The position numbers and the translations under genes were made by a program. The notes below the pieces were generated by a model, which ran no database searches, was not told the origin of the DNA, and was given only the letters and a program-made list of their open reading frames with translations. From Candidatus Falkowbacteria bacterium (lineage in GTDB: Bacteria > Patescibacteriota > Patescibacteriia > Patescibacteriales > UBA12465), in the NCBI GenBank assembly GCA_037137655.1, contig JBAXJX010000002.1, forward strand, positions 37,730-101,729: a stretch of DNA of 64,000 bases. The letters are read 5' to 3'. Position 1 is the first letter of the stretch. Each line of letters starts with the position of its first letter. Of the stretch, positions 1 to 64,000 are shown piece by piece.

Positions 1-1134
1 AAATTGGAAAAAATTGCCAATTTAACTAAGGACGAAGCAAAAAGCATCTTATTAAAAAATATTGAAGATCAATTTGCTGCCGATTTAGTTGCGCGCATTA
101 ACAAATTACAAAATAATGCTAATGACGATATCGATGAACAAGCTAAGAACTTGATTGCTAATGCAATGCAACGTATGGCATCATCTTATGCTCCAGAACT
201 TTCTACTACTACTATCGATCTACCAAGCGATGAAATGAAGGGACGCATCATCGGCCGTGAAGGTCGTAACATTAAGGCAATCGAACAAATGACCGGCGTG
301 GAAATCATCGTTGATGACACACCAAACGCTATCACCGTTTCTGGTTTTTCTTTAATTCGTCGTCACATTGCTAAAAAAGCCTTGGACTACTTAATTAAAG
401 ATGGTCGTATCCACCCAACCAAAATTGAAGATGCTGTGGAAAATGCTAAAAAAGAAATCTCACTTGATATTAAAAAGGCTGGTGAAGAAGCGATGTATGA
501 AGTTGGTGTTACTGGGTTTGATCCAAAATTAGTTCAAATTTTAGGTCGTCTAAAATATCGTACCAGTTATGGTCAAAATGCTTTACGCCACTCCATTGAA
601 GTTGCTCATTTTGCAGCCATGATCGCCGAGGAATTAAATCTTGACGTTACTCTTGCAAAAAAAGCTGGCTTATTACATGACATCGGTAAAGCTGTGGATC
701 ATGAAATTCAAGGTAATCACACTGAAATTGGTCGTGATATCGCCAAGAAATTCAACTTATCAGCTGATATTATCGCCCCAATTGAAAGTCATCATGAAGA
801 TATGCCAACAACTTTAATGTCAATTATTGTTAAAGTGGCTGATGCTATCTCCGCTGCTCGTCCAGGTGCTCGAAATGATAATCGTGAAAACTATCTACAA
901 CGTTTAGAGGAACTAGAAAAAATTGCTAACTCCTTTGATGGCGTAGAAAGAACTTATGCGATTCAAGCTGGTCGTGAAGTTCGTATCTTCGTTGAACCAA
1001 ATCAAATCGATGATCTAAAAGCACACAACTTAGCTGCCGCAATTGCACGTAAAGTTGAGGAGGAATTAAAATATCCAGGTGAAATCAAAGTCAATGTGAT
1101 CCGCGAAATGCGCGCCATTGAATATGCTCGCTAA
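1..1134 (+). CDS. rny: Ribonuclease Y, C-terminal ~376 aa (N-terminus lies upstream of the window)
   Basis: ORF is open to the window edge. KH motif GRIIGREGRNIKAIEQMTGVEIIVDD and HD domain (HSIEVAHFAAMIAEEL...LLHDIGKAVDHE) are present. Confidence 0.93.
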   Translation, partial: KLEKIANLTKDEAKSILLKNIEDQFAADLVARINKLQNNANDDIDEQAKNLIANAMQRMASSYAPELSTTTIDLPSDEMKGRIIGREGRNIKAIEQMTGVEIIVDDTPNAITVSGFSLIRRHIAKKALDYLIKDGRIHPTKIEDAVENAKKEISLDIKKAGEEAMYEVGVTGFDPKLVQILGRLKYRTSYGQNALRHSIEVAHFAAMIAEELNLDVTLAKKAGLLHDIGKAVDHEIQGNHTEIGRDIAKKFNLSADIIAPIESHHEDMPTTLMSIIVKVADAISAARPGARNDNRENYLQRLEELEKIANSFDGVERTYAIQAGREVRIFVEPNQIDDLKAHNLAAAIARKVEEELKYPGEIKVNVIREMRAIEYAR

Positions 1135-1161
1135 AAACAATTTACCTAATCTAAACAATCT

Positions 1162-1467
1162 ATGAATAAAGCAAAATTAATCGAAGTCCTAACTGAAAAA
1201 ATTAACACTCAAGCCAAGAAAGACGAAGAAAAAACTAATAAAAAGCAAATGGAGAAAATCATTGATGCTTTTGAAGATACTGTAATTAGTGAATTAAAAA
1301 ACGATCAAGAAGTAACTCTAGCTGGCTTTGGAACATTCACTTCTATGACTCGTTATGAACGTGGTGGTGTTAACCCAAGAAACCCAAAAGAACGCATTAC
1401 TATCCCAGCCGTGAAAGTTGCCAAGTTCCGCACTGGTAAAAAATTAAAAGATTCGTTAAAATCATAA
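1162..1467 (+). CDS. hup: HU-family DNA-binding protein
   Basis: 101 aa. Has the HU arm region GFGTFTSMTRYERGGVNPRNPKERITIPAVKVAKFRTGKKLKD. Confidence 0.9.
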   Translation: MNKAKLIEVLTEKINTQAKKDEEKTNKKQMEKIIDAFEDTVISELKNDQEVTLAGFGTFTSMTRYERGGVNPRNPKERITIPAVKVAKFRTGKKLKDSLKS

Positions 1468-1498
1468 ATATCCTTCAAGGCCAATTGGTCTTGGAAAA

Positions 1499-1572
1499 GC
1501 ACCTATAGCTCAACTGGATAGAGCGCTTGGCTTCGGACCAAGAGGTTGTGGGTTCAAATCCTGCTGGGTGCA
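1499..1572 (+). tRNA. tRNA-Arg (anticodon TCG)
   Basis: 74-nt cloverleaf read by eye. Acceptor GCACCTA/TGGGTGC, anticodon arm CTTGG-CTTCGGA-CCAAG, T-loop GGTTCAAATCC. Confidence 0.9.
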
Positions 1573-1580
1573 CTAAGTCT

Positions 1581-1609
1581 TTGACAAAATAAATAAATTG
1601 GTTTATCTT
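1581..1609 (+). promoter_or_regulatory. sigma70-like promoter upstream of tRNA-Met
   Basis: TTGACA (1581-1586), 17-nt spacer, TATCTT (1604-1609), about 25 nt before the tRNA. Confidence 0.5.
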
Positions 1610-1633
1610 AAATATGTCGATTTATGTTATTAT

Positions 1634-1707
1634 GGCTGGGTAGCTCAGTTGGTTAGAGCGTAGCACTCATAACGCTAAGGTCGAGAGTTCGAGCCTCTCT
1701 TCAGCCA
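1634..1707 (+). tRNA. tRNA with CAT anticodon (elongator Met, or Ile2 if lysidine-modified)
   Basis: 74-nt cloverleaf with D arm GCTC-AGTTGGTTA-GAGC, anticodon loop CTCATAA and T arm GAGAG-TTCGAGC-CTCTC. Base pair 1:72 is normal, so it is not the initiator. Confidence 0.85.
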
Positions 1708-1760
1708 CATATAACTTTTACAGCTTTTCGAGCTGCAACAGTTAAATACAATTAAATAGC

Positions 1761-1832
1761 GCGCTGTTAGCTCAGCGGTAGAGCAGATCCCTCTTAAGGA
1801 TAAGGTCGAAGGTTCGAATCCTTCACGGCGCA
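1761..1832 (+). tRNA. tRNA-Lys (anticodon CTT)
   Basis: Acceptor GCGCTGT/ACGGCGC, anticodon loop CTCTTAA, T-loop GGTTCGAATCC. Confidence 0.9.
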
Positions 1833-1840
1833 CACACAAA

Positions 1841-1866
1841 AAACAGGTTAAAAGCCTGTTTTTTAT
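1841..1866 (+). terminator. Intrinsic terminator after the tRNA cluster
   Basis: Hairpin AAACAGG-ttaaaag-CCTGTTT followed by a T-run. Confidence 0.7.
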
Positions 1867-1873
1867 TATGATA

Positions 1874-1902
1874 TTGACTTTTTAGAGGTATTATGATAAT
1901 CT
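1874..1902 (+). promoter_or_regulatory. Promoter for the 1949 ORF
   Basis: TTGACT (1874-1879), 17-nt spacer ending in TGA, TAATCT (1897-1902). Confidence 0.45.
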
Positions 1903-1948
1903 AATTAATCAATGCAATTTAACAACATAAACCATAAATACTTCAGTC

Positions 1949-2362
1949 ATGAAAAAGTTTATTCTAATTACAATATTGGCCTCATTCTTGACGCCAAGCT
2001 TTGCTCAAAACCAAAGCAATATTGATGATCGATTATCAATAGTTATTCTAAACACAATTTATGGACCAGCCGAATCCTTACAAAAAATAATTAGCAATAC
2101 TGCAAAATTATTAAAGTGTCGGGAGCTTGCCATACAAAAAAAAGACTTAAGAACAATTAAAAGCATCGACTCTAATTTAAGAATTAGTATTCCAATCTTC
2201 TTAAAACAAATGGATTCTTATCTTATTAGTCTTCAAGCTAACAACATGGCTCCATTTTATCAGTATTTAAGTCCAGATGACTCAATATCAATTGATAAAA
2301 TCAGACAGACAATAAGTTGCGCCAAGCAAGAATATCAACTTACGCTGACCGACTTAAAATAG
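1949..2362 (+). CDS. Hypothetical secreted protein (137 aa)
   Basis: ATG start with signal-peptide-like N-terminus MKKFILITILASFLTPSFA. It has its own promoter and terminator. No recognisable domain. Confidence 0.6.
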   Translation: MKKFILITILASFLTPSFAQNQSNIDDRLSIVILNTIYGPAESLQKIISNTAKLLKCRELAIQKKDLRTIKSIDSNLRISIPIFLKQMDSYLISLQANNMAPFYQYLSPDDSISIDKIRQTISCAKQEYQLTLTDLK

Positions 2363-2381
2363 ATCGAGTATTTAAAATTCT

Positions 2382-2416
2382 AAGCCCTGAAAAAATATTA
2401 TTCAGGGCTTTTTTAT
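2382..2416 (+). terminator. Intrinsic terminator
   Basis: AAGCCCTGA-loop-TCAGGGCTT followed by TTTTTATTT. Confidence 0.75.
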
Positions 2417-2430
2417 TTAGCAAAACATAT

Positions 2431-2459
2431 TTGACATTATAAAAATAAACTTATAAACT
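2431..2459 (+). promoter_or_regulatory. Promoter firing into ORF-free DNA
   Basis: TTGACA (2431-2436), 17-nt spacer, TAAACT (2454-2459). Confidence 0.5.
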
Positions 2460-2465
2460 ATCTAA

Positions 2466-2897
2466 AGTTCATTAATAAATATTACTAGCTAGTTCAATTC
2501 ACGGAGTTATAAACCTTTAAAATTAAGTTGATGAAAAGACGTTCTGATCACAACAAAGGATCTACTATTATTTCCTAAAAAAATTAAAACAAAACTACCG
2601 GACATTTGTCCAATTTCTCAATTAACTTATTGTTTTATTTAAATTTTTTTACAATGAAAAAGCACCTTATAATTCGACTGTGTAGCTTAAGCAGCACAAC
2701 CAACAAAAAAAGCGAAATGATTATGGCAAAAACGTAAATTGGTGAAAAATGAAGCTTCGAAGTGAGCTAAATAAAGGATCTCCATTTTGGAATCTAAGCT
2801 CAAAAAACAAAAAGTAATAAAAAAACAATCTAAATGGTAAAATTTTACCAAAAAATACTCTCCACCCCTAATTTTATAAAAAATTAGGGGTTTTTTA
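2466..2897 (+). ncRNA. Candidate non-coding transcription unit (~430 nt), related to the island leader at 31839-32184
   Basis: Bounded by the promoter at 2431-2459 and a strong terminator (CCCCTAATT/AATTAGGGG plus T-run, 2865-2897). No ORF of 60 codons or more on either strand. Contains several local hairpins and sequence blocks shared with 31843-32169. Confidence 0.35.
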
Positions 2898-2935
2898 TTT
2901 ACCTAAAATTAGCTTATTTTAGTCATTACTACCCC

Positions 2936-2964
2936 TTGACGGCTTTATTCAGATGTGTTATTAT
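2936..2964 (+). promoter_or_regulatory. Promoter for the 2998 ORF
   Basis: TTGACG (2936-2941), 17-nt spacer ending in TGT (extended -10), TATTAT (2959-2964). Confidence 0.6.
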
Positions 2965-2997
2965 CACTACCTATAGTTACTTAAAAATTAAATACAC

Positions 2998-3513
2998 ATG
3001 GAAAAGAAAAAAAGACGAATGGACCTTATGGGGCGTTTGGCTAAATTTTTACTAGAAAAAGATTTAGAGCCTCACAGTAAAAAATTTGAAATTAGCGTGT
3101 TAACAACCTTAAAATTAGTAATCGAAGACACACCGGAATTCGGTCGAATTCTGGTTTCTCTTACCTTTTATGATCGAAAGGCGAAAAACATGAACACTAA
3201 CACTGATTGCGCCAATCTATTGTCAATCGTTAAAGACGGTATGTTTTCTTCTGGTAATATCCATATTCATGGACACCGTCAATTAAAGGATAAAGTCTTT
3301 GACATTATCAATAAGACCGTTAGATATAATGGTCGAGATTATGGACACGAAGAAGATGTTATTGCTTTATGGAAAATGGTTGGTGAAAAAATTGCCAAGA
3401 CAATCTTAGATGAGACTACAAACAAAAAAATGGGTCACAAAAAAAATGACGACACCATTGAGCTTGTAGAGATTAAACAAAAACAACTAGCTACAGCACC
3501 AAGCCATAGCTAA
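2998..3513 (+). CDS. Hypothetical protein (171 aa)
   Basis: ATG start, own promoter, bidirectional terminator downstream. No recognisable domain. Confidence 0.6.
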   Translation: MEKKKRRMDLMGRLAKFLLEKDLEPHSKKFEISVLTTLKLVIEDTPEFGRILVSLTFYDRKAKNMNTNTDCANLLSIVKDGMFSSGNIHIHGHRQLKDKVFDIINKTVRYNGRDYGHEEDVIALWKMVGEKIAKTILDETTNKKMGHKKNDDTIELVEIKQKQLATAPSHS

Positions 3514-3521
3514 AAACAAAC

Positions 3522-3551
3522 AAAAAGGGATTCAAACGAATCCCTTTTTTT
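3522..3551. terminator. Bidirectional terminator shared by the 2998 ORF and recA
   Basis: GGGATTC-aaac-GAATCCC flanked by an A-run and a T-run, lying between convergent genes. Confidence 0.7.
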
Positions 3552-3568
3552 ATTTATCTATTTTTTTA

Positions 3569-4654
3569 TTATGCCACTTTTACATCAGGCATATTAATTT
3601 TATCCATAATCATCTTTCTAACACGAGCCATCAATTTAGCGTCATCTTTCAAGAACTGTTTAGCAGTTTCCCGTCCAACTCCAAGTTTTAAATCACCCAT
3701 AGTGTAGGAAGCGCCAGACTTTTTAACAATGCCGTGTTCAACAGCAAGATCTAATAAATCACCGGCAATGGAAATACCCTCATTATACATGATATCAAAT
3801 TCAGCTGTTTTAAACGGCGCCGCTACCTTGTTTTTGACAATCTTAGCTTTCACCCGATTACCAATAATCTTTTCGCCTTGTTTAAGTTGAGCGGCTCGAC
3901 GAACTTCCACGCGCACTGAACAGTAAAACTTCAAAGCATTACCGCCAGTGGTTGTTTCAGGACTACCAAAGAACACCCCAATTTTATTTCTAATCTGATT
4001 AATAAAAATAACAATCGTATTGGTCTTGGAAACGATACCGGTTAATTTACGTAGAGCTTGACTCATCAAACGAGCTTGCAAGCCCATGTGCTGATCGCCC
4101 ATATCGCCCTCAATTTCCTTCTGTGGCACTAAAGCGGCCACGGAATCGATAACTACCACATCAACCGCATTAGAACGCACCAGCGTCTCTACAATCTCTA
4201 AGGCTTGTTCACCTGTGTCAGGCTGTGAAATTAATAAATCCTTAATATTCACACCGATCTTTTGAGCATAATCTGGATCCAAAGCATGCTCCGCATCCAC
4301 GAAGGCGGCAATACCACCCAATTTTTGTACTTCAGCCACAATATGTTGAGCTAAAGTTGTTTTACCAGATGATTCTGGTCCAAAAATCTCAATAATGCGA
4401 CCCCGAGGTACACCGCCAATACCAAAAGCAAGGTCTAATGATAAACATCCAGTGGAAACCGCATCGACATCAGTCTTGCGAGCATCACCAAATTTCATAA
4501 TTGAACCTTCACCAAATTTACTTCTAATTTGACTCATAGCTTCGGAAGCCGCCTCTTGTTTCTTGGCCGACTCCTTGTCCTTAGCGATAGTGTCCTTGTC
4601 TTTAACAACAAGCTCTTTAACACTCTCTGGAATCACTTTTTTCTCCTTCTCCAT
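3569..4654 (-). CDS. recA: Recombinase RecA
   Basis: Walker [11 protein letters not shown], then [10 protein letters not shown] and [13 protein letters not shown]. The track ORF begins at a TTG (4684); the ATG at 4654 (MEKEKKV) is the likelier start. Confidence 0.95.
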
Positions 4655-4789
4655 ATCTTTTAAAAGCGCCGTCAAACCGTACAAATATGATAGGCACTTT
4701 ATTGTTAATTAATTAATCTTGCTTATAAATTATAATAACAAAACTAATTAAAAATTATTTAAAAAAATAATTATCAAAAAATAAACCCT

Positions 4790-7700
4790 TTATTTACAGT
4801 TTCCATCACTACCTAGGGTAGAAGTAGCAACTCCATTACAACAAGATGGGTTATTGTTTTTATCCACACCACAATTAGCGGCAGCCGAAGTTGGGCCAGC
4901 TGATGGTTTAAAACAATTTTGGTAAATATCATTAACACCTGATCCGACTTGAGCCTCATATTTAAGACCTTCACCGAAAGCGGAATGTTTAATAAAACTA
5001 ATTGTCACACTTGGCGTAGTTGGATGATCGGTCGAGGTCGCATTATTACTTTCAATCCAATAACCGATCGGGTTGGCGCCAACAAAATTAACTAAGTGAT
5101 GATTAGCAATAGTATTACCATTATCAACTGGGGCAATACCACTTTTCAAAGTATCGGCGGATATCAATTTGTTGAAACGAATGGCCACTGGTGCACTCGT
5201 ATTAGTTGAAGCGTCACTTTGACTAATATATTCTATCACAGGTGACGTAATATCCATAACATCACTGGTATAAAAAGAAAATCCGTAATTATCACCAGTT
5301 GGATTTTTCCAATAATCTACACCATGATTAGTACTAGGATCATAAATAATCCTAGGATCACATTTACTAATATTGATTGCATTTTTAAAGATTGGAATAA
5401 CTGAACCACCAAAACTGTTCATATAAACAGCATCAACGCCGCAATAATAACCACCATAGAATTCACCATCATTCTCGTCTAATATCCAAGAGGCACCAGT
5501 ATGATCATCAAAAATTGCACCAGAAAGATTTAACGCCTTAGCAATATAGCCCTCGCGATTTGTACATGCAGAAATAGAACTACAACCACAAGAAGAACAA
5601 TAGCTTCCAGTAATCTCACCTAAAGTACTATTGGTCGAAATTCTTTTAGTAACCGCATTTTCTAAAAACTGATTATAAGCATCATTAAAAATCTTATCAT
5701 TTTCACTGTACGTATCATTTGCAGAACCAGAATAAAGCCACGGACCATCAGCCCCACCATCACGATTACCATCAAGTGAATTCATCGCCAAATCCATTAC
5801 GCCGCGAGCAATGCCATAAAATGGATCACTTAAATTAGCAGTTGGATAATTATTACCACTACCATCTTGGCAAAAAGCTAGATCAGATGGTATGCCACCA
5901 CGATTCGGTCGACCATAACCACATTTAGAAAATGGGGCTTTTGTAGCGCAATCAGAATCAGTGTTACACGTATTAAGTGGCGCAGCATCAACCTCAACTG
6001 TGACATGACTATTACCAGGCAAACAATAAATTACACCGCCACAAGCATTAACGCCGCACTGAGCGTTAGAAGAAAACTCAACCGTCTTATATCCATTAGA
6101 CAATGTAAACTTACCTGGAATAATATTTCCAGACGAATCCAAAACCTTAATTGTTTTAGCAATATTAGAAGCCGCACCAGTAATCGTTCCAGCTACAGTC
6201 ATTGGATTAATCGGTTCGGAAAAATTAATTTGAATTTTAGAGTTACGTGGGACATCAAGCACGCCGCTTGCTGAAGTTCTGGTGCTGCCACCATCAACAC
6301 CACCATGCATAACACCAACAGAAATAGCCCCTAAATCGCTTGAGGCCAAAACTAAACTATTAGCATTAAGACCTAAGGCCACAGAAGTAATACTAACAGT
6401 GTTACCACTAAGGCTTGTTAAAATATCATTGCGATGACCTAAAACATTTTCAATTTCACTAGCTTGCGCAGCTGCGCCAGATTTTAACTGAATTTTGTAA
6501 CCCACCGATGGCTCAGTGCTAAAAGTATAAGTATCTGAACCAACAGAAATTGAATCAGGTAATATTTGATCACTAGCACTAATAGTCCATCTATTGCCAG
6601 CCGAGAAAGTAGTGCTGGTTTTTAAATTTATATATCCTGGAAAATCAACTTCATCACCACTCACATCAACCACGGCCAAAGAATTATTAGCATTATCTGA
6701 TAATTGCGCCTTAGTTCCAAGTGCTACAATATTAACTACAAAACTAGTCACCGATCCAGAATAGCTCGGATCAATTGTTGCTGTCGCAGCCGGAGAACTA
6801 ACCGCATTAATTGCAGTGATCTTTGCCGGTGCGTAAGCATTTAAATTAGCACCGGTAACAGTGAACGATCCGGTAGCTGGAGTTGATACGACCGTCTTAA
6901 CGCTATCCTGATCGTTGTCTGGTCCAGGAAAAATACTAACGATCGTTGGCGGTGTTAAATCTAATTTGGTACTAACCTCAAATTGCCATTTTAAATATTG
7001 TGGCGCACATGTTGCAAACATCGAAGTTTTGCCATCAGCTTTTTTAACGCCATCAGAAAAATTAATTGTATAACTAGTATTGGATGTAGGGTTGCCTAAA
7101 TATTCTTTTGGAGTAAATAATAGGGTTGTTGTGGCTGCGTCAGCCACGGTTACTTTAACATCAGTAATATTAGTAGCGGCTTTATCGCCCACACTACTTT
7201 CATATAAAGCAACGTTTGGATTAAGTTTAGTACAGGCCGGAGCGTCAGTACAGATTGTATTAATATCTACCGGTTCTTTAAATGTTACAATTAAAGAAGT
7301 ATTGCGTGGAACATCAGTTTGGTTGGGAGTTGGATAAACACTTTGCACCGTACAAGAACCAATAGCGCCAAAACCACCACCCGCCTCAAAACCACTTTTA
7401 TTAACTCCACCTTGACTAGTGCCGCCAGTCGCCGCCAAAAAACGACTAAGAATAAAAGAGACAATTCCCCAGGCCGCCAAAATAATCGCCAAGCCAATTG
7501 CCGCATTTTTTAAAATATTTTTAGCTTCAACAATTTTATCCTCATTGCCCTCCGAAGTCATCCATTTAAAACCACCTAATAAAATTAGCCCAACAGCAAT
7601 CGTTGCCAATAGACCTAAGAAGATATTTATAATAAGTGTTGCAACCGTAATCGGATTAGTAGAGCTTAGTGCAATCGTATTACCAATAACATTAGCACCG

Positions 7701-7792
7701 GTATCAACTTGCGCTGAGGCCGCTTGAGCTCCAAATAAAAAAACTGCCATTAGTAAAAAGGCTAAAAAATTGTGGCTTAATCTTTTCTTCAT
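4790..7792 (-). CDS. Giant surface protein (1000 aa): pilin-like N-terminus, repeated Ig-like modules, Cys-rich C-terminus
   Basis: Signal peptide plus two hydrophobic helices, a TrbC/VirB2-pilin-like layout. Repeated SbsA-Ig-like motifs (DVPRNTSLIVTFKEPVD, DVPRNSKIQINFSEPINPMTV, SAPVAIRFNKLISADTL). Many Cys residues toward the C-terminus. Confidence 0.85.
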   Translation of the reverse strand: MKKRLSHNFLAFLLMAVFLFGAQAASAQVDTGANVIGNTIALSSTNPITVATLIINIFLGLLATIAVGLILLGGFKWMTSEGNEDKIVEAKNILKNAAIGLAIILAAWGIVSFILSRFLAATGGTSQGGVNKSGFEAGGGFGAIGSCTVQSVYPTPNQTDVPRNTSLIVTFKEPVDINTICTDAPACTKLNPNVALYESSVGDKAATNITDVKVTVADAATTTLLFTPKEYLGNPTSNTSYTINFSDGVKKADGKTSMFATCAPQYLKWQFEVSTKLDLTPPTIVSIFPGPDNDQDSVKTVVSTPATGSFTVTGANLNAYAPAKITAINAVSSPAATATIDPSYSGSVTSFVVNIVALGTKAQLSDNANNSLAVVDVSGDEVDFPGYINLKTSTTFSAGNRWTISASDQILPDSISVGSDTYTFSTEPSVGYKIQLKSGAAAQASEIENVLGHRNDILTSLSGNTVSITSVALGLNANSLVLASSDLGAISVGVMHGGVDGGSTRTSASGVLDVPRNSKIQINFSEPINPMTVAGTITGAASNIAKTIKVLDSSGNIIPGKFTLSNGYKTVEFSSNAQCGVNACGGVIYCLPGNSHVTVEVDAAPLNTCNTDSDCATKAPFSKCGYGRPNRGGIPSDLAFCQDGSGNNYPTANLSDPFYGIARGVMDLAMNSLDGNRDGGADGPWLYSGSANDTYSENDKIFNDAYNQFLENAVTKRISTNSTLGEITGSYCSSCGCSSISACTNREGYIAKALNLSGAIFDDHTGASWILDENDGEFYGGYYCGVDAVYMNSFGGSVIPIFKNAINISKCDPRIIYDPSTNHGVDYWKNPTGDNYGFSFYTSDVMDITSPVIEYISQSDASTNTSAPVAIRFNKLISADTLKSGIAPVDNGNTIANHHLVNFVGANPIGYWIESNNATSTDHPTTPSVTISFIKHSAFGEGLKYEAQVGSGVNDIYQNCFKPSAGPTSAAANCGVDKNNNPSCCNGVATSTLGSDGNCK

Positions 7793-7882
7793 AGCAATTA
7801 ATAATTACTTTATATTATTTTTATTATATCACAAAAAGCGAAAATAAAGAAAGACTAATTTGTTTAAAAATTAGTCTTTCTT

Positions 7883-8179
7883 TTAGGGTTTTGCTTGATA
7901 AATTTTTTGCAAAGAGTTTAAATCGCTTCCAGCATTACTTTTAATGCTTTCCACTGTCTTTTGTGGATCAAATTTAAAACCCAGACCTTGTAATATTTCC
8001 ACTGGACTTCGACTAATGTAATCCCAAATATCGAAACGATTATAAAAAATTTTTGTGGCCACGCTACCAACAACCGGGATTTTACTAAAATCACGATCAG
8101 TTATATTTTTTTGACCAAACCAATAAACACAAAATAATGTTAAGCCCAAAAACAAGGCAATTGTTAAAAATGATTTCAT
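7883..8179 (-). CDS. Small membrane-anchored hypothetical protein
   Basis: The ATG at 8179 (MKSFLTIALFLGLTLFCVYWF) lies just after the stop of the upstream gene. The longer track ORF (to 8269) would overlap that gene. Confidence 0.55.
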   Translation of the reverse strand: MKSFLTIALFLGLTLFCVYWFGQKNITDRDFSKIPVVGSVATKIFYNRFDIWDYISRSPVEILQGLGFKFDPQKTVESIKSNAGSDLNSLQKIYQAKP

Positions 8180-8183
8180 AAAA

Positions 8184-8918
8184 TTACAAGTGTAACTTAG
8201 CGGCCAAGTCCGACTCCGCCAAACTATTAATTCCAATAGCTTCCGCGGCTGGAATTTCAAAACTACCAATACTTATACCGTCTTCCACGGCCATTTTAAT
8301 CATGTCAGTTAAATAATATTCTTTTTGCACGTTTAAATTTTTTAATCGACCAATATTAGCTTTCACCCAATCGGAATTAAAAGAAAATATTGCCGGATTA
8401 ACTTCTAAAACTTCTTTACTTTTATCGTCCGCATCTTTAAATTCAATAATTTCTGTAATTTTTTTAGCATCACGGATAACACGCCCCCAGTGATAAAAAA
8501 TTTCTCTCCAATCCGAAAAGTCTGTGATTTTAACAGTCAACATCGCCACTTCATTATCAACCAAAGCCGCAATACCAGCAATTGTAGATGAGCTAATAAA
8601 CGGATGATCCCCGTAAAGAACTATTAATCGTGTCGATTCGCTAATCTCGGGCAAAGCATAAGATAAAGCATGGCCTGTGCCTAATTGTTTTTCTTGAATA
8701 ACATAATCACAATCAAATTCAGACAAAGCTGCTTTAATAATATTAATGTTTTCCGGGGAGACAACGAGCAGTGGGCACTCATCAACACCTGATTCTTTAA
8801 TACTATTAAGTAAGCGACAAATCATCGGACGGCCGCCAAAATTATGCAACACCTTCGGCAAATCTGATTGCATGCGTGTGCCTTTTCCGGCCGCCAAAAT
8901 TACAATTCTGTTTTTCAT
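8184..8918 (-). CDS. Sugar-1-phosphate nucleotidyltransferase, GlmU N-terminal-domain-like (no acetyltransferase domain)
   Basis: Signature LAAGKGTRMQSDLPKVLH at the N-terminus. Only 244 aa. Confidence 0.85.
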   Translation of the reverse strand: MKNRIVILAAGKGTRMQSDLPKVLHNFGGRPMICRLLNSIKESGVDECPLLVVSPENINIIKAALSEFDCDYVIQEKQLGTGHALSYALPEISESTRLIVLYGDHPFISSSTIAGIAALVDNEVAMLTVKITDFSDWREIFYHWGRVIRDAKKITEIIEFKDADDKSKEVLEVNPAIFSFNSDWVKANIGRLKNLNVQKEYYLTDMIKMAVEDGISIGSFEIPAAEAIGINSLAESDLAAKLHL

Positions 8919-8966
8919 AAATATTCCAAAAAAGAGGTTGCCCTCTTTTTTTAAAAAAAATATAAT

Positions 8967-10121
8967 TTAGTTTCCAACTGCTGGATCATTTAAAGCTAAT
9001 TCAGCTGTTTCACGAGTGATCAATTCTGCATCATAAAGTTCTTTGATACTACGTGATAAAGTTCTCATGCCATCTTTATAGCTAGTTTCAATTACACTCT
9101 TAAGTTGGGAAGTTTTTTGCTCTCGAATCAAATTGGCTACAGCCGAATTTCTAATCATAATTTCACGAGCAGCTACGCGGCCACCACCAGCTTTTGGTAA
9201 TAAGCGTTGGGAAATTACCGCTGCTAAAATCATTGATAATTGAGAACGAATTTGGCCTTGTTGGTGGGGCGGAAAAATATCGATCATACGATCCACAGTT
9301 TGAGCGGCACTATAAGTATGTAATGTTGCCAAAACCAAGTGACCAGTTTCTGCCAAAGTAATTGCGGTAGCAATAGTTTCTAAATCGCGCATTTCTCCCA
9401 CCATCACCACATCAGGATCTTGACGCAAAATATGTTTCAAGCCATCACCAAAAGTTAACATATCAAAACCTAATTGACGTTGAGCAATAACACTCTTGTC
9501 AGATTTAAATAAGTATTCAATTGGATCTTCTAAAGTGATAATATTATAATTAAAATTCTTGTTTAAATATTCTACCATTGAAGCTAATGTTGTTGATTTA
9601 CCACAACCAGTTGGACCAGTTAATAAAACTAAGCCTTGGTTCATTGATAACAAATTATAAATAACATCAGGCATGTTAATATTGTCCAGAGTCGGAATAA
9701 TATCAGAAATAACACGAGCTGATAGACGGAAGCTATCACGTTCATGTGACAAGTTAACACGATAACGACGATCTTCAACGCTATAACCAAAATCTAAATC
9801 TTTCTCGGCCAAGAATCGAGTTTTTTGTTCCTTAGTTAACATATCGTTAACCATTTTTTCCAAAGCATTATCGGTTACAAGCTTAGCATCAGAATAATCA
9901 GCATAAGAAATATCTTTTAAAAATTTTCCATCAGCCAATAATGATTTAATATTAGCACTGATTTTTTCGGCACCATCCTCTCCTAATAAATCACCTCCAG
10001 CCACCATATCCAAAGGCAATAGCTCACCATCAATTCTAACGATTGGTGGCATACCTTTTACGATATGCAAATCAGAAGCACCACACAAAGTCGCAGTCTT
10101 TAAAAGTTTATTGATATTCAT
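8967..10121 (-). CDS. pilT: Type IV pilus retraction ATPase PilT-like
   Basis: Walker A GPTGCGKSTT, then ITLEDPIEY, DVVMVGEMRD and GHLVLATLHT. Confidence 0.9.
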   Translation of the reverse strand: MNINKLLKTATLCGASDLHIVKGMPPIVRIDGELLPLDMVAGGDLLGEDGAEKISANIKSLLADGKFLKDISYADYSDAKLVTDNALEKMVNDMLTKEQKTRFLAEKDLDFGYSVEDRRYRVNLSHERDSFRLSARVISDIIPTLDNINMPDVIYNLLSMNQGLVLLTGPTGCGKSTTLASMVEYLNKNFNYNIITLEDPIEYLFKSDKSVIAQRQLGFDMLTFGDGLKHILRQDPDVVMVGEMRDLETIATAITLAETGHLVLATLHTYSAAQTVDRMIDIFPPHQQGQIRSQLSMILAAVISQRLLPKAGGGRVAAREIMIRNSAVANLIREQKTSQLKSVIETSYKDGMRTLSRSIKELYDAELITRETAELALNDPAVGN

Positions 10122-10131
10122 AATTTAAAAA

Positions 10132-10827
10132 TTAATTCCAATTTTTATTTATTAACCCAGCTTGCGCCGCTGCAATTTGCGCCTCTTGTTTTGACAAGCC
10201 TTCGCCCGAAGAAATTAATTCTTCGCCCAAATATAAACCAACAGTAAATTTTTTTTCATGATCTGGACCTTCCTCGCTCAGAGTTTTATAAACCGGAGTG
10301 ATACCAACTTTCTCTTGGGCAATTTCTTGAAATTTTGACTTTGGATCAACATAAGATTCGCTGCGCAAAATATCTTCCAACTTAACCGCAATATTTTCTA
10401 GAATAAATTGACGAGCACTTTCAATCCCCTGATCAAGATAAATTGCCCCGATAATCGCTTCAATTGAATTAGCTAAAATATATTGGCGGGCCTTAGAATT
10501 TTTATCTTTCGATTCACCGCGAGATAAAAATAAATAATTTTCCACACCAAGTTCACTGGCAATTTGGTATAACATTTTAGCGTTAACCAGTGAAGCGCGC
10601 CAATTAGTTAAATCACCTTCCGGAGTGTTTGGATAATTTAAATACAAATGTTCGGTAATAACAATTTCCAAAACAGCATCACCTAAAAATTCCAAGCGTT
10701 CATTATGACCAACCGAAAAATCTGGATGCTCATTTAAATACGATCGGTGAACCAAGGCCTGACGCAGTAAATCTTTGTTTTTAAAAGTGACCTTAATTTT
10801 ATTTTCAAAAACACTTAAGTTGTTCAT
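10132..10827 (-). CDS. rnc: Ribonuclease III
   Basis: Signature NERLEFLGDAVL plus a C-terminal dsRBD (GPDHEKKFTV...GEGLSKQEAQIAAA). Confidence 0.93.
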   Translation of the reverse strand: MNNLSVFENKIKVTFKNKDLLRQALVHRSYLNEHPDFSVGHNERLEFLGDAVLEIVITEHLYLNYPNTPEGDLTNWRASLVNAKMLYQIASELGVENYLFLSRGESKDKNSKARQYILANSIEAIIGAIYLDQGIESARQFILENIAVKLEDILRSESYVDPKSKFQEIAQEKVGITPVYKTLSEEGPDHEKKFTVGLYLGEELISSGEGLSKQEAQIAAAQAGLINKNWN

Positions 10828-10837
10828 ATAATGATTA

Positions 10838-11386
10838 TTATTCAGTCACTTCTTCAACGCCATCTTCAGCTGATTCATCACTAGTCTCACTAGTTTTATC
10901 AATCGCTAAAGCACGATCTTTTTCTTCTTGTTTTTTCTTTTCCCAAATCTCTTCGCGCCGCGCTTTCTCATCTTCCGGCATATTATTGTAAATCGCACCT
11001 AAAACACCATTAACAAATTTTCCTGAAGCATCACCGCCAAAAGCCTTACCAATTTCAATCGCCTCATTAATCGCCACGCGCGGTGGAATATTATCATTAA
11101 ACATTAATTCGTAAATACCAATACGTAAAATATTACGGTCCACAATCACGATTTGTTCTAGTGGCCATTCAGTCGCATATTTACGAATACTATTATCAAT
11201 TTCTTCTAAGTGCTCAATCACGCCATTAACAGTCTCTTTTACGAAACCATGGTCGTTAAAATGGGGAGCGAAGTTAGCAAAATTCTCATCAATTAATTCA
11301 TTGATGCTTTCTTTTTTTTGACCATTGAAATCCCAGGCGAACAAAGTTTGCATGGCAATAGTTCTGGCAAGGTGTCTGTTGGACAT
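10838..11386 (-). CDS. nusB: Transcription antitermination factor NusB with an acidic C-terminal tail
   Basis: NusB-like N-terminus [16 protein letters not shown] at the ATG at 11386. The track ORF starts at a GTG (11434). Conserved [12 protein letters not shown]. Confidence 0.88.
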
Positions 11387-11461
11387 ATAAATTATTGGAG
11401 CTAAAGCATATAAAGCCATAAAGTCTATTTTCACAAATAGACTTTATATCCTTATAAACTT

Positions 11462-11671
11462 TTAAGCTTTCTTTTTAGCTGGAGTGGCTTTTTTAACTTT
11501 GATTGCAACAACAACGCGGCCTTTGTAAGAGCCACAAAATGAGCAAGCAGTGTGAGGTTTAACGGCCTTGCCACATTTTGGACAAACATTTAAAGTAACT
11601 GGCTTTAAAGCTAAATGAGAACGGTTTTTACCGACGGCACTTTTGGTACGTCTTTTCTTTGGATTTGCCAT
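11462..11671 (-). CDS. rpmF: 50S ribosomal protein L32
   Basis: N-terminus MANPKKRRTKSAVGKNRSH plus a CxxC...CxxC zinc ribbon. Confidence 0.93.
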   Translation of the reverse strand: MANPKKRRTKSAVGKNRSHLALKPVTLNVCPKCGKAVKPHTACSFCGSYKGRVVVAIKVKKATPAKKKA

Positions 11672-11743
11672 AAAAAATGGAAAAAATTAATAAATAAACT
11701 ATGCTTCTAATTTATACTAAAGCCGGGAAATAGTCAAGAAAAA

Positions 11744-11776
11744 TAAAAAACCCGTCTCAAATTAATGAAACGGGTT
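11744..11776 (-). terminator. Intrinsic terminator of the 11798 ORF
   Basis: On the minus strand, ACCCGT-loop-ACGGGT followed by TTTTTT. Confidence 0.7.
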
Positions 11777-11797
11777 GCAAGTGTTGGCGATATCACT

Positions 11798-12331
11798 TTA
11801 AATACCTTTTAAAAATTGACTTTCCGGCATAATAAATTGATAATATTCGCGATCCATCCAAAGGTGCGGATCATCTAATTCTAAGGTATAAACCGCAAAT
11901 TCTGATTTTTCCCTAACTGTGTGTCCTTGCACCAAAACGACAAATAAATTAGCACTCAAATTATTAATATCAATCATTTGATACTCATCTTTCTTGCAAA
12001 GAAAGAAGCTAAAATTGCCTTTTAAACATTCACCGTAAACGGTACAAAATTCCACCACTTGATTTTGGGTTAAAACTCTCTCGTCCCATGTCTTATGATA
12101 AACGGAAAAAATATCAGCTAAGGTAAATTCAGTGCCCTCAATCTTATACATTCTAAGATAATGGGAACGACTAGGAATCTTAGATCTTTGCGAGAAAAAT
12201 GAGTTAATAAAATCTGAGCTAATAAATAATTTAAAAATGAAGTTGGCTGACCCAATAAGCTTGGAGCCATCAAGAGCTTTAATTGGCATACTAACGCCAG
12301 CTAAACTTAATTTTTCAGGTTTAGTTTCCAT
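11798..12331 (-). CDS. Hypothetical protein (177 aa)
   Basis: ATG start, own promoter (TTGACA..TGGTAAATT at about 12385-12415) and own terminator. No recognisable domain. Confidence 0.6.
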   Translation of the reverse strand: METKPEKLSLAGVSMPIKALDGSKLIGSANFIFKLFISSDFINSFFSQRSKIPSRSHYLRMYKIEGTEFTLADIFSVYHKTWDERVLTQNQVVEFCTVYGECLKGNFSFFLCKKDEYQMIDINNLSANLFVVLVQGHTVREKSEFAVYTLELDDPHLWMDREYYQFIMPESQFLKGI

Positions 12332-12417
12332 GATCTAATGTAATTATGATTTGGTTTATACTTTTGTTCAAGAACGATGTTGATATAAAAATTTACCATA
12401 TTTGGGAAATTTGTCAA

Positions 12418-12452
12418 ATAAAAAATCCTGCTTCATTTGCGAAACAGGATTT
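12418..12452 (-). terminator. Intrinsic terminator of the 12470 ORF
   Basis: On the minus strand, AATCCTG-loop-CAGGATT followed by TTTTTATTT. Confidence 0.7.
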
Positions 12453-12469
12453 AAGTCTTAAGATTTATC

Positions 12470-12979
12470 TTAAGCTGGGAGACACCAAAAATCATTTCTT
12501 ACTGGAGATTCAATGGGAAAACTAATTTTATAAATTCCTAACTCTGGATCAACCACTGTTAACATTGGAATAATATAAAGATTATCTTTACCTTGCCAAA
12601 CGACACTGGCCATTAAAAGTGGGAACAAAGCTTTATTATCAACATATTCTAATGCTAATAAAAACAATGTTGGAAAATCAAGAAATTTAAGATCTTCTTC
12701 CTCGGCTGTATCAACGATAACATCAAAATTAATATTAGGGCGTAAATCTCTGTAAATTGGAGTGATATCATCTAGTCCAACTTTTTTATCCTGATATTTT
12801 TGTAAATCAGTAAGTTGAATGATAATCTCTGAAACATTTTTAGTTCCAGTGCTTAAAGAATTTCTATTTTCAGCATTATACTTAATTATTTCAATAAGTT
12901 CACGAACACTAAATCTATTTATTCCGGCAATTGCAAATAAATTCTGTAGTTCAGCCACGGTAATTATAATCTTTTCCAT
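12470..12979 (-). CDS. Hypothetical protein (169 aa)
   Basis: ATG start, own promoter (TTGACA-17-TACAAT with TGA at about 13025-13053) and own terminator. No recognisable domain. Confidence 0.6.
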   Translation of the reverse strand: MEKIIITVAELQNLFAIAGINRFSVRELIEIIKYNAENRNSLSTGTKNVSEIIIQLTDLQKYQDKKVGLDDITPIYRDLRPNINFDVIVDTAEEEDLKFLDFPTLFLLALEYVDNKALFPLLMASVVWQGKDNLYIIPMLTVVDPELGIYKISFPIESPVRNDFWCLPA

Positions 12980-13060
12980 ATATGCGGTTTTTAGTGAATA
13001 TTAAATTTTTAAATAACTAAAAACATTGTATCATAATGGCTTATTTTTGTCAATATTAAC

Positions 13061-13095
13061 AAAAAGACCAATCCTGATTTTAACAAGATTGGTCT
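13061..13095 (-). terminator. Intrinsic terminator of the pilin gene
   Basis: On the minus strand, a 12-bp stem AGACCAATCTTG/CAGGATTGGTCT followed by TTTTT. Confidence 0.7.
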
Positions 13096-13114
13096 AGGTT
13101 TTAATAAGCTTATT

Positions 13115-14500
13115 TTAATTGCGAATACAGCGAATTGGGAAGCCATTGCCTTCTGGGGCTGAGGCTGAATAAATATATGCATTACTATAGGTAACCCTAT
13201 TATAATCTGCCCTAAAGTCAGAACCTCCATAAGTACTTGCGCCATTTGCTATCCATAAATAAGCGTCGATATTTCTACTGTAAAAAGCACCGTCAGCGGC
13301 GCGTTCACCGGAAAGCAAAAGATTAAATCCACTCATACCACAAATACCATCATTTGGATTAACGCAACCATTATTGCCAGAAACAGGATTGTTAAGCGCT
13401 TTTTTAAAACTATCACCAGCCGGAGCACATGTCCAAGACATACCGTTACCGCAAGCGCCTGTAGCTAATGCTGTTTTTATACCTAAATATTCGGTCTTAC
13501 TTGGAAGGTGCCAGCCACTTGGACAAATACCTTGACGTGAAGTACTGTCTGGATCAGCAAAATTACAATCACTATACCCAGTCACACTCGCCACACAAGT
13601 AGTACCATCACAAACATGGGAAGTGGCCTGACAATGATTAGGCAAACCCATAGCCATGGTCCACTCATATAAACCACCATCCGTAGCACAATTAGCCGCA
13701 TCATTATTATAGCAATATTTTTCTGGATTATTTACGGGACTAGTACTGGTCTGACAAGACCAATATCCGTTATTATTGTAGCCAACGCAGCCACTCTGAG
13801 TTGATGAAGCACTATTAACCATGGTTCCAATATTTAAATTCTTGGCAAGTAAAATTTTACCATTAATAGTAACAGTTGGGTAATTTTCACCGCCATAAGA
13901 ACAAGATGATTCACCTAAAGTACTAGCTGAACATGGAGCTGCTGGTGGGCTCTGGCAAACGCCAGCACTACAAACCTGACCGCCCGTACAAGCTGGGCGA
14001 CAAGAAACACCAGCCACATAGAATCCACCATCTTTAATCCAACCACAATCACCTGGCATATTAATTCCAGCCGGTGAAGCACAATGTCCACCAGCAGGCA
14101 TACCACCAACCGGACCACCAAGACAATAAGAAATAGTGTAAGATGTGCCATCGCCACTTGGCGAATAGAAATATTTATTATTATCCGAACTAGAACAACC
14201 GTTATCCGCTGGAGTTGGCGGAGTTGGAATTATCGCCATATAAGTTGTAGTACCGTTAGTGGAAGTAGAATAAATCGAACCAGCGGCAAGCTCGCTTGCA
14301 GTTGGATATCTATTTTGATCGTTAAAAAATAATTCGAGTGCCGTTTGCATTTGTTTCACATCAGCCACACGGCGCGCATCACGAGACTTAGCTCGCGCGC
14401 TTTGCAATGCTATCGTAGCCATCGTAGCCAAAATACCAATAATGGCTATAACAACAAGAAGCTCGATCAAAGTAAAAGCGCGTAATTTTCTACGAGTCAT
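13115..14500 (-). CDS. Type IV pilin-like protein fused to a FISUMP-like (Fibrobacter succinogenes major paralogous) Cys-rich domain
   Basis: Prepilin motif AFTLIELLVVIAIIGILA. C-terminal NYPTVTINGK..AKNLNIGT, GGLYEW, GICPSGWHLPSKTEY, and the ending FPIRCIRN. Confidence 0.85.
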   Translation of the reverse strand: MTRRKLRAFTLIELLVVIAIIGILATMATIALQSARAKSRDARRVADVKQMQTALELFFNDQNRYPTASELAAGSIYSTSTNGTTTYMAIIPTPPTPADNGCSSSDNNKYFYSPSGDGTSYTISYCLGGPVGGMPAGGHCASPAGINMPGDCGWIKDGGFYVAGVSCRPACTGGQVCSAGVCQSPPAAPCSASTLGESSCSYGGENYPTVTINGKILLAKNLNIGTMVNSASSTQSGCVGYNNNGYWSCQTSTSPVNNPEKYCYNNDAANCATDGGLYEWTMAMGLPNHCQATSHVCDGTTCVASVTGYSDCNFADPDSTSRQGICPSGWHLPSKTEYLGIKTALATGACGNGMSWTCAPAGDSFKKALNNPVSGNNGCVNPNDGICGMSGFNLLLSGERAADGAFYSRNIDAYLWIANGASTYGGSDFRADYNRVTYSNAYIYSASAPEGNGFPIRCIRN

Positions 14501-14512
14501 AAAGTTAAAATT

Positions 14513-16333
14513 TTATTTTTTTGGGCCAACAATTGCTTCAAAAGCATCTTTCTCAATCGTCTCTTTAAGCATTAATTCGTTAGCAATCTTATCTAAAAAC
14601 TCTTTTTTCTCAGCAATTATTTTCTCAGCCAAAACGCTAGCCTGAGTTATGAATTCAGCAATTTCCTCATCAATTTTTTCGGCAATTTTTTCACTATAAT
14701 CCCGTTGTTCGTGAATCTCGCGACCCAAGAAAATCATCTCTTCCTTCTCACCAAAAGTGCGAATACCTAAATGATTACTCATACCATAATCCGTTACCAA
14801 GTGGCGCGCCAAAGCAGTAGCGCGACGCAAATCAGAAGTAGCACCAGTCGTCACTTCACCAAAAATATGTTTTTCAGTTAACTGTCCGGCCACTAATACC
14901 GCCAATTCGTTCACAAATTCACTCTTCGAATGTAAATGACGATCTTCGGTTGGTAATTTTAAAGTATATCCGCCAGCTTGACCGCGAGCAATAATTGAAA
15001 TCTTATGTACTGCGTCCGTGCCCGGCAAAAAGTGGGCCACAATTGCATGACCAGCTTCATGATAAGCGGTAATCTTTTTTTCACGCTCCGTAATAACGCG
15101 ACTCTTACGTTCTGGGCCCATCATAACTTTTTCAATCGCTTCTAATAATTCAGCGGAATCAATACTTTTTTTATTTTGGCGAGCAGTTAAAATCGCGCCC
15201 TCATTTAAAACATTTTCTAAATCAGCTCCAGAAAATCCTGGAGTACGTTCTGCGACTAATTTCAAATCTACGTCTTTGGATAATGGTTTTTTGCGCGCAT
15301 GAACTTTTAATATTTCAATACGATCTGCAATGTCTGGTAAATCAATTGTTACTTGACGATCAAAACGACCCGGACGAAGCAAAGCTGGATCTAAAACATC
15401 AGGACGGTTAGTAGCAGCAATCACAATCACACTGACATTTGGTTCAAAGCCATCCATCTCAACTAAGATTTGATTTAAAGTTTGTTCCCGCTCATCATGA
15501 GAACCACCCATACCAGAACCACGCTTGCGACCGACAGCATCAATTTCATCAATAAAAATTATACAAGGAGAATTCTTCTTAGCCTTTTGAAAAAGAGAGC
15601 GAACTCGAGAAGCACCAACACCCACAAACATTTCTACAAACTCGGAACCGGAAATACTGAAAAAAGGTACACCAGCTTCACCGGCCACGCTGCGGGCCAT
15701 TAAAGTTTTACCAACACCAGGATTACCTAAAAGCAAAACACCCTTTGGAATGCGTGCGCCAAGATCATGAAATTTTTTCGGTGCTTTTAAGAACTCCACA
15801 ATTTCGTGTAATTCTTCCTTAGCTTCTTTAGCTCCAGCAACATCATCAAAAGTAACTTTATTTTTTTGGTCTTTATCAAACTCGCGTGCTTGGCTTTGGC
15901 CAAACATCATCGCTTTAGAATTAGAATTAGCCACACCGCGCATCATAAAAAATAAGAACACACCAATCAAGATGAATGGTAAAATAAATGGCAAAAGACT
16001 GGTAAGCCAGAATTCAAAACCAGTATCTTGTTTTACGGAAATTTTAACATTACTTAATTTAGTCTCATCAATATTATAATTTTTTATGATAGTCGAAAAA
16101 GAATCATTCGGCTCTTTTTGTGTAATTTTTTTAGAACCGTCGTGTAGAGTAATATTTAAATTATCACCCGAAACAACAATCTCTGAAACATTAGCATTGT
16201 TAATTTGGGTAATCATGTATTGCAAATCGACTTGCTCTGGTTTAACAGTTTTGTCGGTCCACATACTAAAAATAGCCGCAATTATCAAAAAAGCAACAAA
16301 ATAGACAAGAAAATTCTTTAATAAGTTTTTCAT
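14513..16333 (-). CDS. ftsH: ATP-dependent zinc metalloprotease FtsH
   Basis: Walker A GNPGVGKT, second region of homology, zinc site HEAGHAI, and two N-terminal TM helices. Confidence 0.95.
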
Positions 16334-16399
16334 AAAATATAGAAATTAAGGTGTTTTATTATAGATTTAGTATATAATAGCTTTTGTCTTTTGGCAAAC

Positions 16400-16430
16400 A
16401 AAAAAGCCCCACCAACGGCGGGGCTTTTTA
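16400..16430 (-). terminator. Intrinsic terminator of rpsA
   Basis: On the minus strand, AGCCCCGCC-gtt-GGTGGGGCT followed by TTTTTT. An ftsH promoter TTGCCA-17-TATACT follows. Confidence 0.7.
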
Positions 16431-16443
16431 TATGTTTTAAAAA

Positions 16444-17664
16444 CTATTCAGCTTTCGCTTTTTTAGTTTTCTTTTCAGTTTTTACTTCTTCAGATTCTTC
16501 TTCAGATTCTTCGCTTTCCGCTTTTTCAGCTTTAGCTTTTTTAGCTTTGGCTGGTTTAGCTTCATCGCTAACTTCTTCACTTGAACTAGCGCCATCTTTA
16601 ACTAATTTTAAAGCTAAACGATGTTCTTGTGGGGAAATAGATAGAATTTCAAAGCTCTTTTCTTCACCAATCTTAAACAATTCATTAATCTTTTGTTGTT
16701 TGTTTAAGTTAAGTTGCATCAAGTGAGCTAAACCATGAATATCGTCATCCAATTTTACAAATAAACCAAATGGATTAATCTTCAAGATTGAACCTTTAAC
16801 AACTTGGCCGATTTGATATTTGTTAGCTGCTTCGATCCATGGATCTTTCATGATTTTTTTAGCACTTAAGAAAATCTTATTGCCATCAATAGTCACGATT
16901 TCAGCTTTAATCTTATCACCAACTTTGTACAAACTTGATGGAGAATCAATTCTCTGCCAAGCTAATTCAGAAATATGAATCAAACCTTCCATGTTTTCAT
17001 CAAAAGAGATGAACACACCAAAGTTTGTAACTGCAGTGATTTTACCGTCAACAACTTGACCAACTTGGTATTTATCCAAAATATGTTTTTGTTTTTTGTT
17101 CCAAACATCTTTCTCACTGAAAATAATTTTGCCATCATTTTCATCAATAGTAATAACATTAACTTCAAATTCTTGGCCAACAAATGATTTCAATTTTTCC
17201 AAGATCTTGCTCTTGTCACCACCGGAAACACGAGGGTAATTATCTGGAGCTAATTGTGATACTGGTAAGAAACCGTTGATTTGGTAATAACGAGAAAGCA
17301 AACCGCCTTTGTTAGCGTCAATAATTTTAACCAAAACAGTCGCTTTATTTTTGTGAGCTTCACGCAATTTTTCCCAAGCTTTTTCTTGACCAACTTGGCG
17401 GAATGATAATTCCAAATTGCCATGTTCGTTTTCTTCTTCCACGACCATAGCTTCAACTTCGTCACCTGGTTTTAAATTCGCATATTCCTCAGCCTCATCA
17501 TAAAGCTCTGGACCACGCACAATACCAGTAGATACACCATCGATATCCAAACGAACCTCAGCTTTAGAAGCGGCCAAAACGATACCTTTAACGATGTCGC
17601 CGGCTTGAGGGATTTTTAACTCTTCTTTTTCCAATAACTCGGAAAAAGTATTATTATCTGACAT
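16444..17664 (-). CDS. rpsA: 30S ribosomal protein S1 (four S1 domains) with a K/E/A-rich tail
   Basis: Repeated S1 OB-fold motifs (GDIVKGIV, GFLPVSQL, GVFISF..GLIHISEL, GLFVKL..HGLAHL). Confidence 0.92.
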   Translation of the reverse strand: MSDNNTFSELLEKEELKIPQAGDIVKGIVLAASKAEVRLDIDGVSTGIVRGPELYDEAEEYANLKPGDEVEAMVVEEENEHGNLELSFRQVGQEKAWEKLREAHKNKATVLVKIIDANKGGLLSRYYQINGFLPVSQLAPDNYPRVSGGDKSKILEKLKSFVGQEFEVNVITIDENDGKIIFSEKDVWNKKQKHILDKYQVGQVVDGKITAVTNFGVFISFDENMEGLIHISELAWQRIDSPSSLYKVGDKIKAEIVTIDGNKIFLSAKKIMKDPWIEAANKYQIGQVVKGSILKINPFGLFVKLDDDIHGLAHLMQLNLNKQQKINELFKIGEEKSFEILSISPQEHRLALKLVKDGASSSEEVSDEAKPAKAKKAKAEKAESEESEEESEEVKTEKKTKKAKAE

Positions 17665-17689
17665 ATTTTATAAAAGCGTTTCTATTCCT

Positions 17690-17800
17690 TAAAATAAAAA
17701 AACACTTTTAACCTTCTTATTCAGAAAGTCCCGCGTCCACCTCGGCTAAGTGCCTAAAAACGGGGGTTTAATTAAAGGTGTTTTATTCTTTTGTTAATTA
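17690..17800 (-). promoter_or_regulatory. Candidate structured leader or attenuator upstream of rpsA
   Basis: The minus-strand 5' segment AAAACACCTTT can pair either with GAGGTG or with the distal AAAAGTGTTTT, which is followed by a T-run about 30 nt before the ATG. Confidence 0.3.
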
Positions 17801-17841
17801 AAATTATCTTAACCTAAATATGAAAAAAAGGCAATAGTCAC

Positions 17842-17870
17842 AAAAAAACGCCCCAAGTGGGGCGTTTTTT
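17842..17870 (-). terminator. Intrinsic terminator of the 17884 ORF
   Basis: AACGCCCCA-loop-GGGGCGTT flanked by A and T runs. Confidence 0.7.
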
Positions 17871-17883
17871 ACTATATTAAATT

Positions 17884-18717
17884 TTATTTGTTCAACTCCT
17901 CGGCACTCATAGATGAATAAATACTTTCTTTCATTTTAGAGCCGCCACCAGAACCAATGCTACCGCCCATGGAAACATTTTTATTACTTGTAGCTTTATT
18001 ACCTTGTTTAGCAACAATCTCTTCCATGTTTGCAAGTTCTTCTTGTTGTTCACTTGATAATAATTCTGAACTTAAATCTTTTTGAAAATTCTCAAAACCA
18101 GCTTTAGAATTAAAGAAGCTTGTTTTATAACCAGCCTTCTTAAAAATATCACTTAAGCCGCTGTATACACTAGTTCCAGTGGGTGTATTTAAAATCTTCA
18201 TCATTGTTGGATAATCTTTTAACGCTTTTTTAGGCGCCTCAGCATTAATTTCATTTACTTGAAGTTGAACGCTATTCATAAGACGAGTTAACTGCGTTTG
18301 TTGTTTTGGATCCAAATCTCCTTTTATATTTTTCATGAAATCAACTGTTCGTTGCAAAGTAATAACTTGAGTTTTATTATACAAATTGCCGCCAGTTAAA
18401 CCAGAAAAGGACTCTTTATCTTTAGCTAAAGATTCAGCGCTATAACCAATGTTATCGAATAAACGTTTTTGCTCCGCAGTTTGTGGTAGAGATTCAAGCT
18501 TACCCGCCATTGGTTTTAAATCAGCTGATGTACTGATTTGCTCGCGCACAGAACTAATTGCTTCGCCGGCAATTTTTTGATCATTAGCTTTTTGAGTTGC
18601 AATTTCCTCCACAGAGGCAACTGGTGCAACAGCATCAATATTATTTTCACTTGAAGTTTTTTCTTTTTCTAAAGTCGCGACGTTTTCGTTAGAGTTAATT
18701 TCTTCTAATTTTGGCAT
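17884..18717 (-). CDS. Hypothetical protein (277 aa), polar and low complexity
   Basis: ATG start. Promoter TTGACT-17-TATTAT (with TGG) at about 18737-18770. No recognisable domain. Confidence 0.6.
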   Translation of the reverse strand: MPKLEEINSNENVATLEKEKTSSENNIDAVAPVASVEEIATQKANDQKIAGEAISSVREQISTSADLKPMAGKLESLPQTAEQKRLFDNIGYSAESLAKDKESFSGLTGGNLYNKTQVITLQRTVDFMKNIKGDLDPKQQTQLTRLMNSVQLQVNEINAEAPKKALKDYPTMMKILNTPTGTSVYSGLSDIFKKAGYKTSFFNSKAGFENFQKDLSSELLSSEQQEELANMEEIVAKQGNKATSNKNVSMGGSIGSGGGSKMKESIYSSMSAEELNK

Positions 18718-18778
18718 ACACTTAAAATTATTAAATTATTATAAACTAATAATACCACAGGAATGGTGAAAAGTCAAT

Positions 18779-18806
18779 AAAAAAAGCTCGCCGGATGGTG
18801 AGCTTT
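18779..18806 (-). terminator. Intrinsic terminator of the 18807 ORF
   Basis: On the minus strand, AAAGCTC-loop-GAGCTTT followed by TTTTT. Confidence 0.6.
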
Positions 18807-19025
18807 TCAATTATAGCAAATCAAATTTTTGTCGGCCAGTTGATTTTGTTTGGCAATAATTTTAGCCAAAACATAATCCTTGTCTGGAATATTGTCCATA
18901 AATAATCCATTTATTGGAATATTGTAGGTGGGCAAATGTCTAGAATCTTTTGGTGGCGGAACAAAGTTTGATTTTGGCGAACGGCTAGAAATTTTTTTCC
19001 AGCGCTCCAAAATTATTTGTAACAT
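18807..19025 (-). CDS. Small hypothetical protein (72 aa)
   Basis: ATG preceded by a perfect GGAGG (19036-19032) at 6-nt spacing. Own terminator. Confidence 0.55.
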   Translation of the reverse strand: MLQIILERWKKISSRSPKSNFVPPPKDSRHLPTYNIPINGLFMDNIPDKDYVLAKIIAKQNQLADKNLICYN

Positions 19026-19107
19026 AATACACCTCCTTGTCTGTATTTTTTTTACTTAGTATTTATGTTAATTATAATCTACCATATTTTAAAACTAATG
19101 TCAAATT

Positions 19108-20271
19108 TTAGTCATGAAGACAGCGAACGGAATAAGCAGAAGTTCTAAGGCCGGAACCGCGCACAACAGAATTAGCATAGTTAGCCCATGGCCAATTATT
19201 AAGAAAACGACCAATGGAATTAGCACTATCAAATTGAGTTGATGACCAAAAATACATAAAGTTTCCACGACCAGAATACGAAGTGCCAGCGCCAGCGCCA
19301 GAATACAAAGCATTTAAATAGCCTGGGGTAGTATTTATAAAAGCTGAAAATGAATTTCCACAAGCGCCGATGTAACGTCCTGCTGGACAATTAGTTTCAG
19401 TGTCATAATTAAGTTCTAAGGTGTGCCAATCCGCATCACTTGGTACGTGCCAATTTGTTGGACAAATACCTTGACGTGGAGAGGTAATATCGCAAGGAGA
19501 AAGACTGTTATGATTATCACAAGCTGCCGGCAAAGCCATGGCGGTGTGCCATTGGTACAAAGCACCATCAGTGGTACATGAATCTGATACATCACCATAA
19601 CAATATTTCTGAAAAGAACTTGCACTAGTCGATGTAGAAAAATCTGCCTGATTAGTTCCACCAGCAATCATTGTGCCGACATTCAAATTCTGGGTAAACC
19701 AACATTGAGTTCCAATTTGAACAGTATTGTAGTTTTGTCCACCGTAAGAAACTTGGTCGCCACAAGAATTAAAACTGGCTGATCCGCTGCCACCAACCAT
19801 GTTGGTTGAAGTTGCCGCTCCAGCACAAGCTAGATTAAACACGCCGTCAGGAGTGGCACATTTATAGCCAGCGGCCATTGATCCGGCTGGACCACCAAGA
19901 CAGTAACCAATGTTGTAAGCCTTACCTTCACTATCAACGGCGTAAGAATAAGTATTAGCGGCTACGTTACATGAACCATCAGTTGGAGTTGGAGCATGTG
20001 GAACGATTTGCATGTAAGTTGTTGTACCGGTAACCGTGGAAGTTGTGAATATGGTGCCAGAGGCAAAAATATTATTTAGTGGATAATGACCGGCGTCATT
20101 GTAATATAGATCGAGAGCGGTTTGGATTTGTTTCACATCCGCTACGCGGCGCGCGTCGCGCGCTTTCGACCGAGCATTGTTTAGTGCGACAATTGCAATA
20201 GTTGCCAAGAGACCAATGATGGCGATAACAACGAGAAGTTCGATGAGTGTAAAAGCTTTTTTGTTTTTCAT
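19108..20271 (-). CDS. Type IV pilin-like protein with a FISUMP-like domain (paralog 2)
   Basis: AFTLIELLVVIAIIGLLA, NYNTVQIGTQCWFTQNLNVGT, GALYQW, GICPTNWHVPSDADW, and the ending YSVRCLHD. Confidence 0.85.
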   Translation of the reverse strand: MKNKKAFTLIELLVVIAIIGLLATIAIVALNNARSKARDARRVADVKQIQTALDLYYNDAGHYPLNNIFASGTIFTTSTVTGTTTYMQIVPHAPTPTDGSCNVAANTYSYAVDSEGKAYNIGYCLGGPAGSMAAGYKCATPDGVFNLACAGAATSTNMVGGSGSASFNSCGDQVSYGGQNYNTVQIGTQCWFTQNLNVGTMIAGGTNQADFSTSTSASSFQKYCYGDVSDSCTTDGALYQWHTAMALPAACDNHNSLSPCDITSPRQGICPTNWHVPSDADWHTLELNYDTETNCPAGRYIGACGNSFSAFINTTPGYLNALYSGAGAGTSYSGRGNFMYFWSSTQFDSANSIGRFLNNWPWANYANSVVRGSGLRTSAYSVRCLHD

Positions 20272-20292
20272 ATATTTTATTTAATTTTTATT

Positions 20293-21510
20293 TTATTGAT
20301 TTTTTATACAACGCACCGAAACACCAACTCCATTTCTCTCATGACATTCATATCCAACATAACCGCCAGAGTAAAAATAATAAGCACAGGTACTTGGATC
20401 ACCAGTATTCGCCACTGTTGATGTCCACATAATAAAATACGCCCCCTTCAAAACAAACGCACTGCCATTCCAATTGGCGGCACCAGCGGCCACAGCATGA
20501 AACTGATTTGTATTCCAAATATAACCATTGTAGCTATTGTAAACGTTACCCCACTCCGACTGACTTGGTACGTGCCAACCAGTAGGACAAATACCCTGAC
20601 CACTTTCAGTCATGGAATATTGTGCCATCTCATTCCATTGATACAAGGCGCCATCACTCTGACAAATAGCACTATCATTATTATAACAATACTTCTCTAA
20701 TAATGAATTATTAGTTTGACTAGTAGCGCCAGTCACAATAGTACCAACATTTAAACTTTGTCTCATCCAACATTGACTACCAATCAGCATAGTATCATAA
20801 GTACAAGTATCATAATCTGGGGCACCAGTATTGCAAGTGTGGCCAGCGACAGTACTTATAGTAGTTGGAGAGCCACAAGCCCAGGCAGTACAAGTTCCGC
20901 CAATACAACTACCACCATTACAATTAGCATCACGTGCACAATATGTACCACCAGCACAAACCGCATCAACCGGGTCACAATTATCACAACAAGCTACCGC
21001 CGCATCAGTACATGAACAGCTTGGCGCCGCAGCCACAACCCCAGCAGATCCAATAGATCCGGGACTAACATAAGCAATGCCAGTTGGTGAAGCATTATTC
21101 ACACCAGAACGTAAAGATCCGGACGGACCACCGAGACAAAAATTCAAAGAATAATCTGCGCCACCGAAAGAAGAGTATTTATAAACATTATCTGTTGTTG
21201 AGCAGTTATTATCATTTGGAGTTGGTGCAGTTGGAATTTTTACCATATAGCTCGTTGTACCATTAGTGGTGGTAGAATAAATTGATCCAATGCCAAATTC
21301 AGCGGTAGTTGGATATCTACCTTGATCATTAAAAAATAATTCGAGCGCCGTTTGGATTTGTTTCACATCAGCGATGCGGCGCGCGTCACGTGCCTTGGCG
21401 CGAGCGTTTTGTAAGGCGACTACCGCAATCGTTGCCAAGATACCGATAATAGCAATAACAACTAGAAGTTCGATAAGAGTAAAGGCGGATTTTCTGTTTT
21501 TATTTAACAT
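20293..21510 (-). CDS. Type IV pilin-like protein with a FISUMP-like domain (paralog 3)
   Basis: AFTLIELLVVIAIIGILA, MLIGSQCWMRQSLNVGT, GALYQW, GICPTGWHVPSQSEW, and the ending VSVRCIKNQ. It sits 21 nt upstream of paralog 2, so the two probably form an operon. Confidence 0.85.
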   Translation of the reverse strand: MLNKNRKSAFTLIELLVVIAIIGILATIAVVALQNARAKARDARRIADVKQIQTALELFFNDQGRYPTTAEFGIGSIYSTTTNGTTSYMVKIPTAPTPNDNNCSTTDNVYKYSSFGGADYSLNFCLGGPSGSLRSGVNNASPTGIAYVSPGSIGSAGVVAAAPSCSCTDAAVACCDNCDPVDAVCAGGTYCARDANCNGGSCIGGTCTAWACGSPTTISTVAGHTCNTGAPDYDTCTYDTMLIGSQCWMRQSLNVGTIVTGATSQTNNSLLEKYCYNNDSAICQSDGALYQWNEMAQYSMTESGQGICPTGWHVPSQSEWGNVYNSYNGYIWNTNQFHAVAAGAANWNGSAFVLKGAYFIMWTSTVANTGDPSTCAYYFYSGGYVGYECHERNGVGVSVRCIKNQ

Positions 21511-21536
21511 AAAAATAAATAATTTATTATGAATAA

Positions 21537-21565
21537 ATTATAGCAAAATTTTGTTTTTATTCCAA
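21537..21565 (-). promoter_or_regulatory. Promoter of the two-pilin operon
   Basis: On the minus strand, TTGGAA, 17-nt spacer ending in TGC, TATAAT. Confidence 0.6.
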
Positions 21566-21567
21566 AC

Positions 21568-21600
21568 AAAAACTCCCCCATTTTATTGGAGGAGTTTTTT
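21568..21600 (-). terminator. Intrinsic terminator of rnj
   Basis: On the minus strand, AACTCCTCC-loop-GGGGGAGTT followed by a T-run. Confidence 0.7.
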
Positions 21601-21612
21601 ATATTTGTGAGA

Positions 21613-23667
21613 TTAAACTTTAATTACTACTGGAAGCACCATCGGGCGACGCTTAGTTTGAGTAAATAAGAATTGACCAACGTCGTTACGAATTTTATTT
21701 TTAATAAAATCTTCATCGAGTGGTAATTTACCAGCTTGATCTTTCACGATTTTTTTAGCAATCATTCTAGTCTTCTCAATCAAATCTTTATTTTCTTTCA
21801 TATAAACAAAGCCCCGAGAAATTAAATCTGGATTACCAATGATATCATTAGTCTTACTGTCAATCGTAGCAATAACCACAATCATACCATCTTCCGCCAT
21901 CATTTGACGATCACGTAACACGATATCAGAAACATCGCCCACACCTAAACCATCAACCATGACGTAATCAGTTGGAACTTTTTCCATAGTCAACTTACCA
22001 TCAATCGCCCCACTGGCCGATTTACGGAATTCAACTACTTGGCCATTGTCAGCCACAAAGATTTTTTCTCGTGGGATACCAACTTGTTCAGCTAACTCAG
22101 CATGAGCACGTAACATATAGTGACTAGCTTCAATCGGCATAAAATATTCCGGTTGCAATAAACGCATGATCAATTTTAAATCTTCTTGTTTCGCATGTCC
22201 ACCGGCATGTACGTCCATCATTCGATAGTTAATAACTTTCACACCTTGGCGAACCATCTTATCCATTAAGGCTTGAATAGTTCTTTCGTTACCCGGCACA
22301 ACCGAGGAAGAAAAAATTACTGTATCACCTTGCTTAAAATGCACAATACGATGTTCACCAGAAACTACGCGATTTAAAAACGCACCATTAGTTTCACCTT
22401 GAGCACCAGTACCAATTATCAATAATTTATTATCAGGAATTTTATGAAAATCACGGTCTTCCACCAAAATAGCTGGATTAAATTTTAGATAACCAATTTG
22501 GTGTGCCACTTCAACGTTACTGTTAATACTGCGTCCTTGTAAAGAAACACGGCGACCGTAACGAGCAGCTAAATCTAAAATCTTTTGCATACGAGAAAGT
22601 TGAGAGGCAAAAGTACCAACAATAATACGACCAGTAATTTTTTCAAATAAATGTCCCATCTCATCACCAATCGCTGATTCAGAAATCTGGTAACCAGCAT
22701 GAGTCGCATCAGTAGAATCAGACATCAACATTAAAACATCTTCCGCGCCAATTTGCGCAATTCGATTTAAATCAGCTGGCTTATCATTAACGGGAGTGAA
22801 ATCGATTTTAAAATCACCAGTGTGAATAATTTTTCCAAGCGGAGTATTAACAATAATTGCAAAACAATCTGGAATGGAATGGTTTACACGTAAAAATTCA
22901 ATATCAAAACCAGCGCCTAATTTAATACGATTAGTTTCATCAATTTCTTTAATATTTAAAACTGGGGCCAAGTTAAATTCCACATTTCTCTTACGCACTA
23001 GTCCAGCTGTAAGTTTTCCCATGAACATCGGTGGATTACCGATTTTACCCATGATGTGTGGAATACCACCAATGTGGTCCATGTGGCCATGAGTAATAAT
23101 TACACCTTTAATCCAATCTTTTTTATCTTCTAAATAAGAAATATTTGGAATGATATAATCGATACCATACATATCCTCTTCCGGAAACTGAAGACCCATA
23201 TCAATAATAATAATTTCCTTATTGAATTCAATCAAAGTCATGTTGCGACCAACTTCTTCTAAGCCACCCAAAACCATCACGCGTAATTGTCCAAGTTTAT
23301 CAACTTTTTCAAATTTCACATCGTTTTGTGTTGGGCGATGAGTTGAACTCGATCCGCCGCGATATGGTGGACGAGAATTATTTGTATTATTAAAACGACG
23401 TGGGCCATTGCTCGCCGGACGAGGCGTAGCACTACTCATTGGTCGAGGTGCTGTGCCAGTGCTCATTGGTTGAGCAGTTGGAGCAGAATTACTCATTGTT
23501 GGGCGAGACATTCTGTCACCAGAATATGTCGCACTACTAACCGTATCAGTATTAGTACGCAAACTACGCACATCATTACTTATCGGTCGCACACTTGTTG
23601 TTGTCGGTCGTTTAGCCGACGGAGCTAGCACAGGATCTGTGCCAGTCGGTTTGTACTTTCTAATCAT
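21613..23667 (-). CDS. rnj: Ribonuclease J with an N-terminal extension of about 125 aa rich in P/S/T/R
   Basis: Metallo-beta-lactamase motif ITHGHMDHIGG, a beta-CASP region and the typical C-terminal domain. Confidence 0.93.
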   Translation of the reverse strand: MIRKYKPTGTDPVLAPSAKRPTTTSVRPISNDVRSLRTNTDTVSSATYSGDRMSRPTMSNSAPTAQPMSTGTAPRPMSSATPRPASNGPRRFNNTNNSRPPYRGGSSSTHRPTQNDVKFEKVDKLGQLRVMVLGGLEEVGRNMTLIEFNKEIIIIDMGLQFPEEDMYGIDYIIPNISYLEDKKDWIKGVIITHGHMDHIGGIPHIMGKIGNPPMFMGKLTAGLVRKRNVEFNLAPVLNIKEIDETNRIKLGAGFDIEFLRVNHSIPDCFAIIVNTPLGKIIHTGDFKIDFTPVNDKPADLNRIAQIGAEDVLMLMSDSTDATHAGYQISESAIGDEMGHLFEKITGRIIVGTFASQLSRMQKILDLAARYGRRVSLQGRSINSNVEVAHQIGYLKFNPAILVEDRDFHKIPDNKLLIIGTGAQGETNGAFLNRVVSGEHRIVHFKQGDTVIFSSSVVPGNERTIQALMDKMVRQGVKVINYRMMDVHAGGHAKQEDLKLIMRLLQPEYFMPIEASHYMLRAHAELAEQVGIPREKIFVADNGQVVEFRKSASGAIDGKLTMEKVPTDYVMVDGLGVGDVSDIVLRDRQMMAEDGMIVVIATIDSKTNDIIGNPDLISRGFVYMKENKDLIEKTRMIAKKIVKDQAGKLPLDEDFIKNKIRNDVGQFLFTQTKRRPMVLPVVIKV

Positions 23668-23688
23668 AATTTTAAGTTTTAAGAGTCC

Positions 23689-25617
23689 TTACCAAGTTAA
23701 TTTTTTCTTGGTGTTAATATACCATTGTGAAATATTAGAGAAACGATCATTAAAGTTAACAATAGTTTCAGATTTTAGACCATTAATTTTTTTATTTTGT
23801 AAATATAAATAACGTGGAGAATATAAAAATATCATCGGTATTTCGTTTGTAATAATCTCTTGGAATTTTTGATATTTGGCGATACGCACATCAGTAGAGG
23901 TTGCTAGACGACCAGCCTCAAGTAAGGTATCAACATCTTTATTTTTGTATTCGGAAATATTTAAACCACCATTTCCAATTTGGGACGAATGCCAAAAGGC
24001 ATATTGGTCAGGATCATTTCCAATTGCTTGACCAAAAATGAAAGCTTCAAAATTTCTTGTCGCAATAATATTAGATTGCAAATCTTCAACTGCCACTGGA
24101 TTAATTTTGACTTTTACACCTAAGGCTTCCCAGGAATTTTTAACAGCATTTGCCAATTTTAATCCATCTTCAGAATTAATCGCTGTCAGTGTTACTGATA
24201 AAAATGGTGTTTGAACACCTTTTTTGGTTGACTTAAAAAGCCAGGTTCCTGCCAAAGAAATTTGGCTCGAACTAGCATAATCAAACAATTCTTTTTTTAA
24301 TGACAAATTTTCATCTTTCTTAGTTTGCTCTGGGGTCAGAGCACCAATCTCGGAAACTTCCGATTCATTAATCGTAATTTTTTTCCAGCCGGAATCAGAC
24401 AAGATTTTTTCCGCGGCGGCAAAATTATATTCGTATTTGTTTATTTTATCATTAAAAAAAGGACTGCTTGTTAATATCGGACCATTAGCCACAACAGCAC
24501 TATCACCAAAAGTATCGGTCACGATTTTGTTTTTATCTAAGGCCACGGCCAAAGCTTGGCGCACTGCCTTATCACTTAAGTTTGGATTATTTTTTTGGTT
24601 AATAAAAATTCCATAAACTTTATCAAAGTTTAAACGTTGGACGTTAAAAGAATTTTTAGCCAAAACATCTTTCTCGCTGCCATGAGGAATATTTCCTAAA
24701 GCATCAATACTATTATCATTTAAAGCTGCAACAGCTCCAACGATATCAGAATAAAATTTGAAAAATATTGTTTGAATATATGGGCCATCTTCATAATAAT
24801 TTTGATTAGCCACTAAAGAATATTCTTTTATTTCTCCATTTTTATTCTTAGTCAAAGAATCAAATTTATATGGACCTGAACCAATCGGTTTAAGATTCAA
24901 ATCAGCTAAATTAGCTGTTGTTGGATCAATGTTTTGCCACAAATTATGTGGTAAAATACCGAATGTCAACATCTCCGGGAAAGCCGCATAAGCCTCTGAC
25001 AAAGTTAATTTTATAGTTTGATCATCAACTCGCTCCACATCAACGCCAGAAAATACTGAGTGCCAAGGTGAACTATAGTTTGGATCAGCCATCGCATTGA
25101 TTGTAAAGATAACATCATCAACCGTTAATTTATCACCATTGCTAAAATAAGCGTCATTTCGAAGAGTTATTGTATACACTTTACCGTCATCAGACAATGA
25201 CCATGATTTTGCCAAGTCATTTATTAGAGCGCCTTTAGCGTCTCGCTTAAACAATGAAGAAAAAATTAAAGAACTTAAATCACTATCAACATCGCGTTTA
25301 TAATTATATAAGGGATTAATATACTTTGGTGCTCCAACTAAACCTTCAATATACTGACCACCAAAAGCTGGGGAAATCTTTAAATGACTACGAAAAAAAC
25401 CAACTCCAAAAAATATTAAACAAACAAAAATAAGGGAAAAAGAAATCTTTAACCACATATTTTCCTGTTTGCTAACAATTTTGGGCAAATACTTTAATTG
25501 CTTAAAGTTAGGAATGATTTTTGGCGACAAAGAATAAACTAAATTACGGTCTGCTTGGGTATGCGGATCGCTTTTTTTAAATAGTTTATTGATTAGTTTA
25601 TTTTGAAGTAGGCTCAC
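23689..25617 (-). CDS. ABC-transporter family-5 (peptide/nickel, OppA/DppA-like) substrate-binding protein, membrane-anchored
   Basis: SBP_bac_5-like sequence along the whole length, with an N-terminal TM helix (WLKISFSLIFVCLIFFGVGFF). GTG start in the track. No permease or ATPase genes nearby. Confidence 0.8.
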   Translation of the reverse strand: MSLLQNKLINKLFKKSDPHTQADRNLVYSLSPKIIPNFKQLKYLPKIVSKQENMWLKISFSLIFVCLIFFGVGFFRSHLKISPAFGGQYIEGLVGAPKYINPLYNYKRDVDSDLSSLIFSSLFKRDAKGALINDLAKSWSLSDDGKVYTITLRNDAYFSNGDKLTVDDVIFTINAMADPNYSSPWHSVFSGVDVERVDDQTIKLTLSEAYAAFPEMLTFGILPHNLWQNIDPTTANLADLNLKPIGSGPYKFDSLTKNKNGEIKEYSLVANQNYYEDGPYIQTIFFKFYSDIVGAVAALNDNSIDALGNIPHGSEKDVLAKNSFNVQRLNFDKVYGIFINQKNNPNLSDKAVRQALAVALDKNKIVTDTFGDSAVVANGPILTSSPFFNDKINKYEYNFAAAEKILSDSGWKKITINESEVSEIGALTPEQTKKDENLSLKKELFDYASSSQISLAGTWLFKSTKKGVQTPFLSVTLTAINSEDGLKLANAVKNSWEALGVKVKINPVAVEDLQSNIIATRNFEAFIFGQAIGNDPDQYAFWHSSQIGNGGLNISEYKNKDVDTLLEAGRLATSTDVRIAKYQKFQEIITNEIPMIFLYSPRYLYLQNKKINGLKSETIVNFNDRFSNISQWYINTKKKLTW

Positions 25618-25661
25618 AGTAAGATTATAACATTAAAACAGAAAACTGCCAAAGAGGATGA

Positions 25662-25880
25662 TTATCGACCTAAAACTGGTCCAAGTAAAGCTAAAGCTAG
25701 AAACAAAACTGCTAGAACTATAGTTGCGATAAAAAGCTTTTTTTCTAAACCACGTTTAGTTAAGTAAACCGCATTAGAACCGCCAAAAGAATCACCTAAA
25801 CCAGAACCCTGGCTTTGTAGAAGGATTGATAATATCAATAAGATAGCAACAATTAATTGAGAAACTTTTATCCAGTTCAT
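25662..25880 (-). CDS. secG: Preprotein translocase subunit SecG
   Basis: 72 aa with two TM helices flanking LLQSQGSGLGDSFGG. Confidence 0.85.
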   Translation of the reverse strand: MNWIKVSQLIVAILLILSILLQSQGSGLGDSFGGSNAVYLTKRGLEKKLFIATIVLAVLFLALALLGPVLGR

Positions 25881-25885
25881 AAGAA

Positions 25886-26233
25886 TTATTTTTTAACTTC
25901 AGTGATGATTTTTTCCAAAACTTTAGGATTGTTTTCAGCTAAGTCAGCTAAAATCTTACGATCAATAGAAACGTTAGCAACCTTCAAAGCATTGATAAAT
26001 CGAGAGTAAGAAATTCCAAATTCCTTAACCATAGCACTGATTTTAATCTGCCATAAAGCACGAGTAGTTCTCTTTTTCTTACGTCTATCAACATAAGCAT
26101 GAACACCAGCTTTAGTGCGGGCAGTTTTTGCAACTCTGATTAAATTCTTTCGACCCCATTTAAAACCTTTAACGGCAGCACGGAGTGATCTTCGTTTTTT
26201 TACATGGCTAGTGCCTCTTTTTACTCTTGGCAT
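25886..26233 (-). CDS. rplT: 50S ribosomal protein L20
   Basis: N-terminus MPRVKRGTSHVKKRR, in the infC-rpmI-rplT operon order. Confidence 0.95.
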   Translation of the reverse strand: MPRVKRGTSHVKKRRSLRAAVKGFKWGRKNLIRVAKTARTKAGVHAYVDRRKKKRTTRALWQIKISAMVKEFGISYSRFINALKVANVSIDRKILADLAENNPKVLEKIITEVKK

Positions 26234-26241
26234 ATATTTTT

Positions 26242-26439
26242 TTAGTTATAAGGGGTTAATTGTTTGATAGTTCTGTCTAAAGTAGTAGTAGTCGCAATAT
26301 CACGACGTTTACTTCTGGTTTCATTACCAGTATCTCTGGCATTAAAATGGTTTTGACCGCTCTTACGTTGGGTTAACTTATTTTTTCCAGTAACTTTAAA
26401 ACGTTTTACGGTAGCTTTGTGGGTCTTAATCTTTGGCAT
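26242..26439 (-). CDS. rpmI: 50S ribosomal protein L35
   Basis: N-terminus MPKIKTHKATVKRFKVTGKNK. Confidence 0.93.
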   Translation of the reverse strand: MPKIKTHKATVKRFKVTGKNKLTQRKSGQNHFNARDTGNETRSKRRDIATTTTLDRTIKQLTPYN

Positions 26440-26481
26440 ATAGATAATAAAAAACAGGTTAAACCCTGATTTTTAACATAA

Positions 26482-27039
26482 TTACTTTTTATTAACTAGT
26501 ATAATACTAAAGCCTGACGGCGATTTTGTCAAGGGCTGATCTTCTTCTAAGTTCAGATCTGGTTGATTCTTAAGAAAATTAACGAATTCCAACATAATTT
26601 CACGTGCTCTGTCAAAATGTTGGCGCTCGCGACCACGTAAAAACATTTCTACTTTCAAGCGATCGTCAGCTTTTAGAAATTTAACGCCCTGTTGAGCGCG
26701 AATATCAATATCATGCTGTCCGATTCTAAAAGTAAGCTTAATGCTCTTTGTGTCAACTTTCTTTTGCAACACCTTTTGTTTATGCATCTTTTTCTCATGC
26801 TCATACTTCAATTGACCCAAATTAGTGATTTTAGCCACTGGCGGATTCGCCTTTGGATTAACTTCCACCAAATCTAAATCAGCCTCGCGGGCGCGGGCTA
26901 CAGCTTCAGCAGTCGTCATAATACCAAGACGTTCACCGTCTTCGTCAATTAAAAACACCATGTCTGACTTAATTTTCTCATTAGCTGAGAAAATCTTAGT
27001 CTCTACTTTTGGTTTAGCTTTCTGATAATTTCGTCGCAT
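26482..27039 (-). CDS. infC: Translation initiation factor IF-3
   Basis: IF3 N-domain (VFLIDEDGERLGIM..ALARAREADLDLVEV) and C-domain (KSIKLTFRIGQHDIDIR). Confidence 0.93.
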   Translation of the reverse strand: MRRNYQKAKPKVETKIFSANEKIKSDMVFLIDEDGERLGIMTTAEAVARAREADLDLVEVNPKANPPVAKITNLGQLKYEHEKKMHKQKVLQKKVDTKSIKLTFRIGQHDIDIRAQQGVKFLKADDRLKVEMFLRGRERQHFDRAREIMLEFVNFLKNQPDLNLEEDQPLTKSPSGFSIILVNKK

Positions 27040-27071
27040 GATTCTTGAAAGATTAATGCTTAATAAAAGTG

Positions 27072-27144
27072 AGCGGGTAGGGGGAATCGAACCCCCATCC
27101 TCAGCTTGGAAGGCTGATATAAAAAACCATTATACGATACCCGC
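27072..27144 (-). tRNA. tRNA-Gly (anticodon TCC)
   Basis: Reverse complement reads GCGGGTA..TCAGC-CTTCCAA-GCTGA..GGGGGTTCGATTCCCCC-TACCCGC. Confidence 0.88.
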
Positions 27145-27166
27145 AACGTATAAAAACAAACAAATG

Positions 27167-27250
27167 TACCGCGAGAGGGAATCGAACCCTCAAGATATCG
27201 CTATCACCGGATTTTAAGTCCGGCGCGTCTACCAATTCCGCCATCGCGGC
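27167..27250 (-). tRNA. tRNA-Leu (anticodon TAA), long variable arm
   Basis: Reverse complement reads GCCGCGA..CCGGA-CTTAAAA-TCCGG, a variable arm, then GAGGGTTCGATTCCCTC-TCGCGGT. Confidence 0.88.
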
Positions 27251-27268
27251 AAATAAAAAATACTAACG

Positions 27269-27650
27269 TGGAGATGATGGGAGTCGAACCCATGTCTAAC
27301 AAGTTTTTCAAAATAGTTCTACAAGAATAGTCTGATTTAAGGTCTTATCTAGATTATCAAAACCTGACAAAAGTAATCTAAACCAGCTAACAAATGGTTC
27401 GGCTTAAAAGTGCTAGCACCCGATAAGCCTATCTTCAGCGAATTACACCAGAGGTCGATTATGAAGAGTCCTCGTTCTGATGGTTGTCGGTTTTATTAAG
27501 CGACAACAGGAGCAAAAGCTGGAACTTTCCATGAGAAAGCGGCTTTAGCAGTGTTTTTTACACTTATGTTTTAAGCGGGATTAACGTGGGCGCTAGACCA
27601 CGGCTTGCGTATAATGAAAAAATATCTTGCTATCGATGCCTGACATCCCC
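27269..27650 (-). ncRNA. ssrA: tmRNA (SsrA)
   Basis: 5' GGGGATG pairs with 3' CATCTCC, keeping the G3:U70 Ala identity pair, and the T-arm is GGGTTCGACTCCC. The internal tag frame GCT AAA GCC ... GTT GTC GCT TAA TAA has its stop codons in a hairpin loop. Adjacent to smpB. Confidence 0.9.
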
Positions 27651-27657
27651 CAATATT

Positions 27658-28125
27658 TTATCTGCGTTCTTTTGTTAAAGTTCTTAAATGGCGCGCGACA
27701 TCTTTTTTCTTGATGTCTTCTCGTTTATCATACTTTTTCTTACCTTGACCCACGCCAAACTCTAGCTTGATAAAACTGTTTTTAGTATATAGTTTTATTG
27801 GGACTAATGTCAAGCCTGCTTGCTTCTTTTTTCCGATTAAATGAGCAATTTCTTTTTGGTGTAATAAAATCTGACGCGGACGAGTCGGATTATAGTCCGT
27901 TAATTCTCCGGCCGGACCATATTTGGAAACATGAGCTTTTAATAAAAATAGCTTAGTATCGCCTGAACTGTCAGTACGGACATCAATATAGGCCTCCTTT
28001 AAACTAATGTGCCCGGCTTTAATTGATTTTACTTCATAACCAAGCAAAACTAAGCCGGCTTCATAAGTTTCCAGAATCTTATAATCAAAATTAGCTTTTT
28101 TATTAACAACTAAAACACTGTCCAT
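27658..28125 (-). CDS. smpB: SsrA-binding protein SmpB
   Basis: NKKANFDYKILETYEAGLVLLGYEVKSIK. The ATG at 28125 (MDSVLVV) is preferred over the extended track ORF (28191). Confidence 0.92.
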   Translation of the reverse strand: MDSVLVVNKKANFDYKILETYEAGLVLLGYEVKSIKAGHISLKEAYIDVRTDSSGDTKLFLLKAHVSKYGPAGELTDYNPTRPRQILLHQKEIAHLIGKKKQAGLTLVPIKLYTKNSFIKLEFGVGQGKKKYDKREDIKKKDVARHLRTLTKERR

Positions 28126-28169
28126 AAAATAAATTATTATTAGTCTCAGTGTATAGTATTTTTTGAAGA

Positions 28170-28499
28170 TTGGCAAAAAACTCATTGACATCTACAAGAT
28201 CAATTACACCTCTTTTTGCGTATACATTAGAAGAAGAAACTGGAAAGCTAACTTTAACAGCCAAAAACGGTTATTACATGAGTAGCGAAAAAAACAAAAT
28301 GTTAATATTTAAAGGTAAAGACCTGGAAAAAACTACTCAAAATTTCTTCAACTATTTTATTTCTGGTGGTGAAGCTAAAATCAACAAAGATGTTAGTGGA
28401 GAACAATTTTACACTCATTTTATCTACGAAAAAGATCACTGGCTAGTAAAAAGAGCGGAAATTAGTTGGCAATCATATGGTGAATATGATGACGACTAA
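28170..28499 (+). CDS. Hypothetical protein (start uncertain: TTG at 28170 or ATG at 28278)
   Basis: The ORF ends just before a bidirectional terminator. No recognisable domain and no clear promoter. Confidence 0.4.
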   Translation: MAKNSLTSTRSITPLFAYTLEEETGKLTLTAKNGYYMSSEKNKMLIFKGKDLEKTTQNFFNYFISGGEAKINKDVSGEQFYTHFIYEKDHWLVKRAEISWQSYGEYDDD

Positions 28500-28516
28500 A
28501 CCAATATTCAAGTATC

Positions 28517-28547
28517 AAAAACGACCCTCTCGCGAAGGTCGTTTTTT
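28517..28547. terminator. Bidirectional terminator (28170 ORF and tig)
   Basis: AAAACGACC-loop-GGTCGTTTT between convergent genes. Confidence 0.7.
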
Positions 28548-28569
28548 ATTTATACTAATCAAATACTTA

Positions 28570-29856
28570 TTAAGCAATATTCCACTCACGCAATTTTTTG
28601 ATCACTTTTTGATTCGCTAAAATATTAGCTAAGTAATGACGGTAACCGTGTTCTTGAACCATGGCTTGAATTTTTTCATCGCCATGATATTGATGTTTTA
28701 ATTCTTCAATCTTAGCTTCAATGTCTTCTGGGGTAATTACTAATTTTTCCACTTCCGCAATTTCCCGTAATAACAATGAACCTTTCACGCGTTTAATCGC
28801 TTGAGGTAAAAAGTCCATCACTAATTGTTCACGAGTTTTTTTAATGCTGGATAAATAATCTTCAAATTTACCACCTTGTTGTTCTAAATTTTGTTTTAAC
28901 TCACTCATCATTAATTCACTTTCATTTTGAATTAACATTTCTGGTAAGTCACCAAAAGTAGAGTTTGCCAAAATTTTATCCAACATTTTAATTTCAGATT
29001 TTTGTTCCATTTTTTCTTGTTCTTGTTTTACCAAAGTATCACGCATGAACTTTTCCATATCACCCATATCTTTAAAACCAAATTCTTTCGCAATTGTATC
29101 ATCTAACACGGGAATTTCACGGCTATAAACTTCTTTCACTTTTACCTTAAAATCCACCATTTTACCGGCTAACATGGCATGATGATGTTCGGCTGGATAA
29201 GGTAAGGCAAAAACTAATTCCGCATCTTTTTTGGCGCCAATAATGTGTTTATCAAAGCCTGGAACTAAATAATCTTTGCCGAGTAAAATTGTCGCTTCTG
29301 GAATTTGACCATTTTCTACTGGCACGCCATCCAAAAACATTTCAATACTTAAAATCGCTTTATCACCATCTTTAGCGGCCTCGGCGGAAATAGTTTCTTT
29401 GGCACGCATTTCAGAAATAGAGTCCATGCCTTTTTTCATTTCCTTTTCATCGATTACTACCTCATCTTGTTTAATACCTAAATTTTTATATTCGCCCAAA
29501 GTCATGGTTGGTAAAAATGTTAAATGCATTTTAAATTCCATTGGATTATTTGGGGCTAATTTGGAAACTTCAATAGTTGGTTGACCAATAACATGACGAT
29601 CGGAAATATCTTCTTCAATAATTTTATCAATCAATTTGTGAATAGCAATATGAGCCGCTTCTTCTAGAATTGCCATCTCACCGACATTTTGTTTTAAAAT
29701 ATCCATTGGTACATGGCCGGGACGAAAGCCTTCAATCTTTACAGTTTCAGAAACTTTTTTGGCAGCTTTTTCAATATAGGGCGCCATTTCTTCCACGCTA
29801 AGTTCAACTACAACTTCAGCCTCGGAATTTTTTAAATCTTTACGGTCAATTTTCAT
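28570..29856 (-). CDS. tig: Trigger factor
   Basis: N-terminal ribosome-binding motif GFRPGHVP, a central PPIase-like region and a C-terminal helical domain. Confidence 0.92.
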   Translation of the reverse strand: MKIDRKDLKNSEAEVVVELSVEEMAPYIEKAAKKVSETVKIEGFRPGHVPMDILKQNVGEMAILEEAAHIAIHKLIDKIIEEDISDRHVIGQPTIEVSKLAPNNPMEFKMHLTFLPTMTLGEYKNLGIKQDEVVIDEKEMKKGMDSISEMRAKETISAEAAKDGDKAILSIEMFLDGVPVENGQIPEATILLGKDYLVPGFDKHIIGAKKDAELVFALPYPAEHHHAMLAGKMVDFKVKVKEVYSREIPVLDDTIAKEFGFKDMGDMEKFMRDTLVKQEQEKMEQKSEIKMLDKILANSTFGDLPEMLIQNESELMMSELKQNLEQQGGKFEDYLSSIKKTREQLVMDFLPQAIKRVKGSLLLREIAEVEKLVITPEDIEAKIEELKHQYHGDEKIQAMVQEHGYRHYLANILANQKVIKKLREWNIA

Positions 29857-29932
29857 AAGTTTATTTTTAGATTGTTATAAATTTAATTACTCATTCATTC
29901 TAACATTATAAGGCAAAAAATCAAATGTTAAT

Positions 29933-29958
29933 AAAAAAGCCCTATCAATGATAAGGCT
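29933..29958 (-). terminator. Intrinsic terminator of receiver-like gene A
   Basis: On the minus strand, AGCCTTA-tcattga-TAGGGCT followed by TTTTTT. Confidence 0.65.
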
Positions 29959-29979
29959 TTGGAGGGTGGTAATACTTTT

Positions 29980-30402
29980 TTAAGCATTAACAGAGGTTTC
30001 TTGTAACTGCTGGTATTTTTTAAATTCCAAGGTTTCAGCGAGATATCTACAGGCCTCAATACGATTGTAAACCAAAGAACATCCAGCTAAACGTAAGCTT
30101 TCACTATAATTAGAACATTCGGATATTCCAATTATTTTTTCAGGTTCAGAATGAGCAAAACGGGCAATTGATACAAATTTAAGGATTTCCGCAACATTAC
30201 TTTCAGTGGATATTGCACAAAAAATTAAATCGATACCTTCATCGTATTGTAAAATACGATGAACTCTTTCTGTGTCAGTACTGGTAGCGCTAATAATGCT
30301 TATTCTTTCATCAGCTAATGCTCCCTCGAACACCGCTTCGATAATTTTCTTGACAATGAGGTTCTCGTCCTCAATAATCAAAATTTTTAATTTTTTTCCC
30401 AT
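29980..30402 (-). CDS. Stand-alone receiver (REC)-fold protein lacking the phospho-acceptor Asp (pseudo-receiver), paralog A
   Basis: KILIIEDE (beta1) and KIIGIS (beta4) resemble CheY. Hand alignment puts Ala/Cys (DLIFCAIS) at the D57 position and Asn (LVYNR) at K109. About 45 percent identical to the 34421-34834 product. Confidence 0.7.
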   Translation of the reverse strand: MGKKLKILIIEDENLIVKKIIEAVFEGALADERISIISATSTDTERVHRILQYDEGIDLIFCAISTESNVAEILKFVSIARFAHSEPEKIIGISECSNYSESLRLAGCSLVYNRIEACRYLAETLEFKKYQQLQETSVNA

Positions 30403-30445
30403 AATTTATTCAGCTTTAAAGGTACATATTATTTTCTCTTTTTAA

Positions 30446-30474
30446 ATTATACCATATTTTGGAGATTGTGTCAT
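30446..30474 (-). promoter_or_regulatory. Promoter of receiver-like gene A
   Basis: On the minus strand, ATGACA, 17-nt spacer ending in TGG, TATAAT. The 5' UTR contains ATATGTACCTTTAAA, also present upstream of paralog B. Confidence 0.6.
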
Positions 30475-30505
30475 TAATAAAAATCTTTTATAAAAAATGT
30501 TTTCT

Positions 30506-30514
30506 TGCTATACT
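30506..30514 (+). promoter_or_regulatory. Extended -10 promoter giving a leaderless TrmB-family mRNA
   Basis: TGCTATACT ends 6 nt before the ATG at 30521. Confidence 0.5.
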
Positions 30515-30520
30515 ATCAAT

Positions 30521-31273
30521 ATGATAAAAAACTTTCTCCAAAATGTCGGTCTAAACGATAAAGAAATAAAAGTATATTTAGAATTATTACGAGTGGAAAA
30601 CGACTCTGTTTTAGATTTGTCCAAAAAGACCAAAATCTTACGTACTTCTATTTATCCAATTTTAGATTCCCTAAAAAGTAAGGGCTTAATTGTTGAAGTG
30701 AAAGTTGGGGCTAAAATTCGTTTTCAAGCTGAAGCGCCGGAAAAAATTGAAACTTACATTGAAACTCAAAAAATAAAGCTAGATGAACAAGCTCAATTAG
30801 CCAACGAATATATTCCTCAATTAAAAAGCATGTCCCGCCAAACCGGCGAAAAACCGATCGTTAAAGTGTATGAAGGGCGAGAGGGAATATTCAAAGCCAA
30901 TGAAGAGTCTTTTGGTTATGGAAATATATCGGATGATGACACTGCCTACTACATTTACCCGTTTGATCTATTAGAAAATCTTTTCTCAAATGAAGAATTG
31001 AAAAAAGGCACTAAGCAAAGAACTGCTAGAAAAATAAAATCAGAAACTTTATACACATATTCTAAAGGGGAAAGGACTCCAAGTGAAAATTCTAAAAGAA
31101 TAAAGATTAATGAAAAAAAATATCCCCTCACTTGTGACATCAGCATTCATAAAGATAAAGTTAGAATTAACACCTTAGGAAAATCATTATCATCACTAGT
31201 AATAAAAAGTCAGGATATCGCCGACACTCTAAAATCTCTCTTCAAAATAGCTTTCGACAATTATAAAGATTAA
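30521..31273 (+). CDS. TrmB-family winged-helix transcriptional regulator (paralog 1)
   Basis: N-terminal HTH LGLNDKEIKVYLELLR..LSKKTKILRTSIYPILDSLKSKGLI. The ATG at 30521 (MIKNF) fits the promoter better than the track start at 30497. Confidence 0.8.
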   Translation: MIKNFLQNVGLNDKEIKVYLELLRVENDSVLDLSKKTKILRTSIYPILDSLKSKGLIVEVKVGAKIRFQAEAPEKIETYIETQKIKLDEQAQLANEYIPQLKSMSRQTGEKPIVKVYEGREGIFKANEESFGYGNISDDDTAYYIYPFDLLENLFSNEELKKGTKQRTARKIKSETLYTYSKGERTPSENSKRIKINEKKYPLTCDISIHKDKVRINTLGKSLSSLVIKSQDIADTLKSLFKIAFDNYKD

Positions 31274-31274
31274 A

Positions 31275-31600
31275 AAATAAGGGACTGTATTGCTACAGTC
31301 CCAGTTTTGATTTTTTGAGGCAACACATGAGGCCTCGTCTACAAAATGACATAAAAAACAATTTTTTTTGTTTTTTACCGTCTGATCACTTTTGTGATCT
31401 TTCATTTTTGTTAATCACCCATTACTTTAAAATTTAAGGGTTGAACAACTACTTAGATATTTATTGTCAATTAATATTAACTAAAAATCTCGATCATGAA
31501 CTAATATTTTTAAATTCACGGAGGGGTATCCTTGATACCCCGACCGTAAAATATATTAGTCGTTCATGGCTAAAACTTTATGGTTAAATACTAAGTTAAC
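31275..31600 (-). ncRNA. Candidate ORF-free minus-strand transcript convergent with the TrmB gene
   Basis: Runs from the consensus promoter at 31608-31636 to the shared terminator at 31281-31316. Contains a GC-rich interrupted 12-bp hairpin (31518-31547) and a GATCAC-tttt-GTGATC hairpin. Only short ORFs are present. Confidence 0.35.
31281..31316. terminator. Bidirectional terminator after the TrmB gene
   Basis: GGGACTGTA-ttgc-TACAGTCCC with T-runs on both strands. Confidence 0.75.
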
Positions 31601-31607
31601 AAAAAGT

Positions 31608-31636
31608 ATTGTATCACACAAAACAATAAGTGTCAA
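31608..31636 (-). promoter_or_regulatory. Near-consensus promoter with no downstream ORF
   Basis: On the minus strand, TTGACA, 17-nt spacer ending in TGA, TACAAT. Confidence 0.6.
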
Positions 31637-31747
31637 TAGTTAATAAAAAAATGTCAAAAATAAATATCATTTTTTTAACAATATAAAAAATTAATCCTGT
31701 GGATAAGTCAGAATATAGTCAATAATTTAAAACATTTAATTGAACAA

Positions 31748-31775
31748 AAAGCCTAAATAATTTGGGCTTTTTTTA
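31748..31775 (+). terminator. Hairpin plus T-run in the non-coding gap (usable on either strand)
   Basis: AAAGCCT-loop-GGGCTTT followed by TTTTTT. The complementary strand also ends in TTTTGTT. Confidence 0.5.
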
Positions 31776-31803
31776 ATATTTTAATAAAAACTGACAAAAG
31801 GTA

Positions 31804-31832
31804 TTGACATTTATGTTTTTGCATGCTATTGT
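31804..31832 (+). promoter_or_regulatory. Promoter of the island's rightward transcription unit
   Basis: TTGACA (31804-31809), 17-nt spacer ending in TGC, TATTGT (31827-31832). Confidence 0.6.
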
Positions 31833-31838
31833 TTGTTT

Positions 31839-32184
31839 ACAATTCATTAAAAACATGGTCCATTAATTTTCTGATTTATGTTTATAAGCTACTGAGCTTT
31901 AAATAGCCAGAAGCGCAAAACACATTTTTTATAATCACGCTTGTCTTTATGCCTTATCGGCATAAACCAGAAAATTTTTGGACACCGGTTTATAGATCCC
32001 ACGTAAAGGCGTGGAAAACTGATAAAAGTCAGTCCGGGATATACGATATGAATTACAGAAAACTTACCGCCGCCGACCAACTGTTACTAGCTAACGGTTT
32101 CAACCTTAATGGAAGTCCAAAAGGTGAAAAGTCACAAAGCTTACGAGCTGTGATTAATACTCCAATGGGAAACCGGAGGTAAAG
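31839..32184 (+). ncRNA. Candidate structured leader or ncRNA (unique 5' segment of the island transcript)
   Basis: GC-enriched compared with its surroundings. Perfect 8-bp hairpin TTTATGCC/GGCATAAA (31946-31966), whose 3' arm can alternatively pair with GGTTTAT (31987-31993). Further hairpins CCACG/CGTGG and CTGA/TCAG. Overlapping ORFs on both strands (77 and 63 aa) make coding doubtful. Confidence 0.35.
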
Positions 32185-32565
32185 AATGTAGGCCACCGTT
32201 CCGGTTAAAACGGCCTAGCGATTTTTGGCGAAACCAATTTCTACGCTAGTTCTCTGTCTTTCTTTTGATTAATTCTCATTATGGGGCCAGCAGCCACATA
32301 ATGAGATTATCAAAATCGAGGCTTTTCCCATGTGCACGTGGGTAATTAGATTTGTATGTTTTACTATTACTCGAGGATAAAACAAGCCTTAAGTGATCAC
32401 AAAGATACAAAATCTGGGGAAACAATTTTTACTGGCCCGATCAACCGTAAAAAAGAAATTGGCAAAAAAACGGGCAATCGCATTAATTTTTCCAAAGTGA
32501 AAATTTAGTGTCGATTGCCCTCATTATTCAATTCATAATTTTTAAATTGTGAATTGATAGTGAGA
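32185..32565 (+). repeat. Copy A of a ~380-nt non-coding element (candidate structured RNA)
   Basis: Aligns end to end with 32806-33190. The differences are compensatory in at least four helices. No ORF of 60 codons or more on either strand. Confidence 0.6.
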
Positions 32566-32596
32566 AATAGTTCTTTAAACTTAAAAAAATATAACC

Positions 32597-32791
32597 ATGG
32601 AAACGATCATTTTTATTATGGCGATTATAATAATTATTGAAACTACAATTATTATAAACTGGAAACTAAAGAAAAAAATGTCAAAAACACAAAAATCACG
32701 AAACGAGGAGTTTTTTCAAAGTATAAAAGAAACTAACCAATATCTTAAAAGGCTCGAAGAAGAACTACCAGATTTAAATAATCGCAAATAA
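32597..32791 (+). CDS. Small membrane protein candidate (64 aa): one hydrophobic helix plus a charged tail
   Basis: ATG start. N-terminus IIFIMAIIIIIETTIII followed by a K/E-rich segment. It lies exactly between the two element copies and has the shared ATAGTT leader motif 30 nt upstream. Confidence 0.45.
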   Translation: METIIFIMAIIIIIETTIIINWKLKKKMSKTQKSRNEEFFQSIKETNQYLKRLEEELPDLNNRK

Positions 32792-32805
32792 ATAAAATAT
32801 TTAAA

Positions 32806-33190
32806 ATTATAGGTCGCCGTTCCGGGTAAAACGGTCTAGCTATTTGGCGCAACCAATTTCTTAGCTAGTTCTCTGTCTTTATTTTGATGGTGTCACATTA
32901 TGGAGCCAAAGGATACATAGATGTTGATAATTAAAATTAAGGCTATTACTCATGTGCACGTGAGCAATTAGATGATTTTTTTACTCTTGCAAGAGGATGA
33001 TCCAGTTGGACGAACCTTAAGTAATTGTAAAATCTATCTTCTGGAGAAAAAATTTTATTGGTCTGATCAGCCGTAAAAAAGAAATTGGCAAAAAAACGGG
33101 CAAGCACATTATTTTTTCCAAAGTGAAAATTTAGTGTGGCTTGCCCTCATTATTCAATTCATAATTTTCAATTGTGAATTGATAGTGAAA
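32806..33190 (+). repeat. Copy B of the ~380-nt non-coding element
   Basis: See copy A. It starts about 15 nt after the stop of the 64-aa ORF and ends about 40 nt before the next ATG. Confidence 0.6.
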
Positions 33191-33230
33191 AAATGTTATT
33201 TAAAAATTTAAACTTCAAAATCATACTGAC

Positions 33231-33959
33231 ATGGAAAGACATCTGATCAACACCGAACTAGTTTTAGATTTAATCAACGCTTTTTCTAAAGCTTTAATTA
33301 AAAATAAACGCAGCCGAAAAAACGCGGAGATACTAATTTACTACCACACAGAGAAAATTAATTACACTATCGCGAACCTACTAAACCGTCCTGGTAAAGC
33401 TTATAATTTTTATGAAAATAAATTATTTGCCAGACGAGCAGGAAGTGATTATTTTAATCTCGAGTATGTTAACAACATTCCTTTAGAAGAAATCATGACC
33501 AGCGAACAAGTGGTTGAGATTATAAATCTATTCACCAATGTTTTTAAAACTAACTTTTTCAACAAAGCGGTGGCCGAAGCATTATTATCAGATCTAGAGG
33601 CAATTAATGAGGCGGTTGATGGTCTATTTGAGATGGATCCGGCCTTCAATTTATTTGAATACATGATGTTTACTAGAAACCTACCACTTAATGATTTCAA
33701 AGAATACCCACTTAGTGGCGGCAAGATTATTATTTGCACCAACCATAAACTATGCGAATCTTATGGCGTTAAAATTGGCAGTAAAGTTCAAATTAATTCA
33801 ATGACTAATACTAGAGATGTAATTATTGGCGTTGCCCCAAGTCCGCATTCTAATAACAATGAAATAGTTATCTGGCTTAAAAATGATTCCAACGAAATTA
33901 ACAGAGTTGGTTATTTAACATTAAGCGGATTACAACCCCTCGTTATTATCAATGAATAA
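33231..33959 (+). CDS. Hypothetical protein (242 aa): two similar helical modules plus a beta-rich C-terminus
   Basis: ATG start. Internal repeat (ELVLDLINAFSKALIKN.. and EQVVEIINLFTNVFKTN..). No recognisable domain. Confidence 0.65.
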   Translation: MERHLINTELVLDLINAFSKALIKNKRSRKNAEILIYYHTEKINYTIANLLNRPGKAYNFYENKLFARRAGSDYFNLEYVNNIPLEEIMTSEQVVEIINLFTNVFKTNFFNKAVAEALLSDLEAINEAVDGLFEMDPAFNLFEYMMFTRNLPLNDFKEYPLSGGKIIICTNHKLCESYGVKIGSKVQINSMTNTRDVIIGVAPSPHSNNNEIVIWLKNDSNEINRVGYLTLSGLQPLVIINE

Positions 33960-33999
33960 TATGTAAAAATAGTTTCTTAACCTTTAAAATTATACCGTT

Positions 34000-34365
34000 A
34001 TGATAACCGGAGAAATTACCAACAGAGAATTAATTCATGCAGAATTAATTTTAAACGAGAAAAACAAATGTTCTATCACTGTCGTGCCGAGCATTTATTT
34101 TGAAGATAAAAAAAATGGCGCTGTCGAAGAAGACAGGCACCCCCGATGCGAAGTTTTTGGCGGAGTTGGTCCAAGTCATATTTTCAGAATATTTTGCCTG
34201 CCGAGTATTAGGGCTAAAATAGTTTTAGAAGATTTGGCCATTGCAATAAACGAGTTGCCAAACAATGAAGTTTTATATTTCATTATTGACAAGAATATGA
34301 TGGACGAAGAGTTGAAAAAACTTTTAAACGACGATGAGCGAAAATTCATAATCGTGGTAAGGTAA
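34000..34365 (+). CDS. Hypothetical protein (121 aa)
   Basis: ATG start, ATAGTT leader motif 31 nt upstream, terminator immediately downstream. Confidence 0.6.
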   Translation: MITGEITNRELIHAELILNEKNKCSITVVPSIYFEDKKNGAVEEDRHPRCEVFGGVGPSHIFRIFCLPSIRAKIVLEDLAIAINELPNNEVLYFIIDKNMMDEELKKLLNDDERKFIIVVR

Positions 34366-34402
34366 AAAATAAAGCCCCATTCTTTTGAAAGGGGCTTTTT
34401 AA
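34365..34402. terminator. Bidirectional terminator closing the island operon and receiver-like gene B
   Basis: AAAGCCCC-loop-GGGGCTTT flanked by A and T runs, between convergent genes. Confidence 0.7.
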
Positions 34403-34420
34403 TTTTTGTTTAAAGATTGC

Positions 34421-34834
34421 TTAGCAACAAACTGCTTCTAGCTTTTCTTCTTTTTGAAAGTCTAATGTTTCTTTTAAGTATCGGCAAGCGTTCATTTGAT
34501 TGTAAACATTTGTACAACCAGCCAACATTAAACTTTTAATATTATCAGCGTAATTTGCAATTCCAATTATTTTTTCTGGTTCTGGGTGAGCAAAACGAGC
34601 AATTGATACAAATCTAACAGTGTCTTTAATATTGTTCTTACTAGAAACAGCAATAAAGATTAAATTAACATTTTGTTCGTATTGCAAAGCGCGGTGAACT
34701 TTTTGACTGTCACTACTAGGAACACTAACAATTTTTATTTTTTTATCCGCAATTGCACTTTCAAACATTGTGGCAATAATTTGACTGACAAGAAGACTAT
34801 CATCTTCAATGATTAAAACTTTTAAACTGTTCAT
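34421..34834 (-). CDS. Stand-alone pseudo-receiver protein, paralog B
   Basis: VLIIEDD, NLIFIAVSS (Ala at the D57 position), KIIGIA, NVYNQ (Asn at K109). Paralog of 29980-30402. Confidence 0.7.
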   Translation of the reverse strand: MNSLKVLIIEDDSLLVSQIIATMFESAIADKKIKIVSVPSSDSQKVHRALQYEQNVNLIFIAVSSKNNIKDTVRFVSIARFAHPEPEKIIGIANYADNIKSLMLAGCTNVYNQMNACRYLKETLDFQKEEKLEAVCC

Positions 34835-34880
34835 GGCTATATAATTTTAAGGTACATATATTCAAATTAACTATGAATAG

Positions 34881-34909
34881 ATTATATCATAAAAATAGTA
34901 TTTTGTCAA
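34881..34909 (-). promoter_or_regulatory. Consensus promoter of receiver-like gene B
   Basis: On the minus strand, TTGACA, 17-nt spacer ending in TGA, TATAAT. The 5' UTR contains ATATGTACCTTAAA. Confidence 0.65.
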
Positions 34910-34914
34910 TACAA

Positions 34915-34945
34915 TAACAAAAGAGCCCCGAATTGAGGCTCTTTT
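34915..34945 (-). terminator. Intrinsic terminator of hppA
   Basis: AGAGCC-loop-GGCTCT just downstream of the hppA stop, with a short T-run on the minus strand. Confidence 0.55.
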
Positions 34946-34965
34946 TATTTTTGCGAAACTTAAAA

Positions 34966-36960
34966 CTATTTAATCAAGAAACCAATGATCAACAAAGCTA
35001 CGATGTTTAAAATTTTAATCATCGGGTTAATTGCTGGACCAGCAGTATCTTTGTAAGGATCACCCACAGTGTCACCAGTCACAGCTGCTTTGTGCGCATC
35101 TGAACCTTTACCACCGAAATGACCTAACTCAATATATTTCTTAGCATTATCCCAAGCACCTCCACCGGAAGTCATAGAGATAGCCACGAAGATACCAGTG
35201 ATAATTGAACCAACTAATAATCCACCTAAAGCTTCGATACCTAAACCGAAACCAACGATGATTGGCACAACAACCGGAATTAAAGCTGGCAAAATCATTT
35301 CTTTAATTGCCGCTTTAGTTACGATATCAACAGTGCGACCGTAATCTGGTTTTTGAGTATAATCCATGATACCTGGTTTTTCTTTAAATTGAGCGCGAAC
35401 ATCTTCTACTACTTTACCCGCTGTTTTACCAACAGCTTGCATCGCCAAAGCACCGAAGTAATAAGGCAACAAACCACCGATAAATAATCCAACTAACACA
35501 CGTGGACTATCAATCAAGAAAGGAATTGAAGCACCTTTAGCGGCTAATGTGTGAGTGAAGTCAGCGAACAATACTAGAGCAGCTAGAGCAGCTGAACCAA
35601 TAGCATAACCTTTAGTCACAGCTTTTGTAGTATTACCAACAGCATCTAGTGGATCAGTGATGTTACGAACATCATCTCCCAATTCAGCCATCTCCGCGAT
35701 ACCACCAGCATTATCAGTGATTGGACCGTAAGCATCAATTGTAACAATGATACCGGCCATTGATAACATAGCCATAGCAGCTAAAGCGACACCGTATAAA
35801 CCAGCTAATTCGTAAGCACCTAAAATCGCTGCGGCAATAACCAACACTGGCATCATAGTTGATTTCATCGAAACTGCTAAACCAGCAATCACGTTAGTAC
35901 CATGACCAGTCTTAGAAGCTTCAGCAATAGATTTCACTGGAGCAAAAGCAGTGGAAGTAAAGTATTCAGTAATGAACACTAACAAACCGGTTACAGCTAA
36001 ACCAATTAAAGTGGCGAAGTATAAATTCCAAACACCGTAAGTACCATTATCTTCCATTAACCATTTTGTAATTGGGTAAAAAGCAATCGCGCTTAAAACA
36101 CCAGCAGCAATTAAACCTTTATATAAAGCTTGCATGATATTTTGATTTTTTCCTAAACGGATAAAGAAAATACCAATAATAGAAGCTACGATTGAAACAG
36201 CACCCAAAACTAATGGGAATAAAACTGCAGTTGAAGAAACACCGAAAAATAGTGAACCCAAAACCATAGTCGCAATCGAAGTAACAGAATAAGTTTCAAA
36301 TAAATCAGCAGCCATACCAGCACAATCACCCACGTTATCACCAACGTTATCAGCAATAACAGCTGGGTTACGTGGATCGTCCTCTGGAATGTTAGCTTCA
36401 ACTTTACCAACTAAATCAGCTCCAACATCGGCTGCTTTAGTGTAAATACCACCGCCCAAACGAGCAAAGATAGAAATAAGTGAACCACCAAAACCAAGAC
36501 CGATCAAAGCTGATAGATCTTTAGTGATCATGTAGAAACCAGCCGTACCGATAAGCGCTAAACCAACCACCAACATGCCAGTGATTGAACCGCCTTTAAC
36601 AGCCACGTTTAAGGCTTTAGACATACCACCACGAGCCGCTTCAGTTGTTTTAACATTGGCACGCACTGAAATGAACATACCGATGTAACCAGTTAAAGCG
36701 GAAAGACCAGCACCGATTAAAAAAGCGATAGCTGTTGTCCAGTTTAAAAGTGAACCAAGCAAACAAAAAACTACTACAGCTACCATAGCCACAGTTTTGT
36801 ATTGACGATTTAAGAAAGCGTTAGCACCTTCTTGAATCGCTTTAGCAATTTCTTGCATTTTTTCGTTACCATTTGGCAATTTTAAAATCGCTAAACTGGC
36901 AACCGCACCATAGACGATAGCGGCTAATGCGCCACCGATAATAATTAGGTTTATTATCAT
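34966..36960 (-). CDS. hppA: Membrane-bound proton/sodium-translocating pyrophosphatase
   Basis: 664 aa, polytopic. Signature [41 protein letters not shown] and [14 protein letters not shown]. Confidence 0.95.
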
Positions 36961-37029
36961 ATGTGATTTGGTCGTTAATTCATATTTGCCACCAAGCGGA
37001 CAAATTATGTTTCAACGCTTAAATTAAAT

Positions 37030-38316
37030 TTATTTTTTAGCCGCTTTTTTAGTAGCAACTTTTTTAACTTTTTTTTCTTCAACTGGAGTTTCAGTTGTAG
37101 CTTCTTCGGCCGCAATTTCTTTCTCAATTTCAGCTTCAAGCTCTGCTGGAATTTCTCCCACGATTTCACCGCTAGCATCAGCCTCAACTAAAATTTCTTC
37201 ACTGCCTTCACCAGGAACGATATCAATTTTCCAACCAGTCAACTTCGCCGCTAAGCGCACGTTTTGACCGTTTTTACCAATCGCCAGTGATAATTTATCC
37301 GAAGCCACTTTGGCAATCGCGCGACGAGTTACCTCATCAATCTTCATGCTAATAATTTTAGCTGGAGACAAGGCGTTGGCAATATATTTTCCTGGATCTT
37401 CATCAAATTGAATGATATCCACTTTCTCACCACCAAGTTCAGTGATAATAGTTTGGATACGAGAACCACGTTGACCAACACATGAGCCAACTGGATCAAT
37501 ATTTTCTGAGTCAGTGGAAATAGCTACTTTCGAACGAGAACCAGCTTCACGAGCCACGCTCTCAATCTTAATTAAACCGTTAGCAATTTCTGGAATTTCT
37601 AGATAGAAAACTTTTTTCAAAATTTCATCTGACTTACGTGATAAAATAACTTCCGCGCCTTTTTGACCAGAACGAACTTCTTTCACATAAATCTTTAGAC
37701 GAGCCCCAATCGGATATTGCTCACCCATGATTTGTTCTTCGGCTGGTAAAATACCAATCGCTTTACCCAAATCAACAAAAACCAAACGGCCTTCTTGGCG
37801 CTGCACAATACCATTAATAACTTCATGTTCGCGATCCTTAAACTCAGTAAACACCATGTCGCGTTCCACTTCACGTAATTTTTGAATAATAACTTGTTTT
37901 GCGGTTTGTGCTGCCATGCGACCGTAATCTGATGGTTCTGGTAATTCCACAATCACTTCTTCACCCAAAATAACATCGGGTTTAATCATGACCGCGTCTT
38001 TTATTTGTAATTCTGTTTTTGGATTAAAACGATGTTTTTCCTCTTCACCTTCCACATACTCATGTTCTGGTAATGGTTCCCCGGCTAACATCGCCGCTTC
38101 TTCTTCAGCTGGCAAATCATCAACCACCATTTTCACATCGAAAATTTTAGAATGTCCGGTTTCCGGATTAAACTTAACTTTTATATTTTGATTTTTTTGA
38201 CCAAAGTCTTTGCGATAAGCCGCTGCAAGAGCTAACTCAATCGTGCTAACCACGGCGTCAAAATCCAATTTCTTCTCTTCACATATCTGCTTGATAGCAT
38301 TTGATATTTCTGACAT
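37030..38316 (-). CDS. nusA: Transcription termination/antitermination factor NusA with a K/E-rich tail
   Basis: N-terminal domain, S1 domain, two KH domains (GSCVGQRGSRIQ, LAIGKNGQNVRLAAKLTGWKIDI). Confidence 0.93.
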   Translation of the reverse strand: MSEISNAIKQICEEKKLDFDAVVSTIELALAAAYRKDFGQKNQNIKVKFNPETGHSKIFDVKMVVDDLPAEEEAAMLAGEPLPEHEYVEGEEEKHRFNPKTELQIKDAVMIKPDVILGEEVIVELPEPSDYGRMAAQTAKQVIIQKLREVERDMVFTEFKDREHEVINGIVQRQEGRLVFVDLGKAIGILPAEEQIMGEQYPIGARLKIYVKEVRSGQKGAEVILSRKSDEILKKVFYLEIPEIANGLIKIESVAREAGSRSKVAISTDSENIDPVGSCVGQRGSRIQTIITELGGEKVDIIQFDEDPGKYIANALSPAKIISMKIDEVTRRAIAKVASDKLSLAIGKNGQNVRLAAKLTGWKIDIVPGEGSEEILVEADASGEIVGEIPAELEAEIEKEIAAEEATTETPVEEKKVKKVATKKAAKK

Positions 38317-38371
38317 ATTTTTTTATCCGTCATTCCGGACTTAATCCGAAATCTGGGATTTTTTTATTAAA

Positions 38372-38399
38372 AAGGCTAATTGTAAATTAACAATTAGCC
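38372..38399 (-). promoter_or_regulatory. Leader hairpin (possible attenuator) in the nusA 5' UTR
   Basis: On the minus strand, AGGCTAATTGT-loop-ACAATTAGCCT followed by TTTTAAT. A second hairpin ATTTCGGA/TCCGGAAT lies closer to the ATG. Confidence 0.3.
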
Positions 38400-38406
38400 T
38401 ATAGTT

Positions 38407-38435
38407 ATAATAGCATGGGGCAGAAAAGATGTCAA
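38407..38435 (-). promoter_or_regulatory. Promoter of nusA
   Basis: On the minus strand, TTGACA, 17-nt spacer ending in TGC, TATTAT. Confidence 0.6.
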
Positions 38436-38451
38436 AATGAACCAGAACAAT

Positions 38452-38485
38452 AAAAAAGCCGACTATTTGCGTAGTCGGCTTTTTT
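38452..38485 (-). terminator. Repeated terminator hairpin, copy 1
   Basis: AAAAAAGCCGACTA-tttgcg-TAGTCGGCTTTTTT, downstream of the 38508 ORF. Confidence 0.75.
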
Positions 38486-38507
38486 ATATTAACTCTAGAT
38501 TATTTAT

Positions 38508-39173
38508 TTAATAATCCCAACCAAAAAATGGTGCTAAGAATGTAAAGATTAACCCCAAAACACTAAGAAGCGTCATTATACCGAATATAACAACAACAGC
38601 CTTTTCGCCACCACTATAGGATTTTTTATTTCCAATGTTTGGATTTATTTTTTCATTATTAAAATTTATAGCTTTTTGAACTTCAATTAGAGGCAATAAG
38701 TATAAAAAACCAAGCACATACAGTGTTAACGGAATAAAACTGTTTAGCGTGTTAATACTAATCTGGCCGTTTTTAACAGCATCCTCAAAAAGACTTGAAA
38801 CGCCTGAGAATAAACCACCAATAATTAAAAATAGCCAAGCATAATAATAGCCGCTTTTTTTACTATTATATCCATGTTTATTAGCTTGAATAATAATTAT
38901 TTTAAAAAGACCAAAAGAAAACCATGGAGCAAAAACAGTTCTCCAGAAAACTATACCTTTTCTATTTATAGCCGAAGACACTGCTTTCCAATTTTTATAA
39001 AACCAATAGATAAAATAAAGACCATTAGTTAATATTGTTAAAATTACAAACTTTTTTGGCGCCACATAGAAAAACTCAATTTTATCAAGATCACTAGCTT
39101 CTGCCACAATCTTTTTTTCTTTCTTTTGATCTAAAACGAAACTTTTTGTTTTTTGGTCATTTTTTTCTTCCAT
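38508..39173 (-). CDS. Multi-pass membrane protein, unknown function
   Basis: 221 aa with about 5 hydrophobic helices. The motif GLYFIYWFYKNWKAV is reminiscent of DUF4234-type proteins. Confidence 0.65.
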   Translation of the reverse strand: MEEKNDQKTKSFVLDQKKEKKIVAEASDLDKIEFFYVAPKKFVILTILTNGLYFIYWFYKNWKAVSSAINRKGIVFWRTVFAPWFSFGLFKIIIIQANKHGYNSKKSGYYYAWLFLIIGGLFSGVSSLFEDAVKNGQISINTLNSFIPLTLYVLGFLYLLPLIEVQKAINFNNEKINPNIGNKKSYSGGEKAVVVIFGIMTLLSVLGLIFTFLAPFFGWDY

Positions 39174-39204
39174 AAAATAATTTTTAATTTATTATACCTA
39201 TATC

Positions 39205-40044
39205 TTACTCTTTCTTATCAATCTTCCCAATTTCCAAGGCGCTGGTTAATTGGGTTAATAAATCTGAAGTTTTGTTAACGCTCGTGTCCATGAAAATTAC
39301 TTTACTATTATCATTTAAGCCAATAGTTTTTAAAGTGTCCAAATATTGAGTTAGGGTTAATAATGATAATATTTCAGCTGAGCTTTGGTTGGTTGTGCCG
39401 CGGACAATTTCCACGGATTCTTTCAAACCTTTAGCAATCGCTTCGCGCTCCATAGCAATACCTTCACCTTGCAAACGCTTGCGTTCTCTTTCGCCTTCCG
39501 CCTCTTTCACGGCTTGAATTTTAGAAGCTTCACCTTTATTTTCGGCGGCTTTTTTTAATTGCTCCGAAGCCACGACTTCCGACATGGCCTGGGTAATTGT
39601 TTCCGGGAAACTCACGCTCGTAATTTGAAAACTGTAAACAATCATACCCCATTCGGCAAATTGTTTTTCGACGTCGCCACGAATGTGGGCGGCCAATTCT
39701 TCTTTCTTTTCCAAAATTCCTTCGTGCGTTTCTTTGGCAATATAGGTACGTAAAGAATTTTCAATGATCGCGCCAATTGATTCATCGCGATTAGTTAAAG
39801 TATAAGTATAAAGTTTAATACCGTCTAAAGCAGTTTGGACTGAGTAGATTAAATTGGTAGTAATATCCACGATCACTTTATCTTTCGATGGATAAAATCC
39901 TTTTAACGCAAAATTTTGTTGACGCAAAGTCACACGCGCCGCCACTCGTTCCAAAACTGGGATTTTCCAATTTAAACCAGCACTCATCACCCGTTTAAAT
40001 TTACCCAAAAATTCAATTACTAAAACGGTGTTTTGTCCGACCAC
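39205..40044 (-). CDS. SPFH/band-7 (stomatin/prohibitin-like) protein; true start probably further upstream
   Basis: SPFH core (VLVIEFLGKFKRVMSAGLNW...) and a coiled-coil tail. The track start is a GTG. An in-frame TM helix is encoded upstream of it without a canonical start codon. Confidence 0.8.
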   Translation of the reverse strand: MVGQNTVLVIEFLGKFKRVMSAGLNWKIPVLERVAARVTLRQQNFALKGFYPSKDKVIVDITTNLIYSVQTALDGIKLYTYTLTNRDESIGAIIENSLRTYIAKETHEGILEKKEELAAHIRGDVEKQFAEWGMIVYSFQITSVSFPETITQAMSEVVASEQLKKAAENKGEASKIQAVKEAEGERERKRLQGEGIAMEREAIAKGLKESVEIVRGTTNQSSAEILSLLTLTQYLDTLKTIGLNDNSKVIFMDTSVNKTSDLLTQLTSALEIGKIDKKE

Positions 40045-40170
40045 GCGGATAGAAGAAATAGCAATGAAAAATAAAATGACTAAAGCAATGATGTAAAATT
40101 ACATATTTATTTATTAATTATAAGTAGCTACATTGTAACATAAAAATAGAAAAAAGTAAATAGATGATAT

Positions 40171-40204
40171 AAAAAAGCCGACTATTTTGGTAGTCGGCTT
40201 TTTA
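40171..40204 (-). terminator. Repeated terminator hairpin, copy 2
   Basis: AAAAAAGCCGACTA-ttttgg-TAGTCGGCTTTTT, downstream of the 40215 ORF. Confidence 0.75.
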
Positions 40205-40214
40205 AGAGATAATC

Positions 40215-41606
40215 TTATTTTGTGATTGGAATTTTGCGAATATTAGTATTGGCAATTCCTAATGATAAATAGCGCATTACTTGATAAGCGGCGTCGCCAT
40301 TACCCAAATAATACCGTTTACCATCAGCTGGATTTATATACCAAGATTCACCATGACTTTGAGTTTGAAGAACTATGCGACCCTTTAATTTATTATCTAA
40401 AGCGGTAGAATAAGTCATTTTACCGGCGCCAAGTGGATTATATCCGCCCTTAACTTCAGTGCCATCACTAAAGCCATCGCCATCAGTATCAGCCTTAGTC
40501 GGGTCAGTTCCGAGTGCCACCTCAACAGCATCTGGCAAACCGTCGCCATCAGTATCAGTCATACTAATACGTGAATCAATGCCCACTGGAATTTTAGTAA
40601 TATCCACATTTTTAACACCAAGGCCAAATTTACGCAAAGCCGTGTAAGCGCTTTGACCATCAGCCAAATAATAACGAGTCAAAGAAACTGGATCGACATA
40701 CCAAGCCTGGCCATTAGTTTCGGTCTGTAAAATAATTCGACCAAGTAAGCGTTTAACCAATTTTGGATCTGGTTTTGCTAAAAATTTCTTTTCCTCGGCA
40801 ATTACTTTTAAGATTTTTTCTACTGGGACTTTTACAATATTTATTAAAGTAGTGTCACTAGAGCTATCGCTAGAGTCAACTGCAGTTGTTGTTGCTACCA
40901 CATCGTCAATCACAATATCAGTCGTAGTTGCGCCGCAATATTTTGTTTGAGCCGCTAACTGTGTAGCATCAGGAATACAAGTTGTTGGAGCTTGGTTAAT
41001 AATAGTACGGACTTGCTTACCATTAGCGCAAGAACCCCAATCAGAATAAGTTATAGCCACACAATTAGAGGAAACCGTTGGGGCTCCGCCTCCACCACCC
41101 CCGCCTCCACCGGAACTTTGAGCTACACAGACAGCGCTCGCACCACTACCAGAAACGGTGTAACCAGAAGCACAAGCGGCCGCACCACAAGCTGAATTAT
41201 AAGAACTTGAATTGGATAAATTAATATTGGACGGCTCAACTGAATAAGTACTGGCGGTAGTTGGTAAGGATACGTAACTCGTGCCAGGATTAGCATTCTT
41301 CACGCAAGCCACAACCGTCGAAGACGAATTCAAAACCCGAATAGCTTTTACCAAGGAATCACCAGAACCAACTTTAAAAATATTAATAGCATCAGGATTA
41401 ATTACGGTAAAAGCTCCACTATTATAACTATAGCTTTCCGCACTAGAGCTAGCCATAATTAATAAATCGGCTGTACTGGAACCAAAAGTAACACTAGACA
41501 CTGTAATGTTGTTGCTAGATAAAAAATCATTACTAGCGGCTAAAGCTGGCAAAGAAAAAATTAACAAAGCTCCCAAAATAAAACTTAAAGATTTTATTTT
41601 TGTCAT
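40215..41606 (-). CDS. Secreted repeat protein with thrombospondin-type-3-like Ca-binding motifs
   Basis: The ATG at 41606 gives the signal peptide MTKIKSLSFILGALLIFSLPALA. Also a G-run linker, DTDGDGLPD and DTDGDGFSDGTE, and two modules of about 50 aa (GRIILQTETNGQAWYVDP.. and GRIVLQTQSHGESWYINP..). Confidence 0.75.
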   Translation of the reverse strand: MTKIKSLSFILGALLIFSLPALAASNDFLSSNNITVSSVTFGSSTADLLIMASSSAESYSYNSGAFTVINPDAINIFKVGSGDSLVKAIRVLNSSSTVVACVKNANPGTSYVSLPTTASTYSVEPSNINLSNSSSYNSACGAAACASGYTVSGSGASAVCVAQSSGGGGGGGGGAPTVSSNCVAITYSDWGSCANGKQVRTIINQAPTTCIPDATQLAAQTKYCGATTTDIVIDDVVATTTAVDSSDSSSDTTLINIVKVPVEKILKVIAEEKKFLAKPDPKLVKRLLGRIILQTETNGQAWYVDPVSLTRYYLADGQSAYTALRKFGLGVKNVDITKIPVGIDSRISMTDTDGDGLPDAVEVALGTDPTKADTDGDGFSDGTEVKGGYNPLGAGKMTYSTALDNKLKGRIVLQTQSHGESWYINPADGKRYYLGNGDAAYQVMRYLSLGIANTNIRKIPITK

Positions 41607-41611
41607 ATTAT

Positions 41612-42571
41612 TTATTCGCAAGAAGTCTGTGAACAAGTCAAAGATCCATTTAATACTGTGCAATAAGTCCAGCCAGCACCATCGCTATCGCGCAATTTAA
41701 GACAAGAGCCTTTTGTAGAATGATCGCTTCCGCCAACTTCCACAGTACTTGTACCATAATCAGTATAAAAACTATTATCAACTGTCAACTTGCCACCACT
41801 AATAATCGCGCCCCCCTTTAAGTTAGACATATCGCCAACAGACATATTACCACCATCAACCCAAAATTGATTATTTGCATCACTACCAATTGTTAATTGA
41901 TGTGCCGGTGTAGTTGTGCCGATACCAACATTACCTTCAGGAAAACTAACGCTTGAGATTCCTAAGATTCCATTTCTTCTAACCTCTAACCAAGAATGGT
42001 CACCATTCGCCCAACCATCTTCGGCTGCAGCACCTCTAAGCACACTATTATTCGCATATAATATCCAATTTTTATTATCAGTCGAAGCTACAGATTCAGA
42101 AAGCTCAAGTGCTGGATTTCTACCCTCAATTCTAAATGTAGCATTGCCGAACACAGCATTATTAAGATCGCCAAATAAATGTAATTGGGTTTGTGGCGTG
42201 GTAGTACCAATGCCAACATTACCAGAACTTATATATGAATCACCATCAGAATTTATTCTAAAAGAAGATGTGGCTGTACCATATGCATGAATATCTTTAT
42301 TACTTATTTCAACTTGATGAAAACCATCATTATATTTTCTGACTTGAAGAGCATTTGCAGAATTTCCCAATATAATAGATGGGTACATCACACCGCTAAA
42401 CAAAATGTTTCCACCATCTATTTGAAGACTATCAGTCGGCGTCGTTGTTCCGATACCAATATAACCACTCGTAGTAATATTATTACCGATCACAGTGGCC
42501 GCTTTTACTGAAGCCACGACACATAAAAGTCCGGCAATTGTAAAAAGAAAAACTTTCGCTTTTTTATTCAT
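41612..42571 (-). CDS. Secreted protein with three (V/Y)GIGTTTP repeats (tail-fibre-like)
   Basis: Signal peptide MNKKAKVFLFTIAGLLCVVASVKA. Repeats GYIGIGTTTPTDSLQI, GNVGIGTTTPQTQLHL and GNVGIGTTTPAHQLTI. Confidence 0.75.
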   Translation of the reverse strand: MNKKAKVFLFTIAGLLCVVASVKAATVIGNNITTSGYIGIGTTTPTDSLQIDGGNILFSGVMYPSIILGNSANALQVRKYNDGFHQVEISNKDIHAYGTATSSFRINSDGDSYISSGNVGIGTTTPQTQLHLFGDLNNAVFGNATFRIEGRNPALELSESVASTDNKNWILYANNSVLRGAAAEDGWANGDHSWLEVRRNGILGISSVSFPEGNVGIGTTTPAHQLTIGSDANNQFWVDGGNMSVGDMSNLKGGAIISGGKLTVDNSFYTDYGTSTVEVGGSDHSTKGSCLKLRDSDGAGWTYCTVLNGSLTCSQTSCE

Positions 42572-42660
42572 AAATAAAAAATTATTTTATAAAATTAGCT
42601 AAAAAATTATAGCTATTTTAATTATACCCCCCCCCTGTAAAAAAACAAGTATTACACAAT

Positions 42661-42690
42661 AAAAAAGCCGACTATTTGCGTAGTCGGCTT
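42661..42690 (-). terminator. Repeated terminator hairpin, copy 3
   Basis: AAAAAAGCCGACTA-tttgcg-TAGTCGGCTT, downstream of the 42710 ORF. Confidence 0.7.
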
Positions 42691-42709
42691 CGAGGATTTT
42701 GTGGTTTTA

Positions 42710-43324
42710 TTATTTTGTTACGGTTAAACCAATTAACATGCGGTCTTGCCAAGTAGATTTCTTAATATTATCATCAGTGATTTTGCGTAAATAAGTTATT
42801 TTTACATCCATTTCTTCTGGATAATAATAAGTATTCCACTCCCTTGCTTTATTTTCAGCTAATTCAACAATATACTCATAAATATCCGTAAAATTTTCGA
42901 ACATATTGGTTTTAGCCACATCCATAAAACTAAAAGTTATTTTTTCCACTGGAACATGCACAACCGGTTTCTTCTCTGGCTTTTTAATGCCAATCGAATT
43001 ATAACGGATTAATTTAGAAATGTTATACCTTTCATTAGCTAGCGCCATTTCATCTCTAATTTTCTCCGGCTTAATGAATTCAATTTCCATAATTGAAACA
43101 CTGGATAACAATTCATTAACAAGTTCTTTTATTTGCGTAACTCTTTCTTGTCGTTCTTTCTGCAAATCAACCGCCACTTGCTCTGATTTTAGAATAACTT
43201 GTGGTTTTTTATTTTTATACACCGTCTTATATTCACTCAAGGCGATAGATTCAATCATTATTTTATAAAAATAAGCTGTTGCCGGATTAATACCTGCTGT
43301 CGGTTTTGAAACTGCTGTTTCCAT
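42710..43324 (-). CDS. Hypothetical protein (204 aa)
   Basis: ATG start. No recognisable domain. Confidence 0.6.
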   Translation of the reverse strand: METAVSKPTAGINPATAYFYKIMIESIALSEYKTVYKNKKPQVILKSEQVAVDLQKERQERVTQIKELVNELLSSVSIMEIEFIKPEKIRDEMALANERYNISKLIRYNSIGIKKPEKKPVVHVPVEKITFSFMDVAKTNMFENFTDIYEYIVELAENKAREWNTYYYPEEMDVKITYLRKITDDNIKKSTWQDRMLIGLTVTK

Positions 43325-43395
43325 GGTTATATATTTTAGTTAAAGAACTAGTACCTCTCTAAAATTAAACTACCCTAGAATATAATTTTTGTCAA

Positions 43396-44430
43396 CTATA
43401 TCCCCAAATCTTCCTTTAATTGAGTTATCAAATTATTTATTCTAATTAATTTTCCCTCATCGCGATTAATAACGCCACTAAACAACAAGTAGCTAATCGT
43501 ACGCATCAAAGTCCAGTTATAATAATTATCAATTCGATCCTGAAGAGAGGCATCTAACTTCTCATCCGAGTTTTTAAAATAAGTGTCCAAAAATAATTGT
43601 TTCATCTTCGAAATAAAATCATGATCCAATCCAGTGCGAACAGCCATATATTCAAACTGTTGCAAAAAACAACCTAGGTCACGAGCAAAATCAGCCGGTG
43701 ACATATCCGTAAAATCGATTGCCGCAATTTCAATATCATTTATTTTAATAATATTGCCTGGATGAGCATCACCATGAATTAGCCAGCGCTTTTCCGTTGA
43801 GGCCAAAAAATCTTCTTCTTTTTTTAAAAAGATAGCATAGGCATGTTTATAAAATTCAGAATAATGCGGATATTTGCGAGCAATATCTTTAAATAAACGA
43901 TTAACCCCCGGTAAGACACTGCGAATTCGACTATTTTCTGTACTAAAATTAAACTTTTTAATATTATCTAGTGAATGTAATTTAGCAAACCACTTAGCAC
44001 TTTGTTCCACCACTCGTGTAATTTCTACCTGGTCCTCTTTTTTAATAAAGTAGCGCAAATCCTTACCGTTTACTCCACGATAAAAAGTAGCGTTTAAATA
44101 TTCCGAGTAGAATAGTGGACGTGGAATTGATAAATGTTGACTATTAAAACCATTGTCCCACAAAAATTTTAGAGCATCATAAACGTTGCGGCGTGGTTCG
44201 TCACTATGAGCCGAATAATAAATCGGGATAGTAATTTCTCGGCCAGAAAAAGTTAAAATTCTAGTTTTAATTTGAGTGACCACATGATAAGTGTCAATCC
44301 AAATATGTTTTTTGATCGGAATAATTTCAATATCCAAAATTTCTTTTAGGCGTGGATAAAGTGGTGGTAATTTACGCCACAATAAATCGGTTAAATATTT
44401 TTTATCAAATAATTCTTCAACTCGGCTCAT
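43396..44430 (-). CDS. APH-fold phosphotransferase/kinase (possibly a sugar or maltokinase-like kinase, from context)
   Basis: Brenner motif IHGDAHPGNII plus AAIDFTDM. The ATG at 44430 avoids the overlap with the GH57 gene implied by the TTG track start (44472). Confidence 0.75.
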   Translation of the reverse strand: MSRVEELFDKKYLTDLLWRKLPPLYPRLKEILDIEIIPIKKHIWIDTYHVVTQIKTRILTFSGREITIPIYYSAHSDEPRRNVYDALKFLWDNGFNSQHLSIPRPLFYSEYLNATFYRGVNGKDLRYFIKKEDQVEITRVVEQSAKWFAKLHSLDNIKKFNFSTENSRIRSVLPGVNRLFKDIARKYPHYSEFYKHAYAIFLKKEEDFLASTEKRWLIHGDAHPGNIIKINDIEIAAIDFTDMSPADFARDLGCFLQQFEYMAVRTGLDHDFISKMKQLFLDTYFKNSDEKLDASLQDRIDNYYNWTLMRTISYLLFSGVINRDEGKLIRINNLITQLKEDLGI

Positions 44431-44435
44431 ATAAT

Positions 44436-45590
44436 TTATTTCTTCCAATGATTTTTCCAGTGTTGCTGCCAAATCATAGCTTTAATTTTAATATAAACTT
44501 TCTCAGCTTTAATTTTTGTCGATCTAGTTGTCACATCATGCAAGGATCTAATAGCGCGAATAAATTCGCTTAGTCCTCTCTCAATATCATCCGGACTCCA
44601 AGCATTCGGTCCAAAGTTGTGAGTAAAGTCATGACCACTCGCCCACCAAAAAGTACAACTAGCTAGTCCGCGCACTAAATGCCATCTAGCCCAAACATAA
44701 TTATCATCAGCCTTATTGTCGGCAATAACTTTTTGAGTAAAATTGGCAAAATCCCAAAGCGCAATTTGAATTTTATTTTTTTTATTCCACCACAAAATAT
44801 AAGGCTCATTTTTTCTTAAATCACTTTCATTTGACTCCCATGAACAAGCCACTGGTTTAGCTTTTACAAGTTCGGCTTTAGCTACAAATTCGGAAAACAA
44901 TTCGGTACTAAAACTTTTAACTTTTAAAACTTTTTCTAATTCGGCTGTTGGGTCTTCATGGCGCAAACCGTAAAGCTCGGCGTCTGTGCCAGTAATAATT
45001 AAATTCTCTCCATCAAAAAAATCAATCAACTTATCTGGAATATAAGAATTGGAAAAAGCGCGAGAGCGGAAAACAATTTTTAAACCACTATTCTCATCTA
45101 GATAAACTTTAGAAAAATCCACTTGATTTAATTTTCCATTAAAGGCAATTTCATCTAGCACAATCCACTCATAACCGAGTTGTTTAATAATTTTAGCCGC
45201 CGTCACGCCATAAGCCATTTCTGGCATAAAAAATCCGCGTGGCTTAAAATCAGCGCCAAAATATTTACGCAAAATATCTTCGTTCTCTTTAATTTGAGCA
45301 ATAATTTCTTCTTCTGGCAATAAGGGTAAAAGTCCGTGGTAAGCGGCCGTGCCAGTAATTTCAATTTGCCCTTTGTCTAATAATTTTTTTAAACGCTCAA
45401 TCAGGTCAGTATAACCCAACTCCTCAAAGCGCAAAAATAAACACCCCGTAATATTTAGCGTAAACTTTATTTCTGGATGTTCTTCTAGGGCACGCACTAA
45501 GCGCAAGTAACTTTTTTCAGTTGCCTCTTTAACATGGTAAGCATCAGTATTAGCTGGTTGATATAAATGTAAAAAATTAATCCAACGCAT
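44436..45590 (-). CDS. Glycoside hydrolase family 57-like enzyme
   Basis: GH57-type N-terminus (INFLHLYQPANT, FTLNITGCL) and GTDAELYG. Adjacent to glgA. Confidence 0.75.
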   Translation of the reverse strand: MRWINFLHLYQPANTDAYHVKEATEKSYLRLVRALEEHPEIKFTLNITGCLFLRFEELGYTDLIERLKKLLDKGQIEITGTAAYHGLLPLLPEEEIIAQIKENEDILRKYFGADFKPRGFFMPEMAYGVTAAKIIKQLGYEWIVLDEIAFNGKLNQVDFSKVYLDENSGLKIVFRSRAFSNSYIPDKLIDFFDGENLIITGTDAELYGLRHEDPTAELEKVLKVKSFSTELFSEFVAKAELVKAKPVACSWESNESDLRKNEPYILWWNKKNKIQIALWDFANFTQKVIADNKADDNYVWARWHLVRGLASCTFWWASGHDFTHNFGPNAWSPDDIERGLSEFIRAIRSLHDVTTRSTKIKAEKVYIKIKAMIWQQHWKNHWKK

Positions 45591-45592
45591 AA

Positions 45593-47047
45593 TTATAAAT
45601 TTAAGGCCTTACGGTATAGTTTAATATATTTTTTAGCTGGAATCTCCCAGGAGCTAGACACTTCCATGGCGCGAACCACTAATTCTTGCCAATCATCATG
45701 GCGTTTATAATTTTCAATCGCCCGAATAATAGCGCCATAAAAATTAAACTCATCATTTTGTTTAAAGGTGAAACCAGTACCTTGATTAGTGCTTGGATTA
45801 TAATTACTGACTGTGTCATATAAACCACCCACCTCATGCACAATCGGGATACAACCATAACGCATCGCGATCAATTGGTTAATACCACATGGTTCATAAT
45901 GTGATGGTAGAATAAAAAAATCACTCCCAGCATAAATTGAGGTTTCCAATTTTTGGTTAAACGGTAACAAAGCCACTTTCTTCGGATATTTTTTGGCAAT
46001 CTTTTTTAAAGCTGAAGTATATTCCTTGGCACCATCACCCATAAAAATAAATTGAATATCCAAATGAACCAATTGATCCAAAATTTTTACAATTAAATCA
46101 TAACCCTTTTGCCAACTAATCCGAGAGGTTGAACAAAATATTGGTACCTGTGCTTCAACTGGTAAGCCAACTCTTTTCTGGAGCCATTTTTTATTTTCCG
46201 CCATGTTTTTTATTTCCTCATGACTATAATTCTTATAAATATTTTCATCTTTCTCTGGGTTGTAAGTGTTGTAATCAATACCATTGATAATACCAAAAAG
46301 GCGATCCTCGCGATTTTTTAAAATTCTATTTAAATCTTGACCAAAACGAGCGGTCATAATTTCAGTACGATATTTTTCAGATACGGTGTTAATAATATCG
46401 GCGGAAAAAATCGCGCGTTTGGCAAAGTTAATATTTTCTATTTGTGGGTTATTAAGATGGGGGATACGACTATGTCCGTAGTCACGCTCTTTAACTGGAA
46501 TTTCCCACCAATTATGCCCCAATTGAAAAACTAGATTATGAATTGTAAAAATTGATTTGGCATTTTCCAAAGTTTTAGAATAACGAAAACCTTTTTTCAA
46601 ATAAAATGGAATGAGCCCAGTTTGCCAATCATGACAGTGAATGATATCGGCCTTGTATTTTAACAAAGACAATAAGCGTAAAGCAGCAACATCAAAAACC
46701 ATGAAGCGCACATTTTCATGCGAAGAACCATAAATAACTTTGGAGCGGGAAAAATATTTGGCATTCTCCACAAAATAAACTGGTAAGCCTTCCATAGCAT
46801 AACCCTTCCAATAATTAACTGTAACTGTATCAACGGAATTTAAATTTATTTCGACATTAGAAAAAACTAATTTTAAATTATACTCTTTTTTATTTATAAC
46901 TTGACCGTAGAGTGGTGTGATAACCATCACATCATGCCCTAGACGTTTAATCGCCTTCGGCAAAGAACGGGCCACATCACCAAGACCACCAGTTTTAGAA
47001 AATGGTCCAACCTCCGCTGCAATGTGTACGATTTTTAGTTTCTTCAT
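45593..47047 (-). CDS. glgA: Glycogen/starch synthase (GT5)
   Basis: KIVHIAAEVGPFSKTGGLGDV, and the C-terminal EPCGINQL motif. Confidence 0.92.
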   Translation of the reverse strand: MKKLKIVHIAAEVGPFSKTGGLGDVARSLPKAIKRLGHDVMVITPLYGQVINKKEYNLKLVFSNVEINLNSVDTVTVNYWKGYAMEGLPVYFVENAKYFSRSKVIYGSSHENVRFMVFDVAALRLLSLLKYKADIIHCHDWQTGLIPFYLKKGFRYSKTLENAKSIFTIHNLVFQLGHNWWEIPVKERDYGHSRIPHLNNPQIENINFAKRAIFSADIINTVSEKYRTEIMTARFGQDLNRILKNREDRLFGIINGIDYNTYNPEKDENIYKNYSHEEIKNMAENKKWLQKRVGLPVEAQVPIFCSTSRISWQKGYDLIVKILDQLVHLDIQFIFMGDGAKEYTSALKKIAKKYPKKVALLPFNQKLETSIYAGSDFFILPSHYEPCGINQLIAMRYGCIPIVHEVGGLYDTVSNYNPSTNQGTGFTFKQNDEFNFYGAIIRAIENYKRHDDWQELVVRAMEVSSSWEIPAKKYIKLYRKALNL

Positions 47048-47050
47048 AAG

Positions 47051-47551
47051 TTATTTAATTTTATTTTCTTGCAATCTAAAGTCACAATAGCCACCAGCGC
47101 AAATAGCAATTGCCAGCGCATCAGCCGCATCATCCGGCTTAGGAATTTCTTTTAAATTCAAAAGCAGTTTTACCATTTTCTGCATTTGTTTTTTATCGGC
47201 TCCACCATAAGCAGTTGTTGCCTGTTTAACTTGATTAGGCGTAAACTCGTTAAACCTTATACTATTCTGTTTTAAAGTCAACAAAATCACGCCGCGCGCC
47301 TGCCCCACAGCCATAGCCGTTTTAACATTTTTAGAAAAAAACAAATCCTCCACAGCCGCTAATTCTGGTTTATACTTTTTTATAATTTTAGTGAGTTCTT
47401 GGTGTAGCGTATCTAAACGATCCGCCAAATCAGTTTTAGCTGGCGTTTTGATTGAACCATAAGTCAAACAAACAAACTTCCCATTAGGTAGTTTGTCGAT
47501 AAGACCGTAACCGGCATCGGCAATTCCCGGATCAATCCCCAAAATAATCAT
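47051..47551 (-). CDS. ruvC: Holliday junction resolvase RuvC
   Basis: MIILGIDPG, then AAVEDLFF and a C-terminal DAADALAIA. Confidence 0.92.
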   Translation of the reverse strand: MIILGIDPGIADAGYGLIDKLPNGKFVCLTYGSIKTPAKTDLADRLDTLHQELTKIIKKYKPELAAVEDLFFSKNVKTAMAVGQARGVILLTLKQNSIRFNEFTPNQVKQATTAYGGADKKQMQKMVKLLLNLKEIPKPDDAADALAIAICAGGYCDFRLQENKIK

Positions 47552-47565
47552 AATGAGTTTTGGTT

Positions 47566-48285
47566 TTAAGCGATGTTAGTATAATAGTCATTAACATCCT
47601 CATCATCCTCCAAAGCTTCAAAGATTTTATCCATCTTCAAAGTATCCTCTTCATTTAATTCTTGTTTTGTTTTGGCTACATACTCGAGTTCAGCTGATTC
47701 AATTTTAATACCTCGAGATTCTAATTCCTCTTTCATCTTATTTAAATCTTCCATTTTTACATAAATCACAAGGCCATCATCACTTTTATCCATATCCAAA
47801 ATTCCGGCATCAATTAATTCTAATTCTAAATCATCAGCATTTATTTTTTTAGCCTCAACTTCCGCAGCCGCAATCATGATTACGCCTTTTTGTTCAAAAT
47901 TCCAAATAACCGGACCAAAAGATCCACCTAATTTAGAAAATATATGACGCACATTAGCAGAGCTACGATTTTTATTATCAGTAATAACTTTAATTACAAA
48001 TTGAGTGTTATGTGGGCCAACTGCTTCATAATATAATTCCTCCACTTGGTCACCGCCCAACTCACCAGTACCTTTTTTAATCGCTCTTTCAATGTTATCT
48101 TTTGGCATTGAGGCAGCACGAGCCCGATCAATCGCCGAGCGTAAACTTGGATTAGCATCCGGATCGCCACCACGACGAGCCGCAATTGAAATAACATTAC
48201 CCATTTTAGTAAAAATTGCGCCACGTTTAGCGTCAACTAGTTCTTTTTGGCGATGGGTTGTCGCCCACTTGGAATGTCCTGACAT
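47566..48285 (-). CDS. yebC: YebC/PmpR-family transcriptional regulator
   Basis: MSGHSKWATTHRQK signature. Classic yebC-ruvC adjacency. Confidence 0.92.
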   Translation of the reverse strand: MSGHSKWATTHRQKELVDAKRGAIFTKMGNVISIAARRGGDPDANPSLRSAIDRARAASMPKDNIERAIKKGTGELGGDQVEELYYEAVGPHNTQFVIKVITDNKNRSSANVRHIFSKLGGSFGPVIWNFEQKGVIMIAAAEVEAKKINADDLELELIDAGILDMDKSDDGLVIYVKMEDLNKMKEELESRGIKIESAELEYVAKTKQELNEEDTLKMDKIFEALEDDEDVNDYYTNIA

Positions 48286-48440
48286 AAAATATAAAACTTA
48301 ATTATTTAAGATGCTTAATGCTTTAAAATTGTATAGTAATTATAAGAAAAAATCAACAAAAGACAATAGCGCCGACAACAGCATTAATTATAAGGACAAA
48401 AATTATTTTATTTGATATAATATGAATATAAAATAAACAT

Positions 48441-49355
48441 ATGAAAATACAAAATTTAAACAACATTGTTAATGAGTCTTTGGTTTTTTTTAGCAAAAAT
48501 TATCCAAGCAAATTAGATTTAAAAAAGTTTTCTTTTCCACTGGTAATTGGTAGTGGCAACGCTTACAACACCGGTTTAATATTGTTTAATGATCAACCAG
48601 CACTATTTGCCAATGAAAGTAATTTGAAAGAAACTTTAAATAATTATAATGAATTATTTAAGAAAAAAATTATTAAGGACGCCATAATTATTTCCGCTTC
48701 CGGCGCCAAGGATTCAGTCTGGGAAATAAAAGCCGCAAAAAAATTAAAACTAAATACGACGCTTTTAACTTGTGAAGTTGGTTCCGAGGCCGCTAAAACT
48801 GCCAATAAAGTTATTGTTTACAAAAAACTGCCCGAACCATATTCTTATAACGTTTCCACTTATCTGGGCATGATTCTGTCTAAGAGTCAGGAAGATCCAA
48901 AAAAAATTATTAGTTTCATAAAAAATACCCACCCAGCAAGAAATTTTAAAAAATATACCGCTATCGCCTTTATTGTGCCTGATGAATATGCAGCGATTTG
49001 TCATTTCATTCTCGCCAAAGCAGATGAGATTTTTGGACCACATGTTGCCATACGCGCTTTTACAGCTGGTGATGCCTGCCATGCCAAATTCATTAACCGT
49101 AGCACCAAAGAACTTGTTATCAGTTTTGGCAAAACTAATAACTTTTTTGGTGAACCCGACCATCGCCTAGATATTGAATTACCAAAATATGCCGGGCCAG
49201 CCCTGATGTTTTGCTTGGTTTATGCCTTACTCGGTAAAGTTCAAGAGTTAAAACCAGCTTATTTCAAGAAAAATATTAAAAACTATTGTACTGACTATGG
49301 TCCTAAAGCCTATGGCCATGATAAGCCCTTCACTGTAATCGTTCCAGGAAACTAG
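48441..49355 (+). CDS. Hypothetical protein (304 aa), possibly SIS-like
   Basis: ATG start. Promoter with TGATATAAT at 48411-48419. Weak resemblance to sugar-isomerase (SIS) folds (IIISASGAKDS). Confidence 0.6.
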   Translation: MKIQNLNNIVNESLVFFSKNYPSKLDLKKFSFPLVIGSGNAYNTGLILFNDQPALFANESNLKETLNNYNELFKKKIIKDAIIISASGAKDSVWEIKAAKKLKLNTTLLTCEVGSEAAKTANKVIVYKKLPEPYSYNVSTYLGMILSKSQEDPKKIISFIKNTHPARNFKKYTAIAFIVPDEYAAICHFILAKADEIFGPHVAIRAFTAGDACHAKFINRSTKELVISFGKTNNFFGEPDHRLDIELPKYAGPALMFCLVYALLGKVQELKPAYFKKNIKNYCTDYGPKAYGHDKPFTVIVPGN

Positions 49356-49482
49356 TAAATCTTATTATTAAAAATAGCCGCTAATATTAGCAGCTATTTT
49401 TTTAAATTAAGCCCAAAATAGCGCTTTATAAATTGACTAAATCAAGATAAAAATGATACGATACCTCCATATAAACAAATAA

Positions 49483-50907
49483 ATGAAAAATAATTTTTCC
49501 CTTAAACAACTTTTCCTAAATTTTCTAATAATCGTCGTCAAAATATTAATCCTGATAAAAAAAATCATTCTGGCTATTATTGTTTATATTATTTATAAAC
49601 CATTACGCCTTATCCTTTTATTTATTTTCAAGCGGCCAGTTATTCGTCTTTACAGCTGGTATATCCTGGGTTTAAAAAGATTGCGCGAATTCAATCAACG
49701 TCACAAAAATCAATACGCCATTTTTAATCGTTTATTTTCAGCACTCCTCATAGGTTCAATAACTATAATCGTTTTAATAAATAATTTTGCCAGTCGCTCT
49801 CATCCCGAAAGCCTTATTAATACAGCTCAAGCGGCGCCAATTTCCGGTTTAGTTAAGAATGAATTTGATGGTCAAATTTCATCTGACGAATTAATTACCG
49901 AGAACGCTGCCAATACTAAGCTCTGTGAGGATTTAAGCTCTAGCTACTCCAGTGATGCGATTTTAGCGCAACCACTACCGATCGTTAACACCAACGTTGA
50001 ACAAGTAATTCAAGATCAAAGCCAAACCTGTTTAAGTGGCGACCAGTCGGCGCTTGATAACTCTGGTGCTATAATCACAGGTGGCGTTATTGAAGGTGGT
50101 CAAAACACCCCAATCTCAACACCTGAAGTTGTTATAAAACGTGGTATCAGTAATTATACTGTAAAATCTGGTGAAACCATCAGCTCAATCGCTCGAAAAT
50201 TCAGTGTTAGTGTGAATACAATTTTATGGGCCAACAACCTTGGTGCTTATAGTACTATTCACGAGGGTAGTGTCTTGCGCATTCCGCCAACCTCCGGCGT
50301 TTTATACAAAGTGGTTAAGGGCGACAATATCAAAACTATTGCCAAAAAATACAATGTTAGCACTGAAAGTATTATTAGTAGCAACAACCTCAACGATTCT
50401 GGAAAATTAATCATTGGCCAAGAATTAGTATTGTCTGGCGCTAAAAAAATTGTTGATACTGTTCCAGTTTATATTAGCAAACCAAAACCAAGCCAAACAA
50501 TTAGCAATCCAAGTCAAAGTGAATTGGAGCCAGCCGCACCAAGTGGTACTAAATTATTATGGCCAACTCAAGGTTACCGTATTACTCAATATTATTCTTG
50601 GCGTCATACTGGTCTTGATATTGCTAATCACGTTGGTACTCCGCTTTATGCCGCTGAGGATGGTGTGGTTGAATTCTCCGGCTGGAACAATGGTGGCTAT
50701 GGTTACATGGTCTTTATTAATCATGGCGGTGGCACCAAAACTCGTTATGGTCATGCTTCAAAATTATTAGTGTCTGTGGGCGACCATGTTAAACGTGGCC
50801 AGATTGTCGCTTTAATGGGATCAACTGGACACTCAACTGGCCCACACATTCACTTTGAAGTTTACATAAACAACCAACGTGTGAACCCACTAAACTATAT
50901 TAGATAA
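49483..50907 (+). CDS. Membrane-anchored LysM-domain M23 metallopeptidase
   Basis: Two LysM repeats (YTVKSGETISSIARKF, YKVVKGDNIKTIAKKY). M23 motifs HTGLDIA and GSTGHSTGPHIHFEV. Confidence 0.9.
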   Translation: MKNNFSLKQLFLNFLIIVVKILILIKKIILAIIVYIIYKPLRLILLFIFKRPVIRLYSWYILGLKRLREFNQRHKNQYAIFNRLFSALLIGSITIIVLINNFASRSHPESLINTAQAAPISGLVKNEFDGQISSDELITENAANTKLCEDLSSSYSSDAILAQPLPIVNTNVEQVIQDQSQTCLSGDQSALDNSGAIITGGVIEGGQNTPISTPEVVIKRGISNYTVKSGETISSIARKFSVSVNTILWANNLGAYSTIHEGSVLRIPPTSGVLYKVVKGDNIKTIAKKYNVSTESIISSNNLNDSGKLIIGQELVLSGAKKIVDTVPVYISKPKPSQTISNPSQSELEPAAPSGTKLLWPTQGYRITQYYSWRHTGLDIANHVGTPLYAAEDGVVEFSGWNNGGYGYMVFINHGGGTKTRYGHASKLLVSVGDHVKRGQIVALMGSTGHSTGPHIHFEVYINNQRVNPLNYIR

Positions 50908-50934
50908 TAATTTATATTTTTTTAATTAACCCTT

Positions 50935-51177
50935 ATGTTTGTAATTTACGGCTTATTATTAATTGGACTTGGCTTCTTAGTTGTCCTAAAATCCGAATGG
51001 CTCCTAATAAACTTTGGGCGCATTGCCTGGTTTGAAAAACAGTTTGGCGCTGAGGGTGGGTCACGCTTAGGCTACAAATTACTGGGATTATTGGTAATTT
51101 TCTTTGGCTTACTAGAAATGACTGGCTCCCTAAGTAGCTTTATGGGATTTGTCTTATCACCACTTATTCAACGCTAA
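50935..51177 (+). CDS. Small membrane protein (80 aa)
   Basis: ATG start and two hydrophobic helices. Confidence 0.5.
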   Translation: MFVIYGLLLIGLGFLVVLKSEWLLINFGRIAWFEKQFGAEGGSRLGYKLLGLLVIFFGLLEMTGSLSSFMGFVLSPLIQR

Positions 51178-51228
51178 TGTTGACTTAATTTTTATGTTTG
51201 CTAACATGTAATAGTCAGTTATGATTTT

Positions 51229-51302
51229 GGGCCCTTAGCTCAGCTGGCTAGAGCATCTGCTTTGCAAGCAGAGGGTCATCGGTTCGAATCCGATAGGGTC
51301 CA
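51229..51302 (+). tRNA. tRNA-Ala (anticodon TGC)
   Basis: Acceptor GGGCCCT/AGGGTCC with G3:U70, anticodon loop TTTGCAA, T-loop GGTTCGAATCC. Confidence 0.9.
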
Positions 51303-51304
51303 CA

Positions 51305-51340
51305 AAAAAACCATCTAAATTTATTTAGATGGTTTTTTTA
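51305..51340 (+). terminator. Intrinsic terminator after tRNA-Ala
   Basis: CCATCTAAA-loop-TTTAGATGG followed by TTTTTTT. Confidence 0.75.
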
Positions 51341-51365
51341 TTGACAAAATCACACTCAAAGCCTA

Positions 51366-51396
51366 ACACGAAAACCAGATTTAAGTATCTGGTTTT
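51366..51396 (-). terminator. Intrinsic terminator of TrmB paralog 2
   Basis: AACCAGAT-ttaagt-ATCTGGTT next to the stop codon. Confidence 0.6.
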
Positions 51397-51397
51397 T

Positions 51398-52162
51398 TTA
51401 TTTAGACTTAATAAACTGTTTAGCTCCCAACCAGGCCAATTCAAAAACGTTTCTTTGAGCATCGGCAATTTCTTGGCTCTCAATAATTACGGCAAATTTT
51501 TCCTTCCAAGAGATGGTAAGAATTTTATTATTATAAATATTAGTTTCTGTAGAAAAATAAAATTTATTGCGAGGAACAACTAAAGATTCTCTTAATTCTT
51601 CTTTGTCTTTAGCGATTACTTTTAAGCTATCAAGATCATCTGGCGCAATTAACCTAATTTTAATACGGCGCTCAACTCTTTTTTTAAAATATTTTCTTAA
51701 ATATTCTTCTCCAACAGCCTCAAAAGCGTCAGCACCAACAGCATAACCCAATATTTCATTTTGGGCCGTTAAGGTATCCTCGTAAGCCTCTTTAACTCTT
51801 TCAAGCCCCTCATAAAACTTAACTTTCGGTTTCTCTTTAATATTATAAACGGATAGTAACTCGGGTAATAATAAATAGGCTTGTTTTAATTTTTCTTGGC
51901 TCTGTCTAATTCTATTCTCCAAAAAGGAAATTACCTTTTCTGGATTTTCGGCCACAAATTTTTGCACTTTAGTTTCGCCAATCGGATTAATCAAACCCTC
52001 ACTGACCAATGACTCTAAAATATCATAACCAGTGGTCCGATTTATTTTAGCGTTGCGCGAGATCTCTGTCGTGGTGGCTGGCCCTAACTCTAAGAGGGCC
52101 AAATAAACTCCAGCTTCTTTGTCGCTAAATCCTAGTTCAATTAATTGATTTTTATTTACCAT
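51398..52162 (-). CDS. TrmB-family winged-helix transcriptional regulator (paralog 2)
   Basis: LGFSDKEAGVYLALLELGPATTTEISRNAKINRTTGYDILESLVSEGLI. Confidence 0.8.
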   Translation of the reverse strand: MVNKNQLIELGFSDKEAGVYLALLELGPATTTEISRNAKINRTTGYDILESLVSEGLINPIGETKVQKFVAENPEKVISFLENRIRQSQEKLKQAYLLLPELLSVYNIKEKPKVKFYEGLERVKEAYEDTLTAQNEILGYAVGADAFEAVGEEYLRKYFKKRVERRIKIRLIAPDDLDSLKVIAKDKEELRESLVVPRNKFYFSTETNIYNNKILTISWKEKFAVIIESQEIADAQRNVFELAWLGAKQFIKSK

Positions 52163-52170
52163 ATATTTAT

Positions 52171-52198
52171 ATTATACACTAAATATAATTTGTGTCAA
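52171..52198 (-). promoter_or_regulatory. Promoter giving a (near-)leaderless TrmB paralog-2 mRNA
   Basis: On the minus strand, TTGACA, 16-nt spacer, TATAAT, with only 8 nt between the -10 and the ATG. Confidence 0.55.
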
Positions 52199-52269
52199 TA
52201 TATTTCCACAAATTTATTAAAATAATAACGTAGTTTTATCTCGATTAAAGCCATACTTGTGGATTACTA

Positions 52270-52298
52270 TTGACAAAACTAGAATAGTTTGCTATAAC
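52270..52298 (+). promoter_or_regulatory. Promoter of the 52340 ORF (divergent from TrmB paralog 2)
   Basis: TTGACA, 17-nt spacer ending in TGC, TATAAC. Confidence 0.6.
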
Positions 52299-52339
52299 TG
52301 TCAATACAAAAAGGTCATTAACAATTTAAAATAAAAATT

Positions 52340-52891
52340 ATGAAAAAAATTGAAGTTTACAACTTTAAAGTTGATAGCACAAAAACATTTGAAGAAATGG
52401 TTAGTGCTGGTAATTATGATTGGAAAAATGTTGATGTTGAATCCGGAAATTTTCCATTACCAGAAGATTTTAAAACTACTGAACTGGTTGGAAAGTTTTT
52501 TGACTTCGGCGTTGACAACAGAGACCCCGTTAAAAACGTTGAAGAAAAAATCAAAGTTGATGGTTTTAGACCGGCGACATCGACAGAGCTCCTTGCTTTT
52601 GGGGCAACTCACCCAGAAGTTCAAAAAACTTTTCCAATAATAGCACTTGGAACGAGACATACTGCATATTATGAAAATGCCACCTGCTTATGCCTATATC
52701 CTTGCTCGACAAAACGAGTGCCTGGTCAACGCGGCCTTGGTGTTCATTATTATGCTTTTGGAGGTCGAGAAAAGAATCTTCACGCCCTAGGCGTCAAAGA
52801 AGTCGGAGTTAATTCAGATCTTCATCAATCACCAAAGAAATTCCCATTTTTAAATTTAGTTATCGGATTGTTTAGAAAAAAATCTAAATAA
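52340..52891 (+). CDS. Hypothetical protein (183 aa)
   Basis: ATG start with its own consensus promoter and terminator. No recognisable domain. Confidence 0.65.
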   Translation: MKKIEVYNFKVDSTKTFEEMVSAGNYDWKNVDVESGNFPLPEDFKTTELVGKFFDFGVDNRDPVKNVEEKIKVDGFRPATSTELLAFGATHPEVQKTFPIIALGTRHTAYYENATCLCLYPCSTKRVPGQRGLGVHYYAFGGREKNLHALGVKEVGVNSDLHQSPKKFPFLNLVIGLFRKKSK

Positions 52892-52902
52892 TAGCTATTA
52901 AT

Positions 52903-52941
52903 AAAAAAGTCTCGTTATCACAACGAGACTTTTGTTTTTTT
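52903..52941. terminator. Bidirectional terminator
   Basis: AAGTCTCGTT-loop-AACGAGACTT flanked by A and T runs, between convergent genes. Confidence 0.7.
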
Positions 52942-52950
52942 AAAAATGTT

Positions 52951-53694
52951 TTATTTTACGGCTTCGTATTTATTAATAGTTCTAAGCTCAGATTCTCCGA
53001 TATTTAGATTAATAAATTTTACCGCCAAGGAAATCCGATTTTCACCATGTAATGATTTCCAGATGTTTTGGGCAACAGTATCAATATCACCTTCCAGCGG
53101 CAACAAATATGGATCACCGCTAAACGACGGCAGTGGATCACCATCACCATCATAAGTGGTCATACAATAACCAAGCCCAGGAGAATTAACCGCCAAATCA
53201 TACAAATAGCTATCGCAATCTTCGCTAAATGGTGACTTTTTTAAAATCAGCATTTTAGCCATCATGCCGCCATTAACTTTTTTATCAAAATCAAATAAAG
53301 CGGTAATGCGTGGTGTGTAGTTTGGGGCGTCTGGCTCATACTGCCAAGTTTCCATCAAATCTTCCATGCCGTTGGTAGCTAAGGCTGGTATGGTTTGATG
53401 TCCATTACTGACAGCATATTTAGTTAAAGTTTCAGACATGGCCGTATAAATTATCAAGCTCGGATCTTTAACTTTGCCTGGATCAGCTGGGGCAGTTTTT
53501 AAAACACCACCAGACCCTTGCACAAAAATCCGATTACGACTATTTTCACTTCGTCCCATAATCCAATAAACCTGAATTAAGTACTGACCGCTTTCATCAA
53601 GACCAACAATAATTCCGCGCCCTGGGTAAGAATTCGCTTTTAAGGCTAAAAGATTTTCTTTAGCTTCATCTTTTGGTTGTAATTTTAAATTCAT
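52951..53694 (-). CDS. IMP cyclohydrolase-like protein (archaeal PurO family)
   Basis: YPGRGIIVG..GRSENSRNR, VSNGHQT and YEPDAPNYTPRITA line up with PurO motifs (recalled, not searched). Perfect GGAGG SD 6 nt upstream. Confidence 0.65.
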   Translation of the reverse strand: MNLKLQPKDEAKENLLALKANSYPGRGIIVGLDESGQYLIQVYWIMGRSENSRNRIFVQGSGGVLKTAPADPGKVKDPSLIIYTAMSETLTKYAVSNGHQTIPALATNGMEDLMETWQYEPDAPNYTPRITALFDFDKKVNGGMMAKMLILKKSPFSEDCDSYLYDLAVNSPGLGYCMTTYDGDGDPLPSFSGDPYLLPLEGDIDTVAQNIWKSLHGENRISLAVKFINLNIGESELRTINKYEAVK

Positions 53695-53730
53695 CTGTAA
53701 ACCTCCTAAAATTTAATTGTTAATTTACTA

Positions 53731-53747
53731 AAATTGCATTTTGCAAT
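53731..53747. promoter_or_regulatory. Perfect palindrome (candidate operator) in the 5' UTR of the PurO-like gene
   Basis: AATTGCA-ttt-TGCAATT lies just downstream of the -10 element. Confidence 0.3.
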
Positions 53748-53753
53748 TCAAAA

Positions 53754-53782
53754 TAAGTTATCAAGATTATTTATATTTGTCA
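53754..53782 (-). promoter_or_regulatory. Promoter of the PurO-like gene
   Basis: On the minus strand, TTGACA, 17-nt spacer ending in TGA, TAACTT. Confidence 0.55.
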
Positions 53783-53783
53783 A

Positions 53784-53812
53784 ATAAAAAACCCGACATT
53801 TTTGCCGGGTTA
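53784..53812 (-). terminator. Intrinsic terminator of the HD-domain gene
   Basis: On the minus strand, AACCCGGC-loop-GTCGGGTT followed by TTTTTT. Confidence 0.7.
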
Positions 53813-53819
53813 AGGTTTT

Positions 53820-54896
53820 TTAAATAGTTATGAAATCCATCTCATTAGTAAAGACTGGGAAGACGAAAATATCAATGGGCATCAAAGTTTTGATGAAATT
53901 CAAATTTACCTTTTTACTATCCTTATTAAAAATAGCGGCAAAACTTTTCACATCAACATCAGTCATTATGGAAATTATAGTTAAGGTTTGAACCTTATTT
54001 AAACCGCTATCTATAAATCCATTATAAACCACATCCAAATAACTTCGCATTTTTTTATGTTCCTCTGTTTCATTTAAAGCTAAATAAACATTGTCGAACA
54101 TGAAATCACGAATCGCGGCAAATATTTCAGCAACCTCTGACTTGGCAAAAGAAACATATCCAAGCTTAGCCGATTCTTCAATTAAAGCATATTCACAGGC
54201 CATAACTCGTTCTCGTTGATTTTTGCCCAAAAGTTTAATTTCTTTAATTAAAGTTTTTTCGTTCAACAAGCCAACTGCCACTGCATCATTAATATCGGAA
54301 AAAGTATAACCGATTTTATCACAATACATTACCAATGTCTCTTCCTGCGGCGCGTTGCCAGCTATTAATAACTGGCCTTTATCCCGTGTTCGAGAATGAT
54401 GAGCAATTGCTTGTTCGGTTTGCAAACAAAGATTAAGACCGCGACCACTTCGTTCAATTTTTCGACAAACAATTACACTGTAAATGGCGTGTAAAAATTC
54501 CAAACTTAGTTTTTCTGACATAAAACTTTCACCCAGATGACCAAATGGTACCTGACCTAAATCATGGCCAAAACTACCGGCCTGCACCAAACCAATATTT
54601 AATCCCGTGATACTAGCTAAACGTGTACCACTGGAAACCACCTCTCCAGTATGAAACCCACGATTGCGGATATAAACACTGTCCGGAAAAGGAAAAACTT
54701 GGGTCTTAAAAAACAAGCGACGATATGCTTTACTATTTCTAATTTTCTCCACATCCAACAGAAATGGATCCATTACCGAATAATAGGCATGGTCGTCGTC
54801 ACGTGAACCAAGAGCTGCCCTAGTTGCATTACCAGAATCAAAAGCCTTGTCACGCAGACAATCTTTATACCGACTAAAATCAAATTTCTTTATCAT
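53820..54896 (-). CDS. dGTPase-like HD-domain dNTP triphosphohydrolase family protein
   Basis: RNSKAYRRLFFKTQVF, FHTGEV, and GHDLGQVPFGHLGE (HD motif). Perfect GGAGG SD 4 nt upstream. Confidence 0.75.
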   Translation of the reverse strand: MIKKFDFSRYKDCLRDKAFDSGNATRAALGSRDDDHAYYSVMDPFLLDVEKIRNSKAYRRLFFKTQVFPFPDSVYIRNRGFHTGEVVSSGTRLASITGLNIGLVQAGSFGHDLGQVPFGHLGESFMSEKLSLEFLHAIYSVIVCRKIERSGRGLNLCLQTEQAIAHHSRTRDKGQLLIAGNAPQEETLVMYCDKIGYTFSDINDAVAVGLLNEKTLIKEIKLLGKNQRERVMACEYALIEESAKLGYVSFAKSEVAEIFAAIRDFMFDNVYLALNETEEHKKMRSYLDVVYNGFIDSGLNKVQTLTIISIMTDVDVKSFAAIFNKDSKKVNLNFIKTLMPIDIFVFPVFTNEMDFITI

Positions 54897-55018
54897 TTTT
54901 CCTCCTATTTATTTTAATTGTGAATGACCTATTTAATTAATAAGTTATCATACCATTTTACTAGCTTTTGTCAACAAAAAAAGAGCTCTAAATCAGAGCT
55001 CTTTTCAAACATTTTATT

Positions 55019-55543
55019 TTATTCGATGCAACAATCAATTGCCTTCTTCACTAACTCTCCCATTTTACCAAAGAAACCTTTTTTCTCGGTATCATGCTTA
55101 TTAACTGCCTCATCATCAATCTTTTTCACCTCACCCAAATTAAGCAATTTCATATTTAAACCCCAGAACAAAGAATATAAGTTATAAGATTTGGAAAATA
55201 AATCATAAGCTTCTTTTTTGTGACCACGGCCAATTTCCTTAGTGCCAACCTCCATTAAACGCATCGAAGCGGCTAATAAATGCTTAGAAATACACCAAGT
55301 TTCGCCATCAGTCTCTTTAATTAATTGATGCATTAATTCTTTACGCATTTCACGCACATCCTTAATTAAGTCATAGTATTCGGTTTTTCCAGTTTTAGCA
55401 CCGCTAAAAAAGAAGTGTTCCTCAATACTCACCAAATTCATCACCGCGATACTTAAATCTTGATCAGATGACAAATCTAATTTGTTATCCTTCTTCATAG
55501 TATCAATCTTATCGATATAATCTTGTAGTTTTTGTGTGTCCAT
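55019..55543 (-). CDS. Hypothetical helical protein (174 aa)
   Basis: ATG start, 4 nt downstream of the preceding gene. No recognisable domain. Confidence 0.6.
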   Translation of the reverse strand: MDTQKLQDYIDKIDTMKKDNKLDLSSDQDLSIAVMNLVSIEEHFFFSGAKTGKTEYYDLIKDVREMRKELMHQLIKETDGETWCISKHLLAASMRLMEVGTKEIGRGHKKEAYDLFSKSYNLYSLFWGLNMKLLNLGEVKKIDDEAVNKHDTEKKGFFGKMGELVKKAIDCCIE

Positions 55544-55547
55544 ATTT

Positions 55548-56060
55548 TTAAGCCTTAGTTACAAAATAAAAAATAATATTTAGGATTACTAGAAATGACA
55601 CTGGAATCGCTACCTTTTCAAAAGGAAAATGAGCGCGGTCATTATTTTTCTTCTTTAAAAATTTATACAAAATATTTCCCAAATATAAAGCTATAGTTCC
55701 AAGAAGAATACCGAAAATTAATTTATCCATTCCCCAAATTTTATTAAAAGGATGACCAATTATTTCACTATAAGACATCGGCACCACAACCATTAGGTAG
55801 TAAGCTAAAATTGTAACAATTTTATAAAATTTAAAATTCCATTTCTTAATAACCAACCAATCAATTGTCCAAAGTGAAATTGATAACAGTAAACCACCAA
55901 TCCATATTCCAGTTAAAACATCATCCACACCTAAATAGCGCGACAAACCAACACCAGCGGCCACCGCCACCACGCAAACCGGGCAAATCGCTAAAGCCTT
56001 ACCAGCAAATAAAAAACTGCTAGCTAACAAAAGCGAAATTATTGTAATTTTTTTTCTCAT
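55548..56060 (-). CDS. Polytopic membrane protein with a CPVC motif after the signal sequence
   Basis: 170 aa with about 5 TM helices. FAGKALAICPVCVVAVAAG. Confidence 0.6.
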   Translation of the reverse strand: MRKKITIISLLLASSFLFAGKALAICPVCVVAVAAGVGLSRYLGVDDVLTGIWIGGLLLSISLWTIDWLVIKKWNFKFYKIVTILAYYLMVVVPMSYSEIIGHPFNKIWGMDKLIFGILLGTIALYLGNILYKFLKKKNNDRAHFPFEKVAIPVSFLVILNIIFYFVTKA

Positions 56061-56080
56061 ATATTATCTAATTGTAATCT

Positions 56081-56461
56081 TTATTTATATTGAGTTTTAA
56101 AGAAATCAACGATATCTTTATCTCCCACCAAACATTTTCCATCATTCCATAAAAACGGCACACCCAAATCATTTTGGGAAATATTACAGGTTACAGCTTT
56201 AGCTACCAACTCCTGAGCATTAGCCTTATCACCCGAAACCTCTTTCATAACAATGCCAGATTTAGCTTGAATTTTATTTTCATCCATATACTGCTCAACG
56301 ATTTTGCAATGCGGACAGGTAGTGCTGTAATACAAAACCAATTTTGCATCACTCACCTTTGTGGCTGAAGCTGAATTATTAAGTTTACTATTCAAACTGC
56401 AAGCACTTAAACTAAAACCTAAAAATAACAACAAAGTAAAAACTATAAAGTTCTTTTTCAT
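56081..56461 (-). CDS. Thioredoxin/glutaredoxin-fold lipoprotein with a DsbA-type CPHC active site
   Basis: Lipobox LSAC after the signal peptide. YYSTTCPHCKIVEQY. Confidence 0.7.
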   Translation of the reverse strand: MKKNFIVFTLLLFLGFSLSACSLNSKLNNSASATKVSDAKLVLYYSTTCPHCKIVEQYMDENKIQAKSGIVMKEVSGDKANAQELVAKAVTCNISQNDLGVPFLWNDGKCLVGDKDIVDFFKTQYK

Positions 56462-56549
56462 ATTTTTTTAATAAATTTCTTTAATTATTATGATTATACC
56501 AAAGTTTTTTTCTTTTGCCTATTGCCAAATAAAGTGATAAAATGACTTT

Positions 56550-59360
56550 ATGCCAAAAAAATCAGAAAAATTAATTATTATCGATGGAAATGCTTTAATT
56601 CACCGCAGTTTTCATGCTTTGCCACCAACAATGACCACTAAAAGTGGCCAAGTGGTTAATGCTGTTTACGGCTTTACGCTTTTTCTTTTAAAGGCGATTG
56701 AGGAGTTTAAACCTGAATATATCGCACTAACATTTGACCGTAAAGAGGCAACTTTTCGCCACCTGGAATACAAAGAATATAAAGCGACGCGCGTTAAAGC
56801 TCCCGATGAATTATACACCCAAATCCCACTCGCCAAAAAAATGGCCGAGGCTTTTGCTATTCCCATTTTTGAATTAGCCGGCTTCGAGGCCGATGATTTA
56901 ATCGGCACGATTTGCCGCCGTGTTGACGGCAGTGTCGATAAATATATTATTACTGGTGATCTTGATGCTTTACAATTGGTTAACAACCACACTTTTGTTT
57001 ACACTATGAGTCGTGGCTTATCTGATAGCGTTTTATATGACGACAAAAAAGTCAAAGAACGGTTTGATTTAAATCCTAACCAAATTATCGATTACAAGGC
57101 TTTGCGGGGTGATGTTAGTGACAACATTCCCGGTGTTAAAGGCATTGGCGAAAAAACAGCCGCCGAATTATTAAACAATTTTAAAACATTAGATGGTGTT
57201 TATGCGGCCGTAGCTAATAGTGACGCCAAAATTAAACCTCGCACCTTAGAATTATTAAAAACCGATAAAGATAAAGCTTATCTCAGTCAAAAACTAGCCA
57301 CCATTGATGTTGATGTTCCATTTACTTTTGATTTAGCTGCCACCAAAGTTCATCAATTTAATAAAAGTAAAATTCTAGAAGTCTTTGGGGAAATGGAATT
57401 TCGTTCTTTAATTCCTCGTCTTAATAATATCGATAAATATCTGGGCGGAGAAACAAAAGCCGACGAGCTTGAAGAACAAAATAACTCCACAGATAATTTT
57501 CCTGATAAATTTACGCGCGATACCAAACTTTTTAAATACGAATTAATTGACTCAGAAGAAAAATTTGTTAAGTTCTACAAAAAACTAGCCGCCCAAACTA
57601 TTTTTACTTTTGACACTGAAACCACCGGACTTAACCCGTTAACTTGTGATTTGCTTGGGATTAGTTTTTCCTGGGAAGAGGGTGAGGCTTATTATGTAAA
57701 AATTGAAACCGAAAAGAATGCTAATGCCAATAACAATCTTTTCGCCGCTTTTGAAAAACCAGCCAACAAACAAAACTGGCTCGAGCAATTAGCGCCAATT
57801 TTTGCTGATGCTAAAATTAAAAAATGTGGTCATAACATGAAATATGACATTCGCGTTCTACAGGCTCAAGGTTTAAAATTTGCCGGCGCTTATTTTGATA
57901 CCATGATTGCTTCATACTTATTAAATCCAGAAAATCGCCAACATAATTTAGATGCTTTAACTTTTTCCGAACTAGCTTTTGAAAAAATTAATCACGATGA
58001 GCTACTTGGCATTGGTAAAGACAAAAAAGATTTTGGCCAAGTTGAAGTTGCGAAGATGGCAATTTATTCTTGTGAGGACGCTGATTTTACCAATCGCTTG
58101 GTACACATTTTGACAAAGAATATTGAAAAAGAAAAATTAGATAATTTATTTTTTGAAATTGAAATGCCGCTAATTCCAGTTTTAGCCAAAATGGAAAATA
58201 CCGGCATCCTAATTGATCCACAAATTCTAGCTGACATGAAGAAAACACTGAATCATGAAATTGCGGCACTAGAGAAAAAAATTTATGAACTAGCCGGAAC
58301 CGAATTTAATGTTAGCTCCCCTAAACAGCTAAAAGAAATTTTATTTGAAAAATTAGCCATTGCTAGTAAAGGTATCAAAAAAACCAAAACCGGTTTATCG
58401 ACTGCGGCCGATGAATTAAATAAAATGAAAGATGCTCATCCGATTATTCCATTAATTCAAAACTACCGTGAATCTACAAAACTACTAACAACCTATGTTG
58501 ATGCGTTACCGGAGATGATTAACAAAAATGATGGTCGGGTTCATACTAACTACAATCAAAGTATTACGGCCACCGGTCGCTTATCATCCAATGAACCAAA
58601 TCTGCAAAACATTCCCACGCGCACTGAAATGGGTAAAAAAATTCGCACCGCTTTTATTGCTAAACCGGGTAGTAAATTATTAAGCCTGGATTATTCTCAA
58701 ATTGAATTGCGCCTAGCTGCCCACATGTCTGGTGATAAAAAAATGCTCGCCGCCTTTAAAGCTAATGAAGATATTCACACCGCTACCGCCGCTGCTATCG
58801 CCGGCGTCAAATTAAGCGAGGTTACCAAAGATATGCGGCGCGAGGCCAAGGCAATTAATTTTGGTATTATTTACGGTCAAGGTCCACACGGCTTAAGCGA
58901 GGGGGCGGGAATTTCTTATGCTGCGGCGCGGGAATTTATTGATAAATATTTTAAAGTTTATTCTGGCGTCAAAAAATATATCGATAATAGTATTGCCACT
59001 GCTAAAAAAAATTCTTACGTTGAAACTTTATGTGGGCGTCGGCGTTATTTACCAGAAATAAACTCCACAATAGCTATGGTGCAAAAATCTGCCGAGCGTA
59101 TGGCAATTAATATGCCGCTTCAAGGTACGGCCGCTGATATTATTAAATTGGCCATGATTAAAATCGATGAATTGCTTGATGATAAAAATGATATTAAAAT
59201 GTTATTACAGGTTCATGATGAATTAATTTTTGAAATAGTGGAAGATAAAATAGAATTCTACACTAAAAAATTAAAGGACATTATGGAGCATGTTCTAGAT
59301 TTAAATGTTCCAATTATTGTTGATGCTGGCGTGGCCAAAAACTGGGGTGAAATCAAATAA
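56550..59360 (+). CDS. polA: DNA polymerase I
   Basis: 5' nuclease domain (IIDGNALIHRSFHALP), an exonuclease-like domain, and polymerase motifs RREAKAINFGIIYG and QVHDELIFE. Confidence 0.95.
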   Translation: MPKKSEKLIIIDGNALIHRSFHALPPTMTTKSGQVVNAVYGFTLFLLKAIEEFKPEYIALTFDRKEATFRHLEYKEYKATRVKAPDELYTQIPLAKKMAEAFAIPIFELAGFEADDLIGTICRRVDGSVDKYIITGDLDALQLVNNHTFVYTMSRGLSDSVLYDDKKVKERFDLNPNQIIDYKALRGDVSDNIPGVKGIGEKTAAELLNNFKTLDGVYAAVANSDAKIKPRTLELLKTDKDKAYLSQKLATIDVDVPFTFDLAATKVHQFNKSKILEVFGEMEFRSLIPRLNNIDKYLGGETKADELEEQNNSTDNFPDKFTRDTKLFKYELIDSEEKFVKFYKKLAAQTIFTFDTETTGLNPLTCDLLGISFSWEEGEAYYVKIETEKNANANNNLFAAFEKPANKQNWLEQLAPIFADAKIKKCGHNMKYDIRVLQAQGLKFAGAYFDTMIASYLLNPENRQHNLDALTFSELAFEKINHDELLGIGKDKKDFGQVEVAKMAIYSCEDADFTNRLVHILTKNIEKEKLDNLFFEIEMPLIPVLAKMENTGILIDPQILADMKKTLNHEIAALEKKIYELAGTEFNVSSPKQLKEILFEKLAIASKGIKKTKTGLSTAADELNKMKDAHPIIPLIQNYRESTKLLTTYVDALPEMINKNDGRVHTNYNQSITATGRLSSNEPNLQNIPTRTEMGKKIRTAFIAKPGSKLLSLDYSQIELRLAAHMSGDKKMLAAFKANEDIHTATAAAIAGVKLSEVTKDMRREAKAINFGIIYGQGPHGLSEGAGISYAAAREFIDKYFKVYSGVKKYIDNSIATAKKNSYVETLCGRRRYLPEINSTIAMVQKSAERMAINMPLQGTAADIIKLAMIKIDELLDDKNDIKMLLQVHDELIFEIVEDKIEFYTKKLKDIMEHVLDLNVPIIVDAGVAKNWGEIK

Positions 59361-59393
59361 AAAAGATGACCCTGAAATAAATTCAAAATCATC

Positions 59394-59459
59394 TTAGCTT
59401 GGTTTTTTCCGGCGACGCCAAACAATCTTTAGCAGAAGCAAAACAGCCAAAAGAATCAT
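59394..59459 (-). CDS. Candidate 21-codon hydrophobic mini-protein (MILLAVLLLLKIVWRRRKKPS)
   Basis: ATG at 59459, preceded by GGAGG (59469-59465) at 5-nt spacing. TAA stop at 59394-59396. Followed by the hairpin AAGATGA/TCATCTT plus a T-run on the minus strand. Confidence 0.4.
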   Translation of the reverse strand: MILLAVLLLLKIVWRRRKKPS

Positions 59460-59541
59460 ACACACCTCCAATCATTTTTTTATTATTATTCAAAGAACTA
59501 CTAACTAGATTAATAACATATTAAACTGTAAAAATATACCT

Positions 59542-60888
59542 ATGTCAATTTTAAATTTAAGTACATTAAATCACAAAGACATCGCTATTCTTGGTCTAGG
59601 CGTGGAAAACCAAGCACTTTTAGATTATTTACTAAAACAAAAATTGGAAAGCACCTTCACAATTTGTGATAAACGCTCATTAAGCTCATTGGGTGAGCTT
59701 TATCAAAAATACAAAAAACATAAAAATATTTATTGGCGTCTAGAGGCCGACTTCAACACTGATTTACACAACTTTGATTATTTATTCCGTGCTCCCGGTT
59801 GGCCATTACACTGCTCTGGGATTATTGCTGCCCAAAAACTAAATAAAAAAATTGCTGTCACTAGTCCGATGAATTTTTTCTTTGCCCACTGCCCAACAAA
59901 AAATATTATTGGCGTCACCGGCACTAAAGGTAAAGGCACGACCTCAAGTTTAATTTTTAAAATTTTAAAAGAAGCACAAAAAAAAGTTTATCTTGGTGGT
60001 AACATTGGTATTGCTCCCATTAATTTTTTAAATAAAATTAAAAAAACTGATTTTGTGGTTTTAGAACTATCCAGTTTTCAATTAGAGGACTTAGCTTATA
60101 GTCCAAAAATTTCTGTTATTACCAATATTTATAAAGAACATTTATCCCCAGCCGATCCTAATAATCCAAATTATCACAAAAGCTACGCTGATTATATTAA
60201 AGCCAAGCTCAGCATCGCCATTTACCAAAAGGCAGGTAATTTTTTATTCCTAAACGAGAAATCCAAAAAAGTTTTAGATCAAAGAAAGTTTAATTTGGGC
60301 TATGGTCGAAAAATATATTTTACCGAATCAACCTTACCTAGTCGTCTTGTGGGAAATTATAATAAAGAAAATATTGCCGCCGCCGTTGCGGTCGCTAAAC
60401 TTTTAAAGATAAAAAATTCTATTACAGAAAAAGCGGTGAAGAATTTTGTTGGTTTGGAGCACCGCTTAGAATTTGTCACTGAAATAAATGGAGTAAAATA
60501 TTTTGATAATAGTTTTGCCACTACACCTGAAAGTTCCGCAATGGATTTAGACTCTTTCAGCACCGATATAATCCTACTGGCTGGTGGTGCTGATAAAGGT
60601 GCTAGCTTTAAAGCTTTCGCCAAAAACATCAAAGAGCGCGTTAAGTTTGTGCTACTGTTTGCCGGTACTGGTACTAAACACTTACTAGCCGAGCTCCGAA
60701 AAATTAATTACCCAGAAAAAAATATCCGCATTATGCATGACATGGAAAATGCTGTTAAAATTGCCCACACTAAAGCTGAGATTGGAGACACAGTATTACT
60801 ATCCACTGGTTGTGCTAGCTTTGGTTTGTTTAAAAATTACAAGGAACGCGGCAACTTATTCCAAAAATACGTAAAGGAATTAAAATAA
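59542..60888 (+). CDS. murD: UDP-N-acetylmuramoylalanine--D-glutamate ligase
   Basis: Mur ligase P-loop GVTGTKGKGTT and MurD-type N-terminal Rossmann (ILGLGVEN). Followed directly by murI. Confidence 0.9.
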   Translation: MSILNLSTLNHKDIAILGLGVENQALLDYLLKQKLESTFTICDKRSLSSLGELYQKYKKHKNIYWRLEADFNTDLHNFDYLFRAPGWPLHCSGIIAAQKLNKKIAVTSPMNFFFAHCPTKNIIGVTGTKGKGTTSSLIFKILKEAQKKVYLGGNIGIAPINFLNKIKKTDFVVLELSSFQLEDLAYSPKISVITNIYKEHLSPADPNNPNYHKSYADYIKAKLSIAIYQKAGNFLFLNEKSKKVLDQRKFNLGYGRKIYFTESTLPSRLVGNYNKENIAAAVAVAKLLKIKNSITEKAVKNFVGLEHRLEFVTEINGVKYFDNSFATTPESSAMDLDSFSTDIILLAGGADKGASFKAFAKNIKERVKFVLLFAGTGTKHLLAELRKINYPEKNIRIMHDMENAVKIAHTKAEIGDTVLLSTGCASFGLFKNYKERGNLFQKYVKELK

Positions 60889-60889
60889 T

Positions 60890-61696
60890 ATGATTGGAGT
60901 TTTCGATTCAGGCCTCGGCGGCTTAACCGTCTTAAAACATTTTCTGAAAAGGCTGCCAGAATATGATTACATTTACCTCGGCGATAACGCCCGAGTGCCT
61001 TATGGTGAAAAATCACGGGAGACAATTTATGAATATGTAAAAGAGGCAGTCGATTTTCTCTTTAGTCAAAAATGCGAAATTATTATTTTAGCTTGCAACA
61101 GCGCTTCAGCCGAAGCTTTACGTAAAATTCAACAAGAATATTTACCAATAAAATATCCCGGTAAAAAAGTTTTAGGCGTGATCCGACCATTAGCGGAAAA
61201 ATTTGCCAGCGACAAAAAATTTAAAAAAATTGGCGTTATCGGCACTAATGCCACTATTGCTTCCGGTGCTTACGCCACGGAAATTAAAAAATTAAATCCC
61301 AAGGCATCAGTTTATCAACAGGCCACACCGCTACTTGTGCCTTTAATTGAAAATGGCTATGCTCATGAAACGGAAACTAAAATTATTTTGGCCAAATATT
61401 TAAAAAGTTTCAAAACTAAAAAAGTTGACGCTTTAATTTTAGGTTGTACCCATTATCCATTTGTCCAAAAAGAAATAAAAAATATCATGGGCAAGACCTG
61501 TGCGATTCCCGACACTGGCGCCGTCATTGCCGCTAGCTTAAAAGATTATTTAAGTCGTCACAGCGAATTAAAAATAAAAAAATCAAAAACTCCGAAACGA
61601 TTATTTTACACCACTGACGATCCAGCCAAATTTAAAAAACTCGGTGAAAAATTTCTCTCTCAAGAAATAAAAAATATCAAAAAAATTATCCTATGA
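60890..61696 (+). CDS. murI: Glutamate racemase
   Basis: GVFDSGLGGLTV, with the catalytic Cys motifs ACNSASA and GCTHYP. Confidence 0.93.
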   Translation: MIGVFDSGLGGLTVLKHFLKRLPEYDYIYLGDNARVPYGEKSRETIYEYVKEAVDFLFSQKCEIIILACNSASAEALRKIQQEYLPIKYPGKKVLGVIRPLAEKFASDKKFKKIGVIGTNATIASGAYATEIKKLNPKASVYQQATPLLVPLIENGYAHETETKIILAKYLKSFKTKKVDALILGCTHYPFVQKEIKNIMGKTCAIPDTGAVIAASLKDYLSRHSELKIKKSKTPKRLFYTTDDPAKFKKLGEKFLSQEIKNIKKIIL

Positions 61697-62709
61697 TTAT
61701 ATTTTTCTACGGTGAAAATTCCTTTCGTGCCAAGCAAAGGATCAATGAATTAAAAGCTAAGTTCTTTCGGGAAATCGACCCGAGCGGACAGAGTTTTAAT
61801 ATGATTGATGGCGCCAGTGCCGATCTTGCCGGAATTTCCGCAATTATCAACACCGGATCTTTATTTGTAAAAAAACGCCTAACTCTAATTGAAAACTTAT
61901 TCGGCAACAAGAAAGATATTCTGCCTGGTTTTTTAGATTTTATCCAAAAAAATAAACTAGCCGAAGGCGAAGATATTTTAATTATTTATGAAAGCAAAAT
62001 AAAAAGTGGCAAAAAAAATCAGATCGTAAAAATTGGCGCCGAGCGCGAAAATGCCCTAACCATTAAAGAGAAGAAACTTTTTACCTATTTAAGTGCTCAA
62101 AAATACGGCCAAGAGTTTAAAAGTTTTAGCGACAGCGAAACAATTGCCTGGATCAAGAAAGAAGTCGATGATCGCGGTGGTCTTATTAGCCCAGCTAACG
62201 CTGCCTTAATTTTCAATTTAGCTGGCAACGATTTATGGCAATTAAACAATGACATCTCCAAACTAGTTAACTATAAAAAATCCGGTACCACTAAAATCGA
62301 GATTAGCAGCGCCGACATTAAAGAACTGGTTAACGCCAATTTAGTGGAAAATATTTTTTCACTCACCGACGCTTTAAGTGCTAAAAATAAATCTCAAGTT
62401 TTAAAAATATTCGAAGAACAATTATCCCTCGACGTTAGCCCGGAATATATTCTAGCTATGGTACTACGTCATTTCAAAACTCTCCTGCAATTAAAGGACT
62501 GTTTAGAGGAGAAATTAAGCCCGAGTCAGATAAGTGTTAAGGTAAAAATGAACCCTTATATTTTCACTAAGTCACTAAGTCAAGCAAACGGTTTTACATT
62601 ATCTACTTTAAAAAAAATAAGTAACGATTTAATTGAGCTCGATTTTCTTAATAAAAGCGGCCAAATGGACTTAAAAACTGGCCTAAGTTTATTTTTTGCC
62701 AAAATTTAG
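61693..62709 (+). CDS. holA: DNA polymerase III delta subunit
   Basis: 338 aa with a typical HolA N-terminus (IFFYGENSF..) and helical C-terminal domains. The ATGA overlap with murI suggests translational coupling. Confidence 0.75.
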   Translation: MIIFFYGENSFRAKQRINELKAKFFREIDPSGQSFNMIDGASADLAGISAIINTGSLFVKKRLTLIENLFGNKKDILPGFLDFIQKNKLAEGEDILIIYESKIKSGKKNQIVKIGAERENALTIKEKKLFTYLSAQKYGQEFKSFSDSETIAWIKKEVDDRGGLISPANAALIFNLAGNDLWQLNNDISKLVNYKKSGTTKIEISSADIKELVNANLVENIFSLTDALSAKNKSQVLKIFEEQLSLDVSPEYILAMVLRHFKTLLQLKDCLEEKLSPSQISVKVKMNPYIFTKSLSQANGFTLSTLKKISNDLIELDFLNKSGQMDLKTGLSLFFAKI

Positions 62710-62790
62710 TTTACACTATTGCTTTTTTATTTTGATTATTATATTATAGCTCCAGAGACAAAAACTCTCTTATTTTTTGTTTACGAGCTA

Positions 62791-62864
62791 GGGCGATTAG
62801 CTCAGTTGGTTAGAGCGCAACACTGATAATGTTGAGGTCGGAGGTTCGAGTCCTCCATCGCCCA
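62791..62864 (+). tRNA. tRNA-Ile (anticodon GAT)
   Basis: GGGCGAT..CAACA-CTGATAA-TGTTG..GGAGGTTCGAGTCCTCC-ATCGCCC. Confidence 0.9.
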
Positions 62865-62887
62865 CATCGTTTCTTAACGAAATTTAT

Positions 62888-62960
62888 CGCGGGGTAGAGC
62901 AGTTGGCAGCTCGCCAGGCCCATAACCTGGAGGTCGTCGGTTCAAATCCGACCCCCGCAA
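62888..62960 (+). tRNA. Initiator tRNA-fMet (anticodon CAT)
   Basis: C1:A72 mismatch (CGCGGGG/CCCCGCA), G-C pairs closing the anticodon stem, and the T-arm GTCGGTTCAAATCCGAC, which matches the corresponding stretch of E. coli tRNA-fMet (recalled). The anticodon loop reads CCCATAA. Confidence 0.88.
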
Positions 62961-62968
62961 CATGTCAA

Positions 62969-63040
62969 GCCTCGGTAGCTCAGTGGTAGAGCAAAGGATT
63001 GAAAATCCTTGTGTCGTCAGTTCAATTCTGACCCGGGGCA
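62969..63040 (+). tRNA. tRNA-Phe (anticodon GAA)
   Basis: GCCTCGG..AAGGA-TTGAAAA-TCCTT..CAGTTCAATTCTG-CCGGGGC. Confidence 0.9.
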
Positions 63041-63055
63041 CAGTTAAAATTAAAT

Positions 63056-63128
63056 CGGGGTATGGCCCAGTTGGTAGGGCGTCTGGTTTGGGACCAGAAG
63101 ATCGTGAGTTCGAGTCTCGCTACCCCGA
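63056..63128 (+). tRNA. tRNA-Pro (anticodon TGG)
   Basis: CGGGGTA..TCTGG-TTTGGGA-CCAGA..GAGTTCGAGTCTC-TACCCCG. Confidence 0.9.
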
Positions 63129-63168
63129 CATTTTATATACAAACTTAATTAAAGGAATTTAAAAAACT

Positions 63169-63429
63169 ATGCCAAATATTAAATCAGCTAAAAAAGAGTT
63201 GAGAAAAACCGTCAAACGTCACGAGGCTAATGTAGCCGTTAAAAAGAACGTTAACGAATTAATCAAAAAAAGTACTAAAGCTATTGTAGCCAAAGACAAA
63301 GATGCTAAAGAAACTGTAATCAAAACTATTAAAGCTATCGATAAAATGGCTAAAAAAGGTTTGATCAAGAAAAATACAGCTTCTCGTCGTAAATCAAGAT
63401 TACAAAAAAAGGTTAACACTTTAAAATAA
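63169..63429 (+). CDS. rpsT: 30S ribosomal protein S20
   Basis: N-terminus MPNIKSAKKELRKTVKRHEANVAVK. Confidence 0.93.
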   Translation: MPNIKSAKKELRKTVKRHEANVAVKKNVNELIKKSTKAIVAKDKDAKETVIKTIKAIDKMAKKGLIKKNTASRRKSRLQKKVNTLK

Positions 63430-63501
63430 TAATTAATTTACCTATTCTTGGATTTGGCCCGTTTTTGGGGGTCCTAATCTCGGATTCAGGAAAGAAAAAC
63501 C

Positions 63502-63873
63502 ATGTTAGACAAAAAAGCAAAGGATAAAATCATTAAGAAGTTCCGTACTCACGAAAGTGATACTGGATCCCCTCAAGTTCAAATCGCTATTTTAAGCGCT
63601 GAGATCGAAGAATTAGTTGGACACTTAAAAGAACACCGTCATGATTACTCTTCTCGCCGCGGTTTACTTAAAAAGGTTGCTGAACGCCGTCGTTTACTAA
63701 AATACTTACAAAAAGAAAATGAAGTTGCTTTCAAAGATTTAGCAGAAAAATTAAAATTAAAGATTGCTAAAAAATTACAAGAAGAAGAAGCAAAAAAAGC
63801 TGAAAAAGAAAAAGTATTTGATGACGCCCTAGTTGATGACGAAATTGAAGAAATTGAAAAAGGTACAAAATAG
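63502..63873 (+). CDS. rpsO: 30S ribosomal protein S15 with a charged C-terminal extension of about 35 aa
   Basis: HESDTGSPQVQIAILSAEIEELVGHLKEHRHDYSSRRGLLKKVAERRRLLKYL. Confidence 0.93.
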   Translation: MLDKKAKDKIIKKFRTHESDTGSPQVQIAILSAEIEELVGHLKEHRHDYSSRRGLLKKVAERRRLLKYLQKENEVAFKDLAEKLKLKIAKKLQEEEAKKAEKEKVFDDALVDDEIEEIEKGTK

Positions 63874-63880
63874 TCTCTTA

Positions 63881-63911
63881 AAATCCCTCCGGTCCACCGG
63901 AGGGATTTTTG
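63881..63911 (+). terminator. Intrinsic terminator after rpsO
   Basis: AAATCCCTCCGG-tcca-CCGGAGGGATTT followed by TTT. Confidence 0.75.
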
Positions 63912-64000
63912 ATTAAAAGACAGAACTCTGCTAGACTGTTAGTATAAAAATTTATTACAAAATGTATGCCAAGTAAAATGACCACAAAAGATTTTTTAGA

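Follow-up and report, generated by a model that had tools for sequence, protein, structure and literature searches.

Gene content between tig and hppA

The region at 29980 to 34909 of the window (the whole 64-kb stretch of DNA that was analysed) lies between tig and hppA, identified by the Pfam families Trigger_N/Trigger_C and H_PPase, respectively. It had been described in a first-pass annotation as an accessory island in which paralogous pseudo-receiver genes bracket a TrmB regulator, ORF-free transcription units and orphan ORFs, and all of the sequence features listed there were found at their positions. A high ORF-free share was borne out by a measured non-coding fraction of about 37-39%. 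As had also been noted, the borders carry no tRNA, the nearest tRNAs and the tmRNA being at 27071-27650, and no integrase or transposase was detected using Pfam and NCBIfam. Overall, 40 promoter-like sites were observed where 23.8 were expected, and 12 terminator-like sites where 3.1 were expected; the promoters and terminators listed previously were recovered, and four promoters of the region have 10/12 to 12/12 matches to the consensus.

The two outer genes, A (29980..30402, minus strand; 140 aa) and B (34421..34834, minus strand; 137 aa), encode proteins that share 54% identity over 130 aa (E 5e-56). An AlphaFold model of A (pLDDT 85.9) has a (beta-alpha)5 topology, and Foldseek matched it to REC domains and to the AdiA wing domain (TM 0.5-0.63). 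Neither protein matched Pfam Response_reg, and the label receiver-like rests on a predicted CheY-like fold. There is no Asp at the end of beta3, and A63 and S65 are invariant. A sigma-70-type promoter precedes A (30446..30474, minus strand; 11/12 match, extended TG) and a promoter with a 12/12 match precedes B (34909..34881, minus strand). The 5' UTR motif reported to be common to the two genes (GUACCUUUAAA, GUACCUU(U)AAA) is present at 30415-30429 and 34845-34859.

The insertion site

The hppA-tig site was compared in three genomes, those of the window, L005 and L095. The gene order in L005 is the end of hppA, an orthologue of B, a terminator, a promoter, an orthologue of A and tig (roughly 88% identical by eye), and in L095 it is NusA, hppA, a single receiver-like gene, tig (81% identical) and smpB. 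No TrmB homologue was found around tig in the DNA fetched for these genomes (6.4 kb and 14 kb, respectively). In both relatives the island is absent, and two (L005) or one (L095) receiver-like genes lie between hppA and tig. As hppA, one or two receiver-like genes and tig form an uninterrupted series in two related genomes, the receiver-like genes belong to the backbone, and a block of ~3.9 kb (about 30478-34365) is an insertion between two of them arranged in tandem. Deletion of the block from both relatives, rather than insertion in the window, is unlikely on this three-genome comparison. The island extent of 29980-34909 is corrected accordingly.

The left border falls at ~30475-30490, just beyond the promoter of A, which aligns with the promoter of the A orthologue in L005, where it directly follows the terminator of the B orthologue. 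This A orthologue was assigned by position, being 33% identical (130 aa) and located directly upstream of tig, whereas the B orthologue directly follows hppA and has a promoter almost identical to that of B in the window. Comparison with L005 places the right border at the stop codon of the last ORF in the block (34365). A bidirectional terminator (AAAGCCCC...GGGGCUUU; 34371..34398) comes next, and a near-identical hairpin follows the B orthologue in L005, indicating that it is the backbone terminator of B, apparently reused by the inserted genes.

The TrmB-like gene and related loci

The first gene of the insert (30521..31273, plus strand; alternative ATG at 30497) encodes a TrmB-like winged-helix regulator of 250 aa (Pfam TrmB, 3.2e-12), with PDB profile matches to TrmB and TrmBL2 that cover only the N-terminal ~95 residues. 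Given a -10 hexamer, TATACT, whose end is 6 nt from the ATG, a leaderless mRNA is plausible in the window; relatives have a leader of ~20 nt. Homologues numbered 97, with 29-76% identity (most at 42-76%), and 293 relatives of the subfamily were found across GTDB species genomes. The insert is an example of a widespread Paceibacteria locus type, detected in at least 64 species and in at least three different chromosomal contexts. Downstream of the TrmB-like gene, such loci carry an array of genes on the same strand, which are variable and for the most part orphans. The co-occurrence of the TrmB-like gene, ORF-free transcription units, a repeated RNA element and downstream small ORFs extends to other genomes, where they form a unit.

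A bidirectional terminator (31281..31302, called on both strands) is common to the TrmB-like gene and a convergent small RNA unit (31395..31636, minus strand) with its own promoter (31636..31608, minus strand; 11/12 match). The small RNA, which probably runs on to this terminator (31302..31281), includes a hairpin (31524-31542), 10 of whose 17 pairs show compensatory changes, and two mini-ORFs, ATG-AAC-GAC-TAA (31568..31557, minus strand) and ATG-GGT-GAT-TAA (31422..31411, minus strand), both conserved as three-codon M-X-D reading frames. It is kept on the minus strand just downstream of the TrmB-like gene in 8 distinct loci, and has no match in Rfam. A symmetric terminator-like hairpin (31746..31772), in a region conserved in L012 and L009, separates this unit from a divergent one.

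The divergent unit starts with a sigma-70-type promoter (31804..31832, plus strand; TTGACA-17-TATTGT, 10/12 match, extended TG), both hexamers of which are kept in 4/4 aligned loci. The stretch that follows had been described as a 350-nt structured leader, but it holds a conserved gene. Its 5' UTR forms a long hairpin (31858..31983, plus strand; arms 31858-31888 and 31953-31983) from an inverted repeat that is 81% complementary, kept in L012, where a U-A pair is C-G instead, judging by eye from the alignment, and the fold of 31838-32190 has a z of -4.1. The gene (32048..32182, plus strand), the first of the array, encodes a small basic protein of 44 aa (MNYRKLTAADQLLLANGFNLNGSPKGEKSQSLRAVINTPMGNRR) that had no match in Pfam or PDB, and its DNA alignment varies at third codon positions.

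Three further ORFs follow on the plus strand. The first (32597..32791; 64 aa) has one predicted membrane helix, and its only family matches are weak and below threshold. The second (33231..33959; 242 aa) matched only itself among 5.8 billion proteins and no family in Pfam, NCBIfam, PADLOC or PHROGs, and its structure model (pLDDT 44) was unusable. The third (34000..34365; 121 aa) is likewise an orphan. No homologue of any of the three was found in the other TrmB loci, and these ORFs are variable cargo, not conserved parts of the locus.

A conserved RNA module precedes cargo genes

The repeated structured element reported earlier was confirmed as two plus-strand copies, A (~32185-32585) and B (~32806-33210), the only two within 64 kb, which are 86% identical and fold far better than shuffled sequences (z -7.9 and -5.5). 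Structural conservation is weak in the first ~285 nt of each copy. Here, the ORF-free 5' part of copy A (32189..32471) is strongly folded (z -6.6 alone), whereas that of copy B (33097 being its last position, from 32810) has a z of only -1.5; they share about 76% identity (214 identical positions), and 15 of 89 pairs predicted for copy A are broken in copy B versus 21.9 expected (P 0.0135). No homologue of this part was found in other loci and no coding similarity was seen, and it falls outside the module described below.

Each copy ends in one module made up of two hairpins, H1 and H2, and a single-stranded tail. H1 is a predicted fold at 32472..32520 (GGGCAAUCG...CGAUUGCCC) in module A and at 33098..33146 in module B, with one compensatory change between them. 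A sequence-variable hairpin at the same position precedes 52 H2 elements (mean z -3.7 versus -0.8 in controls). H2 is a conserved hairpin of 19 bp, in which one U is bulged and several G-U pairs are conserved, located at 32521..32563 in module A (covariance model R1 match at 32515-32584, 83.1 bits, E 2e-16) and at 33147..33188 in module B (33141-33209, 78.7 bits, E 2e-15). In a seed of ten instances, 94.7% of positions were paired, versus 35-52% with slid partners, and seven pairs had compensatory changes. Searching 0.92 Mb with a covariance model yielded 81 hits, including 79 on the TrmB strand, and most hits fall 0-60 nt before ORF starts. Across these, 92% of cells were paired and 18 of 19 pairs showed double (compensatory) changes, counts that are inflated because the alignment (A8) was fitted to the model, though the independent seed alignment (A7) has the same trend. 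The many G-U pairs are unable to pair on the opposite strand, and an unfiltered scan of the 64-kb window (E <1) returned only the two island hits plus two weak opposite-strand matches to the same hairpins (E 0.005 and 0.4).

The tail (GUUCUUUNAAA) is conserved and lies 10-30 nt before an AUG. In module A it is GUUCUUUAAA (32570..32579), 17 nt before the ATG of the 64-aa ORF, which starts 13 nt after the module, and in module B it is GUUAUUUAAA (33195..33204), 26 nt before that of the 242-aa ORF. Its positions are 77-89% conserved over the 81 hits, one variable position excepted. The 40-nt gap before the 121-aa ORF contains a tail-like sequence with no hairpin (GUUUCUUAA CCUUUAAAA; 33972..33989, plus strand), which resembles the 5' UTR of receiver-like gene B and a variant tail in L055.

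Conservation of the helix sequence and its G-U pairs, with a conserved single-stranded tail at a fixed place before the AUG and strict tail-like motifs in only a few other 5' UTRs of the window, would also fit a role of H2 and the tail as operators for a trans-acting RNA-binding factor. Such a factor would act on the translation or stability of all the cassettes together, and cleavage would not be obligatory. The small basic protein, conserved at the head of the array and in L086 itself preceded by H2, is a candidate. However, HMM matches to this protein (~50 aa; same strand, 0.6-4.4 kb downstream of TrmB) were detected in only ~22 of 80 species loci, the protein belongs to no known fold or family and its RNA binding is putative, and replacement of H2 by a hammerhead in sister loci would be left unexplained. 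We consider this possible but rather unlikely.

Hammerhead ribozymes at the position of H2

A type III hammerhead occupies the place of H2 in sister loci, between H1 and the same tail. The arrays contain Rfam type III hits on the TrmB strand, of which two exceed the gathering score, and a core-motif regular expression matched 77 times on the plus strand and once on the minus strand. The tail follows 4-9 nt after the hammerhead in 65% of cases, versus 6.5% of random windows, and H1-like hairpins lie upstream. H2 or a hammerhead was present in 50 of the 64 loci with at least 1.5 kb downstream of TrmB, 19 of which have both, and 137 such elements were located downstream of TrmB versus 4 upstream. 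The four loci with the TrmB closest to that of the window (L015, L016, L018 and L020) carry neither.

H2, which is not in Rfam 15, might therefore be taken, with H1 and the tail, for a new class of self-cleaving ribozyme that replaces the hammerhead, particularly as earlier classes were found through proximity to known ones (PMC6765202). This appears improbable, as H2 essentially forms an unbroken helix that has just one bulge and ends in a variable loop, and it shows neither a recognisable catalytic core nor any conserved internal loop, junction or pseudoknot. The tail also accompanies hammerheads and is thus not specific to H2. No nuclease partner for H2 was identified.

Proposed function of the array

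The first-pass annotation had the receiver-like paralogues bracket the island as components of one functional module (regulatory, defence or toxin-like) together with the TrmB-like regulator, the RNAs and the orphans. Their 5' UTR motif resembles the module tail, tail-like sequences also precede the L005 and L095 orthologues, and the cargo of the arrays in L061 and L076 includes weak receiver-like domains, but this residual link is only suggestive. In L005, which lacks the block, the paralogues adjoin each other and tig, in L095 a single receiver-like gene takes that position, and the family is absent from 83 other TrmB loci. In the window, the paralogues are encoded on the opposite strand and have promoters and terminators of their own. 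No island protein matches PADLOC or a named toxin family, and nothing points to a defence or toxin-like role. A single module that includes the receiver-like genes is unlikely.

The reading of the modules as recombination sites in a cassette system of the integron type is the least likely, and very improbable. It would account for the differing cargo of related loci in the same chromosomal context (as in L009, L014 and L021), the direct repeats on both sides of the 64-aa ORF and the final module lacking a downstream ORF in L021. However, no integrase or other recombinase was found in the block of the window (Pfam and NCBIfam), the paired boxes typical of attC sites (RYYYAAC / GTTRRRY) are missing from the motif, and the presence of self-cleaving ribozymes in the same place speaks for an RNA-level function.

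The best explanation, which we regard as probable, is an RNA-punctuated, TrmB-linked gene array inserted between backbone receiver-like genes, with the H1-H2-tail modules most likely serving as intercistronic signals for RNA processing, stability or translation. We infer that the promoter at 31804 would give a transcript of ~2.5 kb ending at the terminator at 34371-34398, which would encode the 44-aa basic protein and then the lineage-specific 64-, 242- and 121-aa cargo ORFs, with modules before two of these. The modules would punctuate this polycistronic RNA. If the RNA were cut between H1 and H2, H1 would stay at the 3' end of the upstream message as a protective hairpin, and the downstream message would begin with a structured 5' end. 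A hammerhead, where present, would make this cut itself, and H2 would presumably require a nuclease, either one specific for double strands or a dedicated one. The tail may act as a shared signal in the 5' UTRs, used in translation or by a trans-acting factor, and control of the array promoter presumably falls to the TrmB-like protein. There is a precedent in hammerheads that occur in clusters on either side of variable genes, where they cleave polycistronic RNA (PMC3088659; reviewed in PMC6765202).

Insertion site between hppA and tig

The region between tig and hppA (NCBI locus tags WCK37_032xx; ENA ERZ4201038 includes a 965-kb contig of the same strain) was described in a first-pass annotation as an accessory island at 29980-34909, possibly a single module, bracketed by two paralogous receiver-like genes, A and B. 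All of the ORFs named there were present, and the flanking genes were found to encode Trigger_N/Trigger_C (tig) and H_PPase (hppA) domains. Consensus-grade promoter-like sites were located at 34909..34881 (-), 30474..30446 (-), 31636..31608 (-) and 31804-31832 (+), terminator-like hairpins at 31281-31302 and 31746-31772, and ~400-nt direct repeats that are 86% identical at ~32185-32585 (copy A) and ~32806-33210 (copy B), and no tRNA, integrase or transposase was found at the borders. As the ORFs, promoters, terminators, repeats and empty borders were all verified, the observation is confirmed as real, with corrections. The interpretation as one bracketed module was right only in part, as a TrmB-like gene followed by a gene array with RNA modules does recur as a locus family, but the brackets proved to be backbone genes.

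The borders were redrawn using two related genomes. In L005, the tig gene of which is ~88% identical to that in the window (by eye), the end of hppA is followed by an ortholog of B, a terminator, a promoter, the gene for P0003 (assigned by position as the ortholog of A) and tig. DNA alignment revealed that the promoter and terminator of B are almost identical in L005 and the window, and only 13 nt separate the B terminator from the -35 box of the A promoter in L005. In the more distant relative L095 (tig 81% identical), NusA and hppA are followed by only one receiver-like gene, which has the same promoter architecture, and then by tig and smpB. Tig thus does not adjoin hppA directly in either relative, receiver-like gene(s) intervening in both genomes, and this arrangement indicates that hppA, receiver-like gene(s) and tig represent the backbone order. 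The segment at ~30478-34365 (3.9 kb) is missing between hppA and tig in both L005 and L095, hence absent from the orthologous site, and no TrmB homolog was found in the DNA fetched around their tig genes (6.4 kb and 14 kb, respectively). From these comparisons, the receiver-like gene appears to have been duplicated in the lineage that includes the window, with the 3.9-kb segment inserted between the duplicates.

Neither mobility genes nor a tRNA target nor flanking direct repeats were found for the inserted segment. It had no match in phage records, and pattern scans of IMG/VR returned zero or chance matches, none of them with a hammerhead core or the H2 hairpin (see below) nearby.

Three further features were noted around tig and smpB. 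L005 carries a RelB/ParE-YafQ toxin-antitoxin pair between these genes (L005 coordinates 2734-3276 and 3343-3708) that is missing in the window, and a 109-aa ORF in the window (28170-28499) has a longer, 121-aa homolog in L005. Genes for tRNA-Gly, tRNA-Leu and tmRNA (tag peptide VKNTAKAAFSWKVPAFAPVVA) are located beside smpB at 27071-27650 (-), ~2.3 kb to the left of the island.

Receiver-like proteins

Receiver-like A and B are, as proposed, paralogous (54% identical proteins). A search of 5.8 billion proteins with A returned only the query itself, and B, run exhaustively with phmmer against 1.8 billion cluster representatives, retrieved only A and P0003 (33% identical). The family thus appears in sequence searches to be extremely rare.

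Neither protein matched Pfam Response_reg (PF00072) at E <= 1. An AlphaFold model (pLDDT 85.9, pTM 0.82) nevertheless predicted five strand-helix units forming a CheY-like (beta-alpha)5 fold, and Foldseek matched it to the AdiA wing domain and many REC domains with TM scores of 0.5-0.63 (E values of 3e-4 to 2e-3 and TM 0.55-0.63 for the REC domains). Strand beta3 comprises residues 59-64 (LIFCAI) followed by S65, with A63 and S65 unchanged across all four members of the family; the phospho-acceptor Asp is absent from the C-terminal end of beta3, equivalence being taken from strand position and not from structural superposition. As the model is confident and matches REC domains, and Ala and Ser occupy the place where receivers carry Asp, the label 'pseudo-receiver' seems a fair description at the level of the predicted fold. 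The predicted fold and missing Asp are shared with CheY-like pseudo-receivers such as the AdiA wing domain. However, unlike these, A and B are stand-alone proteins of ~140 aa that have no Pfam match and no partner kinase nearby, and sequence searches revealed the family in two species only.

A TrmB-like gene heads a family of loci

The TrmB-like gene at 30521..31273 (+) encodes a protein with an N-terminal TrmB winged helix-turn-helix (PF01978; E 3.2e-12, 46.6 bits against a cut-off of 25.6) and PDB profile matches to TrmB and TrmBL2. It resembles the archaeal-type TrmB/TrmBL2 regulators (PDB 3qph, 5bqt) in this domain and in its length of ~250 aa, close to that of TrmBL2, but differs from them in having no Pfam, NCBIfam or PDB match beyond ~residue 97 and no detected sugar-binding C-terminal domain. 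NCBIfam equivalog scores were far under the cut-offs.

Homologs (n=97) were mostly 42-76% identical, with distant ones down to 29%, and 293 relatives were found in GTDB species genomes of Falkow-, Zambryski-, Taylor-, Nomura-, Vogel- and related 'bacteria'. In all contexts inspected, a long stretch lacking called genes follows the TrmB gene, and beyond it lie small ORFs with no Pfam domain. The flanking chromosomal genes vary, and are hppA and tig in the window, Wzy_C and EF-P in sister loci L009, L014 and L021, and a P-type ATPase and HAD hydrolase in L012. When the stretches downstream of TrmB were aligned, a minus-strand promoter, a plus-strand promoter and part of the 5' UTR were conserved. 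TGTCA/TGACA pentamers surround the two divergent promoters in the window (31600-31830; near 31631, 31653, 31795 and 31807) and are candidate operators for the TrmB-like protein. A TGAC box ~10 nt upstream of the -35 element is kept in four loci.

A second TrmB-like paralog at 51398-52162 (-) is 30% identical to the island copy and has its own consensus promoter. As neither H2 nor a hammerhead nor an array is present beside it, the array-linked TrmB proteins form a distinct subfamily.

Small protein and minus-strand RNA

The 350 nt following the 31804-31832 promoter had been annotated as a structured leader. The 5' UTR is indeed partly conserved, but a short coding region with third-position variation was evident in the alignment of post-TrmB DNA, indicating that the leader contains a real gene. 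This gene (32048-32182) encodes a 44-aa protein with the C-terminus TPMGNRR, for which Pfam and PDB searches detected no relative. An HMM detected the family in ~22 of 80 species loci, encoded 0.6-4.4 kb downstream of TrmB and on its strand. In L014 (4733-5302), the small-protein domain continues into a C-terminal extension of 140 aa. The TPMGNRR C-terminus is echoed by the end, SPMGGQSGYRKRFRRK, of an unrelated cargo protein of 204 aa in another locus (L032; 4652-5266).

An RNA on the minus strand downstream of TrmB is conserved in eight loci (window 31395-31636 (-); L012 11003-11198; L014 4138-4328; L009 10824-11045; L018, L015, L022 and L021). It includes two conserved 3-codon mini-ORFs, each encoding M-X-D-stop (ATG-NNN-GAY-TAA for the first and (A/G)TG-NNN-GAY-TAR for the second), with a covarying hairpin between them. 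In the relatives, a strong Shine-Dalgarno sequence (GGAGG) precedes each mini-ORF, which is odd in a genome where mRNAs mostly have none. Neither this RNA nor the leader matched Rfam at gathering or permissive thresholds.

Repeat copies and the H1-H2-tail module

The two repeat copies, the only ones in the 64 kb, fold far better than shuffled sequences (z -7.9 for A and -5.5 for B). Their 5' ~285 nt folds alone at z -6.6 in copy A and z -1.5 in copy B, with the pairs of copy A kept in copy B modestly above chance (P 0.0135). No homolog of this part was found in other loci, and blastx detected no coding similarity or remnants. A diversity-generating retroelement or retron was rejected as the origin of the two copies, reverse transcriptase being absent and the differences not adenine-specific (by eye).

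When nhmmer searches were conducted with the window copies, short segments were found in other TrmB loci, several per locus and always on the TrmB strand. These define H2, a hairpin within the module at the end of each repeat copy. In a seed of ten instances, the 19 pairs of H2 are 94.7% paired, against 35-52% with slid partners, and seven pairs have compensatory changes. With a covariance model (R1), 0.92 Mb of sequence was found to contain 81 matches, of which 79 share the strand of TrmB, with up to six per locus; across these, 92% of cells are paired and 18 of the 19 pairs include changes on both sides. The frequent G-U pairs, which would be C-A on the other strand, indicate that H2 acts as an RNA on the plus strand. 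In the 64-kb window, with filters off, R1 gave E < 1 only for 32515-32584 and 33141-33209, plus two weak opposite-strand matches to the same hairpins. No Rfam 15 family was found at the H2 coordinates in the window or eleven sister loci, and the repeat was likewise unmatched. The 3' arm of H2 (TTGATA...TAAACT) was also considered as a promoter, but this was rejected because the distance separating it from the tail ranges between 12 and 16 nt in different instances and the G-U covariation is indicative of RNA.

H2 is flanked by two further elements. Directly upstream is H1, a GC-richer hairpin of variable sequence (mean z -3.7, against -0.8 for control windows), and downstream, after a short A-rich linker, is the single-stranded tail G-U-U-C-U-U-U-N-A-A-A, the conserved positions of which are each 77-89% conserved. 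The module usually ends 0-60 nt before an ORF start. Pairing of the tail with the minus-strand small RNA was rejected, as no more than an 8/10 match was found in the window and none in L012 or L009.

Only ~3 of the 37 long ORFs in the window are preceded by a Shine-Dalgarno-like sequence, and the tail was weighed as a possible substitute for it. The strict tail is rare elsewhere, occurring in 3 of 55 other 5' UTRs, but across the whole window CTT[TA]AA shows ~2.5-fold enrichment within 60 nt of ORF starts on the upstream side, clustered near -15 to -25 (about -18). The receiver-like genes have a 5' UTR motif, GUACCUU(U)AAA, resembling the module tail, and such tail-like motifs may reflect a functional link between these genes and the arrays. 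A 204-aa ORF without a Pfam family at 42710-43324 (-) also has a tail-like 5' UTR motif, GUUCUUUAA; GTTCTTTAA lies 16-24 nt before its ATG (upstream region 43325-43400), and the start context TATAACCATGGAAAC is common to this ORF and the 64-aa cargo ORF. The 204-aa ORF is served by a promoter of its own and lacks an H2 hairpin.

Hammerhead ribozymes in sister loci

Searching eleven sister loci with Rfam revealed type III hammerheads within arrays, all on the TrmB strand, and two scored above the gathering score of 48.5 (L076, 49.9 bits; L055, 49.6 bits). A search of 83 loci for the hammerhead core with a paired stem II returned 77 matches on the plus strand and one on the minus strand. In the window itself, no match to the Rfam hammerhead (RF00008) was found in 31200-33300 at E <= 10 or window-wide at the gathering score, and the core motif (CUGAUGA ... 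GAAA) was not found.

The flanks of the hammerheads match the module, with an H1-like hairpin just upstream and the tail after the 3' strand; the tail lies 4-9 nt after the core in 65% of cases, compared with 6.5% of random windows. Considering only loci in which the downstream sequence extends for at least 1.5 kb (n=64), H2 or a hammerhead is present in 50 (H2 in 31, hammerhead in 38, both in 19). The elements number 137 downstream of TrmB and 4 upstream, with comparable amounts of DNA. Resemblance to hammerhead stem III and the CUGAUGAG core is seen in H2, in its outer helix (CUCA...UGAG) and 3' arm (UUGAUAGUGAG), suggesting that H2 may be derived from a hammerhead.

Cargo genes

The components of the island were not all found to co-occur: the TrmB-like gene and H2 are found together in sister loci, but the 64-, 242- and 121-aa ORFs of the window have no homolog in any other locus. 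The 242-aa ORF (33231-33959) matched only itself among 5.8 billion proteins. This orphan appears to have two similar N-terminal helical segments (residues ~5-50 and ~90-135), then a beta-rich C-terminal part; its single-sequence structure model is of unusable quality (pLDDT 44). A defence or toxin-like role, which had been among those suggested, found no support: PADLOC models and toxin/antitoxin Pfam families returned nothing for the small protein, the three cargo ORFs or the receiver-like proteins, and only weak HTH-level matches for TrmB, and no named PHROG function was assigned to the cargo ORFs.

Cargo varies between loci, even in the same chromosomal context, and mostly belongs to no Pfam family. 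Exceptions are Ro60/TROVE proteins in L072 (9241-10845; Pfam TROVE and vWA_Ro60) and L086 (9397-11007; N-terminal similarity to the L072 protein), and weak receiver domains in the cargo of L061 and L076. The Ro60/TROVE genes are located directly after H2 modules, with long ORF-free stretches containing several modules nearby; Rfam detected no Y-RNA family. A ~100-aa family with no Pfam match (motif GW.T.R.I......YFEVAE.GHC.IC) recurs in L012 (11887-12192), L085 (10778-11080) and L089 (7896-8216), suggesting that cargo is drawn partly from a shared pool.

Relationship to known systems and proposed function

Self-cleaving ribozymes are common in bacteria, with a biological function that is still largely elusive (PMC6765202). 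A close parallel to the arrays is in prophage regions, where clustered hammerheads flank variable genes and were proposed to cut polycistronic RNA into gene-length pieces, an activity also demonstrated in vitro (Perreault et al. 2011, PMC3088659). As in those clusters, same-strand ribozymes, type III hammerheads in the sister loci, flank genes or short blocks of inconstant identity. However, the arrays are chromosomal, occur in Paceibacteria and neighbour housekeeping genes; a TrmB-like regulator stands at their head, joined in part of the loci by the small conserved protein; they add H1 and a conserved tail; and the window copy has H2 and no hammerhead.

The early and late mRNAs of phage T7 contain intercistronic RNase III hairpins of ~20 bp with an internal bulge, the cleavage of which leaves stabilising hairpins at message ends. 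H2 is likewise a predicted ~20-bp bulged hairpin between cistrons of a putative long transcript, but its helix is conserved in sequence among many genera and comes with a specific tail.

Integron attC cassette arrays share one-strand, promoterless, variable and mostly orphan ORFs, and imperfect hairpin repeats in which structure is more conserved than sequence. Here, the adjacent conserved gene encodes a transcription factor and ribozymes alternate with hairpins. No recombinase domain, such as that of an IntI tyrosine recombinase, was found in the island ORFs or in the called genes of L001 and the TrmB contexts P0018, P0014 and P0006. The H2 consensus also lacks the attC boxes R'' (RYYYAAC) and R' (GTTRRRY), as GUUCUUU, an unpaired stretch beyond the helix, does not conform to GTTRRRY, and there is no AAC box 5' of it.

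The arrays thus appear to represent a regulator-linked, widespread and apparently undescribed system, in which a structured RNA motif is positionally interchangeable with hammerhead ribozymes; no paper linking hammerheads or TrmB to Patescibacteria or Parcubacteria was found in the searchable literature. Transcription from the promoter at 31804 would yield one transcript that carries the small-protein gene and three cargo ORFs to the terminator at 34371-34398 and is punctuated by H1-H2-tail modules. A hammerhead cleaving itself just 3' of H1 would give the upstream message a protective 3' hairpin in the form of H1, and the downstream message would begin with a folded 5' end. H2 may achieve this with the help of a nuclease, or may instead serve as a stabiliser or operator, with the tail as a shared 5' UTR signal. 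A bolder proposal, which we consider somewhat unlikely, is that H1-H2-tail is a previously undescribed class of functional RNA that took over the role of the type III hammerhead in Paceibacteria arrays, either as a new self-cleaving ribozyme or as the site recognised by a dedicated factor for processing or translation, such as the conserved ~50-aa protein.

With the corrected borders, the receiver-like genes are open to study as backbone genes of the clade. The seemingly ORF-free DNA of a tightly packed, reduced genome would, judging from these comparisons, be organised regulatory RNA. In a locus family present in at least 64 species of an uncultivated group, hammerheads and a new, strongly covarying hairpin take the same place ahead of variable genes, have a conserved tail in common and are polar to one regulator gene. 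This provides a natural ribozyme/hairpin 'swap' experiment, a candidate regulator and small protein to test, and a new RNA motif for family databases. If the bolder proposal for the H1-H2-tail module is true, the TrmB-headed arrays would offer a defined and regulated setting for testing the long-unknown role of bacterial hammerheads.

Follow-up and report, generated by a model that had tools for sequence, protein, structure and literature searches.

The segment between 31804 and 32184 of the window, the whole stretch of 64,000 nucleotides of Candidatus Falkowbacteria DNA analysed here, very probably consists of three parts and does not form a single RNA. A conserved promoter comes first, then ~140 nt of folded mRNA leader, and last a 44-codon gene of a small protein. 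The position of these parts at the head of an operon offers, with good confidence, the best explanation of the region. The comparison of related Parcubacteria loci demonstrates the conservation of the promoter, the coding nature of the 44 codons and the conservation of pairing in the leader, which is probably a cis-regulatory element of the operon. The initial annotation had preferred an RNA function across all 350 nt and had left a small protein in doubt. The RNA function was borne out for 31836–31977, where the helices carry compensatory changes, and not for 32048–32182, which is coding. The doubt about the protein was justified for the start of the 77-codon frame and the next 32 codons, which are unconserved, and not for the 44-codon frame, which is intact in the homologs. 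The coordinates are collected in Table 1.

Table 1. Features of the segment and its surroundings, with positions in the window unless a related locus (L and a number) is given.
Feature	Position	Strand	Description
Intrinsic-terminator-like hairpin and T-run	31746-31772	+	just upstream of the promoter
Promoter	31792-31832	+	TGACA (31792-96), -35 TTGACA (31804-09), 17-nt spacer, TG-extended -10 TATTGT (31827-32)
Composite promoter in relatives	L005-9, L011, L014, L017, L022, L030, L031, L033, L036		upstream of small ORF or operon
Structured leader motif	31836-31977	+	helices P1, P2, P3; covariance model R1
P1	31867-31873/31968-31974		closing helix
Junction J1/2	31873-31888		GAUUUAUGUUUAUAAG
P2	31888-31914		sequence variable, pairing kept
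Junction	31938-31945		CGCUUGUC
P3	31946-31953/31959-31966		8-bp hairpin, arms TTTATGCC/GGCATAAA
Insert in leader	31978-32047	+	70 nt; closing CCGG/CCGG helix (31985-88/32034-37) around hairpins 31999-32014 and 32018-32033
5' extension	31949-32047	+	non-coding; turns the 44-codon gene into a 77-codon ORF
Small-protein gene	32048-32182	+	44 codons; small basic protein (MNYRKLTAADQLLLANGFNLNGSPKGEKSQSLRAVINTPMGNRR)
Element copy A	32183-32596	+	~330-nt structured part, then ~75-nt conserved module before ATG 32597
Element copy B	32803-33237	+	78% identical to A
~75-nt module, sites	32500-32596, 33125-33230; L008 12300-12410; L014 4150-4260; L016 4665-4770, 5425-5530; L022 3805-3915, 4300-4405		covarying GC hairpin, TCATTATTCA, hairpin TCATAA...TTGTGA, TGATAGTG, ~30 AT-rich nt
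HCxIC protein gene	L006 3575-3868; L007 12314-12607; L011 3596-3895; L013 3421-3726; L025 3624-3929; L031; L033; L035		
Hammerheads	L022 3273-3328; L030 2773-2828; L011 4297-4349; L025 4011-4066; L006 ~4050-4110		

The locus and its promoter

The segment lies within a 1.3-kb gap devoid of long ORFs, between the gene of a TrmB-like, winged-helix regulator (30497–31273; Pfam TrmB match, 3e-12) and a 64-aa ORF at 32597. In all loci examined, the small gene is located 0.6–1.1 kb downstream of the TrmB-like gene. A 965-kb contig and three other assemblies carry the region without a difference, so four independent assemblies share the sequence. The GC enrichment reported in the initial annotation is confined to part of the segment: 31978–32182 has 42–44% GC, against 20% just upstream and 35.7% in the window, and the first 140 nt past the promoter reach merely 30%.

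The promoter TTGACA-17-TATTGT with a TG extension, described earlier at 31804–31832, is present. Bare hexamers of this kind are not unusual in AT-rich DNA: 3.3 kb contain 19 sites, and 14.1 are expected. The 64-kb window has a single copy of the extended motif TGACA-N7-TTGACA-N17-TAnnnT, with 0.00 expected, and ~13 distinct loci of related Parcubacteria carry the composite promoter in the orthologous place. In three loci (L011, L033, L035), it is followed by a gene of ~100 aa, termed here HCxIC, and then by the small gene. As part of the whole operon model, the promoter is in all likelihood of the sigma-70 type, and the transcription start is placed near 31839, at the beginning of the conserved UUUACAAUU. 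The terminator-like hairpin that precedes it would insulate the promoter against upstream transcription; a similar hairpin with a T-run precedes the promoter in L006, L007, L013, L017, L022, L036 and L037.

The region upstream of the promoter contains further conserved signals. The best promoter match of the region (TTGACA-17-TACAAT plus TG, 11/12; window 31636→31400) lies on the minus strand and is directed leftwards into a conserved element. In the relatives, this element comprises GGAGG-N5-ATG CAR GAC TAA, a covarying GC hairpin, CCCTAAGnGGG and, later, AAAGGAGG-N7-RTG GGN GAY TAA. It thus holds two mini-ORFs of three codons, each preceded by a Shine–Dalgarno (SD) sequence, though such sequences are rare in the genome. 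The window copy has lost both SD sequences and has no Rfam match. Between the two divergent promoters, an AT-rich spacer (~20% GC) carries a perfect, inverted DnaA box (GTTATCCACAG, 31698–31706), with TGTCA/TGACA motifs repeated alongside it. In L006, L007, L009, L011, L013, L017, L018, L022 and L036, the promoter likewise has a DnaA box, 100–190 nt ahead of it. The conserved perfect box and the AT-rich stretch raised the hypothesis of an oriC. The GC skew is negative on both sides without a switch, and therefore the region is not the chromosomal origin; the spacer could be a promoter region under DnaA control, or what is left of a replicon origin.

The TrmB-like gene, the minus-strand element, the DnaA box, the promoter, the small ORF and a set of variable genes form a recurring unit in all fetched loci. 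Its neighbors vary by genome and include trigger factor, GreA/LysRS, radical SAM, Wzy, MFS and TrmD genes, among others. In the fetched loci, the genes located 3′ of the small ORF differ even among close relatives, which makes this a hypervariable island. In the window, two paralogous receiver-domain-like proteins on the minus strand (29980–30402, 140 aa, and 34421–34834, 137 aa; about half of the residues identical by eye) flank the block of the TrmB-like gene, the small ORF, elements A and B, and the 242-aa and 121-aa genes. Longer relatives of these proteins occur within the islands of L005, L011 and L022. The tblastn searches against phages and plasmids, together with IMG/VR, returned no relatives, and an origin from a mobile element was rejected on the basis of this absence across the phage, plasmid and viral collections.

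A related region had also been proposed at 2466–2897. It has no blastn similarity to the segment (E<10, word size 7), no match to the covariance model R1 and no TPMGN-type ORF. The surrounding 2432–2997 (plus strand) consists of a terminator, a promoter-like TTGACA...TAAACT and ~560 nt without an ORF, followed by an uncharacterised gene of 171 aa, and resembles the segment analysed here in layout only, not in sequence.

The small-protein gene and the TPMGN family

Sequence comparison demonstrates that 32048–32182 is protein-coding. In 14 distinct loci, an ORF of 44–57 codons ends with TPMGN-x(1-3)-stop. The nucleotide identity by codon position is 0.56/0.61/0.37 over these loci, and 57% of the amino-acid-identical codon pairs (1184 of 2085) use different codons. 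The invariant residues themselves are spelled by several codons: three for T, four each for P and G, and two for N. Stop codons interrupt the other five frames in almost all loci, the sole exception being one reverse frame in L008. Such a third-position, synonymous bias in an intact frame is what the initial annotation had named as evidence against its own RNA reading, and it is found at 32048–32182. The overlapping ORFs of 77 aa (plus strand) and 63 aa (minus strand) that it listed do exist. Its argument that a missing SD sequence speaks against coding is void. Only 7 of the 47 window ORFs of at least 150 aa have an SD-like motif and 40 (85%) lack it; the missing SD is therefore uninformative. 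In this genome, "GC-rich, hairpin-dense, no SD" is no argument against coding. The 44-codon gene is very likely translated without an SD sequence, as are most genes of the genome, a point that belongs to the same operon model as the promoter type.

The family of the protein was reached indirectly. As single queries, the 77-aa ORF and the 44-aa peptide matched only themselves and a repetitive 990-aa junk protein. The relatives were found via the neighboring TrmB-like gene and then by a profile. In each of five genomes whose TrmB-like regulators are 66–69% identical, the regulator gene is followed by a long gap, and in four of them this gap contains a short ORF ending with ...TPMGN-x-R-stop. A motif scan of metagenome contigs added six loci. 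A profile search with ten sequences yielded 75 protein clusters of 50–67 aa (E = 1e-22 to 5e-11), and further contigs were fetched via the retrieved proteins. All 75 clusters are annotated as "hypothetical", have no Pfam domains and come from Paceibacteria, Nomurabacteria and similar MAGs. The typical members have 50–57 aa and an invariant C-terminus, ...II-x-TPMGN-x-R. The N-terminal two thirds of the family are conserved and predicted to fold (pLDDT ~90), and the AF2 model based on the 75-sequence alignment consists of a helix, a short beta bridge, a second helix and a flexible TPMGN tail (pLDDT 81). The function searches in Pfam, NCBIfam, PADLOC and PHROGs, the profile and sequence searches of the PDB, and Foldseek against the PDB were negative, and no relevant mention of "TPMGN" was found in the literature searched. 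A resemblance to HicA (GF..GS, then ..TxP) was dropped, since it had no support in Pfam. The TPMGN family is restricted to Parcubacteria and previously undescribed.

A second protein, of ~100 aa with a conserved FEV..(H)HCxICxxR, adjoins the TPMGN gene on either side in 8 of ~19 distinct loci, and the two genes are arranged like a two-gene module. In the window, an HMM search of the six-frame translation found neither this partner gene nor a remnant of it.

The window protein is the weakest member of the 75 clusters in the profile search (55 bits, E = 1.4e-9 against 5.8e9 sequences). It has lost five residues through an in-frame deletion, and with them the near-invariant Q..FE and helix 2, which is absent from its AF2 model (pLDDT 72). 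The protein still has every fully invariant residue of the family (A, L, G, TPMGN), with the stop codon in the family position. Based on the low score, the missing Q..FE and the model without helix 2, the protein may be functionally impaired or decaying.

The extent and the nature of this gene can be read in other ways. A reading of all 350 nt as a switch-like, non-coding RNA with an accidental ORF is almost certainly wrong. Such a reading draws on the conserved hairpin, on the folding excess over 31838–32190 (z = -4.1) and on the single-query searches without a protein homolog. The excess, however, resides in the leader (z = -5.6) and is weak within the ORF (z = -2.2), and the codon-position pattern, the synonymous spelling and the frame intact in 14 loci and 75 clusters refute the non-coding reading for 32048–32182, leaving it to stand only for 31836–32047. 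A real protein of the full 77 codons, starting from the hairpin ATG at 31949, is highly improbable. The NCBI, ENA and Logan records do annotate a 77-aa gene, and the frame is open from 31949. Yet the first Met of the 50–57 aa family aligns with M34 of this ORF (32048), by which the gene is assigned to its last 44 codons. The upstream frame closes within 1–9 codons of the aligned Met in six relatives (L006, L007, L011, L013, L016, L017), and the N-terminal 33 codons have no conservation as protein among the relatives. The ATG-bearing hairpin covaries as RNA, and in L009 its nucleotides are conserved in a different reading frame. Far more weight, though still on the doubtful side, belongs to the reading of the window gene as a decaying remnant that is in frame by chance, with the promoter and leader mattering as drivers of the downstream genes. 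This would account for the lowest score in the family, the lost Q..FE and helix 2, the absence of the frequent HCxIC partner and the extra inserts in the leader and downstream; against it, the deletion preserves the frame, the invariant A, L, G and TPMGN remain with the stop in its usual position, and the sequence is identical across the four independent assemblies. A 44-codon protein gene at the head of the operon is the preferred reading.

The public annotation is thereby corrected from 77 to 44 aa. The "hypothetical protein" entries KBB91_02555 and IPF86_01845 of Parcubacteria MAGs belong to the same family and have the typical 50–57 aa. The window member differs from them in being shorter by the deletion and mis-annotated with an N-terminal extension of 33 codons.

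The leader and the RNAs of the island

The leader can be aligned over 140 nt past the start site in the window and in L009, L013, L022, L030 and L037. RNAalifold on this alignment predicts three helices, and the single-sequence minimum free energy (MFE) fold of the window gives the same three. The covariance model R1 scores 151.7 bits in the window and 97–124 bits in the other five loci, and a model built from four sequences recovered the remaining two at 97–109 bits and nothing else in 247 kb. Among the six sequences, which represent ~5 independent lineages and from which the structure itself was derived, 93.5% of the cells are paired and 10 of 21 pairs carry a compensatory change. The controls with partners slid by 1–3 columns reach 37–50% pairing and 0–2 compensatory pairs, and none of 500 shuffles reached the observed values. 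The compensatory pairs are distributed over P1 (three, with the arms ~100 nt apart), P2 (four) and P3 (three), and the G-U pairs fit the plus strand. The folding excess over 31839–32047 amounts to z = -5.56, with 0 of 200 shuffles reaching it. The most conserved nucleotides of the leader are its two junctions, GAUUUAUGUUUAUAAG and CGCUUGUC. In all six loci, the motif begins 3–6 nt past the -10 element and ends ~15–75 nt before the ATG. About two thirds of the small-gene loci have no leader, and the 5′ UTR there is 30–60 nt long; the leader is therefore dispensable for the small gene and an accessory to it. A search of 31500–32700 against Rfam 15, at gathering and permissive thresholds, returned no family, with mir-7386 as the best match at 22.4 bits. 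The leader motif is previously undescribed and has no Rfam counterpart.

The 8-bp hairpin noted earlier at 31946–31966 is exact and occurs once in the window, with 0.01 occurrences expected; it forms P3. The further hairpins of the initial annotation are also present (31999–32014, 32018–32033, ACUGUUA/UAACGGU and AGCU/AGCU). It had moreover proposed a switch in which the 3′ arm of P3 pairs with GGTTTAT (31987–93). This partner exists in the window, but it sits in the 70-nt insert, which is specific to the window; L009, L013, L022 and L037 lack it, and there the ATG follows P1 after ~15–50 nt. A different partner of the same arm, UUUAUG of J1/2 (31877–31882), can form a helix in all five sequences tested. 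This alternative helix is 100% paired, against 30–57% for slid partners, and includes one compensatory event; the shuffles do not separate it from chance, the variation being too low for them to discriminate. With regard to a riboswitch expression platform, no terminator follows the motif, and the start region is unpaired in the MFE structure, without sequestration of the start site.

Other readings of the leader are less likely. The perfect palindrome of P3 may be regarded as a DNA operator of a transcription factor, e.g., the TrmB-like protein, since a winged-helix regulator gene is always adjacent and symmetric changes in half-sites can mimic covariation. This is quite unlikely, as P3 is located ~108 nt past the start site and U-G pairs occur at its apex in L022 and L030. 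The operator reading also leaves P1 and P2 unaccounted for: P1 joins segments separated by 100 nt and carries three compensatory changes, and P2 keeps its pairing despite sequence variation, neither of which is expected of an operator. Somewhat less improbable is leader-peptide attenuation, in which the translation of a mini-ORF (AUG 31879: MFISY-stop) would remodel P1, P2 and P3. At a fixed position of J1/2, within the segment able to pair with P3, each of the six leaders has an AUG or GUG with UUU directly after it, and the resulting peptides are MFISY, MFVRF, MFARF..., VFKKFLGS and MFKKFLSS. The mini-ORFs, however, range from 5 to 31 codons and show no synonymous-type pattern, there is no terminator to attenuate, and conservation at the nucleotide level explains the observations equally well. 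A folded mRNA leader remains the preferred reading of 31836–31977.

Between 31772 and 34500, no terminator was found on the plus strand, and the element A is therefore probably co-transcribed with the small gene. Elements A and B differ by indels of 1, 2 and 8 nt, and are therefore non-coding. None of their 90 predicted pairs is broken despite 22% divergence; three compensatory changes and ~12 G-U-preserving changes separate them, and the G-U changes fit the plus strand. The closing helix of 9 bp is formed by CCAAUUUCU/AGAAAUUGG. From their sequences, A and B look like a large structured RNA on the plus strand, with no Rfam match. The possibility that A is a decayed HCxIC gene was dropped, as the HMM search of the six-frame translation was empty and the A/B indels are not multiples of three. 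The ~75-nt module at the end of A and B recurs across the related islands, directly before the ATG of many genes that are otherwise unrelated, and could be a shared promoter/operator (with TTGATA as -35) or a shared 5′-UTR element.

Type III hammerhead ribozymes occur in the intergenic gaps of the orthologous operons. Their CUGAUGA / stem II / GAAA core is complete, and a small hairpin precedes each of them. Their scores of 35–42 bits are under the Rfam gathering score of 48.5. In the window, Rfam and a core-motif scan found no hammerhead, and a CYGAUCA...GAAA stretch in A and B was rejected as one, being without stem II and G8. No paper pairing "hammerhead ribozyme" with "Parcubacteria" was found in the literature searched.

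Proposed mechanism and known systems

In the proposed model, the mRNA would start near 31839 from the promoter at 31792–31832, and its first 140 nt would fold so that P1 encloses the variable P2 and the 8-bp P3, joined by the two conserved single-stranded junctions. The lineage-specific insert of 70 nt with its two hairpins would follow, and then the 44-codon gene, from which transcription would run on into element A and the genes beyond, without a recognisable terminator. The leader most likely serves to bind a trans-acting factor, which would recognise the conserved junctions. This is favored because the conservation is concentrated in the junctions and there is no sign of a terminator or of start-site sequestration. 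By analogy with autoregulated ribosomal-protein leaders, the small basic protein itself is a candidate binder. Alternatively, the leader may toggle between P3 and the helix of J1/2 with the 3′ arm of P3, which would alter the stability of the mRNA or the initiation. A more far-reaching proposal has a small chance: the leader would represent a new class of RNA switch, ligand- or protein-binding or coupled to the mini-ORF, that controls a small protein, confined to Parcubacteria, with a ribosome- or RNA-acting invariant TPMGN tail, and both would gate a hypervariable operon with spacers made of large structured RNAs (A and B in the window) or, among sister genomes, of hammerheads.

The analysis defines a family of ~75 clusters whose C-terminal TPMGN is invariant, and a covarying leader missing from Rfam. 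Both are restricted to Parcubacteria, in which almost no regulation has been characterised experimentally. The locus is tied to a TrmB-like regulator and heads a fast-changing island whose gaps contain large structured RNAs or hammerhead ribozymes. These features make it a tractable entry to post-transcriptional control in CPR bacteria.

Several known systems share parts of this organization. The autoregulatory leaders of L20 and S15 likewise consist of a structured 5′ UTR directly before the gene of a small Lys/Arg-rich protein that heads an operon, and have conserved junction nucleotides flanked by covarying helices. In contrast to them, the leader described here has no sequence or Rfam relationship to either, its protein is not ribosomal and only a candidate binder, and it is present in about one third of the loci. 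Riboswitch and attenuator leaders are similar in their position between the promoter and the first gene, and in the two possible, mutually exclusive partners of the 3′ arm of P3, its own 5′ arm and a conserved segment further upstream. They differ in having a terminator or a platform that sequesters the start codon, neither of which is seen here; the gene context suggests no ligand, and the comparison includes six examples. The best Rfam match over the hairpin is the Bacteroides-1 RNA (RF01694), which has in common with it a UAUGCC...GGCAUA hairpin after an A-rich stretch. This match (20.3 bits against a gathering score of 43, E = 1.2) has no equivalent in the orthologous leaders, and the identity was rejected as a resemblance at chance level.

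SecM, MifM and TnaC are regulatory nascent peptides that arrest the ribosome. The small ORF may be comparable to them, which we take as a lead only, in heading an operon and in having an invariant block at the extreme C-terminus by the stop codon (TPMGN-x-R-stop), followed by structured RNA. Unlike these peptides, the small protein is conserved and predicted to be folded over its N-terminal two thirds, and has no secretion or membrane signal. The parts of the locus are thus of familiar kinds, and the protein family and the leader motif are both new.

Follow-up and report, generated by a model that had tools for sequence, protein, structure and literature searches.

The locus described here lies in a 64-kb stretch of DNA (the window), where a + strand unit of small genes is interrupted twice by copies, A and B, of a non-coding element of about 380 nt (Table 1). 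The unit opens with the only good + strand promoter-like site upstream of the operon, placed just after a terminator (31746-31772), and closes with a terminator-like hairpin in a region that also gives terminator-like Rfam sub-hits (34357-34400); between 31832 and 34370 we found no strong internal promoter and no canonical terminator. The ORF-element-ORF-element-ORF layout noted in the sequence-only reading that preceded this work is the one seen in the ORF list. ORF77, which is without NCBI annotation, has a low and atypical codon-usage score (-0.05), and ORF64, whose ATG is preceded by an in-frame stop (32582-84), has no homologue in the family loci, is a singleton in the protein collection and lies in an unstructured region; it may be a mere AU-rich spacer between the copies. 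The gene-start motif in the tail of copy A recurs before ORF121, before the gene at 42710-43324 and before the ORF242 homologues. No match for any operon protein was obtained in Pfam, PHROGs, PADLOC, NCBIfam or PDB, and single-sequence AlphaFold models were too poor to use (pLDDT 44 for ORF242 and 36 for ORF121).

Table 1. Features of the operon and its upstream neighbour, in window coordinates.
Feature	Position	Strand	Remarks
TrmB-family HTH regulator	30497..31273	+	same family beside ORF242 homologues in L070 and L072
Promoter-like site TTGACA-17-TATTGT with TG	31804..31832	+	candidate; 10/12 matches
ORF77, small basic protein ending ...INTPMGNRR	31949..32182	+	C-terminal half conserved in L071
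Copy A, 5' domain, predicted multi-helix	32185..32461	+	closed by 32234-42/32454-62
Copy A, 3' module	32462..32563	+	Pa 32472-32520, Pb 32521-32563; z -9.3; L071 homology and covariation
Copy A, tail to ORF64 ATG	32564..32596	+	AU-rich gene-start region (GAAATAGTTCTTTAAAC...TATAACC)
ORF64, doubtful small ORF with hydrophobic N-terminus	32597..32791	+	codon score 0.125, ambiguous
Copy B, 5' domain	32806..33087	+	closed by 32853-62/33079-88
Copy B, 3' module	33088..33188	+	Pa 33098-33146, Pb 33147-33188; z -9.7; covariation
Copy B, tail to ORF242 ATG	33189..33230	+	
ORF242, rare protein family, motif DDLFEMSPAFNLFEY	33231..33959	+	gene behind the module in both organisms
ORF121, orphan, last ORF of the unit	34000..34365	+	preceded only by ~40-nt tail motif
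Terminator-like hairpin GCCCC...GGGGC then TTTTT, end of unit	34374..34400	+	read from sequence

Copies A (32185-32570) and B (32806-33195) align from end to end in MAFFT at about 77-80% identity, with 79.6% identity across 402 nt in blastn and an nhmmer E-value of about 1e-132 for each. They share identical blocks of 33, 28 and 25 nt, and at least three identical runs of at least 25 nt arise in 1e-4 of shuffles under uniform divergence; constraint on the element is heterogeneous and block-wise, which argues for selection. The A/B indels have lengths not divisible by three, neither of the longest ORFs within the elements (50 and 53 codons) is conserved between the copies, and an inverted-repeat search recovers a 13-bp hairpin at the end of both. 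On all these points the sequence-only reading, which had described two end-to-end copies with long identical blocks, out-of-frame indels, no ORF of 60 codons or more and a closing 13-bp hairpin, is upheld, and the conserved short ORF that it had named as a competing explanation for the conservation was not found. A minus-strand peptide, MEK(L/I)M.LPVFLPISFLRLI, was considered and rejected: it mirrors the 33-nt identical block, uses a TTG start and has spurious-like codon scores (0.00 and -0.38). A 6-codon mini-ORF in hairpin P4 is a further small-ORF candidate. There is no third copy in the window according to nhmmer and a second, agreeing search, and a degenerate one 5' of ORF77 was ruled out by nhmmer. 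Other assemblies are identical across both elements, so that population variants supply no SNPs usable as covariation evidence.

A scan of the whole window against Rfam 15 at gathering thresholds, a collection with models for riboswitches, T-box, RNase P, 6S, SRP, tmRNA, OLE, GOLLD, ROOL, HEARO, raiA, group I/II introns and small ribozymes, returned only one tmRNA and ten tRNAs, all outside the elements, and with E up to 10 over 31300-34400, both strands, only chance-level matches to a small part of the element appeared, such as those to ceN44 and snoR113, each of about 70 nt with E 5-6. Since no Rfam family is matched, the element is not a known RNA class, as had been suspected from its letters; terminal inverted repeats and target duplications were likewise not found. 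A group I intron was also considered and discarded, there being no Intron_gpI match at E up to 10 and the flanking ORFs being complete. Exact patterns taken from the conserved blocks returned nothing or chance seeds in viral contigs (five patterns) and in JGI metagenome contigs (two patterns), one 19-mer gave 39 loci, all chance seeds, in GTDB species genomes (the source genome is not among these), and blastn gave no match in phage and plasmid collections.

Both elements are strongly folded. The minimum free energy (MFE) z-scores are -7.4 (A) and -5.1 (B) at full length and fall to -9.3 and -9.7 in the 3' 99 nt, adjoining coding DNA lying at about 0 +/- 1.5, and the + strand MFE is -124.8 (A) and -110.9 kcal/mol (B) as against -103.3 and -79.4 on the - strand. 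Our results support a non-coding element with structure on the + strand. The predicted 5' domain of copy A holds a CCCATG-TGCA-CGTGGG hairpin and two long variable hairpins, and is closed by a long-range helix that joins CCAATTTCT (32234-42) to AGAAATTGG (32454-62), its counterpart in copy B joining 32853-62 to 33079-88. In neither element did we find a canonical terminator or a helix masking a start site.

The sequence-only reading had proposed that the A/B differences are compensatory, on the strength of five helices that seemed to change on both strands at once. The first four lie where they were placed and change as described, but they cannot all form together: helices (1) and (4) have the bases CTA in common, and helix (1), a local CTAGCG/CGCTAG pairing flanked on its 3' side by U-rich sequence, is an alternative to the long-range helix and competes with it. 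The fifth is a register shift, with no column-wise covariation. Double compensatory changes between A and B number 3-5 where about 2 are expected under a random-substitution null (P = 0.02-0.4), which is not above chance, so that the compensatory reading is only partly supported; what stands is that stems are spared. Among the pairs predicted from A alone, substitutions break 12 where 27.4 +/- 3.2 are expected (P < 2e-4), because they avoid stems and because the transitions are G-U-compatible, and single changes that keep pairing through a wobble number 12 on the + strand and only 3 on the - strand. Taken alone, the 5' domain shows 10 broken pairs on the + strand for 20.7 expected (P = 2e-4), while the same tests on the - strand give P = 0.016 and 0.25 with random sites and 0.66 and 0.28 with fixed sites. 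Structural support for this domain of about 275 nt is moderate, P ranging from 2e-4 to 0.1 with the choice of null in a comparison drawn entirely from copies A and B.

The most informative comparison is with a locus in a second organism, L071, where a homologue of ORF77 is followed directly by two tandem units of about 95 nt, homologous to Pa and Pb plus the tail, and then by a homologue of ORF242. These units fill the spacer between the two genes, and no Rfam match was found in the L071 leader. The ORF77 homologue (43% identity over 42 aa, E 8e-9) has a stop of its own and terminates at the same C-terminal position, and the ORF242 homologue is 33% identical. The module is present in two copies per locus in both organisms known to have it. 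An alignment of these four copies (A, B and L071 units 1 and 2, from two organisms) contains 26 pairs, 95% paired, of which 7 vary in both partners. The covariation score of 0.397, compared with 0.197 +/- 0.044 in shuffles, is reached by 0 of 500 shuffles and slid controls give 0, four sequences being a weak test in which related sequences can beat shuffles without structure; a palindromic DNA operator would show the same hairpin covariation. One U-G wobble in Pb is invariant in all four copies. Run over 248 kb of related loci, a covariance model of the module matched nothing beyond the four copies it was trained on. The covariation that the sequence-only reading looked for in further homologs is seen in this small set of module copies; the searches gave no full-length homolog.

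ORF242 appeared to be an orphan in a word-index search, but an exhaustive HMMER search revealed its family, with homologues in 6 remote clusters (E 1e-21 to 1e-28). The family is very rare, counting seven protein clusters to the four copies of the RNA core, and neither tblastn nor a pattern search found it in phage and viral collections. All ORF242 homologues share the N-terminal start, including those that have no upstream element. The homologues in L070 and L072 have no module upstream, and a promoter-like site read directly from those sequences is placed for transcription to start at the tail motif. L073, with the P0135 homologue, has a 250-nt structured leader (z -5.0) with two hairpins before the same tail and ATGGAAAGA start. 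In the ten loci of the closest relatives (pyrophosphatase 84-93% identical), the island of about 4 kb that carries the elements is absent, and the element was not found in 139 kb from close relatives. Two other structured candidates were observed near family members: one on the minus strand of the window at 31275-31602 (z -8.7), and one in L073 at 9410-9706 (z -7.2), which, as read from the sequence, follows a promoter-like site and is itself followed by a hairpin and a T-run.

We propose, with about an even chance of being right, that the elements are structured parts of the mRNA, leader or intercistronic, that act in cis, are new and confined to this lineage, and join a conserved core of two hairpins to a 5' domain specific to the lineage. 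A cis-acting element of one operon is indicated because the sole part shared between the organisms is the 3' module, in tandem between the same two gene homologues. As a functional class, a structured cis-acting leader fits: the + strand is favoured, and the module, with its covariation, lies 5' of ORF242-family genes in two organisms. The large structured RNA of the sequence-only reading survives as a structured element outside any Rfam family, but a free-standing RNA is not what the comparative data favour.

Under this cis-acting reading, a single polycistronic + strand transcript would run from the promoter at about 31804 through ORF77, A, perhaps ORF64, B, ORF242 and ORF121 to the terminator at about 34390, co-transcription being assumed. 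Each copy would comprise a 5' domain of about 275 nt with a 9-10-bp closing helix, the Pa/Pb module of about 100 nt and an AU-rich tail of about 35 nt. The module is the conserved core and would act as the leader of ORF242-family genes; its paired hairpins may form a platform through which the translation or stability of the downstream cistron is set. One route would be a protein that binds these hairpins, the obvious candidate being the co-conserved small basic protein of the ORF77 family. Another would be cleavage of the stems of about 20 bp by a double-strand-specific RNase, for instance RNase III, which would leave an mRNA with the same 5' UTR of about 40 nt that the module-less ORF242 homologues, judged from their promoter-like sites, appear to have. 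The 5' domain would then be an extension peculiar to the lineage, serving as sensor or scaffold. Since no U-tract follows the last hairpin and the start codon is uncovered, a standard expression platform is not visible.

Among known systems, protein-binding leaders (ribosomal-protein autoregulatory leaders, or EAR between operon genes) are alike in being untranslated sense-strand hairpins upstream of one gene family; the present element differs in having no Rfam sequence or structure match, no identified binder, terminator or start-sequestering helix, a larger size (~380 nt) and two occurrences per operon. Tandem riboswitches and leaders, such as glycine aptamers and T-boxes, also consist of two homologous units in series, as in the window and L071, but here there is no known aptamer core, the window units are about 240 nt apart with perhaps a small ORF between them, and the gene context implies no ligand, none of the neighbours having an assigned function. 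Type III toxin-antitoxin loci (ToxIN, CptIN, TenpIN) likewise place direct structured repeats right upstream of a protein gene, and a copy number of 2 is within their range. Their ToxI-type repeats are ~34-45 nt long, contiguous and followed by a terminator, and the toxin has the ToxN/AbiQ fold. A type III antitoxin array was rejected on these grounds, the units being 95-380 nt, with no terminator after Pb and no Pfam, ToxN or PADLOC match for ORF242. Integron cassette arrays share the ORF-repeat-ORF-repeat order, co-oriented orphan genes and imperfect palindromes. Their attC sites measure 57-141 nt, with cores RYYYAAC and GTTRRRY; this identity too was rejected for an element of 380 nt that has neither core, no GTTRRRY at any GTT of copy A, no boundary arms among its inverted repeats and no tyrosine recombinase or integrase nearby.

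The two elements could instead be stand-alone or processed ncRNAs of ~380 nt acting in trans, for example as the subunit or scaffold of an RNP with ORF242- and/or ORF77-family proteins, which we hold to be unlikely. Neither is bounded by a promoter or terminator, the core stands at a fixed distance from start codons, the tail is a generic gene-start region, and the L071 units, of only ~95 nt, fill the spacer between genes. What lends this possibility some weight is that the size and the predicted multi-helix architecture with a long-range closing helix resemble ornate ncRNAs, that blocks are conserved even within helices, suggesting sequence-specific contacts, that the ~20-bp stems could serve as processing sites, and that ORF242-family loci are repeatedly flanked by further structured stretches (31275-31602 in the window, 9410-9706 in L073). 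OLE, GOLLD, ROOL, HEARO and raiA in particular also span hundreds of nt, with a multi-helix junction, a long-range closing helix and conserved blocks between variable hairpins; unlike them, the element has no Rfam match and no promoter or terminator of its own, lies between operon ORFs, and is known from one genome, with only its core of 100 nt found in a second. It is quite improbable that the elements are the RNA parts of a new RNA-protein system of Patescibacteria, processed and assembling with proteins. Such a system would be a TrmB-regulated module of an ORF77-family RNA-binding protein, an ORF242-family effector and large structured RNAs, the latter being the 380-nt elements, the 330-nt minus-strand candidate and the 290-nt RNA beside the L073 homologue, and its specificity might come from the hairpins that vary in the 5' domain.

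The symmetry of Pb, a 13+13-bp inverted repeat, raises the prospect of control at the DNA level, with Pb and perhaps Pa as operators for a dimeric factor (TrmB-family or other) upstream of internal ORF64 and ORF242 promoters, the whole duplicated together. Symmetric half-site changes are indistinguishable from RNA covariation, a TrmB regulator accompanies ORF242 homologues in three loci, and weak promoter-like sites (TTGATA-16/17-TAAACT/AAAAAT) overlap the 3' arm of Pb in both copies, but these score only 9/12. All imperfections of the palindrome are G-U on the + strand (A-C on the -), with one wobble invariant in four copies, folding is clearly strand-asymmetric, and what is probably the TrmB operator of L070 and L072, read directly from those sequences, has a different motif (TGTCAAT-N-TTGACG). 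The operator reading would also leave unexplained a 5' domain of ~275 nt with structure-sparing substitutions, and we give it little credence.

A selfish or neutral repeat of the REP, BOX, ERIC or MITE type, inserted twice and merely co-transcribed, would fit hairpin-rich, intergenic sequence that occurs more than once and lies in a variable slot of the genome, on an island specific to the lineage. It is nonetheless very improbable, given that the 64 kb searched, of a genome of ~965 kb, contain only two copies, adjacent to each other, and that the 139 kb from close relatives contain none. Neither terminal inverted repeats nor target duplications were found. Further points against it are block-wise conservation that argues for selection and a core tied to the same two gene homologues in a distant organism (33% identical ORF242), which implies long-term retention. 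Disguised coding sequence (gene-splitting self-splicing introns, a decayed pseudogene or a conserved small ORF) is scarcely credible. In its favour, one report (PMC13011429) describes introns as frequent in Patescibacteria, and the first 23 residues of the minus-strand ORFs 32397-32495 and 33017-33121 agree at 19 positions. Against it, neither group I nor group II introns gave a match on either strand at E up to 10, indels shift the frame, and the flanking ORFs are complete genes whose termini agree with those of their homologues, at the N-terminus for ORF242 and at the C-terminus for ORF77.

The element is very rare and its hosts are uncultivated. Patescibacteria, the candidate phyla radiation, have genomes of ~1 Mb with very little non-coding DNA, and to our knowledge almost nothing is known of their gene regulation. 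Here, strongly folded non-coding sequence accounts for about 1.3 kb of one operon on an island specific to the lineage, and its core is found again in a second organism, together with the same two orphan gene families. The case illustrates that remote protein homology of the neighbours can anchor a duplicated in-genome element where nucleotide searches fail. If confirmed, the element would represent a new class of structured regulatory RNA and provide a handle on two protein families without known function or fold.

The two copies of the non-coding element described by the sequence-only reading, A (32185-32570) and B (32806-33195) on the plus strand, align end to end as it had claimed, with 79.6% identity over 402 nt (blastn), and a profile of the pair recovered each copy with an E of about 1e-132; no third copy was found in the window, and the repeat finder was concordant. 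Identity is very uneven along the length: the last 127 alignment columns reach 91%, the 5' end and the surroundings of the CATGTGCACGTG hairpin 80-85%, and two internal stretches about 60%. The identical blocks were recovered as runs of 33, 28 and 25 nt, and at least three runs of at least 25 nt arose in 1e-4 of column shuffles. Indel lengths are indeed not multiples of three, and the longest ORFs within the elements (50 and 53 codons) include none common to both copies. Rfam 15 gave no match in or near A and B, whether scanned at gathering thresholds or, for both strands, with E values as high as 10. Copy A alone carries a perfect GGAGG 6 nt before an ATG immediately followed by TAG, a start-stop minimal ORF (region 32175-32191) that lies where the ORF77 stop meets the element and is not conserved in B. 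At equivalent positions of the alignment, within a variable hairpin, A and B each contain a mini-ORF of 6 codons (ATG GGG CCA GCA GCC ACA TAA at 32282-32302; ATG GAG CCA AAG GAT ACA TAG at 32901-32921), which probably arises incidentally from the CATTATG/CATAATG stem.

At full length, A and B have minimum free energy z-scores of -7.4 and -5.1, and their 3' 99 nt alone score -9.3 and -9.7, while flanking coding DNA on both sides scores near 0; the plus strand (-124.8 and -110.9 kcal/mol) folds much better than the minus strand (-103.3 and -79.4 kcal/mol). When a structure was predicted from one copy alone and the 74 substitutions of the other were scored against it, 12 pairs were broken, as against 27.4 +/- 3.2 under random placement (P < 2e-4), and single changes that keep pairing through G-U numbered 12 on the plus strand and 3 on the minus strand. 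For the 5' 290 columns alone, the plus strand gave 10 broken pairs vs 20.7 (P = 2e-4) and 17 vs 25.6 (P = 0.004), an effect that weakened with substitution sites fixed (P = 0.10 and 0.03), and on the minus strand the effect was reduced or fell short of significance (P = 0.016 and 0.25 with random sites; 0.66 and 0.28 with fixed sites). The statement that the A/B differences are compensatory was overstated, because double changes (3-5, with about 2 expected by chance) are not clearly above chance; the evidence that stands consists of substitutions that spare stems, transitions compatible with wobble pairing, and an asymmetry between the strands.

The first four of the proposed helices are present and change between copies as described, but the first (CTAGCG/CGCTAG) and fourth (TAGGCC/GGCCTA) have bases in common, and the fifth change, AGGCTT/AAGCCT to TTAAGG/CCTTAA, is a register shift. 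The first helix is a local fold of the first 85 nt and competes with CCAATTTCT/AGAAATTGG, a long-range helix of 9-10 bp by which the 5' domain is closed when the whole element is folded; this competition, in which the first helix is accompanied by a conserved U-rich 3' flank, is perhaps due to chance. An RNAalifold consensus of 109 pairs in 13 helices is compatible throughout with both copies, a compatibility that arises by construction and so is no proof of structure.

The informative homologous locus is a 1.5-kb contig, L071, which opens inside an ORF whose end (RVIINTPMGNGMR and a stop) shares homology with ORF77 in the latter's C-terminal half (43% over 42 aa, E 8e-9). Next comes a 212-nt spacer in which two units of about 95 nt are arranged in tandem, each with a first hairpin (GGGCGAG...TTCGCCC in unit 1, GGACGAG...TTCGTCC in unit 2) and a second containing TTCAGTCCATAATT...ATTGT; after unit 2 come GTAAATAAATAGAACTTTCAC...ATG and an ORF242 homologue. 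By nhmmer (E 0.007, twice) and alignment, both units share homology with the 3' module of A and B, that is hairpins Pa and Pb, with the tail. Pa and Pb together have 26 pairs, which are 95% paired across the four copies; seven of them change in both partners (as in GGGCAA/TTGCCC to GGGCGA/TCGCCC to GGACGA/TCGTCC), and one U-G wobble in Pb is invariant. The covariation score of 0.397 was reached by none of 500 shuffles (0.197 +/- 0.044), and slid controls gave zero double changes. Scanned over 248 kb from the window, the relatives and the family loci, a covariance model of the module found these four copies and no others, and the 5' domain of about 275 nt, present in the window copies, is absent from L071. 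The apical part of Pa (UUUUUCCA), fully conserved, shows 6-8 bp of complementarity to the start (AUGGAAA) of the ORF following each copy, which could be an anti-start interaction or chance.

The window is part of a contig of about 965 kb from a Candidatus Falkowbacteria MAG (Patescibacteria), and the order of the predicted transcription unit is ORF77, A, ORF64, B, ORF242, ORF121. From the promoter-like site upstream of ORF77 to a hairpin at about 34374-34400, no canonical terminator and no strong promoter were found. ORF77 has a poor codon-usage score (-0.05), yet its conservation in L071 argues for a genuine gene; ORF64 scores ambiguously (0.125), has no homologue and may be no gene, L071 having nothing between its two units. 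Shine-Dalgarno sequences are largely missing from this genome, and in each copy the final hairpin is followed by a gene-start region of about 35 nt (...ATAGTTCTTTAAAC...TATAACC ATGGAAA) that also precedes ORF121, an unrelated gene at 42710-43324 and ORF242 homologues elsewhere. Its recurrent motif, TAGTT(C/T)(C/T)TTAA...TATAACC ATG(G)AAA, lies 20-35 nt before start codons of unrelated genes (33 matches with one mismatch allowed, 20.4 +/- 4.5 expected) and may be a promoter element or a translation signal.

Positions of the features in and around the element operon (window coordinates unless a locus is named)
Feature	Position	Strand	Remark
Terminator	31746-72		upstream of ORF77
Promoter-like site	31804-32		upstream of ORF77; good match
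Gene-start motif	32568-32596; 33970-33999; 43325-43350; L073 8521-8550; others	43325-43350 minus	
Pa apex vs start region, complementarity	32489-32506 vs 32586-32603; 33111-33118 vs 33232-33239		
Small RNA gene candidate, ~330 nt	31275-31636	minus	between TrmB gene and element operon; stretch folds z -8.7; no Rfam match
Promoter-like site of small RNA candidate	31636-31608	minus	TTGACA-17-TACAAT with TG; 11/12; strong
Terminator of small RNA candidate	31302-31281	minus	
Structured RNA candidate, ~290 nt	L073 9380-9706		directly downstream of ORF242 homologue P0135; strongly structured, z -7.2; also in L074, L075, L077; no Rfam match
82-nt repeat	L073 9873-9953; 4160-4238		
35-nt terminator-like hairpin	38447-38481; 40166-40200; 42656-42690		

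The conserved unit is the two-hairpin module with its tail, on the sense strand, between an upstream ORF77-family gene and an ORF242-family gene directly downstream. Both organisms that have the module carry two copies, and these are more alike within each genome than between genomes, which points to independent duplication or concerted evolution; whichever the origin, two copies are retained. The feature is real, and most likely a new structured RNA element. Since the module is conserved on the sense strand between the same gene families, we interpret A and B as structured parts of the operon mRNA that act in cis, a reading to which we give an even chance. The sequence-only reading, taken as a free-standing large RNA proven by compensatory change, is upheld only in part: the structured element is real, but a segment of mRNA is favoured and double changes are not clearly above chance. 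The long stems would be natural substrates for a double-strand-specific RNase or a binding protein, for which the small basic ORF77 protein, being co-conserved, is the obvious candidate; a cut at the base of Pb would leave a short 5' UTR identical to the one expected for homologues lacking the module, were these transcribed from their promoter-like sites.

That the elements instead act in trans, or are processed into a ribonucleoprotein, we consider unlikely, even with much other structured non-coding sequence around ORF242-family genes in its favour, such as the minus-strand candidate at 31275-31602 (z -8.7), between a promoter-like site and a terminator, and the L073 candidate at 9410-9706 (z -7.2). 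The plus-strand wobble pattern and the 5' domain make a duplicated DNA operator or promoter quite improbable, and conserved synteny renders a selfish repeat very improbable, with the 64 kb of the window as the part of this genome searched for copies. Coding or intron explanations are scarcely credible, as Rfam gave no intron match at E up to 10, codon scores of minus-strand peptides resemble spurious ones, and the ORF77 and ORF242 homologues keep the same gene ends.

Among close relatives, whose pyrophosphatase is 84-93% identical, loci reaching far enough contain NusA, pyrophosphatase, one variable gene (a 140-aa protein, RNase T, DksA/TraR or Fic), trigger factor and SmpB. A block of about 4 kb (30403-34420), situated between the pyrophosphatase and trigger factor genes, is missing from all of these close relatives, and the element with it. 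Its contents in the window are a TrmB regulator, structured non-coding DNA amounting to about 0.7 kb, and the ORF77-ORF121 operon, and it is flanked by two paralogous genes (140 and 137 aa, 52% identical) with a receiver-domain-like N-terminus and no Pfam match. On this evidence the block is a lineage-specific island in a variable slot.

Nucleotide searches of viral, phage, plasmid, genome and metagenome collections found no further copies of the element. ORF242 was an orphan by word-index protein search; an exhaustive HMMER search gave six remote clusters (31-40% identity, E 1e-21 to 1e-28), a clean family with a conserved motif, DDLFEMSPAFNLFEY, extremely rare at 1-2 members per cluster, and with no Pfam or PDB relative. 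At L070 and L072 a TrmB gene is divergently oriented to the ORF242 homologue, and the spacer of about 190 nt has a promoter-like site positioned for an mRNA start at the tail motif. A conserved inverted repeat in this spacer, TGTCAATAATTTTGACG or TGTCAATATTTTTGACG (L070 2235-2255, L072 385-405), is likely a TrmB operator; TGTCAA repeats occur in the window at about 31622-31650. At L073-L077 the homologue is preceded by a 364-nt gap containing a promoter-like site and also a structured leader of 250 nt (z -5.0), which forms two hairpins, one short and GC, the other long and AU, with TAGTTCTTTAA and ATGGAAAGA after them.

Other repeated or structured sequences were also seen. The RNA candidate downstream of P0135 is bounded by a promoter-like site (TTGACA...TATACT) and a terminator-like hairpin with a T-run. 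The terminator-like hairpin AAAAAAGCCGACTATTTGCGTAGTCGGCTT has three copies, two identical, downstream of different minus-strand genes. Three paralogous minus-strand genes (13115-14500, 19108-20271 and 20293-21510) share 65-80% identical DNA over the 200-300 nt at their starts, which constitutes repeat families D1, D2 and D4-D6.

In how they would work, A and B most resemble intercistronic regulators and leaders that bind proteins or undergo processing; their doubling recalls tandem riboswitches, and their size and predicted architecture those of ornate large RNAs, yet they belong to no such family. They represent a new motif among structured bacterial mRNA leaders, linked to two families of proteins of unknown function and so far restricted to two Patescibacteria-like contigs; no description of this motif was found in the searchable literature. 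The element is very rare, and the case is built on a core known in four copies and a large domain known in two. In a streamlined genome such an element is unusual, and it opens two orphan protein families to study.
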